The notes under the pieces are model-generated. The model worked only from the letters and a program-made list of their open reading frames with translations, ran no database searches and had not been told where the DNA came from. Positions 1 through 64,000 of a DNA stretch of 64,000 bases are shown one piece after another. A program made the position numbers and the translations under genes. Origin of the DNA: Centroscyllium fabricii (lineage: Eukaryota). Position 1 is the stretch's first letter; each line of letters starts with the position of its first letter. The stretch spans positions 163,060,001 through 163,124,000 of the forward strand of contig JBNRSN020000011.1 of the NCBI GenBank assembly GCA_051313645.2. Reading direction: 5' to 3'.

Positions 1-97
1 CGCCTCCACATCATAAAAATTGTGGATTCATGTGACTAAAAAATAATTAAATTGCCAGCATTCTGTTGTTCAGCACCTTCAATAATGACAAAAGAAA

Positions 98-304
98 ATA
101 AAGATTTATATTTATAAAGCGCCTTTCATGACCTCAGGACATCTCAAAGCGCTTTACAGCCAATGAAGTACCTTTGGAGTGTAGTCGCTGTTGTAATGTG
201 GGAAATGCTGCAGCTAATTTGTGCACAGCAAGCTCCCACAAACAGCAATGTGATAATGACCAGATAATCTGTTTTAGTGAGGTTGATTGAGGGATGAATA
301 TTGA
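98..304 (-). mobile_element. Deu-domain SINE (SacSINE1/AmnSINE1-like), 3' fragment
   Basis: Reverse complement ends ...GCTGTAAAGCGCTTTGAGATGTCCTGAGGTCATGAAAGGCGCTTTATAAATATAAATC. Homologous to the copy at 63610-63890. Confidence 0.7.
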
Positions 305-469
305 GCTGCTACTAGCTCTAAAATTCACTTTTTTTTCTTCCTTTAAAAAAAAATTCAAACATGTATAATTGCAATAAAAGTAAGATCCCTGAGAAAATTA
401 CACTATCAAAGTAACATAGGCCCATGGCATTAATGTTCACTCACTGAACGTAGATTGTTTACGGTTTCC

Positions 470-700
470 CACATCCTGGAATTTTTAAGTTCCTTACTAA
501 AATATACAAATAAATATAACATACAGGGATAGACTGGGCATATTTTCAAAAGGGAATTGGATAAATACTTGAAAAGGAAATAACTGGCAGGGCTATGGGG
601 AAAGAGCAGGGAAGTGGCACTAATTGGATAATTCAAATAGCCGGCACGATGGGCCAAATGGCCTCCTTCTGTGCTGTATGCTTCTATGATTCTATATGGG
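470..700 (+). mobile_element. CR1 LINE 3' fragment
   Basis: ATATTTTCAAAAGGGAATTGGATAAATAC...GCCGGCACGATGGGCCAAATGGCCTCCTTCTGTGCTGTATGCTTCTATGATTCTAT is the CR1 3' end seen in other copies in this window. Confidence 0.7.
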
Positions 701-834
701 AAATTGGGAGATTTCCAGAGAGCACCTGTCAATGGTTCCGTAGTGCCATATTATTGGGGCCACCCTTTTTTTTGTGAAAATCACTAAGAATCCAGTGCCC
801 TTTTGGGGAACCAGTGTGTACACCTGATAATATA

Positions 835-1146
835 ATATAAGATAAGATAAGAAATAGGAGCAGGAGCAGGCCATTCGGCCCCTCGAGCCTGCTCTGCCAT
901 GCAATAAGATCATGGCTGATCTGATCTTGGCCTCAACTCCACTTTTCTGCCTGTTCACGAAAAACCCTCGACTCCCCTGTCGTTCAAAAATCTGTCTACC
1001 CCAGCCTTGAATGTATTCAATGACTCAGCTTCCACAGATCTCTGGGGTGGAGAATTCCAAAGATTCACGTCCCTCCGAAGGAAGGAATCATCCCCGTCTT
1101 AAATGGGCGAACCCTTATACTGAAACTATGCCCCCTAGTCCTAGAT
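835..1146 (-). mobile_element. CR1 (HER1-like) LINE 3' fragment
   Basis: Reverse complement of the CR1 3' UTR (GGAGCAGGCCATTCGGCCCCTCGAGCCTGC). Truncated where the MITE at 1150 begins. Confidence 0.75.
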
Positions 1147-1149
1147 TAT

Positions 1150-2010
1150 GGGCCAGAAATTCGGGTGCCTGGGACTAGCTGCACCCGCACGGAGTGGGGC
1201 CAATATGCCCCGTGCGATGATCGCACCGGGCATGCCCATGGATCGGAGCTTTCCGATGCTGAGGGAGAAGAGGCCTCAGCATGGAACGCACAAAAGAATT
1301 GCACCCAAAAATCCCGATGTTTTTGGGTGTGATTCTGTGCGTTCATCTGTGGGCAAATGGGCTTCGAGCTGCACGGGAAAAAAGGAGTCGTAACCTGTGC
1401 GTTGGCGAGAGCAGTGCGTTCCTAAACAAGGTAATTGACTTTTTTACCTTTAATTTTAAGTATTTATCAATTTTTGGAGTAATGTGGCCAGATCGCTATC
1501 ATTAAATTTGGCTGTTAAAGTTATTAAAAAAAAATTTAAAATCTAAATTTCAATTGCTATACCTATTCCAAATCGCTTATTTTTAAATTTAAAGTTCTGA
1601 AATTTTTAACTATTTCCTTAATTTAAAAAACAAAGAGAAAAAATCTCTAAGACTTACCTCCATTGAAAAGCTGCTCTGGCCGCGGTGCTCACTGCCGAGT
1701 CTGTGGGTGCAGCAGTGGGCGTGGTCCTAATAACGGCCTCACGTCCCTGCTCTCTAAGAAGTCCGACTGTGAAGCAGGGGACGTTTTTTATTTAAATTAG
1801 GGATCTGTGGGCGGGGCATCACTGCTACGCACGCACGACGGCAGTGCATATACTGCGCTCCTAGCGTGGCTGGACTGCCACGCAGCGCAGGAACGGGGCG
1901 GAGCCAACAGGAAGGTCTGGACGTAAAAAAAGTGAGATGATGGTGCGGTGCTATAGGTGTCCGCATGGTCCTTGCACCCGCACAAACCAGCACACTGGAA
2001 TTTCTGGCCC
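1150..2010. mobile_element. Non-autonomous DNA transposon (MITE), probably PIF/Harbinger
   Basis: 13-bp TIR GGGCCAGAAATTC (1150-1162) / GAATTTCTGGCCC (1998-2010) flanked by TAT on both sides (3-bp TSD). CpG-rich ends, AT-rich middle, no transposase ORF. Confidence 0.7.
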
Positions 2011-2077
2011 TATATATATTTCAGAACAGTTGTTGGCCTTTTCTGTTCAGAGGTAAACTACAATATCTGATTTTGGG

Positions 2078-2450
2078 TCTTCCCTTCTCTTCTTAGGCAC
2101 TCCCTCGGAACCGAGGATGCCTTGCTTCCACATTAAAAATGAGTTTGCAGGTGACTGAAGAGTCCAATGCGGGACCTACACTGTCTCTGTCACAGGTGGG
2201 GCAGACGATGGTTGAAGGGGCGGGTGGGTGGGGTGCTTGGGTTGACGTGTGCGCTCCTTGCGCTGCCTGCGCTTGGCTTCCGCTTGCTCCTGGCGAAGAG
2301 ACTCGAGGTGTTCGGCGCCTTCCCGGATGCTTCTCCTCCACTTTGTGCGGTCTTGGGCCAGGGATTCCCAGGTGTCGATGGGGATGTTGCACTTTTTCGA
2401 GGAGGCTTTGAGGGTGTCCTTGAAGTGTTTCCCCTGCCCACCTGGGGCTC
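2078..2450 (-). mobile_element. RTE-clade LINE 3' fragment
   Basis: Encodes ...CPTCDRD... C-terminus and is homologous to the 3' part of the RTE copy at 23320-24215. (AAG)-like tail at 2078-2093. Confidence 0.8.
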
Positions 2451-2457
2451 TCTTGTC

Positions 2458-2880
2458 TTGGTGGAGCAGTGGATTACAAAAATGTCTTTTTGCTGCTGGA
2501 TTCTGGGTTCAAATCCAGCCTAGACTGAGCTAAGAGAGCTTACCAGCTCTGTCAGTTTTTATCTGTCTACAGGAAACTTAATTAAAATCTTAGCTTCAAT
2601 CAAGGCCAAAAAAATAGCTGAAAAAAACCTGACCATGCTCTTGACACTAACAACAACTCGTGCTTATTCAGAGGCCAGAGAGATGCATTGCCCTTCTTCA
2701 GCATTTGTGATTTTATTCTTACCTCTATACCAGGCCATAGGGAAGGCTGATCAAATGGAAATATACTGGTGCAAAAGAAGCAAGTGGTCTTCTGAGGTTG
2801 GGGTTAAGGCACCTTGTATTTAACCCATGCTGAACCTGACCTGGGAGTGCTTAATGTCAACACTGAGTGCAAAAAGTGCA
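2458..2880 (+). mobile_element. Degenerate tRNA-derived SINE, LF-SINE-like
   Basis: tRNA B-box GGGTTCAAATCCAGCC at about 2505-2520 and 3' segment GTGGTCTTCTGAGGTTGGGGTTAAGGCACC...CCCATGCTGAACCTGACCTGGGAGTG resembling LF-SINE as recalled. Not aligned computationally. Confidence 0.4.
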
Positions 2881-4399
2881 AAATGTTCCATTTCTCAGCG
2901 TGGATATCAACACGTTCTCTCGCACACATCGCTCTCATACACATACAATTCCACAGAGTTTCGGCATACGTATTTATTTTGAAACCACCATGTGGAAATT
3001 GCACCTTTTCTTAATTCGAATCAAATTGGGAGGAAACTGCAACCTAATAGTAGATGTGGATCTAATCATACTTAATCTGGTTTGATTTGGATTATGAGCC
3101 AGGTAAATAGATACTTCAAAATGAAGTCAGTAAATAGCATAAAAAGCAACAGCATCACAATACAGTGAAAGTGCTTCCTTTATGATAATTGTCTTGATAT
3201 CTAACACTATGCTCATGAACTATGACACTACTTTACATGGAAACTTCCTTCGATCACTGATTTATTAGTGGAAGTGATAGTTGAAGAAATCAAGATAATT
3301 TGGAATCATCATGATCTAAATTCAGCTTGCATGAGTCGGCGATTGTGTGTTGAGTGTCAAAATTGAATTGAATTGCAATTTATTAGAAGACCTTAAGACA
3401 TAGATGCAGATCATGATGTAAGTACCTGTATACATAATATTGATTGCAGACAAGATTATGTCTACAATCCAGGCTTTCAGCAAGTTATCTTTTTTGTCAA
3501 AAGATTAGCTGTTTGAAATTTTTACCCTTGTTAAATTTAAAGACTAAACACAACTAAATGCATGGACTGATTTTATGACAGCAGACAGGAAATGATTTGG
3601 ATTTTTATACACTTCACGGAGGGTTCTACTCACAGCCAGCTATTCAGTCATGTGAAGTCTATTGTACTTGTACTCTATTAGCCCCCAGACTAATGAGGCA
3701 TTTTCAGCCCCTTTGTACCCAGTGACAACAACCTTTGACCTGTCTTAGCTGTCATGGGAGTTTCGATTCACCGTACGAGTTTGGACATAACATGGAGAGA
3801 TTTTTTGTGCTAGATGTTGTTTCCCTGGAGTCCACCTAACATTTTCCGCTTTTCGTGTAGAAGTGCACTTCTGTGGCGGCCCTTACTGAACTGATGGACA
3901 TAAGAGGGCTGCTCACAGTCCTTGTTAAATGGAGTTATCTCTAAGGTCTTACCACAGATATGTTCTAGTAAGATGTGTTCACTCCCACCCTGCCCCCACC
4001 CCACTCCCACATTTCAAAACGGTGTTCAGAAAAGTACTTCACTTTTATTATCAGGTTAACTTGCTCTAAATATATGTTAAATATGCAACTCTTTAAAATT
4101 CCAGTACTATTTGATTTATTTGAAGAATCTGAGATGATGCTGGACTTTAATGTTAATTCTCAGCACTAACTTTAGGTAATACCTTGTAAATCTCAAGTGT
4201 AGATCTTATGTAAGTAATTTTATCCAAATTTTTCTATATTACAATGTATATGAATAAATACAAAAACAATATTACAAGATCGTGCAGTTTCATTTTATTT
4301 GCTACTGTGCAGAGGAGTTAGTACTGAAATATATACAGTAAACAGTCAACTCCTCTTCAGACAACATAGAATTACATAGCAGCACAGAAACAGGCCATC

Positions 4400-5848
4400 C
4401 GCTGGCTGGCTAGGCCTGCATTTAGTGCCCATCCCTAATTACCCTTGAGAAGATGGTGGTGAGCCGCCTTCTTGAACCGCTGCAATCCATATGGTGTAGG
4501 TACACCCACAATGTTGTTAGGAAGGGAGTTCCAGGATTTTGGCCCAGCGACAGTGAAGGAACGGCGATACAGGTCCAAGTCAGGATGGTGTGTGGCTTGG
4601 AGGGGAAGTTGTAGGTGGCGCTGTTCCCATGCGTCTGCTGCCCTTGTCCTAGAGGTCGCGGGTTTGGAAGGTGCTGTTGAAGGAGCTTTGGCGAGTTGCT
4701 GCAGTGCATCTTGTAGATCATAGAATCATAGAATCACAGAATCCCTACAGTGCAGATAGAGGCCATGTTGGCCCATCGAGCCTGCACCGACACATATCCC
4801 ACCCTATCCCCGTAACCCCAAACATCTAATCCCCCTAACTCTAAGGGTCAATTTATCCTGGCCAATCAACCTAACCCGCACATCTTTGGACTTAGATTAA
4901 AATATTCTGTATCTGTATGAAGTGCTAGTTTTATGCTTTTTTAAACAGCTTTATCAATTTGGTACACACTGCAGCCACAGTGCGCCGGTGGTGGAGGGAG
5001 GGAATGTTGAAGGTGGTGGATGGAGTGCCAATCAAGCGGCCTGCTTTATCCTGAATGGTGTCGAGCTTCTTGAGTGTTGTTGGAGCTGCACTCATCCAGG
5101 CAACTGGAGAGTATTCCATCACACTCCTGACTTGTGCCTTGTAGATAGTGGAAAGGCTTTGGGGAGTCAGGAAGTGAGACACTCGCCGCAGAATTCCCAG
5201 CCTCTGGCTTGCTCTTGTAGCCACAGTATTTATATGGCTGGTCCAGTTCAGTTTCCGATCAATGGTAACCCCCAGGATGTTGATAGTGGGGGATTCAGCA
5301 ATGATAATGCCATTGAGTGTCAAGGGGAGATGGTTAGAGTCTCGCTTGTTGGAGATGGTCATTGCCTGGCACTTGTGTGGTGCGAATGTTACTTGCCACT
5401 TGTCAGCCCAAGTCTGAATGTTGTCTGGGTCTTGCTGCATATGGACATGGACACGGACTGCGTCAGTATCTGACGTGTCTTGAATGGTGCTGAACAGTGT
5501 GCAATCATCAGCGAACATCCCCGCTTCTGACCTTATGATGGAGGGAAGGTCATTGATGAAACAGCTGAAGATGGTTGGGCCTAGGACACTGCCCTGAGGA
5601 ACTCCTGCAGTGATGTCCTGTGGTTGAGATGAATGACCTCCAACAACCACAGCCAACTACTTTGTGCTAGGTATGATTCCAACCAATGGAGAGTTTTCCC
5701 CTTGATTCCTATTGACTTCAGCTTTGCCAGGGCTCCTTGATGCCACACTCAATCAAATGCTGCCTTGATGGCAAGTGCAGTCACTCTCACCTCACCTCTT
5801 GAGTTCAGCTCTTTTGTCCATGTTTGGACCAAGGCTGTTTGGACCAAG
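4400..5848 (-). mobile_element. CR1-group LINE, 5'-truncated RT fragment
   Basis: ORF 4931-5656 has [10 protein letters not shown] and FADD RT motifs. Near-identical to 51470-52700. Interrupted at about 4718-4959 by a SINE fragment plus an AT-rich filler. Confidence 0.9.
4718..4892 (-). mobile_element. HE1-type SINE 3' fragment nested in the LINE
   Basis: (CATAGAAT)n tail and CCTAACCCGCACATCTTTGGACT body shared with the other HE1 copies. Confidence 0.75.
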
Positions 5849-5849
5849 A

Positions 5850-6215
5850 CCTTGCCCCTCCCTAGCACTGTAATTTCCTCCAGAGCCCCACAACCCCCTG
5901 AGATATCTACACTTCTCTAATCCTGCCCTCTTGAGCATCCCTGATTATAATCGTTCAGCATTGGCGACTGTGCTGTCAGCTGCCTGGGACCTAAGCTCTG
6001 GAATTCCCTCCATAAACCTCTCCGCCTCTCTACCTCTCTTTCCTCCTTTAAGACGTTCCTTAAAACCTACCTCTTTGACCAAACCTTTGATCATCTGCCC
6101 TAACATCTCCTTATGTGGCTCAGTGTCAAATTTTATTTCATAACGCTCCTGTGAAGCACCTTGGGATGTTTTACTACGTTAAAGGTGCTATATAAATGCA
6201 AGTTGTCGTTGTTGT
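5850..6215 (+). mobile_element. L2 LINE 3' end
   Basis: CTAAGCTCTGGAATTCCCTCC...AAAACCTACCTCTTTGACC...GCACCTTGGGATGTTTTACTACGTTAAAGGTGCTATATAAATGCAAGTTG, typical L2 C-terminus and 3' tail. Confidence 0.7.
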
Positions 6216-6976
6216 ACTTACTATAAAACAAGGAGGCTTGTACGTTGCACACAGTTTCAAATATACATACTGTATTGTGAGCAACGAAAAACACAATACT
6301 CATTTAAAATAGACAAATTAGGTGTGACAGTTAGAAGCCACATTAAGAAACCCCTTTAGCCCTAATGATAAGGCTATATGGTGTTACATAAGGTGGTGTA
6401 TCAGTTTCATTGCATGAATAGAGTATTGACACATTCTGAAGCTTTTGTTGTGTGACTATAGGCTATTAATGGGTGATTAATGGAACAGACAACAGCACAA
6501 AAGGGGTACAAGGTCACCTTAAATCACTATGGTGCACTGCAGCTGAAAAGCGACATATTCATAGGTGAAACAGCAGTGTTGTTATTTGAGAATTTAGTGC
6601 CATAGGAATAAATAGGGTAAAATCCACACGTGGATGAAATTTACTCCTGAACAGAACTGGTTCTTTCAGGTATCTTCTTAAGTGCAGCAAGAGAGACAAC
6701 ATTTTGGGTTTCTTTCGAGCTTTGTTTTGGCTTCACATTTCGAGGTCTTTAAATGTAGGTGGTAAGGAAGCCAATCGCCCTGGCCAGTGAGAAAGTTTAT
6801 TGAGATTACCAGGATCCTGCCACAGATCCCTACAGTCGATCTAGGGAACAGATGAATACAGCCATCTTATGCAACTGCCAAAGACTGAACAGTCCATATA
6901 CAAATGCCAGGGAAAGCCGGCAATAGATAGCCCATATTCAATTCAATTCAATTTAATTCAAGTTTTATTGTCATTG

Positions 6977-8431
6977 AGACGTATAAAATTCTGAAAGGTC
7001 TGGACAGGTTAGATTCAGAGAGAATGTTTCCAATGGCGGGGGAGTCCAGAACCAGGGGCCATGGTCTAAGAATAAGGGGTAAACCATTTAGGACAGACAT
7101 GAGGAAGAATTTCTTCACTCAGAGTGTAACGTTTGGGTGGTGGGGCCCAAATGCGAGACACTGAGACAACTGTCTAGAGCCAAAAAACTCCTTTATTTCA
7201 TATAAAAAGCAGAAACATAACTAAATACATCCATACATACAAATAATATACATATAAAACAAGTCTTCCTCTGAAAACTGGAACAAGCTTAATTTTGAAC
7301 TGAACCCTCAGGACACTCAGCAAAGAGCATCCTCATAACAGAAAGGGCCTCATTGTAGTAAGAATGAAATGTCCAAAACTGAGTTCAGGTGATTGAGAGC
7401 AATGTCCAACTGAACCCTCAGGACACTCGGCAAAGAGCATCCTCAGCAATGTCCAACTGAACCCTCAGGACACTCGGCAAAGAGCATCCAGCAATGTCCA
7501 ACTGAACCCCCAGGACACTCGGCAAAGAGCATCCTCATAACAGAAAGGGCCTCATTGTAGTAGGAATGAAATGTCCAAACCTGAGTTCCGGTGATAGAGA
7601 GCAATGTCCAGAATGTAGAAATGGAATTCTCCAGAGTCCTGTCCATCGCAGGGACTCACTCCAACCTGGGTCTTCAGAAGGAGAATCCATTATCCACAAG
7701 CAGGGGAACGCCCCACATACACAGCCTCCACGGAGCTACTGAGTTCAGGTGATAGAGAGCAAAGTCCAGAATGTAGAAATGGAATGTCCAAACCTGAGTT
7801 CAGGTGATAGAGAGCAATGTCCAGAGTGTAGAATTAGGAATTCTCCAGAATCCGCTCCACAGCGGGGACTCACTCTCACTGAGTTTTCTGAAGGAGAATC
7901 CATTATCCACAAGCACATTGCCTCCCATGGAGCTAGGACAGCACCTCTGTGTGTCCTAGTTGTTGCTAAGTTGTTGCTAATGATCCGGCCATATCCTCTT
8001 GCTAACCCAATGCTTAAATACTTATCAAGCTAATGAGTAATTAGCTCAGTCCCCTTAATGCATAAAACAATCAACGAGGTACAAACAGGTGTATTGCACT
8101 CGTAAACGAGGTATTTTCAATGCTTAAAGGGAAAGGCACCAGAATTTAAAGGGGAATTCCTTAAAGAGGAATCCACCCGGTGACACAGAGAGTGGTGGGC
8201 CTGTGGAATTCCTTGCCACAGAGGGCGGTGGAGGCCAGTTCATTAAACATATTCAAGAGGGAATTGGATATATTTCTTCAAGCTAAAGGGATTAAAGGTG
8301 GCGGAGAAAAGGCGGGGACGGGGTACTAGCTTGCTAAAGATCAGCCATGATCTCATTGAATGGCGGAGCAGGCTCGAAGGGCTGAATGGCCTACTCCTGC
8401 TCCTATCTTCTATGATTCTATGATTCTATGA
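6977..8431 (+). mobile_element. CR1 LINE 3' fragment split by a solo LTR
   Basis: TATAAAATTCTGAAAGG...AATTTCTTCACTCAGAG | AGTGGTGGGCCTGTGGAATTCC...(CTATGATT)n tail. Confidence 0.85.
7125..8185 (-). mobile_element. Solo LTR (1061 bp) with internal tandem repeats
   Basis: TGTAAC...GTGACA termini and exact 5-bp TSD CAGAG (7120-7124, 8186-8190). AATAAA on the minus strand near 7192-7197. Confidence 0.85.
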
Positions 8432-9676
8432 TTGCAGAGTACTAGTACAATACAACGAGACGAAGACTCGACGCTCCCGAGAGTAGTGCAAATAAATTAC
8501 ATGCAAATTGCATACAGTAAAGTACATTATCAGGCGTGCAGGTACCGGAGTTTATTTTTAGAGTTCAGGAGGCTGACAGCCCTGGGGAAGAAGCTGTTCT
8601 TAACTCTAGTCGTGCGGGTGCGAATTGATCTGTAGCGTCTCCCGGAGGGCAGGGGGGCGAACAGACTGTGGCTGGGGTGTGTGGGGTCTTTAATAATGTT
8701 CAGAGACCTCCGTAAGCAGCGTTTGAGGTAGATGCTTTCCATTGACGGTAGCTGGGTACCGGTGATTCGTTGGGCAGTTTTGACTACCCGCTGCAGGGTT
8801 TTCCGGTCCAAGATAGTGCAATTTCCATACCAGACAGTGATGCAGCTTGTCAGTATGCTTTCTATTGTGCAGCGGTAGAAGTTGGAGAGGATGCCGGATG
8901 ACAGCCTGGCTTTCTTCAGCTTCCTTAGGAAGTACAGGCGCTGTTGGGCCTTCTTAACCAGAGAGGAGGTGTTTCGTGACCAGGAGAGATCTTCCGAGAT
9001 GTGGACCCCGAGGAACTTGAAGCTGGACACCCTTTCCACCTCAGCCCCTTGGATGAAGATGGGGGTGTGTATTCTGCTTCCAGTCCTCTGGAAGTCCACT
9101 ATGATCTCCTTAGTTTTCTTGGTGTTCAGTGCCAGGTTGTTGTCGGCACACCAACCCACAAGGCGCTGGATCTCATCCCTGTAGGCTGACTCGTCGTTGT
9201 TGGTGATCTGGCCAACCACCGTGGTGTCATCCGCCAGTGACAGGTTGAAGATGTCAGTGAAGACATCAGCCAGTTGGTCGGCACATTCTTTGAGTGCCCG
9301 GCCGGGGATGCCATCAGGACCCGCGGCCTTCCGTGCGTCCATGCTGCTGGATCTGCAGGGAAATTGAATGTTTACGCATCGCTGGATTGGTAGGGGTGGG
9401 ATCCACTCCCATCTGTACACTCATACGTGCATTGGCGCAATTGGATTTGACTACTCCTCCAAAACTTGCTGCTGTTTGTCTGTATCCAGGCTCACTGAGG
9501 GCACAGCTTTCATGCCACTTGAGTCACCATGGTGTAAGAGTGATGGCAGAGGAAACTTATAATGGTGGAAAGAATGGGCTGTCTGCACAAGCAGACCACC
9601 AATTTTAAAGTCAAGCATGAGTTCCAAATCAGCTCAATTTTGCAGAAGATAGACATTCATGAACTCACCCAAAATG

Positions 9677-10250
9677 GCCATCTTGAGTATTGTGTGCAGT
9701 TTCGGTCGCCTTATATAAGGAAGGATGTTCTTGCCATGGAGGGAGTGCAGCAAAGTTTCACCAGGCTGATACCTGGGATGGCAGGAATGAGATATGAAGA
9801 GAGATTGGGTCGATTGGGCTTGTACTCGCTGGAGTTTAGAAAAATGAGAGGGGATCTCATTGAAACTTATAAAATTTTAACAGGACTGGACAGACTAGAT
9901 GCAGGAAGGATATTCCCGATGGTGGGGGAGTCCAGAACCAGGGGTCACAGTCTAAGGATAAAGGGCAAGCCATTTAGGACAGAGATGAGGAAGAATTTCT
10001 TCACCCAGAGAGTGGTGAACCTGTGGAATTCTCTACCACAGAAGACATTAGAGGCCAATTCATTAAATATATTCAAGAAAGAGTTGGATATATTTTTTAA
10101 GGCTAAAGGGATCAAGGGATAGGCGGAGAAAGCAGGGACAGGGTACTGAATTTGGATGATCAGCCATGATCAGATCGAATGGCGGAGCAGGCTCGAGGGG
10201 CCGAATGGCCTACTCCTGCTACTATCTTCTATGTTTCTATGTTTCTATGG
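9677..10250 (+). mobile_element. CR1 (HER1-like) LINE 3' fragment
   Basis: HLEYCVQF..YEERLGRLGLYSLEFRKMRGDLIETYKIL..FFTQRVVNLWNSLP and (TTCTATGT)n tail. Confidence 0.9.
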
Positions 10251-11231
10251 CCCAGTTTTGGTCACTTGAATTCAGAATTCAGCTCAGCTCTCATACTTAT
10301 AGGATAACTTATTTTCAACATTTTTTCCAGTGTTTTGTTTCTACCACACAGATTGTTTGCTCACTACTAAAGCGCTGTCTGTAGCATTTTAAGCCCATAA
10401 ATCTGAGAACAAATGTAGAAAATCTGTGACAAAAGCAGAGTTTTCATTGTGTGCGAAATGCGATCATTTGTAGAAGTGTGTTTTTGGAATAACCAGAGTT
10501 AAGATGAAAGTTGCCTTTCCTTATAAACGACAAGATGGAGACTGGACACCAGCTGCCTGCAGGAATGTAGCCAGGTTCTGTGATCTGTAGAGCATCCAAG
10601 ATGTGGATCATTTAGCCTGGTGCTCATGCTCATCTAATTATACTTAGTCAAAGCATTGATAAATATGTGCGCCTGGTGGTCCCTGGCTCAGTAGGATCAG
10701 TGGTGGAAGGCATGGAAATGAGGTAAATTTGGTGGGCCCCACTTCCTGCCTTCATTTACACATGGCGGGCAAGAAAAGGATGGCCGATGGCCTTCCCAGG
10801 TGGGGACGGATGAGGAAAAGAGAGATTAGGACGAGAACACAAAGGTAGGCCTTGCCACCTGATTTCCTTGCATTATTAATTGCTGCCTAATATGGAGTGG
10901 TAGAATGGAGGAAAATCCAGGCCTTGACTTTGTGCTGACCTAGAAATTTCCAACAACCGTTGTTTGAACATCACATCGCGAAGCTTCTGAAAGACTGTTT
11001 CTTCCAAAAGCTTTGTGGATTATCAGACTGTACAAGACATGTATTTGGAAGTTGATATTTTAACTTTTATGAACAAATTCAATCTTTCTGTTGGCTAAGT
11101 ATTTGTAGTACCAGCGGTATCCTGCTGGTGTTCTGTCTCTGTGTGATTGTCTTACTTGTAAATAAATCTGACAATTACTTTTAGCCTGAACGAAAAGGTC
11201 TGACAGTGCGCTATTTACTGTGTTTCACTGT

Positions 11232-11625
11232 GGGCGGCACGTTGGCACAGTGGTTAGCACTGCTGTCTCACAGCACTGGAGACCCGGGTTCAAATCCGGC
11301 CTCGGGTGACTATCTGTGTGGAGTTTGCACATTCTCCCCGTGTCTGCGTGGGTTTCCTCCGGGTGCTCCGGTTTCCTCCCACAGTCCAAAGATGTGCGGG
11401 TTAGGTTGATTGGCCATGATAAATTGACCCTTAGTGTTAGGGGGATTGAATATGTGGGGTTACGGGGATAGGGTGGGATGTGTGTCGATGCAGGCTCGAT
11501 AGGGATATGGGGAGAGGGCAGGGGTGGGGTACTGGGTTTGGATGATCAGCCATGATCTCATTGAATGGCGGAGCAGGCTCGAATGGCCTATTCCTGCTCC
11601 TAGTTTCTATGTTTCTATGTTTCTA
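11232..11625 (+). mobile_element. HE1-type V-SINE, full length
   Basis: tRNA head (TGGCACAGTGG; GGTTCAAATCC), V-domain (TTCTCCCCGTGTCTGCGTGGGTTTCCTCCGGGTGCTCCGGTTTCCTCCCACA) and CR1-derived tail. Confidence 0.9.
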
Positions 11626-25273: not shown

Positions 25274-26963
25274 TCGCAGACAACAAAGCACCAAACATTC
25301 TATTTGATTTCCGTAATATTAATTCCTATCCTATTCTTACTCTGTGAAACCCAAGTAAAAGCAAAGACAATTATACATTTCAAGTGTTAATTTTCGCAGA
25401 AAGCTACACAACTACTAACAGTTCTAATATATACATGTGTTTACTGCTTGTACAGATACATCTATAGAATCTAAACCGTGCTCAAGTACCAATCAAAACC
25501 CTAGCCTGTGGAAAATATTGTTTTCGTAAGTCCAGTGCGTGTTTACAAGGTTATTTTTATTGTACAACGTAAAGTGGATATATGTCCATAACGTGTTTCA
25601 CACCGAGGTGATACATGTACACGGGTATCTAGGACCTATGTGCACCGATACATAAGTTAGCTCATCCCAAACGTGTACCATATTGTACATGGTGTTCAGA
25701 TCGAAAGTTGTGCAGGCTTTGTATTTATCGATTTCTGATGCAAGTTTCTAGTTTTTCAACCGTCTAATTTCCATGCAAACTGTTGCACAACTTAAAGTTT
25801 GCAAATGTACTACTTCGGCATGTCCTGTCAGCCTCTCGTTCCCATTGAGATGAATTCATACTACTTACTACTGGATTGACATTCCATCGGGCACTATCCA
25901 AAACATCTATCCAGTTGTTCATTTGTATATCACTCAGTTAAAGATCATAATAAATCACATTGCAGCTAAAATGCCGTGGTCCCAAATACACTTTGAATTA
26001 ATTTATTGAGAGCTGATTGTGAAGTTTGCATCTGCAGGTTCATTCTGCGAATTCGGCCAAGGAGATTGGGTTATGTGCTCGCGAAGATTCAGCAACCAGC
26101 AAAATCAATCCTACAGGCGCTATTCAGTTCCCCCCCCCCCCCGCCTCTTGGGTGAAATAATACTACCACTATATAATTATTTATGCCGAAATTTTAAGCA
26201 TTGACCCCCCCCCCCCCCTTCCCCTTCATGCCTATGAATATTCGTGGGTGTAAAAACTCTTCGCTTTCTCTGTATCCGCCTACGGTTTGCGAGTTGCTTA
26301 TATCAGAAATGTAGAGGTTCAATGAAAACCCAATCTTCAGACGTACTACCTATGAAACCGGTGCATTTATTTACAATACTGCACAAGTGTTGCACAAACC
26401 GAATGATTTCATCATATTAAATATATGAACATCGGGTTAAAAATGATACTTTTGGAAACAAGAAAGGTGAAAGACCTCTATAGGTATGTATCACATCACT
26501 GCAATAATACAGAAAACAGTCAGCAACTTGACCTGGGAGTCGGCCTGGGCCAGTCTTTTTTTAAAAAGGGGCCGGTCCGGTGGATACCCAGGACAGGGAG
26601 CACGGGCGGGAAAAAGGCACATCAGAGAGTGGTGTTGGACCGCAACAGACCCCTCTCATTGTGCAACTCTTCAGAGAAAGGAGAAATGGAAAACTGACTG
26701 AGGTACGCTGCTCCTTCCATTTTAAAACCGCAGAACAATGTGTGAATTTAGCCTTTTATGTTTTGATTTACATATTTATAAGTCCTTTCCTACACGCCAC
26801 ACAGCTAGAACAACTGAATGTCTCTTCACTCAAGCAACCTGTCTATATTTCGGCGGTGTATGTTGCTAAAGTAACGCGCACACGGACCATATGTATGCAG
26901 CTGCAATAAATGCCCAGCGTCTTCGCGATCTTGTATTACTTTTTAAGAGTTGCCAGACGTGAT

Positions 26964-27200
26964 CAATTCAATTCAATTTTCAATTTAAAAAACTTTATTG
27001 GCATGACAGGATACATCCCTATGTTGCCAAAGTATAAAGCATAAACATACATAGTTAAACTGCATAAATACAGATACAGGTATACAATGTATGGGCAGAT
27101 ACATGTGTACACATCTGTAACCTTTTTTCAGTTGCTACATGTCATTGCAGTTTCAAACAGTATAATTGTCTTTCCTTTTTCAATATGTATTAACACTACA
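26964..27200 (-). mobile_element. Non-LTR retrotransposon 3' UTR fragment, family uncertain
   Basis: Minus strand ends CTTTGGCAAC...CATGCCAATAAAG + (TTGAA)n. The same terminus occurs at 43836-43905. Confidence 0.55.
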
Positions 27201-28699
27201 CCTAGTTATCTTGTCTCTGAAGCCCGGGACCGGTTTTCCGTGAGATTTTTAAATTGCCAAGTGTGACATTCGAGAGGAAGAAGGAAAAAAAAAGATTCGG
27301 TAAACCGACAAAGACAATAAAAGAAATGCAATGTTACCTTGGTCGGAAAAGTCCTTAAAATGAAAAGCTGAAGTAAAATCCAAGTCCTGAAAGTTTGAAT
27401 CATTCATTAGCGCCTTATAATTACCCTGCTAATTAGGCTGACACACTACTTAATCATGAGTAATACGCCGTCATGTACTTGGCACTTCTCATTATTCTGA
27501 CATTCAACAAGAGTCAGGTTTCAGGCCGCACTGAAATTAACACAAGTTGATACACTCTGAAACACCAGTGGAATCATTCCCAGTCCCCCGGCGAATCCAC
27601 ACACACACACACACTCACACAAAAAAATATTATTTCTTTTCTGGCAAACAATGCCAGAAGACGCTTCGGCGGATTGTGCTTCAAAAACAATTAACTTCGT
27701 CAAAAAAAAGACTGTTAAAGACAATGCAGGCTGAAGCACCGCAATAAAAAAAAAAGGAGCATTTCAACTCACACATGCACGCACACACAGGCAAAGGATC
27801 GACTGGCAGAGCATTGAGAGGAAACACACACACACACACACGAAATTAAGGCAATGCAATAAATGCACCGAGCTGCACAATGATATGTTATTTAAATGTT
27901 CGGCAACTTATGATTCACCAACGACCTTAACGTTTGTATAAACAGGAAAAGACTCAACGCGAAGAGAATGATATGGAGGACTGCAGCATTTCAAGTTGAA
28001 GGATAACTACAAGAGCCGCTTGTTTCGATCACTGCCGCCTCTTGCAAGATGTGCACAAGATTGTAGCATTCTCCTCTGATCAGGGCAATGCTTGAGTCAG
28101 GAGGTAAACAAAACAAAAATAACAGTTGTTTAGAAAAGCGAATCATTTCCCAGTCACCCACAACTGTAAACAATCTTTACTTTGCATTTGGCATTAAACT
28201 GGTTTAATTGGTGCTGATAGGGGGGTAAATAAACACAGATTAAAGTGATCATTCGCCGGGGCAGAAGATTATGCAAATGAATATCTATTTATTTACGATG
28301 CAGAGTGTTGCAATTACAGTCGGAATTTGTGTAAGATTGCCGTTTCCGATTTACTCTCGAGATTTTCAACTGGACGATTTAACATATATATAACAAGAGG
28401 AAGAAGAGTTTCAATTCTGTAAATGGATCTATTGTTCCTGTGGTTTTTATTCGTGATTCCTCCCCCCACCCCCTTTTTTGGTTTAGAATATGCCAGGCTA
28501 TGGTAATAATGGATGAATAAACCATGCAATCGCAGCATTTTAAATATATATATATATATATGTATATCTATCTATACATTTTAAATGAAAGCTATATTTT
28601 GGGGCGTGTAGCTTTGAATGTTGCAGACGCTGGAGGTTGACTAAAAAGAGCATCTCGGGCTCGGTCGCCTTGTTTCCGAAATTGACAAGATAAACTACG

Positions 28700-28840
28700 G
28701 CCTGTCTGATTGGCTCGTTGCTTGGAACGTCAGCCGCTTAGGCACTGGCAGACCAATGGGCGGAAAGAGAAATAAAATATGCGCTGGATTATAATAAGGG
28801 GGAAAAAAATATGACACTCTGCGATGGCAGTGACGTCAGG
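28700..28840 (+). promoter_or_regulatory. Putative barhl2 proximal promoter
   Basis: Reverse CCAAT (ATTGG 28709-28713), CCAAT 28753-28757, GC box GGGCGG 28758-28763, TATA-like TATAATAA 28790-28797 and a perfect CRE TGACGTCA 28831-28838, clustered about 500-650 bp upstream of the ATG. Confidence 0.6.
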
Positions 28841-29344
28841 CTAGGATGCAATTGTCGCCCAGCTCAAGCGATTACTAGCAAAAGACAGCTTGCAGTCTCG
28901 GAGTTATCCCCGCTTCATCCCGCCACACCTCAACTTCCAACAAAGTTGAATAACTATAGCGCAAACCTCGTGGATTATCCCAGAGTTTCTGCTCACCCCA
29001 AATTCCTGATGTATTAATTTTTTTAATTTTTTTTTAAAGTTTGATTTTTTTTCCCAAAACCAAATCTGTGCCAGGCTATATCTTTGTCTCTAGCCAAGTT
29101 TACAGCACGTGTGAGCTTTACAGTATTTTCATTTTTGGTTTTTTTTCCTTTCCCCCCCCCCAAAAAAACCCCCAAATTCTCTGATGCTTCAGAAGACAGC
29201 AAAAAAAGAAACGGTTCGTCCTCCACACACACACACACACACACTGATTGCCAACGCTTCTGCTTTTAAACAGCCTCATCGCAAACTCAATTAAAAGTAC
29301 TGGTAGTGATGAAGAGGCGCTCTTAAAATCCGAACCAAACCGCG

Positions 29345-29864
29345 ATGGAAGGATCCAGCGGCTCTAGTTTTGGAATAGACACTATTTTGTCGAACAGTTC
29401 CGGCAGCCCTGTGCTGGTGAACGGGGATTTTCGCCACGGTGACAACAGGACTTCAGACTTCAGAAACCAGGCCACCCCATCCCCGAGCTCGGAGCTGGAC
29501 GCCGTGGGGACGGCTCCCCTGTCGCCGCTCTGCATGGAGCACCAGGAGCAACAGCATCACGGCCCGGACAGCCTCCATCCACATCAACAGCAAAGTTTGC
29601 AGCAACAGCAGCAGCAGCAGCAGCAACTGGCAGCCGGCAGCTCTGGCCCCAGGACTTCCACATCCTCTTTTTTAATCAAAGACATTTTGGGCGATAGCAA
29701 ACCGCTGGCAGCCTGCGCCCCTTACAGCACCAGCGTCTCGTCACCCCACACCCCCAAACCAGAGGCAGAATCCTTCCGGCAAAAGACAGACCCCGAAGAG
29801 CATAAAAACCGGGACAAGCTCGACAAACGAGATGACACTCAAAGTGATAACATCAAATGCAACG
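29345..29864 (+). CDS. barhl2: BarH-like homeobox 2, coding exon 1
   Basis: MEGSSGSSFGIDTILS...TSSFLIKDILGDSKPLAACAPYSTSVSSP matches the vertebrate BARHL2 N-terminus with two FIL/eh1 motifs and a polyQ tract. Ends AACG|GTGAGT (phase 1 donor at 29865). Confidence 0.96.
29604..29627 (+). repeat. CAG/CAA repeat encoding polyglutamine in barhl2 exon 1
   Basis: CAA CAG CAG CAG CAG CAG CAG CAA run within QQQSLQQQQQQQQQL. Confidence 0.85.
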
Positions 29865-31456
29865 GTGAGTCCGCCTGTCTCTTGTGATATCATTTTATAT
29901 ATATATATATATCGGTGCTGCTTGTTTTTGGTAATTTGCAACTAACAGTTTTGCAAGTGCTACAGACATATGTAACGCTGCAGACTGACAGCTTTAGGTG
30001 GCGTGGAGGGAATTGTCAGGGCTTTCAAGACATATCATGAACAAAAAAACCGAGCGGTTCGTTCCAATAACGTTTGGGACGCTTCAGAGGTCACAGTCTT
30101 GGCTAACGACGCTTATTTGTTTCGTTCAGGGGTTCTTTAAACATTTGCTTCCGACTGGTGGCCGTGCCGCTGTCACCTCGGTGGTTTCTTCTTGTGTTTT
30201 TGTGTCGAGGTAACTGAGGCTAGTCAAATAGACCGCACTGTATATCCCACGCCGTTTGAAAACGACTGAGATTGGACGCATATGTGATTGTGAGCCGGCC
30301 GCGCACGGGGGGAGCTTGCAATTCACTGTTCATATTGAGGGAAATGCTATAAGGTGGGTGGCAAAGACAGGCAGGCCTAGTTACTTTTTCTCGCTGGCTA
30401 AACGTTGATTATCGTCTCTTCTGGCTTTTATCGGTTGTAGTTAGGATATGCGAAGTGTAGAAATGCACCCGCAATTATTCATACAACGAGGAGATTATTT
30501 AATGCACTAAATTACACGGAATCAGCAATTTTAGAACGCCAGTCGGTTTTGATGATTTTTTTTTTTGGGGGGGGGGGGGAATATACACAGGTTGATATAA
30601 TTGGTCCTTTCCCCGCGACAGTTAGCATGCTAATAGTTTGTAATGACTGTTATAACAAGTATACAATAAAGGAAAATGTGCGATCAATAGAATGATCTTT
30701 TTATACACGAAATCCGCTTTAATATAAGACGATCACTTGCCAAACACTTCTAATGATACTTTATCACCATCAGCCATCTCCCGTTGTTGTAAAGTGTGTG
30801 TAAATGGAAAAAAAAAACTGGTCTTATTTTTATAATTCATTCAGTGATTACTATTAGCATACCAGAGAGGGGGGGAAACAGATGTAGAGTCTGGTCTGGC
30901 GATTTTTATGCCAAACCTCCCCAGTGGGTCAATTAGAGAGATTATTGTTTTTCCTGCAGGGGAGATGGTGGAGCGCTGCAAAAACTGGTACAAATAGAGA
31001 TGGATTGACATATCGATTTCCCAGCATTTCAGGAAAAACTCAAAGTTGACAAATAGTATCCGGAATTATTAAAGCCATCACCCGGACGTGTATCCCTATC
31101 GAAAGATTCTCAACACACAGAATCAGTTACAGGTTTTGTTCTCGTTACTATTAATAAGGTCGATCGATGGGTCGGCAAATAATTACGTTTAATTTTTTTT
31201 TTTACATTTTAAATACACAGGCTTTTTGAATAATTAATAGATATAAAATCGGCACAAAATACTGTGCTGTAAATCGGATCTCTATGAAAGGCACGCAAAC
31301 GGCTATTTTGCACATGCAAATGATATGCAAAATTGTGCGGGGAAATTTGAACTTTTTTTTGTGCAAATAAGGTTACAGGATGCTTCTCAGACTAACATTG
31401 CTGTTATTTGGTGCTGGGCACTTGGATTCATGCGCTGCGATTGTATCTCGTGTTAG

Positions 31457-31682
31457 GAACAAAAGAAGAAGGCGACCGTGAAATAACGAGTAGCCGGGAA
31501 AGTCCTCCTGTGCGGGCGAAGAAGCCTCGAAAAGCGAGAACGGCCTTTTCCGACCATCAACTCAATCAGCTGGAGCGCAGTTTCGAGCGTCAGAAATATC
31601 TGAGTGTCCAGGACCGCATGGATCTGGCAGCGGCTCTCAACCTGACTGACACCCAGGTCAAAACCTGGTATCAGAACAGGAG
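31457..31682 (+). CDS. barhl2: BarH-like homeobox 2, coding exon 2 (most of the homeodomain)
   Basis: Acceptor TGTTAG|GA. Encodes [76 protein letters not shown] with the Bar-class Tyr49 (WYQN). Donor AG|GTACGT, phase 2. Confidence 0.97.
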
Positions 31683-32995
31683 GTACGTGAGACGTACTGA
31701 TCACACTCATCTGTGTACAGAGAAACGATGCTGCCCACAATCTGTGTGTAATCGGTCACATACTCGGAGTGTCGGTATATTATAGAAACCCATACAGATG
31801 GCACATATTCTGCTTTAAACAATCAGGCTGTAAAAGTATCCCCCCCACCTTCAAAAATAAGCACGCTGCACTGAAGTAACGGTGCGAACTATTTATTGGC
31901 AGCACCAGAAATGCATGGACATTAGTCAGCTGCTGTGCACCAAACTAACGGAAACTGTGCTCCAGAAGCGGATTTCTTGTTGCTCTGAGAGCGAAAGGGA
32001 GAGGTTCTGGCCATCACCTATAAGACAAACACAAGGAATCCACGAACACTTCAAACATTTTCAAAAATTAGTTCCTGTACATTTTCAAACTTTGCAATCA
32101 GAGTCCAATTTTAGCCTTTGCAGAATGGCTGATTATTTTTTTAAAGATCTTATTTTTATAAAAAATGCCTTTTCTACGTTTCTGTAAAGCAAAGTATGTG
32201 CATTTGAAGTGGAGGCTTTCAGCTACTGTTTAAGGTCGCAGTTATATTTTTGTGAAGTGTGTTTATTGTAAATGCATTTGGGCGCGTTTGTTCGATATAT
32301 TTTTTTTGGAGATAGTTTAATCTGAAATGCTCTCAAATTGAACGTTAAACATCTATGTTTAGGACGCAGAGAAAGGCCATTTCCCCCCCCCACCGAACGC
32401 AATTCTGTTTTAGTTAAAAGATATTCCGATATCTCCGTCCGTCCTCGGCTGCTAAAACAGGATGCGACTGTAACCGGAGTTGCAAATGGGCGTCCAGTTG
32501 CCATCCATGCCACAGATTTTCTGTCTCATTACATACAGTTTTCAACCATGCTATCTCTGTCAGAAAACATTAACGTCAGCTGTTCCCCAAATCTAAACAC
32601 GGTTTAATGCATTATACTTTTTAACCTTCTAGCTTATTATTGCAATCCGTTTTTGTTAATTGCTCAGCTAACGCTTTGCACAGCGCGCATGCACACTGAG
32701 GACAGACAATCTCCTTCCTCGATTTGCCTCTGAGCCATGCATTCCCACCTTCCTGTGGGTCAATCTGGCATTAACATTTCAGTTGCTTATTTACTTATTT
32801 GTTTTTGCAATACATTAACATACCGAGCCGCTCAACATAGGTTTAATGCTCAGAAGGAATGGCGAAGATCCCTCCACGTTTGCACACATTTATTGAAGCT
32901 ATGCGTTTTTTAAAAAAATCATCTAAAATACTCAGAACCTCTCTGATGGATATAATCAATCTGTGCACGGGTCCGAATAAGAAGCCATGATGTGG

Positions 32996-33381
32996 AGAGT
33001 CCAACAGTCTCTTTCACCTGACGAAGGGGCAGAAGCTCCGAAAGCTTGTGATTTAAAATAAAACCGTTGGACTATAATCTGGTGTTGTGTGACTTCTTGC
33101 AAGAAGCCACGATGCGTGGAGGTGCCGGTGTTGGACTGGGGTGGACAAATGCAAGAAGTCACACAACACCAGGTTATAGTCCAACAGTTTTAATTAAAAT
33201 CACAACATATATATGTTTTATGATGAGCGGGGGGTGCCGGTGTTGGACTGGGGTGGACAAATGCAAGAAGTCACACAACACCAGGTTATAGTCCAACAGC
33301 TTTATTTGAAATCACAAGCTTTCAGCTTGTGATTTCAAATAAAACTGTTGGACTATAACCTGGTGTTGTGTGACTTCTTAC
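32996..33381. mobile_element. Cluster of four Penelope-like terminal-repeat fragments (+,-,-,+) in barhl2 intron 2
   Basis: Unit TTGTGATTTxAAATAAAACxGTTGGACTATAAxCTGGTGTTGTGTGACTTCTT occurs forward at 33046 and 33327 and reverse at 33150-33205 and 33265-33320. First copy flanked by a near-duplication AAGAAGCCAyGATG. Confidence 0.7.
33014..33051 (+). ncRNA. Minimal type I hammerhead ribozyme motif
   Basis: TCAC-CTGACGA-A-GGGGC-AGAA-GCTCC-GAAA-GC-T-T-GTGA: stem I TCAC/GTGA, intact CUGANGA and GAAA core, 5-bp stem II, palindromic AGCT in place of stem III. Confidence 0.75.
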
Positions 33382-33559
33382 TCATAAGAAACGCATTTGA
33401 AAGCCCCAGATAGATAGATACATTCCATTGCTGGGTATGTTGTTTTTCGCCTCTTGTTAAACCGCCTCTTTCATTTCACTTAAGGGTTATTTGCAATGTG
33501 TTATTTACAAAGCCACCCCCTTCTAATTGCATTCTTTGGCTATTTCTGCCCTATTGCAG

Positions 33560-33851
33560 GACGAAATGGAAGAGGCAGACGGCGGTGGGACTGGAGCTGC
33601 TGGCCGAAGCCGGGAACTACTCCGCTTTGCAGAGAATGTTCCCCTCTCCCTATTTCTACCACCCGAGCCTACTGACTAACATGGACACGACGGCGGCGGC
33701 GGCCATGTACATGTACCGGACTCCACCGCCCCACCCCGGGCTGCAGCGACCGCTGGTCCCGAGGGTCCTCATCCACGGGCTCGGCCCGGCGGGACAGCCC
33801 GCACTCAATCCCCTGCCCAACCCCATCCCCGGCACACCACACCCCCGGTGA
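33560..33851 (+). CDS. barhl2: BarH-like homeobox 2, coding exon 3
   Basis: Acceptor TTGCAG|G. Encodes TKWKRQTAVGLELLAEAGNYSALQRMFPSPYFYHPSLL...PIPGTPHPR, TGA at 33849-33851. Spliced CDS 520+226+292=1038 nt is in frame (345 aa). Confidence 0.97.
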
Positions 33852-34208
33852 AAAAACAGAGAGAGAGAGGGTGTGTGTGAGTGTGTGTGAGTGTGTGTGG
33901 GAAAAAACAACAACACAGACTGTGGAAAATCCGCGAAGAGGGACACAAAACGGACTCTGCCCTAATGTAAGAGAGAAGATGACAAAACGGTCAAGGCTAA
34001 TGGACTTGGAACTTTTGCACTGTTTTCTCGTGACCTTTTTATCTGAACGTGGCATGCACCAGAATAGTAAGAAGTGTACATTTCGAGGACTGGGTGATTT
34101 ACGCGTATTTATTATATGTCGTCAGAGAAATCCGGGTTGAAACTATATAAACATTAGTGAAGTACATACAGGTTTTTTTTCCTCATTTTCATGCAGTCTT
34201 TTCAATCA

Positions 34209-34214
34209 AATAAA
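34209..34214 (+). terminator. Candidate barhl2 polyadenylation signal
   Basis: AATAAA about 360 nt after the stop codon, followed by U/GU-rich sequence (TGTTTTATTTCGTAGTTTGGTTTTTGTC). Confidence 0.45.
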
Positions 34215-37200
34215 TACTTAGATCAAGTAAACTAGTGTTTTATTTCGTAGTTTGGTTTTTGTCTTTTAAATTAAATGTTAAAAAAAAAACACATTTAAAT
34301 AGACGGCATTCAATAACGCAATCTAACATGTAATCATTATTTACGGAATAGTGTTGCGATTGAAAGGACATAATTGGGTTTTTGCTGCTGAGATTTGATT
34401 CTGAAAGGTGAGCCAAATGGAAGGTTTCCAGCTCGATGCAAAGACTAATTGAAAGGGGGGGGGGGGGGGGGGCTCGATGGGAAAGCTGGGTCACGAAGCT
34501 CGGGTTAATTCGTCGAAATAATAATCTGGCTTGAGTTTGAAATTGCGACCAAAAAAAAAAGTCAGTCCATTCAGCGACCTGGCCGCTTTGCGCCCTCAAT
34601 CAGTTCGGCAAAGTTTGACATTTCATTTTGGGATTGGGAATCTGGTGATACAGATGCGAACAGGGGGATTTATCACCGCGCTTGATTTAAAAAAAAAATG
34701 ATAATTGCTGCCGGTATTTTTTTAAATTTCAAAGTATGTTTGCAACGGCAGCTCGTGAATATTGTAGGGGGTGCTCCCAATGGTTTTTTTTGTTTTGTTT
34801 GTTGGAATAGTTAACAGCGCATCATAATGGATGGTTTGTTAGGCTGGCTGGCCTGCCTGGGAAACGGGAGGTTGTCCCAGTCTGGCAGCTGTTGTGGGGA
34901 AGCATACGCTTGAAAGGACCGGCTTCGCCAGACAGCAGGCGTAAGGCTGCTCAGCGTGAGCAATCGGAGGGGGGAAAACCCTAGGGCGAGCATCTTTAAT
35001 ACGAGAGAGAGAGAGATCGCAGCCATAATCTCACCTACACCCCTCACCTAGTGTGATCTAACGGGGAACACGCGGTAATGACAACCCAAAGCTTTGAGTC
35101 ACCTTCCACTAAGCTCATCAAACCACACCGTCTGATCTTTACTCTGATGCACGGTGACAAATCTGCCACCGCCTTACGCTCAACTAAGAAGGACAACAAC
35201 AGCAACAAAAAAAAAAACAATTGTGTAACGTCAACTTTTGGCACAGCCAGTAAAAAGTTTTCAAATGATAACTGAAATGGATTTACTGCGATGGTGTTGA
35301 ATGGGGCTTTAAATATTGTCGATGGTATATTGTAGCGAATGAGTGCAGCAAATTGGTATTGCTATTGATGAATTGAAGGTGTGACCTGTCAAAGAGGGAA
35401 GGCGCCGAGGACCAGGAATGTACCGAATAAACACATTGCCGATGTATAATTTATCAAAACGCAGAGCGCTTCTAAACAGACAAATTTTCCATCTGCTGGC
35501 CCCCTCCCAGCAGTCAGGGGTTCATTTCACCCCCACCCCCACTCCCTCAAAATATATAGCAGCGTTTTTCGTGACCCAGCCGACCCACAGAGCCTCGGCA
35601 TCAGCAAGCTAGGCTGCTTGTAATTATAAAGAAATAATGAAGTTACATAAACATTAATATACATTTGGAGAGGGGTGGGTGGGGGGGAACCGATCATTTG
35701 CCCTGGAGGTTTGCAATCGCGTGGTGCTTTCATATGAATAGACTCCAGAATGCCAGAGCCTCGGGGCACCTTTGTTTTGGATCCCGTAATTGCAGAATCA
35801 TTCGCTGATTTCTCTACTAATAAATTCGCGTTAAAAACAGATTGACCTCCGCAACGGCCCTCATGAAAGGCAATAAATAGCCCGGCGACGCCCACCTCAT
35901 TTCCCCCCCTCACTCGCTGAACCTTTGCAATCACCTCGGCTCTGTTGGGGGCTGTTTGTTCAGTCCCTGATCAACCTGCTTTCAGCTATTCCCTATAATT
36001 AGAATTGACGTGCCCAGATTGTATTAGTTTCCAGTTTATTATGTAAACAACAATCATTTCAGACGAATTTACTTCATAAGCTGATTTCCACCCCCCCCCC
36101 CCCCCGCCGCAAGTAACTAGATGGAACTTGTTGTCAAATTGAACCCATCAAATCGCAGGGTTTGAGCAAACAGGGGGTTCAAAGTGACAACTTGGAACGA
36201 AATCTTCCCTTTTAACCGGACACAGAGCCGAACCACTGTCCCTTTTAGCCAGAGCTCCACGTTTATCAGTTCAACGAGTTACATTATTAACTTCAACTTT
36301 TCGCTACTTTTCTACTCGGTGTGTTGTTAACAGCAATAATCCATGTGCAACGCTTACTGTCTCAGAGATTTAAAACCAGACTCACTGCCTGGTCCAGGCG
36401 CTTGCTGTGTTTAAACAGGTTCCGCTAATCGCAACAAACCCGGAAATAATTCGCCAAATTAGAAGTTCAAATCTCTTGCAAGATCAAGAAGTTGTTTAAT
36501 TTGTTTAAGTTGTTACAGTCTAATTACACAATCAATTCGAGAATGTCAGTTCCATCTTCCGAACCAAAGGTCATGTTAGTATTTCACTTGTGCTGACTAA
36601 ATAATGTCATTAGCAAAAACAGGAACACTTTTAACAATAGTTTGAAATAAATCGTCGTTATCGGGTGAATACGGAACTTGAATGGTCCAAGCTCAATTAG
36701 ATAATTCAATTGGCGATTATTTAATTTTGATGTTATCATTGAGAGCTTTCAGTCCAATTCGTTTTTCAATTTGTAATTTTGACCATTCCGAATGATTATT
36801 AATATTGAACGAGTTATTTCGGGGCTTGACTTCGCAGACAGAATAAGTTGATATTGGCCCAACGAATGCCTACCCACAGATGAATGCTCTAAAATAAATG
36901 ATAGATTTTCGGTCATTAAGATTTTCTAAAAGCTTCCACAGCAAGAATAAAAAACAACGCTCAGAATTAAACAGAAGGTTGCTTGTGCAAAGCGTTGGTG
37001 TGATTACGGCTCGGGTTTGGTGGGCCTCGCGTTCTGCCTCACAAACCTTTGTTGAATGCGCTCTAATCCTGCTGTTAGATAACCTGAGAGTAACGCTCAG
37101 TGGCACCGACAGGATCTGCGTCTGGTTCTAGTTCGCACGGCGCATCCATCCCTCTCCCGGCTGCTTGGGGAGTGCAAACAAAAAGCGTCGGAGGCAAAGA

Positions 37201-39684
37201 ATACACAGTTCAAAAAAACTCCGTGTCACCATTTTATACAAACAGGCAGTGTGCAACGTCATACCACATCTAACGCGAGTGACTGAATCTAGTAATGGAA
37301 GCATGTTTATAATGCAAAGTTTAATAGCTCAGAGTAAATTATGCTATTTGACGCGCTCTTCCTCTTTGATTCACCCCGCTGGTAATGGCTCTGTTCTAGA
37401 GCCACTGTCACTCCTCAGGTCCAGCAATCACTTCAGGTGTTCCTATTGACAGCAAGACAGGTAGACTGCGAAAATGCTCCGCCAATTAGATCTACCGTAT
37501 GTTTTGTCTGTAAACAGTGTGTGCAAACCCACAAGGTCTAAACTGGCGTTTATATTTTTTGTTTTCAGATTAACTGTTTGAGGGCAACAGAATTATTTCT
37601 TGACCAGTTTGAATAACACGATTCTTCTTAAAGTGCCCACAGAAAACACGTAGAATTCTCGTTGGCTACACCTTCTGTAATTCCACCGTCAATTTTAAGA
37701 TATTTAGGGAAAATCTTGCGTTCGCACACTAGACAGTGTTACTGTGCAATTCAATGTCTACAAAATACACCAGCAATCGCATGGGAAACTGGTAATTGAC
37801 GGCTGCGCGCCGGCTATCAGTGAAACACATCCTAATGGTTGTGTTGCCCGCGGTTTAAAAGGACTTTAATTCATTTGATTTTATATATATATAGTCATTT
37901 GGGCCTGGTTGTTCTTTGCAGCTTTTAAATACATACTTTTTTTTTGGTATAAAATTGCAAAAGTTTCCTCCCATTTATCTCGCTTCTGACTTTATATTAA
38001 CAGGGGTGGGAATTCAAAGTTATCACAACTTTCATCTTACATAAATATTATTTCAAACAAATCAATTTCCAGCCGGATCCAGCTGCAAGCTACAACAATT
38101 AAATGAATACTACAACTGTAAAAGTGACAGCGACACTCCCAATTAATCTATTTAAGAATTATTTTTCAAACTATTCGGTGTGCAGAACTAGTTGAAGCAA
38201 GAAAACAAAGTTCCGATGTTGCATTTTATTAAAAAGTAAAAAACCGTGGCGCCCTTTTTGCAATAGCGCGGGTTTATTCTTGGATTTGAGTTTGGTTTGG
38301 AGTACTGTGACAAACTCAGACGATCAACTATGTGATAGACTGGGTAAATCATTCCAAGCAAGCCCTATTATGAATTTACAAATTGTATTAAAGCCTATCT
38401 GCTCCCATTCCTGTGTTCTTGCTTCTGTGTCCTCGCATTGGCTTGTTATCAATGACCGGTTTGGGGTATTGAATGCACTGTAACAGTCGAATTATCACTT
38501 ATTGCATTTCAGTCCATGGATTGGCAACACATTCATGTGTATCAGTACCTGTAGCGCAGATTTAAAACGTGCGGTTGAGGTTTTAGAATGGGTATTGTAT
38601 TACAATTCTTAAATCATCTTGCCCAGTGACTAGTGATAACACTCCATCTGGTAACATGACACTAAATCCTATTTACATTTGAAAAGCACCCCCACCCCCT
38701 TACTTTGCTCCTTTCTGACTACAGTTGCTGAGTGGTATGATAATGAAAATTAAATAGAATACTGGTTCTTTAATATAAACCTTCCTGTATTTTGGTCACA
38801 ATGGCACTATTGTGATTTGATTCACTCGCCTGCCTCTTGGCAAACCCCTCGTAACTCTGCGCACAAATATACACAACTGAAGTCGTTGGTCACATAATAT
38901 ACTGCAGCACAGCAGTTGAAGCATTACTCGCCTTTACTTGGCGAGGGTTTCACTTCCCAATCAACCATCCGCTCTGGGGAAAGGGCGTCGACTAAGGGCG
39001 CTCGATGGATTTACACCTAGGGTTGGCCTTGTGTTGTAGTCCTCCATGAGCAACCTGGTAAACATCATTTCTTCCAGCGTCAGACTATTCTTACTTAACA
39101 AATTTAACCCATTTCTACGTGTCCCAGTCTTTGCGAATAAATACACTTGTATGTTTAGGTGAGTTCAACCTGCCACAGTTTTTGTGTTGACAGGACACTG
39201 CCTGCAATAGGCGGATACCGGCACCTTCAGGCTGTCACGCACACATTTCCCTGGACAATTCGGAACGGATTTAAAAAGACAATTTTACTCCAGGTGTACG
39301 TTCCGTGGTGTCATTCTAGTATATAAAGTGCTTCGCATATATCTCAATGGTGTGGTATAACTAGGCGCTCTCTTCAATATCTCCGCGACTCAAGGCGACC
39401 AGAAAATGTGGCCCTAGTTTGGTGGGTCAGTTCAGCGCTGGTCCTGATACATTGACCTCCAGCTATCTTCTTGTAATTTTCATGTATTTGTTTTTTATCA
39501 TTGTTCCTACAGTTTATCTGTGTGCCGACACTCGGATGGTGCCTGGTACTGAGAGGAAAGCGTGTTGCTGCCTGGCCTGTGTGAGGGACAGGACGGGAGG
39601 CGGTGCTGGCTGCAGGTGAGCATTTTCTGGGGCGGAGCAGAGAGAAACGGGCGGCCCGGGGGCGGACTTCACGCCAGGTGAGCA

Positions 39685-40150
39685 ATGAGGGAATGAGGAG
39701 AGGGAGAGGGGGAGGGGGAGAGAGAGGGAGGAGAGAGGGGGAGAGAGAGGGAGGAGAGAGGTGGGGGGGAGAGAGGGGGGCGGAGGGGGGAGAGAGAGGN
39801 NNNNNNNNNNNNNNNNNNNNNNNNNNNNNNNNNNNNNNNNNNNNNNNNNNNNNNNNNNNNNNNNNNNNNNNNNNNNNNNNNNNNNNNNNNNNNNNNNNNN
39901 NNNNNNNNNNNNNNNNNNNNNNNNNNNNNNNNNNNNNNNNNNNNNNNNNNNNNNNNNNNNNNNNNNNNNNNNNNNNNNNNNNNNNNNNNNNNNNNNNNNN
40001 NNNNNNNNNNNNNNNNNNNNNNNNNNNNNNNNNNNNNNNNNNNNNNNNNNNNNNNNNNNNNNNNNGGGGTTGGGGAGAAAGGGGGAGGGGAGGGAGAGAG
40101 GGGGATGAGGAGGGGGAGGAGAGGAGGGAGAGAGAGAGAGGGCAGAGAGA
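39685..40150 (+). repeat. Polypurine (G/A) low-complexity tract containing an N-gap (39800-40065)
   Basis: Almost pure G/A on the + strand. Confidence 0.9.
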
Positions 40151-40152
40151 GG

Positions 40153-41283
40153 GCACCTTGGCACATTGGATCCAAAATTAGCTCAGTGGCAGGAAGCAGA
40201 GGGTGATGGTCAAAGGATGTTTTTGTGCCTGGAAGCCTGTGTCCAGTGGGGTACCGCAGGGATCGGTGCTGGGTCCCTTGCTGTTTGTAGTATACATTAA
40301 TCATTTAGATATTAATGTAGGAGGTATGATCAGTAAGTCCGCAGAAGACACGGAGAGTGGTCAAGTGGTAAATAGCAAGGAGGGAAGCCTCAGGCTACAG
40401 GATGATATAGATGGGTTGGTTAGATGGGCAGAACAGTGGCAAATTGAATTTAACCCTGAAAAGTGTGAGGTGATGCATTTTGGGAGGACTAACAAGGCAA
40501 GGGAATACACACTGAATGGCAAGACCCTAGGAAAGACAGAGGATCAGAGGGAAATTGGTGTGCATGTACATAGATCCCTGAAGGTAACAGGACAGGTAGA
40601 TAAGGTGGTTAAAAAGGCATATGGGATACAATAAAGCCCATTGAATCGTGAATCGTGAATCGGGATACTTGCCTGCATTAGCCGAGGCATAGAATATAAG
40701 AGCAGGGAGGTTATGATGGAGCTGTACAAAACGCGGGTAAGACCACAGCTGGAGTACTGTGTGCAGTTCTGGTCGCCGCACTATAGGAAGGATGTGATTG
40801 CTTTGGAGAGGGTGCAGAGGAGATTCACCAGGATGTTACCTGGGCTGCAGCACTTTAGCTATGAAGAGTGACTGGACAGGCTAGGGTTGATTTCCTTGGA
40901 GCAGAGAAGCCTGAATTTTGTACACCTGATTGAGGTGTACAAAATTATGAGGGGCATAAATAGGGTAGATAGAAATGAACGTTTCAGTAGAGGGTTCAAT
41001 AACCAGGGGGCATAGTTTCAAGGTAAGGGGCAGGAGGTTTAGAGGGGATTTGAGGAAAAACCTTTTCACCCAGAGGGTGGTTAGAAACTGGAACTCACTG
41101 CCTGAAAGGATGGTAGAGGCAAGAACCCTTACAACATTCAAGAAGCATTTAGATGAGCATGTGAAACGCCATCGCATACAAGGCTACGGACCAACTGCTG
41201 GAAAATGGGATTAGAATAGACAGGGCTTGATGGCCTGCGCAGACACGATGGGCCGAAGGGCCCCTTTCTGTGCTGTATAACTC
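40153..41283 (+). mobile_element. CR1 LINE, 5'-truncated and decayed
   Basis: [45 protein letters not shown] and CR1 3' UTR. Confidence 0.9.
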
Positions 41284-41284
41284 T

Positions 41285-42550
41285 AGAGAGAGAGGAGGAA
41301 GTGAAGTGAGAAGAGAGAGGGAGAGAGAGGAGAGAGAGTGGAGAGGGAGAGAGAGGGGAGATGAGGGAGAGCGAGGGGAGGGGAGAGAGAGGGGGACAGA
41401 GAGAGGGGAGGGGGAGAGAAAGGGGAGGGGGGAGAGAGTGGGGGAGGGAGGGGAGGGAGAGTGGAGGGGAGGGGAAGAGGAGAGGGAAAGAGGAGGGAGA
41501 GGGGCTGAGTGGAGAGGGGAAGGGAGGGGAGCAGAGAAGGAGGAGAGGGGGAGAAGGAGGGGGGAGAGGGAGGGGGAGAGGGAGAGGCGGGGTGGGAGAG
41601 GGGAGGGGGAGGAGAGTGGGAGGGGGAGGAGATGGGGAGGCAAGGGGGAGGAGAAGGGAGGGGAATGGAGGGGATGGGGAGGCGAAGTGAGAGGAGAAGG
41701 AGGAGAAGGGAGTGAAGGGAAGGGGGTAAGGAGAGGGTGAGGAGAGGAGAAGAGGAGAGAAGAGAAGGGGAGGGGAGGGGAGGGGAGGGGAGGAAGGAGT
41801 GGTGGAGTAAAGAGGAGGTGGTGAGAGGGGAGGGAGGAGAGGTAGAGAGGAGAGGTAGAGGGAGGGGTAGAGGGGAGGGTAGAGGAGAGGGAGGAGGGGA
41901 GGGGAGATGACGGGGTGGAGAGGGGAGGGAGACGAGAAGAGGAGAGGAGAGAGGGAGGAGATTAGGAATGGAGGCAAGGGGAGGGGGAGGAGTGTGGAGG
42001 GGGAGAGGTGGCGGCGAGTACGAGGAGAGTGGAAGGGGGAGTGGGAGGAGAGGGGAGGTGTGGAGAGGAGGGGCTGAGAGGAGGGGAGGAGGGTTGGTGT
42101 GGAGGAGTGGAGGGGTGAGGAGGAGGAGTGGGAGGTGTGTAGAGGAGTGACGGAGGGGAGGGTTGGTGTGATGGGGAGGAGGGCAGGCGGGGAGAGGGAG
42201 GAGAGGGGTGAGGGGAGAGGGAAGGGGAGGGGGAGGCTGGAAGTGGGAGAGGGGCGAGGGAAGGGGAGAGGAGGGGAGGGGGAGGGAAGGATGGGGAGGG
42301 GAGAGGAGGGGATGGGGAGGGGAGAGGGAAGGGGAAGGGAGGATGGGGAGGGAAGGGAGAGGGAAGGGAAGATGGGGAGCGGAGTGGAGCGGAGGATGGG
42401 GAGGGGAGAAGATGGGGAGGGGAAAGGGGAGAGGGAAGGGGTAGGGAAGATGGAGAGGGGCGGGGAGAGGATGGGGAGGGGAAAGGGGAGAGGGAAGGGG
42501 TAGGGAAGATGGAGAGGGGAGGGGAGGGGAGGAGAGGATGGGGAGGGGAG
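41285..42550 (+). repeat. About 1.27-kb polypurine GGGGA/GGAGA-rich low-complexity tract
   Basis: Dense G3-G6 runs separated by A. It accounts for the spurious Pro/Ser/Leu-rich and Gly/Arg/Glu-rich ORFs. Confidence 0.95.
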
Positions 42551-43765
42551 TCAGCCTCACTCCAGGTGAGCACATTCAGGGAGGAGGCGCGACTCATCCA
42601 ACTCCAGTCAGCTCCTGTCAGGCCATTCATACCAACGTTAAACCCTGGAAGCCTGGAGTAAGCTTTGTTTTAATGAATATATAATGGGTTCGCAGTGATT
42701 GAAGGACGAAATCTCCCCTCTGGCCATGCCCACAAGTCGCAGCTCGACCGCAACTGGGCGCCAACACCAGCTGAAGGGAGCGGAGTGAAAGTGATGAAGC
42801 GAAGATGTCTGTCCCTTTAGTTACATGACACACATTAACCGTAACACAGAAATTCCCAGAGAATTGCCTTGTTCCCCAGCTTACATGAGCCCATGTAGGG
42901 CGCTTTAATTGCCACATTTTCAACCGAAACTCGGTGATATAATGGGGGATGTCTTAGTCATTACCTTAATGAGCTAACACCTTCCCTTCCTTCAGCCTAC
43001 TCATTATCACGCCTCATGCTCCACTTAAACGACAGCGACTTTTGTTAAATAAATGGGAGGCTTGAAAGTTTAATATGTAAAAAAAAGGACCAGGTTTCTA
43101 CACTGCAAAATGCGAGCGTGCATAAATTTACACAGAATAAGCAAGATAGTAAGCAAAGGTAGAAATTGTGCCGCCTGGGGAGCAGAAGAAGGGGGGGGGG
43201 GGGGGGGGAGGATGTCCTTTAATTATAGTTGGCTGAACCCTCTGTTACTTGACCCGCAGTGGTGCCTAGGTGTCAGGGTAGTGAGTTTTAAGGCGGCGGG
43301 CTGTGAATGTGTGCAGTTGCACCGTTGATGGATTTTGAAAGGTATTGTAACAGGGTTAGCCTCCATGTAAAGCGAGAAGTGAGATTTTTTTTCTTGTTGT
43401 TGTTGCAAAGAAGGCTGTGGTTGCAGATGGACGTTTATGTTCCATGGACTGGTCAAAGAAGCTCCTCGGCACAGGGCACTGGGCCGCCAGCCAGCGCCAT
43501 TGACGCTTCTCAGACTGATGAGAGCACCACTTGAGTCCGAAAGGTGGTTTTATTTTTCAAGCCGAATCTCATCTAACTTTTGACCTCGACAATGTATTAT
43601 CAACCTAGCAGACTGTTAATGTAAAAAAAAAACAGATACACGCCGTATAAACTGTTTTTTTTTTTTGCGCAGTGAGCCATATAGCTTCTGATTTCAACTG
43701 TGAAGCATCCTGCACCATTATAACTTTTTGATATTTATAAACATTTCATATAAAATTATCTGCAC

Positions 43766-44341
43766 TGTGGCATAGTGGTTAGCACTGTTGCCTCACAGCA
43801 CTGGAGACCCGGGTTCAAATCCAGCCTCGGGTACTAAAATTCAAATTCAAATTCAAAATAGCTTTATTGGCATGAATGGTATCAACCGTTGTTGCCAAAG
43901 CATTGTAATATACATAAAAATAATACATTAGTAGACGTAATAACAACAGTACTAACAGGATATATACAACAGCATCCGTAATAATATTAATAGATATATA
44001 GTTTAAATGCAGTTTCTATTGGTGTGGAGTTTGCACATTCTCCCCGTGTCTGCGTGGGTTTCCTCCGGGTGCTCCGGTTTCCTCCCACAGTCCAAAGATG
44101 TGCGGGTTAGGTTGTTTGGCCAGGATAAATTGACCCTTAGTGTTAGGGGGATTGAATATGTGGGGTTACGGGGATAGGGTGGGATATGTGCCAGTGCAGG
44201 CTCGAGAGGGATCAAGGGGTATGGGGAGAGGGCAGGGGCGGGGTGCTGGGTTGTGTTGATCAGCCATGATCTCATTGAATGGCGGAGCAGGCTCGAAGGG
44301 CCGAATGGCCTACTCCTGTTCCTATCTTCTATGTTTCTATG
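43766..44341 (+). mobile_element. HE1-type SINE interrupted by an about 180-bp retroposon 3' tail (about 43836-44015)
   Basis: tRNA head 43766-43832, AT-rich insert with (TTCAAA)n and TTTATTGGCATG, then the V-domain resumes at about 44020. Confidence 0.85.
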
Positions 44342-44378
44342 TAACTCAGCTGGCCAGGCAGCATCGCTTGACCGAGAA

Positions 44379-44773
44379 CGGCGGCACGGTGGCATAGTGG
44401 TTAGCATTGTTGTCTCACAGCACTGGAGACCCAGGTTGAAATCCAGCCTCGGGTGACTATCTGTGTGGAGTTTGCACATTCTCCCCGTGTCTGCGTGGGT
44501 TTCCTCCGGGTGCTCCGGTTTCCTCCCACAGTCCAAAGATGTGCGGGTTAGGTTGGTTGGCCATGATAAATTGACCCTTAGCGTTAGGGGGATTAGAATA
44601 TGTGGGGTTACGGGGATAGGGTGGGATATGTGTTGATGCAGGTTCGATAGGGATATGGGGACAAGGCAGGGACAGGGTACTGGGTTTGGATGATCAGCCA
44701 TGATCTCATTGAATGGCGGAGCAGGCTCGAAGGGCCGAATGGCCTACTCCTGCTCCTAGTTTCTATGTTTCTA
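44379..44773 (+). mobile_element. HE1-type V-SINE, full length
   Basis: Head, V-domain and CR1 tail. Tandem to the previous copy, separated by a short fragment (44343-44378) similar to the Penelope terminal repeat at 48226-48260. Confidence 0.9.
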
Positions 44774-46319
44774 TCTCAACATTACGAAAACCGATCATAC
44801 AGTCCCATGCTAATGCAATCCTATTAAACTTGTATATTCAACACGAAACTGAACTCGGATTCAACAACGATGACGCCTCTCTTTCCCCCTCGTGGCTTGC
44901 TGAACCGTATTGCACACAGTAATGATTTCATATGCCCATCTCAAATGACGAGCATCAACATATTGACCGGGAGGTTTAACCGTTCACTACACACCAGAAG
45001 ATGTACTTTCCACCCTTCGGTGTTCGAAAGGCGAAATGAACAAAATAGAATTGATTTCGAATAAGTATACCACATGCTATATTAACAAACACTTGCCAAT
45101 GAATGACAAATTTACATACACATGATGTCAGACGGCGATATTTTTGCAGCCTTAATTGGTTTGGCTTGAGGCATTCTTGTGTCAAAATGGAGTGTGTTGC
45201 TTCCCTCGAGTTGCCTGCTTCTCTGCAACACTTTCATTCGATCTGTCTGCATTCTCTTTAATGTCGTGTCCATCCAGGAAGTAAGTTAATTATTGATATC
45301 AACATTGAAGGAATAAAATACTAAACAAATAAGCGTAAGCAAGTGAAATATTTACACGGGCATTGCTGTAGAAATAACACAATTTCTGCTAAAATGTTGG
45401 AATAATCTTTCTTAAAAAAAAAGTTCACGGTATATTTAAAGTTTCTGTCTATGGAGATTTTATCAAGGCTTGTGGAAGTGCGAGGGAGCCAGCTGGCAGC
45501 GCAGGTTGACATCGACTTGACTGCTTTGTGTCTGTAGAATCATCCAGCTAGCATTTTGGGTCTTTTGTGAAATAATAACTTGTTTTTGTTCAGCTCACTG
45601 TACAATTAAAAAAGAGCGTCAGAGAATGGATCCGCCATAGCTGGAGTTAAGGGCAACCACCGCGGAATGAATATTTAGATATGACAACTGTAACTCAATT
45701 ATTTCTGCTAAATCAAGAGATACGATTTTTATGTGACAGCACTGTGCCTTCCGAATCAGCAGAGAGAAATTGACGACTTCTTCACACTTCTGGACCAGGT
45801 TCAGTGCATCGGAGGAGTAGGGGGTTGGGTTTAACCACCACTTATCCAATCGAATAATTTAAAAACCCCTATTAAACTCGTTGTGGTACATTGAAACTGG
45901 GTCAAGCTGTTTAGTCTCCCCCAGTGTTAGCATATACACAATTAATTAGGATGAGCCGACACGATTCATCACAAATTGGCACTAAATTGGCAACCCATTC
46001 AGAGAATAGCTCGTGGTGGAAGCAAAGAGAGAGAGAGAGAGAGAATCACACGGGGGCACTGGGGATGTGCTTAGGTTGGTAGTCAAGGGCCACGCTGGGG
46101 CAAAGTCTCATTCTGCTTCCGGCTTGTATTGTCATTAAGGTGGAAGTGTCTGGTGCTGATTGTGACTGCTCATCCTTAGTACTCATCTTGATGAGTTAAA
46201 TATTTACCGAAACATTTAATTGTTAAATATAAATCTAGACAGTAAGGGAATTGCACGAACGCCCCCCCCCCAAAAAAAAATGGCAAAACCTGTATTTACA
46301 AATTGTCTTATGGCTTCAT

Positions 46320-46838
46320 AAACGGGCCTTTTTCCGAGTGGCAGACAGTGACTAGTGGGGTACCGCAGGGATCGGTCCTTGGACCCCAGCTATTCACAAT
46401 ATATATTGATGATAATATAAAATTCTAACAGGACTGGACAGACAAGATGCAGGAAGGATGTTCCCGATGGTCAGGTTGCCCAGAACCAGGGGTCACAGTC
46501 TAAGGATAAGGGGTAAGCCATTTAGGACAGAGATGAGGAGGAATTTCTTCACCCAGAGAGTGGTGAACCTGTGGAATTCTCTACCACAGAAAGCAGTAGA
46601 GGCCAGTTCATTAAATATATTCAAGAAGGAGTTGGATATATTTCTTAAAGCTAAAGGGATCAAGGGGTATGGGGAGAAGGCAGGGACAAGGTACTTCTTC
46701 TTATCGTGTCTTCTTTCGAAGTGGTGGATGGAGTTTTTAACAGACCGGTTAACGGTCTGCTTTTTGACCGCGTGTTAGCGCCTCCTCCGTGGTCACTGCC
46801 TGCTATTGCACCTGGTCTTCCCCGATGGTCTCCCATCC

Positions 46839-46871
<33 letters not shown>

Positions 46872-47985
46872 CGAGGTCGACTTGGGATCGGGCGTTCTAG
46901 ACTAGCAGGCCGGGGCTGACAAGGTACTAAAATTGAATGATCAGCCATGATCACATTGAATGGCAGAGCAGGCTCGAGGGGCCGAATGGCCTACTCCTGC
47001 TCCTATCTTTTATGTTTCTATGATCTGGACGAGGGAACCAGATGTAATATCTTCAAGTTTGCAGATGACATAAAGCTGGGTGGACATGTGTGCTGTGAGG
47101 GAGATGCTGAGAAACTCCAGTATGATTTGGACAGGTTGGGTGATTGGGCAGAAGCATGGCAGATGCAGTATAACATGGATATATGTGAGGTTATCCACTT
47201 TGGTGGCAAAAACAGGAATGCAAATTATTATCTGAATGGCAATTGATTGGGAGAAGGGGAAGTGCAACGAGATCTGGGTGTCCTTCTGTACCAGTCGCTG
47301 AAGGTAAGCATGCAGGTGCAGCAGGTGGCTAAGAAGGCAAATGGTATGTTGGCCTTTGTAGTGAGAGGATTCGAGTACAGGAGCAAGGATGTCTTGCTGC
47401 AATTGTACAGGGCCTTGGTGAGACCACATCTTGAATATTGTGTGCAGTTTTGGTTGCCTTATCTGAGGAAGGATGTTCTTGCCATGGAGGGAGTGCAGCA
47501 AAGATTCACCAGACTGATACCTGGGATGGCAGGAATGACGTATGAGGAGAGATTGGGTCAATTGGGCTTACACTCGCTGGAGTTTAGAAGAATGAGAGGG
47601 GATCTCATTGAAACTTATAAAATTTTAACAGGACTAGACAGACTAGATGCAGGAAGGATGTTTCTGATGGCCAGGGAGTTCAGAACCAGGGGTCACAGTC
47701 TAAGGATAAGGGGTAAGCCATTTAGGACAGAGATGAGGAGGAGTTTCTTCACCAAGAGAGTGGTGAACCTGTGGAATTCTCTACCACAGAAGGCAGTTGA
47801 GGCTAATTCATTAAATATATTCAAGAAGGAGTTAGATATATTTCTTAAGACTAAAGGGATCAAGGGATATGGGGAGAAAGCAGGGACAGGGTACTGAATT
47901 TGGATGATCAGCCATGATCGCATTGAATGGTGGAGCAGGCTCGAGGGGCCAAATGGCCTGCTCCTGCTCCTATCTTCCATGTTTC
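46320..47985 (+). mobile_element. CR1 LINE fragment containing a nested CR1 3' fragment (46414-47019)
   Basis: Outer copy [15 protein letters not shown]|LDEG..KFADD..HLEYCVQFW. Inner copy bounded by an ATGAT duplication (46409-46413, 47020-47024). Confidence 0.88.
46696..46917 (-). mobile_element. 5S rRNA-derived SINE (SINE3-type) or 5S chimeric retrocopy
   Basis: 46917-46799 is 5S-like (box A AGCTAAGCAG, box C TTGGATGGGAG) followed by about 100 nt unrelated to 5S ending TAAGAAGAA. Exact 11-bp TSD GACAAGGTACT (46685-46695, 46918-46928). Confidence 0.85.
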
Positions 47986-48171
47986 ATCAAAGCCCCTCTG
48001 GAAGCATTTCAAGCAACACATTGCTTTTTGAAACATTCTATTATTAGGTAGGTAATTCTATAATTTGAGTGGGAGCTGTGTTTTAGACGGTGGAACAACA
48101 AAGTTAGGAGTTTGGTACTCTGGCCAAAATTCCTGAGATTCCTTCAAATAAACGAATGGCATTTTTATGTT

Positions 48172-49746
48172 AGTAAAATCCTGTGGATGTTGGAAATCCA
48201 AAATAACAACAGAAAATGCTGGAAAAACTCAGCAGGCCAGGCAGCATCGGTGGAGAGAGAAATATAGAGTCGACGTTTCAGGTCGATGACCCTTCGTCAG
48301 AACTGGAAAAAAGCAGGAAATGGAAAGCCGGGGTGGGGCTGGGAAAAGGGGGAGGGGATGAAAGAACAAAAGGGAAGGTCAGTGAGAGGATAGAAAGCGG
48401 GAGAGATTGAGAGACATTCAAGGCGAGAGGAGGTGGGAATGGGACAGGTTAAGGAACAAAGGGTGGCTCTAGATGGGGTGTGAATTGCGCTGGCAGAGTG
48501 AAGGACAGCTGAAGGGAGGGAAGAAAAAACAAAAAGTGTGGGGAAAAAAAGAATATATATATATATCTGATAGGGGCCGAGGTTATGATCTGAAATTGTT
48601 GAACTCTATGTTGAGTCCAGAAGACTGTAGAGTGCCTAATCTGAAGATGAGGTGTTGTTCCTCGAGCTTACGCTGAGCTTCCGTGGAACAATGCAAGAGT
48701 CCAAGGATGGTGAGGTCTGAGTGGGAATGGGGCAGTGAATTAAAGTGACAGGCGACCAGGAGCTCGGGGCCCCCCTTACGGACTGAACGGAGGTGTTCCA
48801 CAAAGCGGTCACCCAATCTGCGTTTGGTCTCCCCAATGTAGAGGAGACCACATCGTGAGCAGCAAATACAGTATACTAAATTACAAGAAGTACACGCAAA
48901 TCGCTGTTTCACCTGGAAGGGGTGTTTGGGGCCCTGGACAGTGGGAAGGGGGGAGGTATAAGGGCAGGTGTTGCATCTCCTGCGCTTGTATGGGATGGTG
49001 CCGGGAAAAGGGGAAGGGTTGCTGGGGGTGGTAGAGGAGTGGACTAGGGTGTCTCGGAGGGAGCGGTCCCTATGGCATGCTGAAACAGGAGGTGAGGGGA
49101 AGATGCGTTTGGTTGGTGGGATCATGCTGGAGGTGGCGAACATGGTAGCAGATGATCCATTGAATGTGGAGGCTGGTGGGGTGAAAGGTGAGGACAAGGG
49201 GAACCCTCTCGTGGTTCCGGGAGGGAGCTGCAGGGGTGAGGGCAGAAGTGCGGGAGCTAGAACGGACACGGTCGAGGGCCGTGTCAACCACAGTCGAGGG
49301 GAATCCTCGGTTGAGGAAAAAGGAAGACATGTCGGAAGCACTGGTGTGGAAGGTGACATCGTCGGAGCAGATGCGGCGGAGATGGAGAAACTGGGAGAAT
49401 GGAATAGAGTCCTTACAGGAGGCGGAGTGAGAGGAAGTGTAGTCCAGGTAGCTGTGGGAGTCAGTGGGCTTATAGTGAATGTTAGTCAATAACCGATCCC
49501 CAGAGATGGAGACAGAGAAGTCGAGGAAGGGAAGGGAAGAGTCGGAGATGGACCATGTGAAGGTGAGGGAAGGGGGGAAATTGGAAGCAAAGTGAATGAA
49601 ATTTTCTAGTTCAGGGCGAGAGCAGGAGACGGCACCGATACAGTCATCAATGTACCGGAAAAAGAGGCGAGGGAGGGGACCCGAGTAGGGCTTTCCATTT
49701 CCTGCTTTTTTCCAGTTCTGACGAAAGGTCATCGACCTGAAACGTT
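48172..49746 (-). mobile_element. Penelope-like element, 5'-truncated, with inverted 5' terminal-repeat fragment
   Basis: RT FRYIDDCIG (ORF 49070-49732) and GIY-YIG endonuclease NLVYCICCSRCGLLYIGETKRRLGDRFVEH..VACHFN..GLN (ORF 48583-49359). 49689-49745 is an inverted copy of 48273-48329. 17-bp TSD AATGGyATTTTTATGTT (48155-48171, 49747-49763). Confidence 0.92.
48268..48304 (-). ncRNA. Minimal type I hammerhead ribozyme motif in the Penelope 3' repeat
   Basis: Minus strand AGTT-CTGACGA-A-GGGTC-ATC-GACCT-GAAA-CG-T-C-GACT: intact core, GUC cleavage triplet, palindromic ACGT stem III. Confidence 0.8.
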
Positions 49747-49748
49747 AA
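49714..49748 (+). ncRNA. Hammerhead motif in the inverted 5' repeat, truncated at the cleavage site
   Basis: AGTT-CTGACGA-A-AGGTC-ATC-GACCT-GAAA-CG-T-T, followed directly by the TSD. Confidence 0.7.
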
Positions 49749-50439
49749 TGGTATTTTTATGTTGCACCAAAAGATTCAGGATTGCACACTGATTTGAGCA
49801 GGCAGATTTTTTTTCCCCACTGCAAACTTCCATCAAAGTGAAGTTGGAGAAGGCAGAGCACCATATATGGCCTTGAGGGGCTGGCGATATATTTAATGAC
49901 TGTAAAATGCTGATGAGTTAGTCAGCCCTTTTCAATCATTAATAGTGCAACTGTACTGCCCATCTTGTTTTACTGAGCAGAGATTTCTGCTTTGCAGTAT
50001 CACGAGATGTACATTATAACTGGAGCAACACTGACATTAGTTTTGGCATTTTTGCATAATGTGTGATTCTATCAAGAGAAGGCAGCCTTTCGCTGCTTTG
50101 GGTTCAGACTGGTTGCAATCTGGTGAAAAGCCAATGTTTTAAAGTTTAAAAAGGGTTTGCTCCACCAGTGTTAGATTTCTAGTTTTATAAAAGACTCAGG
50201 TGCCCCCATTTTGCCAATTTGAAATTTCACAACAACACAAACATACCGCACCTGTAACACACGGAAATGTTGATAGAAACATAATCAGACAAAAAATTGA
50301 CTCCGAGTCAAAGAAAGAAATATTAGGAGGATGATTAAACGCTTGGTTAGAGGTAGGTTATAAAGAGGGTCTTTAATGGAGGGGAGAGAGGCGGAGAGGC
50401 AGAGAAATTTTGGGTGGGAATTACAGAGCTTAGGCCCTT

Positions 50440-50660
50440 GGGTATCTATGGAATTCTCAGAGGGCTGTGAATGCTGAGCTTTTGAGTAATTTCAAGGCTG
50501 AGATAGATAGATTTTTGGACTCTAGGGGAATCAAGGGATATGAAAATCAGGTGGGAAAGTGGAGTTGAGGTCGATGATCAGCCGTGATCTTACTGAATGA
50601 TGGAGCAGGTTTGAGGGGCCGCATGGCCTATTCCTGCTCTTATTTCTAATGTTCTTATAT
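50440..50660 (+). mobile_element. CR1 3' fragment inserted in L2
   Basis: TATGGAATTC..TTCAAGGCTGAGATAGATAGATTTTTGG..GATGATCAGCCGTGATCTTACTGAATGATGGAGCAGG. Confidence 0.75.
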
Positions 50661-51469
50661 CCTAGAAGGCTTAAGGCACAGCTGGTGAGGTGAAGGGAGT
50701 GGGGAATACACAAGAGGCCAAAGTTGGAGGAGCACAGATTCTTGGAAGGTTGCAGTTTTGGATGAGCTTGAATTTATGCCGAGTGGAGGATGGGAGGGGG
50801 CCAGGAGAGCATTGGAATAGTCTATTGGAGGATAGTTGTTGAGCGAGGTAGTGTCATCAGCATACATGTGAAAACTAAAGCTGTGTCTTTGGACAACGTA
50901 GCTAAAGGGCAGAATGTAGATGAGAAAGAGGAGGAGGTCAAGGGTAGATCTTTAGGGGACTTCAGAGATAACGGTGAGGGATTGGGAAGAGAAACCATTG
51001 CTGGAGATTCTCCGCCTATAATTGGATTGGGAAGAGTGGAACCAAGTGAGGGCGGTCCCACTCAGCTGGACAACGATTGAGAGGCATTTGAGCAGGATTG
51101 TGTAGTTGACCATGTCCAAGACTGCAGAGTGGTCGAGAAGGCCAATGAGGGATAGTGCACCATGGTCACAGGCACAGAAGATGTCATTTGTGACTTTGAT
51201 TAGCGTGGTTTCAGTGCTGTGGCAGAGGCAGAAACCTCATTGGAGAGGCTGAACTATGGAGTTGCAGGACAATTGGGCATATATTCAAGGCAACAACACA
51301 TATGGGCAGGATTTTCCTCAGGCCATGAGGCAGGTTTCCGGGCGGGACTGCAGTGAAAATAGCAGAAATGGGGGTTCGCGACCCCTCCCGCCGCCTTCCC
51401 GCCCGCTTGTCAATTTCACCCGGCGGGTCTGGTCGGCCCGCCTCAGTCCTCATTAGGGGCCCTTAATTA

Positions 51470-54400
51470 AATTTTATTTTTTATTTTTTATTCATTGATG
51501 GGATGTGGGCGTCGCTGGCTGGCTAGGCCTGCATTTAGTGCCCATCACTAATTGCCCTTGAGAAGATGGTGGTGAGCTGCCTTCTTGAACCGCTGCAGTC
51601 CATATGGTGTAGGTACACCCACAATGTTGTTAGGAAGGGAGTTCCAGGATTTTGGCCCAGCGACAGTGAAGGAGCGGCGATACAGGTCCAAGTCAGGATG
51701 GTGTGTGGCTTGGAGGGGAACTTGTAGGTGGTGTTGTTCCCATGCGTCTGCTGCCCTTGTCCTTCTAAGTGGTAGAGGTCGTGGGTTTGGAAGGTGCTGT
51801 TGAAGGAGCTTTGGCGAGTTGCTGCAGTGCATCTTGTAGATGGTACACACTGCAGCCACAGTGCGCCGGTGGTGGAGGGAGTGAATGTTGGAGGTGGTGG
51901 ATGGAGTGCCAATCAAGCGGCCTGCTTTATCCTGAATGGTGTCGAGCTTCTTGAGTGTTGTTGGAGCTGCACTCATCCAGGCAAATGGAGAGTATTCCAT
52001 CACACTCCTGACTTGTGCCTTGTAGATGGTGGAAAGGCTTTGGGGAGTCAGGAGGTGAGACACTCGTCGCAGAATTCCCAGCCTCTGGCCTGCTCTTGTA
52101 GCCACAGTATTTATATGGCTGGTCCAGTTCAGTTTCCGATCAATGGTAACCCCCAGGATGTTGATAGTGGGGGATTCAGCAATGATAATGCCATTGAATG
52201 TCAAGGGGAGATGGTTAGAGTCTCGCTTGTTGGAGATGGTCATTGCCTGGCACTTGTGTGGTGCGAATGTTACTTGCCACTTGTCAGCCCAAGTCTGAAT
52301 GTTGTCCAGGTCTTGCTGCATATGGACACGGACTGCGTCAGTATCCGACGAGTCTCGAATAGTGCTGAACATTGTGCAATCATCAGCAAACATCCCCACT
52401 TCTGACCTTATGATGGAGGGAAGGTCATTGATGAAACCGCTTAAGATGGTTGGGCCCAGGACACTGCCCTGAGGAACTCCTGCAGTGATGTCCTGTGGTT
52501 GAGATGAATGGCCTCCAACAACCACAGCCAACTTCCTTTGTGCTAGGTATGATTCCAACCAATGGAGAGTTTTCCCCTTGATTCCCATTGACTTCAGCTT
52601 TGCCAGGGCTCCTTGATGCCACACTCGATCAAATGCTGCCTTGATGTCAAGGGCAGTCACTCTCACCTCACCTCTTGAGTTCAGCTCTTTTGTCCATGTT
52701 TGGACCAATGCTGTAATGAGGTCAGGAGCCGAGTGGCCCTGGCGGAACCCAAACTGGGCATCAGCAGGTTATTGGTGAGTAAGTGCCGCTTGATAGCATT
52801 GTCGACGACACCTTCCATCACTTTGCTGATGATTGAGAGTAGACTGATGGGACGGTAATTGGCCGGGTCGGATTTGTCCTGCTTTTTGTAGACAGGACAC
52901 ACTTGGGCAATTTTCCACATTGCTGGGTAGATTTGATTTGATTTGATTCAATTTATTGTCATTGCACAGTGAAACACAGTACAACGAAATGCCTTCTTGC
53001 AAACTTCCCAAGAACGATGCAGTTGTTTAAAATGTCCATTGCTTTTAAGTCCCAGACTGTTCAACTCTATGTTGGCCCTCTATGGTGCTCCGACCACGCA
53101 GGCACCGGCACTCCAACTCTGCAGGCCCCAGCGCCCCGAACCCGCCGACCTCCAGCGCTCCGAACTCGGTGACCACACAGGCACCGGCACTCTGTCTCTG
53201 CAGGCCCCAGTGCTCCGTACTTGCCGACCTTCGGCACTCCGACCTCGGTGACCACGCAGGCTCCCCAGTGCTCCAACAAGTCCGACCTCAGTGCACCACC
53301 ACGCCGAACCCGACATCCCCGCCGAGCGAACAGCCTCAGGACTACCAGCGGACAGCATCCCCGGGAGACGCAAAGCCGCTGCGTGTACAGTGTAGATGCC
53401 AGTGTTGTAGCTGTACTGGAACAGCTTGGCTAGGGGCACAGCTAGTTCTGGAGCACAAGTCTTCAGTACTATTGCCGGAATGTTGTCTGGGCCCACAGCC
53501 TTTGCAGTATCCAGTGTCTTCAGCCGTTTCTTGACATCACGTGGAGTGAATTGAATGGGCTGAAGACTGGCATCTGTGATGCTGGGGACCTCAGGAGGAG
53601 GCCGAGATGGATCAGCCACTCGGCATTTCTGGCTGAAGATAGTTGCAAATGCTTCAGCCTTGTCTTTTGCACTCACGTGCTGGGCTCCACCATCATTGAG
53701 GATGGGGATATTTTTGGAGCCTCCTCCTCCTGTCAACTGTTTAATTGTCCTCCACCACTCACAACTGGATGTGGCAGGACTGCAGAGCTTTGATTTGATC
53801 CGATAGTTGTGAGATCGCTTAGCTCTGTCTATCGCATGTTGCTTCTGTTGTTTGGCATGCAAGTAGTCCTGTGTTGTAGCCTCGCCAGGTTGACACCTCA
53901 TTTTTCGGAATGCCTGGTGCTGTTCCCGGCATGCTCTCCTGCACTCTTCGTTAAACCAGGGTTGATCTCCCGGCTTGATGGTAATGGTAGAGTGAGGGAT
54001 ATGCCGGGCAATGAGGTTACAGATTGTGGTTGAATACAATTCTGCTGCTGCTGATGGCCCACAGCGCCTCATTGATGCCCAGTTTTGAGTTGCCAGATCT
54101 GTTCGAAATCTGTCCCATTTAGCACGGTGGTAGTGCCACACAACACGGCGGAGGGTATCCTCAACATGAAGACGGGACTTCGTCTCCACAAGGACTGTAC
54201 GGTGGTCACTTCCACCAATGCTGTCATGGACAGATGCATCTGCAACAGGTAGATTGGTGAGGATGCGATCAAGTAGGTTTTTCCCTCTTGTTGGTTCCCT
54301 CACCACCTGTCGCAGACCCAGTCTGGCAGCTATGTCCTTTAGGACTCGGCCAGCTCGGTCAGTTGTGGTGCTATCGAGCCACTCTTTGTGATGGACATTG

Positions 54401-55062
54401 AAGTCCCCCACCCAGAGGACATTTTGTGCCCTTGCTACTCTCAGTGCTTCTTCCAATTGATGTTCAACATGGAGGAGTACTGATTCATCAGCTGAGGGAG
54501 GGCGGTAGGTGGTAATTAGCAGGAGGTTTCCTTGCCCATGTTTGACTTGATGCCATGAGACCTCATGGGGTCTTGAGTCAATGTTGAGGGCTCCCAGGGC
54601 TACTCCCTCCCGACTGTATACCACGGTGCCCCCACCTCTGGTGGGTCTGTCCTGCCGGTGGGACAGGACATACCCAGGAATGATGATGGTGGTGTCTGGG
54701 ACATTGGCTGTAAGGTATGATTCTGTGAGTATGACTATGTCAGGCTGTTGCTTGACTAGTCTGTGGGACAGCTCTCCCAATTTTGGCACAAGTCCCCAGA
54801 TGTTTGTGAGGAGGACTTTGCAGGGTCGGCAGGGCCGGGTTTGCCGTTGACGTTGTCGTTTCCGGTGCCGAGGTCGATGCCGGGTGGTCCGTCTGGTTTT
54901 ATTCTTATTGGTTTTCGTAGCGGTTGTTTACAACTGAATGGCTTGCTAGGCCATTTCAGAGGGCATTAAGAGTCAACCACATTGCTATGAGTCTGGAGTC
55001 ACATGTAGGCCAGACCAGGTAAGGACGGCAGATTTCCTTCCCTAAAGGACATTAGTGAACCG
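51470..55062 (-). mobile_element. Near full-length ORF2 of a CR1-group LINE (APE endonuclease + RT)
   Basis: ORF 53080-54789: PDIVILTES, YRPPS, GDFNVH, SDH. ORF 52681-52920: NYRPISLL. ORF 51548-52708: [24 protein letters not shown]. Frameshift near 52760 and an insertion at 52933-53391. Confidence 0.93.
52933..53391 (-). mobile_element. Non-autonomous GC-rich retroposon with Rex1-like 3' tail
   Basis: 6-bp TSD GTAGAT (52927-52932, 53392-53397). Tail CATTTCGTTGTAC...CAATGACAATAAA(TCAAA)n resembles the Rex1 tail at 6937-6976/8432-8460. Confidence 0.75.
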
Positions 55063-58000
55063 GTAATGCCATTTTAAGGGCCCCTTGCTACTTTGACCCT
55101 CTTCCCACCCAGAACCCGCTTGGTGGGATCACCGCCGTTGAAAGCTGGCGGGCACCCAATCGGCTGGGTGACTGCCACTTCAAGGCATGGGAAACAGCAG
55201 CCACACAGCGGCTTGCTAGCCTCCACCATGCTGGAGGGGTAACTGGCACCCAAGGGTGCCAAACTTCAGTGCTCAAAGAACTAAAAATCACTTACCTGCT
55301 GATGGGTCCCACTAACTCACAGACATCGTGCTGCGAGCTGTGCATGTGAAGCAAAGTGTCAATCACCCAGTGGATCAGTTTCTGTTTACATTCCACTGAA
55401 ACCACAAACAAACAGAGCCAGCCTACTTAAAGCTGTCACTCTTAGATTTGTGGTTTCATCTATTGACATATCATTATGACATCATCATGCCCTGAAACTA
55501 CAGAAAGAGAAACACCAAGCCTATCAGTGCAGCTGCCAATCATTGGCTCTGCTGCTGACACAGGTCAAAGCCTGCCCAGTTTCCAGGCCAAATCCCTCAA
55601 TTGCTAGGATTTTCCCACACTCTAGGAATTAATTGGCCAATTAAGCCAAAACTGCGTGGGGATTTCACACCCTTCAAAAAGTGGGAAGATAGAATGATCA
55701 GCGGGGATCCCACCCATTTCCCACACCATCAGGAAAATCCTGCTCATAGAGTTTACTTTACATGAATAACGTTTTAATGGAGAAGCCAAGCCTTTGTAGG
55801 ATTTAAATCGTCTGGATTGAATCTTCCAGTGTGGTTTATGCATAGGGTAGGGAATGGCTAATAAGGGTTCTTAAACATGGTGTACACCATTCATCCAGTT
55901 TGTGTAGCTCTTTGTAGCCCTGGACCATAGACATATCATAGTATTGCCACAATCGGTTGGCATAGACTTGGGAGTTCTCATCCGCTTGTTGTCTACACTT
56001 ACTTGAGATATCAATGGGGTCCCTTTGATCAAATCCTATTGACTTTAAGATTTTGGAGAGGAAAGGGAGGTGGGAGATGGGGTGTTAGTTTGCAAGGCGA
56101 GAGGGATCATGTATGGCTGTTTTGAGGTGGGGGGAGGTGTGATGGCAGATTTGAAAGGTAGGGGGACAATACCTGATGAGAGGGAACTGTTTACAGTGTC
56201 TGCTAGCATGGGGCTAGGAAGGGAAGTTGGGTGATCAGCAGTTTAGTGGGAATAGAATCAAGAGAATAGGAGGTGGGTCTCATGGATAAAATTAGCTTGG
56301 AGAGTGTCTGAGGGGAGATAGGAGATAAATCAAAAATAGACGTGGGTTCATGGCAAAGGCAGGGGTAACCTGGGGCAAAGTTTGGCTTGGTGGGCAAGGT
56401 GAAGGGGGGGGAGTGATGCATCAGAGGCAACTGAAGAGATGGTCTGATTCTTATTGACAAAGAAGTCCATGAGCTCCTCGCACTTGCTGTTGAAGGTGAG
56501 GGTGTAGGGGCCGGGGAAGGGGATTAAGGATATAGTTGGTAGTGGCAAAAAGAAGCCACTATAGAAAGGGGTTATCTTTGATTCCAGGATGATCCTGAAA
56601 TAGTGAACAGTTTTGGCAGAGGAGCGCAGGACCCGATCGTGCTTGATGTTGTCCGGCCAGGTTCATAACCAGACACATCCATCACCAGATCTGGCTTGCT
56701 GTAGTGGCTTCCTTTTTCTACTAGCAACTCCGGGTCAAGTCTGGACCCGTTGGACTTGAGGAAGCAAAGTTGGCAGCCCTACCAGGGGGAGAAACCAGGA
56801 TGGGAGAGATTAAGGGTTTTACTGGGGACAAGGATGTCAAAGGTGGAGGTGCGGGATTGATTGAGCTGATCAACAACTTCAGAAATATCATTGTGAATGG
56901 AGGGCCAAAGGGTAGCCAGTTGAGAGTTTGAAAGTGCAGTTTTAAGTGACTTTGTGGAGAGCTTTTTCCAGGGGCAGAGATAGAAGGAAGTTAGGTTGGA
57001 AGGAGGAAGGAGGTTGTTATTGGTGAGGAATACAAGGAAGTGTTCAGTGATGACCTTGTCTGTGATTGAGACAAATAGAATCGAGAAATGGCAAGGCTGA
57101 GTGGGTGACTGTGAATATTGTAGGAGAGTTAAAATGGAGGGAGACGTTAAGGGAGGATAGGAAGGCAGTGAATGGGTGGTAGGAGAGAGGGCCAAGCTGA
57201 GTTGAGATGGAGATTGAAATCACAGAGGATGAGGTGTTGCTTAGTGTAAAGGCTGAGGGAGGAAAGGAGTGAGGATATCTTGGTGAGAAACTCAGGTTGG
57301 GGCTTGGGTGGATGGTAAAGAATGATGATTTTAAATGAGAGGCAAGAGGGGTGGAACAAGGTGAGGTGCTCAGAGAAGGAGAAGGTGCTAGTTTAGTAGG
57401 GGGAGAGACCAAGGTGCGATTTGGTGATTAGCGCCACACCACCATTGCGTTTGGCCGGGGCAAGTGCTGGAAAGTATAGCCAGGCAGGTGGACTGGGGGA
57501 AGGTGCCGTCACCCATGAACTGAGTTTTTGTCAAGGCCATGATGTCAATGCAATCATCCATGATAAGATCGTAGATGGCAAAAGCCCTGTTTGAATGGAT
57601 ATTCTGGGGATAGATGCAGAGTGGGGTGGCAGTTATTGATCTGCTGGCTAAGTCCAAGGGGTTGGCAGTGGAAGGGGAGCGCAGAATGGGAATGAGGTTG
57701 GCCAGATTAGCTCCCAGCCAGTGTGCTGGGTGGGAAGGCCAGCAATAGAGCAGGATGGAGCAACTGAGGTTGCTGCTTGTAAGAAGGCAGCGACAAGTAC
57801 CTCAAAATGTCAAAAGAGGCACAGAGCAAAGCTGTGGGCTTATCAAAGAGGAATGGTGGCATGAGAGTGTTAACTCACTCACTCTGTGAGGAGGACCCAC
57901 CCTCCTGGGGGGTCTGGGTTCTTACTTTAGGAGACTAAACACGTCGGTCAGTCTGTCACTTTCTCAGTAATACACAAAGTCAGAGACTGTAAAATAATTA

Positions 58001-58417
58001 AAGTTTATTAAAGTAATCCCAGTACCGGTACTTCACTCTGAGAGACCCCTTGTGTTTGCACACAAGTATAGCAACCCTGAAGTGCGCCTCTCGCTCTGAG
58101 ACTGCAATTATTTATACAATACAAAAAGACCTTGCAAAAAGATTAAACGTACATGCTCAGCGAATAATTCTGAAAAACGAAAACAACCAATGAAGAAAAA
58201 ATATATAGAGACAGCAAAAACCCAATTAAATGTCAACATCTTGTGTTGACTCCTACTTATCTTTGCAGCTGCAGTTTTGTTATGAAAAAGATCTCTAGAC
58301 AGACTGTCGCTGTTCTTTTTACCTCTTTGCTACCAAACTTTTAACCCTGTCAAACTATAGTAAAGCAATCTAGAATTAGCCAAAGTTTACCAAGAGTAGG
58401 ACGGCAGAAGAATAGTG

Positions 58418-58790
58418 AACATAAGAACATAAGAACATAAGAAATAGGAGCAGGAGTAGGCCAATCGGTCCCTCGAGCCTGCTCCGCCACCCAACAAGAT
58501 TATGGCTGATCTGATCCTAACCTCAATTTTATTTTTACTCTCCATCCCGCCCAAACCCATGTGATCACCCGGGAGAGGTGAAAAACCAGATAAAAAACCC
58601 AGTTCCAATTTGGGAGAAAAATCTGGGAAATTCCTCTCCGACCCATCCAGGCGATCGAAAACTGGTCCATGAGATCACATGGCCAATCTGAACCTAGCCT
58701 CACGTCCACTTACCTGCCCGCTCACCATAACCCCTAATTCCCTTTACTTCCAGGAAACTGTCTATCTCTGTTTTCAATTTATTCAATGTA
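58418..58790 (-). mobile_element. CR1 3' end with extended 3' UTR segment
   Basis: (ACATAAGA)n tail and LNKLKTEIDSFLEVKGIRGYG. Segment 58540-58605 is also found at 23245-23312. Confidence 0.75.
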
Positions 58791-60095
58791 GTAGTGAAGG
58801 GTTTGGATAAGGATGGGGGGGGGCGGGGGCGGGGTGGGGGGGGGGCGTTAAAAGTACCCAAGAGGGGAGAAATGAAAGGTGTCATGACTGGGTGATTGGA
58901 AGGAGTAGAGACAGGAGAGAAGGACCCAAGAGGGGTAAAGAGAAGAGACAAACAATATTGGTCAAGGCCAGTGAGCAAAATACTCCACATGTATTTAACC
59001 ACTTAGCGTAGTACTTTTTTATTATTAAGCAGAATGTGGCATGAGGTGGTTGGTATAACTTGCTTGCTTGCATCTCTAAAAATGCCACTAGTGCCAAATT
59101 GATAGCTGGAGTATAACTGCAAGCTAAAATCTGATTCGAGGTACAGCAGCCACCAGAGCTTGTTTGCAATTTGGTGGGACACTGGCTGATTTTACAGCGC
59201 AATCATTATGTATCCCGATTGTTTTTCCAGGTGGACTCACTAATAGTTGGCTGATGAGGATTTGTCAACGTGATCTTGAATCTGTGGAATCAGATTGGCA
59301 TCCGAGAGGATGCTACACTAACAACACAAGTGTCGTATCAAAGCAGCGTAAAATCGCTCCTGCTGTATGTATCCGCACAAGTGAATATACTGACCTGAAT
59401 ATATAGCCCAGAAACTAGAACAGCCAATTGCAGCTGTCTGTTCTGTCTGGATTCACCATGCTGAGGAAATCATTTGGACATTATCCTGATGGGGGGCTTC
59501 AATGACCTAATTATAACCCTGTGGCTTGCTCCCATGCAGATTAAGGAAACGCTGTTGCATACTGACTAGCATGAGCATTGCATGAATAGGTATGGATGAA
59601 GGAGCTGTTTCTCACAGCAACTCTATATCCATGTCACTCAGCTGCCCCACTCAAATGAACTATGCAGAGTAAGAAAGGGGACAGGCCTGGGCAGCCACCA
59701 CACTATCAAATATGATGCCAACCATTGCATATGACCCAGCAGGAGGAGATAACAAGCCACTACCTTCCTAAGAATTACCCGTGGACATCTATCAGACAGC
59801 TATCTCATGTCCACGCCAAACTAGGCTAGCATCTGGAAGGAACATTACATTAGGTATTAGGATACATTCGCCATACACAGTCACAAACAGGAAGCACTGG
59901 GGTAAAAGGCGCTGACAGCACACAAAACATTATTGCACGAATATATATTTGGAATTTGATTTGGACTTTATACAGAGAGAGTTAATTTGTACTAAGCCAC
60001 ATTTCTGCAGAAGGCGATGAATGGGTTGAGGTGAAGTACAGGGTCTTGATACCATTTGGGATTGGTGCATCAATTCATTAGGAATATGCCACTGT

Positions 60096-60476
60096 GGGCG
60101 GCACGGTGGCATAGTGGTTAGCACTGTTGCCTCACAGCACTGGAGACCCGGGTTCAAATCCAGCCTCGGGTACTATCTGTGTGGAGTTTGCACATTCTCC
60201 CCGTGTCTGCGTGGGTTTCCTCCGGGTGCTCCGGTTTCCTCCCACAGTCCAAAGATGTGCGGGTTAGGTTGATTGGCCAGGATAAATTGATCCTTAGTGT
60301 TAGGGGGATTAAATGTGTGGGGTTGCGGGGATAGGGTGTCGGTGCAGGCTCGATAGGGATCGAGGGATATAGGGAGAGGGCAGGGGCGGGGGTGCTGGGT
60401 TTGGATGATCAGCCATGATCTCATTGGTTCGAATGGCCTACTCCTGCTCCTATCTTCTATGTTTCTATGTTTCTAT
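60096..60476 (+). mobile_element. HE1-type V-SINE, full length
   Basis: tRNA head, V-domain and (TTCTATGT)n tail. Confidence 0.9.
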
Positions 60477-60669
60477 GATACAGGAATGCCAGTGCTGTGG
60501 TGAATTTGTAGTTTAAGTGAAATGGTTCATTAGTAAAATAAATTAGTTCGTTTTCCTTTCTGCAGCTCCACTGGAGCTAGACATTCCTCAGCCTCAGCCA
60601 TATTCTCACCATCTTCTTCTTGGCCTCCTGGCCCGCCTTTTCCATTTTCTACATGGTGACTCCTATCTT

Positions 60670-61320
60670 GGTGATATAATGGGCAGGATACAGCACACTA
60701 CTATCATTTTGGATATTTTTTCTGGCCGTGTAATAAGACACCAGCGGACCAATCCAGACAGTGGACTCTTTGCTTCAGCGTGCCTATTGTATCTTTGTGG
60801 TGGCATGCGCCTCATTGTATATATTTTATTCTGCTGTAGACTGCGCTTTCTGCACTGCTCTCATCAGCCATGGCTCAAGAGGGCTTCCCAGAATCCAACC
60901 ACCTCGGGTGGAAATTCCATGAAATAATGGTACGTCTGTTGACTGGCCTAGAATAAATGCATTGTAAGTAGCATCAGGTGTACCTGGTGTCTGCCTGCAC
61001 AATGTAGTTCTGATGGTCACATACAATCTGACTGTTAATGGAATGGAACCATTCCTATTCATAAATACCACAGCAATCTGGAAAGGAGCCCTATAGCCAT
61101 ATGTGTTCCATTGAAGAGGCCTTGTACTCTTGGGAACTGAGACACAGAAAAACTGTAGAGCCCTCTCTTGCTGGTCACTTTGCTTTGGAAGTGATGAAGT
61201 CCTTTGCCCTGCCATACAATGCACCAGTGCTGCAGACTGGCTGATCCGACAGATGCTTCCAGAGACAGCTTGAAAGGAGCCAGTCACACAGAAACCAGCA
61301 GTGATTTTTCACTGTCGTGG
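60670..61320 (-). pseudogene. Decayed PIF/Harbinger (HARBI1-like) transposase
   Basis: GSFQ..ISQS..QQERALQF..RAP..FMNRNG..AFILGQS..GWILG..PLEPWLM..(YNEAHAT..IGTLKQR..CLD..IVVCCIL across frameshifts) follows the Harbinger DDE transposase motif order. Catalytic positions are eroded. Confidence 0.7.
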
Positions 61321-61607
61321 GCAGGACTGTCCTCGCCATGGGCAAGATTTGAAGATCTGACTGCAGGAAGCAGCAAAGACTGAGACTGCCCTGAGCAGCA
61401 AAGACGGACCTCCTCGGACACGTCCACGTCCATGTAACTGTGGTGTTTTCTGTATGCTCACCACCTTAGGTAGGAGCGGGTCCACTCAGCTTGCCGCTCA
61501 TTCAGCTGCCTGTAGAACTACTCCTTATCCTCTAGCTTTCTGAGGGTAAGAGGAATTCTCAAAGTAATTCCCATCCTTTTGAGCAAAGGGCTATTCCATT
61601 AGAGGGA

Positions 61608-62077
61608 CAGGTTGCGCACCGTCAATCCGGCACCATCGGGACCAGGTCGGTGCCGAACTAGTGAAAAATCCGAACGACTGAAGGTTTGGCGAGCGCATGC
61701 GCAGACCATTCAAAATGGCCACCGCGCATGCGCAGACTATTCAAAATGGCCACCGCGCATGTGCAGCCATTCAAAATGGCCACTGCACATGCGCAGACCA
61801 TTCAAAATGGCCACAGCGAATGCGCAGACCATTCAAAATGGCCGCTACACATGCACAGACCATTCAAAATGGCCACCGCGCACATGTGCAGCCATTCAAA
61901 ATGGCCGCTGCACATGCGCAGACCATTCAAAATGGCCACCGTGCATGCGCAGACCAGTCGGGGAGAGGCCCGCGCATCGCGAGCGTCCCTGGGATAACGT
62001 GGGCCGGCCAGACAGATTCGTGCCAGGCCACTGAAGTTGCCGGACCATCGGGTCCCGGATTAACGGTGCACAACCTG
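61608..62077. mobile_element. Tc1/mariner (pogo/Tigger-like) MITE with internal minisatellite
   Basis: TIR CAGGTTGCGCACCGTCAATCCGG / CCGGATTAACGGTGCACAACCTG (21/23 match). TA on the right, GA on the left (probably mutated TA). Confidence 0.75.
61692..61955. repeat. About 31-bp minisatellite, 8 units
   Basis: Consensus GCGCATGCGCAGACCATTCAAAATGGCCACC. TCAAAATGGCC occurs 8 times. Confidence 0.95.
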
Positions 62078-63244
62078 TAATGACAAAACAATAAAGGAAA
62101 AATCAGAAATAAACTGAAAAATGCAGCTAAGAAAGGCTGCACAACCAAATAGAAAAATGCCAAAACATACAACTTCACTATTATTTGCAAAACCAGCAGT
62201 CATGCAGTTTTAAGAACTTATGGTCTTAATGTCAAGAAGTCAGGTTGCAAGTGCACCGTTTTTTTCAAACAGGTGCACAGCAATGACATCGTGCTTTAGT
62301 TGAAACCATTGGAAAATGTGGAAGTAAAGAGGTCCCACCTCTATTTATATATTTTTGTGACCTTTGATGGGTTCACCAGCAATGTGCGGTTGGAAAGTAC
62401 AAGGCAGAGCTCGCCCAGCATATTTACAACGCTCCTGGTTGACCTCGACCTTTCCGCCCCCTGCACCACTGACACAGCAGAGTGGAAAGTGTTCCTTTAC
62501 TATTTGCCCCAATCATTCAACATTGGTTAGCACGTGAGAAGAAGCCTTTTTCTTTTTGTAATTTAGCAGTTAAAACTTCTGCTGCGCCAACACCTGGCAC
62601 ATGGTGAGAATGCACAGTGGGAAATCGTACTCGCGCAGCCTGCCATTTTCCATCCATTAAAGTTAATGGGAGTGTAAAATTTTGTGATATTTGCTGCTGG
62701 CGTGTGCCAGGAGGGGGCGCAGTGAAATTTTTCCCCATTAATCACAACACCACCAGTAAGTCAACATTCTTCTGTTTAGCTGGAATTGCAACTTAACCTT
62801 TTGAGGATGGTCGTGGCATTTCTGCACCAGAATTAAAAGAAAGCAATTTATAGGTTATGCTATACATTAGGAAGTATTACATCATTCTTCACAAGTCTCT
62901 CATTGTACTTTTAGGAAATTCAGGATTAAGAATTTACTTTGTTTACTGGTAAGTTACTTACCCATAAAAAAAAATAGCAGTCTGAAAACATTATCACCGC
63001 AAATCATGCAATCTTCAGCAAGTACTGGTTTTTAGCTCCTCTGGACTATAAACTTTAAAGCACGACCGTGGTCATCTTACTTGTTACACGGACAATATTA
63101 AATTGCTTTGTATTCAACAGTACAGAATTTAAAAGCCCCTCCATGGTCAGAGCACCATATTGATACTTGTTTTTTTTCTACAGAGAATACTTCATTTAAT
63201 TAAACTGACACAGGGCATCTTCCAGAGATTTGAGCATAGAAACC

Positions 63245-63890
63245 AGGCAGTGCTCGGGGAGTGCTGCCTTGTCGGAGGTGCCATCTTTCGAATGAGTTGT
63301 TAAACCAAGGTTCCGTCTGTGGTAACCGTTATTTACCACTGTAATAGTGAAGCACAATATAAACCAGCATGTATAGCGGCTGGGTGCACTGTACATAGTT
63401 TTTGTATTACGACACTGTCGCAGGGTCAGGTCAGCCACACCTCTAACTCCTCCCCTCAGGTGAGTGCCTTATAGGTGGGGTCTGACCTGCCCCCATTCAT
63501 TCTGTACCTGATGTTCGACCGGAGCGTAGCTCCTTTGTAAAGCTAATAAAAGCCTATAGTTAAGGTAACTACTCGTCTTTAGTATTATTGTATTATTGAC
63601 GATACGTCACCGTCTGCCTTCTGAAATGGACGGAAAAGCTCCCGTTATTTCACTATTCCGAAGAGCAAGGAGCTCTCCCCAGTGTCATGGCCAATATTTA
63701 TCCCTCAACCGACATCACTATAAAACAGCTACCTGGTCATTATCTCATAGCTGTTTGTGGGACCTTTCTGTGCACAACTTGGCTGCCATGTCCCTTACAA
63801 AACAACAGTTACTGCACTTTAAGTACTTCATCAATAAAGCGCTTTGGGACATCTTGAGGTCGTGAAAGGCACTATATAAATGCAAGTTCC
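63245..63890 (+). mobile_element. Deu-domain SINE split by a solo LTR
   Basis: GGGAGTGCTGCCTTGTCGGAGGTGCCATCTTTCG...AAACCAAGGTTCCGTC|TGCC...GGCCAATATTTATCCCTCAACC...GAAAGGCACTATATAAATGCAAG. Confidence 0.8.
63318..63609 (+). mobile_element. Short solo LTR (292 bp)
   Basis: TG...CA termini, exact 5-bp TSD CCGTC (63313-63317, 63610-63614), AATAAA at 63545-63550. Confidence 0.8.
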
Positions 63891-63909
63891 TCCTTTCTTT
63901 ATTCTAACC

Positions 63910-64000
63910 CAGGGGTCCCCAATTACCGGGCCGCGGACCGGTACCGGGCCGTGGATCATTTGGTACCAGGCCACACAGAAAGAATAAAAACGTTTTAATT
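63910..64000 (+). mobile_element. hAT-Charlie (MER1/Charlie3-like) transposon end, runs off the window
   Basis: CAGGGGTCCCCAA..CCGGGCCGCGGACCGGTACCGG.CCGTGG resembles the MER1/Charlie3 terminus as recalled. Confidence 0.65.

What the first reader, a model, noticed from the sequence alone, without database searches (positions are those of the whole stretch)
33014..33051. Sense-strand hammerhead ribozyme motif inside barhl2 intron 2
Seen: all hammerhead core nucleotides (CUGACGA, GAAA, UH) with pairable stems I and II, on the strand transcribed into barhl2 pre-mRNA about 510 nt upstream of the exon 3 acceptor. Known: Penelope-like elements carry minimal hammerheads whose palindromic stem III lets them cleave as dimers. 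Inference: a second sense copy at 33324-33332 (AGCT-T-GTGA) supplies exactly the substrate strand, giving a 4-bp stem III with 33043-33046 and stem I with 33014-33017. A complete ribozyme could therefore assemble within one intron, in competition with the antisense copies. This would be a potential conditional self-cleavage switch in a homeobox pre-mRNA. It may equally be an inert relic.
Basis: partly seen in the sequence, partly recalled or inferred. Interest (0 to 1): 0.8.

Follow-up and report, generated by a model that had tools for sequence, protein, structure and literature searches.

The report
Penelope-element hammerhead relic in barhl2 intron
The small self-cutting-RNA motif is really there, but it is one of about 13,000 identical copies carried by the tail of a Penelope-like jumping gene, its proposed partner strand is predicted to be locked in a long hairpin, and it is most likely an ordinary inert passenger in the barhl2 intron.

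Summary
The motif at 33014-33051 is a complete minimal type I hammerhead on the barhl2 sense strand, 509 nt before exon 3. It is not special to this gene. The exact 38-mer occurs 12,920 times in the genome and a sister variant 25,380 times. At two other loci the motif lies downstream of reverse transcriptase and GIY-YIG reading frames with a Neptune-type linker. It is therefore the pseudo-LTR hammerhead of a Penelope-like element, a kind described in 2014, where a single tested motif was inactive and dimers cut weakly. The second sense copy at 33324 is the right arm of a 56-bp fold-back hairpin. Freeing it is predicted to cost 10-20 kcal/mol against a gain of 3.6, and the first copy's own cleavage site is paired by another antisense arm. 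The proposed in-intron switch is therefore unlikely. Conservation in related species could not be tested. The scan has noted this same kind of motif in other shark and ray genomes.

The parts
33014..33051 (+). Minimal type I hammerhead motif; predicted cut site after 33047
   Evidence: Sequence parse; 12,920 exact copies
33008..33101 (+). Sense fragment of the Penelope-like pseudo-LTR holding the motif, lacking the terminal tail of about 34 nt
   Evidence: 97-100% identical to other copies over about 95 nt; same truncation class as 20 of 40 sampled loci
32984..33007 (-). Likely remnant of an inverted pseudo-LTR tail with an internal deletion
   Evidence: Resembles the left junctions of other insertions and 33101-21 (D10); inferred
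33116..33205 (-). Antisense pseudo-LTR arm with tail, ending before the hammerhead; pairs with 33046-33101
   Evidence: I3, 56 nt, 93%
33230..33323 (-). Second antisense arm with tail, bearing the sister-subfamily letters
   Evidence: D1, I1, I2
33324..33379 (+).
   Evidence: I2, 98%, 3-nt loop
32977..32983 (+). Candidate target-site duplication ATAAGAA, left copy
   Evidence: Read; no empty site seen, so unconfirmed
33384..33390 (+). Candidate target-site duplication ATAAGAA, right copy
   Evidence: Read; unconfirmed
31683..33559 (+). Host intron 2 (GT...AG, 1877 nt) of a BarH-like 2 type homeobox gene

Best explanation
The motif is an intact copy of the minimal hammerhead carried in the terminal repeat of a very abundant Penelope-like retroelement, and it likely lies inert in the barhl2 intron because its only nearby partner strand is predicted to be locked in a hairpin. 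Shown: family membership, copy number, linkage to RT and GIY-YIG frames elsewhere, and the inverted-arm anatomy. Inferred: 32984-33383 arose from two or more 5'-truncated, fold-back insertions of two subfamilies at one target. The motif's role, if any, is in the element's own RNA, where it would cut as a dimer. In the pre-mRNA the single motif has only a 1-bp stem III and would not cut alone; about 150 nt later its cut site would be paired by the 33150-33205 arm, and the 33324 strand would fold back on 33312-20 as it emerges.
For: 12,920 exact copies, evenly on both strands, control 0; 25,380 matches to a sister pattern. 29 of 29 other loci fetched match the repeat only, not the unique flanks. 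In L031 and L032 the motif lies downstream of RT (PF00078, E 4e-11 and 8e-10) and GIY-YIG (PF01541, E 1e-4) frames, with a C-x4-C-x2-C linker. 19 of 40 sampled loci have an inverted arm upstream and 20 of 40 lack the tail, the anatomy described in PMC8557442. 10 of 25 junction rows have flanking duplications of 11-16 nt. The proposed cis fold lies 16.5 kcal/mol above the ensemble at its best moment and 63 in the full RNA in a nested model. A separate estimate gives a cost of 10.0-19.6 against a gain of 3.6. PMC4209133: a single min-HHR showed no detectable cleavage; dimers and trimers showed low activity.
Against: The core is undamaged and on the sense strand. A downstream sense half copy is uncommon: 1 of 40 sampled loci had one within 1 kb. 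Stems I and II of the single motif are only 1.6-2.6 kcal/mol from the ensemble until about 33150 is transcribed, so a short window exists for a partner in trans. The folding model ignores tertiary contacts, magnesium and proteins. No cleavage assay, RNA data or orthologous intron was available.
Confidence: 0.88

Rival explanations
1. One reading: the 33014-46 strand captures 33324-32 in cis and cuts the intron after 33328, as a conditional switch on barhl2 splicing.
For: All 8 needed pairs are standard and nest without a knot. The two strands alone gain 3.6 kcal/mol on binding. The sense arm starts exactly at the first stem III base. Such a layout was seen in only 1 of 40 sampled loci.
Against: The strand is 81-100% paired in its own hairpin. 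Freeing it costs 10.0 kcal/mol as it emerges and 19.6 once 13 more bases are made. The start point is explained by fold-back at the AAGCTT palindrome (inferred). The arm bears sister-subfamily letters, so the pairing follows from family identity. Published dimers cut only weakly.
Confidence: 0.03
2. The motif cuts at a low level in trans, pairing with another transcript that carries a family copy during the short time before the antisense arm is made.
For: More than 38,000 potential partners in the genome. Stems I and II are accessible early. Stem III is a palindrome built for dimers.
Against: Only 4 bp of intermolecular helix; an active two-copy fold (-19.5 kcal/mol) is above the co-fold minimum (-24.9). 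The window lasts about 150 nt of transcription. Published activity is low.
Confidence: 0.04
3. The insertion affects the pre-mRNA through its long double strands (A-to-I editing or small-RNA processing), not by catalysis.
For: Two long hairpins, minimum free energy -236 kcal/mol, z = -17.7 against 100 shuffles. Sub-threshold matches to many unrelated miRNA-precursor models show a generic long hairpin.
Against: No RNA data. Fold-back arms are common in the family (19 of 40), so any editing would be generic. No effect on the gene is shown.
Confidence: 0.05

Closest known systems
Minimal hammerheads (min-HHR) in pseudo-LTRs of metazoan Penelope-like elements (Cervera and De la Pena 2014, PMC4209133; parts 1-2 of 4 of the text read)
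   Same: Type I core, 4-bp helix I, extra base between positions 9 and 10.1, G10.1-C11.1 pair, palindromic 15-16 region, mostly solo or opposite-strand copies, linked to RT and GIY-YIG frames in a few places.
   Different: Helix II is 5 bp (7-8 bp in the Schistosoma families). At least 38,000 copies of two subfamilies here, against about 4,000 (coelacanth) and 9,000 (Xenopus) in that paper.
Neptune clade of EN+ Penelope-like elements (Craig et al. 2021, PMC8557442; passages read)
   Same: C-terminal GIY-YIG, CX2-5CxxC linker between RT and endonuclease, inverted 5'-truncated copy, 30-40 bp tail at one end only.
   Different: Clade assigned from the linker motif only, with no tree; Nematis also has a linker motif. 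The window holds only repeat fragments and no reading frame.
Domesticated intronic hammerheads of amniotes, such as the one in RECK (as described in PMC6155905; passages read)
   Same: Type I hammerhead in the sense strand of a vertebrate intron, derived from a retroelement.
   Different: Those are conserved across species and drawn with tertiary contacts. This one is identical to thousands of dispersed copies, has no stable helix III, and no cross-species conservation was shown.
Non-LTR retrozymes (bioRxiv 10.64898/2026.07.22.740005; part 1 of 5 and passages read)
   Same: Non-coding, type I hammerhead, derived from Penelope pseudo-LTRs.
   Different: Retrozymes are head-to-tail tandems with at least two full motifs; here there is one full motif and inverted arms.

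Membership tests
PLE minimal hammerhead | Conserved core CUGANGA / GAAA / UH | tested here: met
PLE minimal hammerhead | Helix I of 4-5 bp, helix II opened by G10.1-C11.1, extra base after A9 | tested here: met
   features
PLE minimal hammerhead | Palindromic helix III region (dimer type) | tested here: met
   AGCT at 33043-46
PLE minimal hammerhead | Lies in the terminal repeat of an RT plus GIY-YIG element | tested here: met
   At loci L031 and L032; not in the window itself
PLE minimal hammerhead | Self-cleavage as a dimer | not testable with these tools
   Needs an in vitro assay
Neptune clade | CX2-5CxxC linker between RT and endonuclease | tested here: met
   C-x4-C-x2-C in L031 and L032; definition
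Neptune clade | Placement in an RT tree | not tested
   No named reference sequences at hand
Rfam hammerhead families | Score at the gathering threshold | tested here: not met
   No hammerhead hit
Non-LTR retrozyme | Two or more tandem units, each with a full motif | tested here: not met
   One full sense motif here; 0 of 40 sampled loci had a second within 1 kb
Domesticated intronic ribozyme | Conserved at the orthologous site across species | tested here: inconclusive
   Three other species' contigs covered the repeat but almost none of the unique flanks or exon 3
Domesticated intronic ribozyme | Active fold accessible in the host transcript | tested here: not met
   Predicted 16.5-63 kcal/mol above the ensemble; prediction only

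The most novel reading that the evidence does not exclude
Nested Penelope insertions built by chance a split hammerhead inside a homeobox intron. When a helicase or RNA editing loosens the 33265-33379 hairpin, the freed 33324-32 strand completes the ribozyme and cuts barhl2 pre-mRNA: a conditional two-part ribozyme switch caught at its origin.
Probability: 0.03. Interest if true: 0.75.

Novelty: new member of a known kind. Interest (0 to 1): 0.07.

Why it matters
As it stands, little: it is one more copy of a known retroelement motif. Two points have some use. The family has at least 38,000 intact-looking motifs in this genome, so thousands would be expected in sense introns by chance (inference, assuming about a third of the genome is intronic), and a single intronic copy is not evidence of function. 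The abundant young family would also be good material for the open question of what these motifs do for the element. If the split ribozyme did cut, it would show how a mobile ribozyme can become a host-gene switch.

Tried and rejected
Rfam: no hammerhead match at gathering score over the window or at E up to 10 over 32800-33600. 14 of the 18 weak hits are miRNA-precursor models, all far below threshold, so a miRNA gene was rejected as a generic hairpin match. That Rfam models need a full helix III is recalled, not tested.

Orthology: contigs of organisms C, D and F covered the repeat bins at high depth but only 9-10 of 30 bins in all and none of exon 3, so neither presence nor an empty site could be shown; records may have been filtered. 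A second sample of the same organism label carries the insertion on unique contigs (32913-33012 and 33367-33840), but it comes from one study and is not independent. No RNA holder was listed.

PDB search with the RT frame found nothing. One endonuclease fragment (L031:6481-6903) had no Pfam hit; 3 of 4 fragments scored. The crude duplication finder missed or under-called 15 of 25 rows.

The 40 loci were hand-picked from the first 100 listed matches on one contig, not drawn at random. The 29 loci were best hits, so their identity is biased upward.

Paper searches: 'barhl2' with 'ribozyme' gave 0 papers. 'hammerhead ribozyme' with 'shark' and 'Penelope' gave 1, where 'shark' refers to the shape. 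A six-term search on intronic cleavage and exon tethering gave 0. One search was seen as a listing only. Supplements of PMC4209133 and of the preprint were not read and may list cartilaginous-fish motifs.

Full report
Observation. The + strand at 33014-33051 reads as stem I (TCAC/GTGA), core CTGACGA, one extra A, a 5-bp stem II with one G-U pair, GAAA, GC, U16.1 and H17 = U. The host gene is real: exons 29345-29864, 31457-31682 and 33560-33851 splice at GT-AG sites into a 345-aa frame, and the exon 2 homeodomain part is identical over 57 aa to a BARHL2 chain. That the rest of the protein fits barhl2 better than barhl1 is recalled, not tested. The motif is in intron 2, sense, 509 nt before exon 3. 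Rfam does not recognise the motif.

It is a repeat. A search with 33000-33110 gave 52 matches from 40 scored of 384 candidates, the best ones 97-100% identical over about 95 nt. The exact 38-mer occurs 6,491 + 6,429 = 12,920 times in 7.2 Gb, against 0 for the reversed pattern. A sister pattern with a G-to-A change and a 3-nt loop in stem II occurs 25,380 times. Together that is about one motif per 190 kb, or roughly a 1% chance per 1.9-kb intron (my arithmetic). In the 29 other loci only the repeat matched, not the intron's unique flanks. The repeat is also abundant in contigs of three other species.

It belongs to a Penelope-like element. L031 and L032 each hold two inverted partial elements with the motif downstream of the reading frame and in the same sense. 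The frames hit RVT_1 (E 7.8e-10 and 4.3e-11) and GIY-YIG (E 1e-4, just over the cutoff); a fourth fragment had no hit. A C-x4-C-x2-C motif lies between RT and endonuclease, the linker given for Neptune-type elements in PMC8557442 (passages). That paper describes an inverted 5'-truncated copy and a 30-40 bp tail at one end only. In 40 hand-picked exact-motif loci, 19 had an inverted arm upstream, 20 stopped at 27-42 of 68 terminal bases, 12 were complete and 8 could not be scored. 10 of 25 junction rows had 11-16 nt flanking duplications.

Anatomy here. 33008-33101 is a tail-less sense copy with the motif; 33116-33205 and 33230-33323 are antisense arms with tails; 33324-33379 is a tail-less sense arm that folds back on the previous one with a 3-nt loop. 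The last two arms carry TTTCAAATAAA, seen with the 3-nt-loop stem II in 6 of 8 listed cases, whereas the motif's own arm carries TTTAAAATAAA (small sample, only the 25 commonest classes could be printed). I infer at least two insertions. ATAAGAA flanks the whole at 32977-83 and 33384-90 and may be a target duplication, but no empty site was seen. The fold-back starts at the AAGCTT palindrome, which likely explains why the arm begins exactly at the substrate letters.

Can it cut? PMC4209133 (parts 1-2 of 4 read) reports exactly this architecture, no detectable cleavage for a single motif, and low activity for dimers and trimers. In this intron the region folds into two long hairpins (z = -17.7). 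33048-51 pairs with 33200-03 at 0.997 or more, and 33325-32 with 33312-19 at 0.999 or more. The last figure is overstated because the model forbids knots. Allowing for that, freeing the 9-nt strand costs 10.0 then 19.6 kcal/mol and binding it gains 3.6. These are nearest-neighbour predictions without tertiary or protein effects. That a CUU site cuts less well than GUC is recalled.

Against my reading: the core is intact; a downstream sense half copy was seen in only 1 of 40 loci; stems I and II are within 1.6-2.6 kcal/mol of the ensemble until about 33150; and conservation could not be tested, since relatives' contigs did not cover the unique flanks.

Comparison. It works like, and meets every sequence-testable feature of, the minimal hammerheads of Penelope pseudo-LTRs. 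It is not a retrozyme (no tandem). It is not shown to be a domesticated intronic ribozyme like the one in RECK. A 2026 preprint found retrozymes in one cartilaginous fish and, in Xenopus, 42-44% of retrozymes in introns, though depleted there. Earlier scan notes report the same kind of motif in other shark and ray genomes; my reading was set before I saw them, and they are not counted as evidence.

Verdict: observation confirmed, new member of a known kind, most likely inert here. Interest 0.07.

Noticed in passing
window about 48270-48304 (-) and 49714-49750 (+): Two copies of a second minimal hammerhead family (stem II with a 3-nt loop, ACGT palindrome). The minus-strand copy has pairable stem I and a GUC site; the plus-strand copy has a damaged stem I. 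Related copies occur in L007 and L023.
   Followed up: partly
window 46797-46910 (-): 5S rRNA match at 58.7 bits with a damaged 5' end; probably a pseudogene or the head of a 5S-derived SINE.
   Followed up: no
window about 32716-32819: The only unique intron 2 bins upstream of the insertion with any depth in other species' contigs; could be a short conserved non-coding element or chance matches.
   Followed up: no
L031:1500-7470 and L032:6200-8920: Inverted pairs of partial Neptune-type elements with broken reading frames; a CR1-like fragment interrupts one copy in L031 (the CR1 label is recalled).
   Followed up: partly
window 40001-52000 and 56001-58000: Strong positive GC skew (up to 0.63 per 2 kb), suggesting G-rich simple or tandem repeats.
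   Followed up: no
window about 29590-29630: CAG-rich tract coding a glutamine run in barhl2 exon 1.
   Followed up: no
junctions of L004, L006, L011, L012, L018, L024, L025, L027: Several target duplications begin with CAAGA, which continues the element's cut end; this suggests microhomology or a target preference.
   Followed up: no
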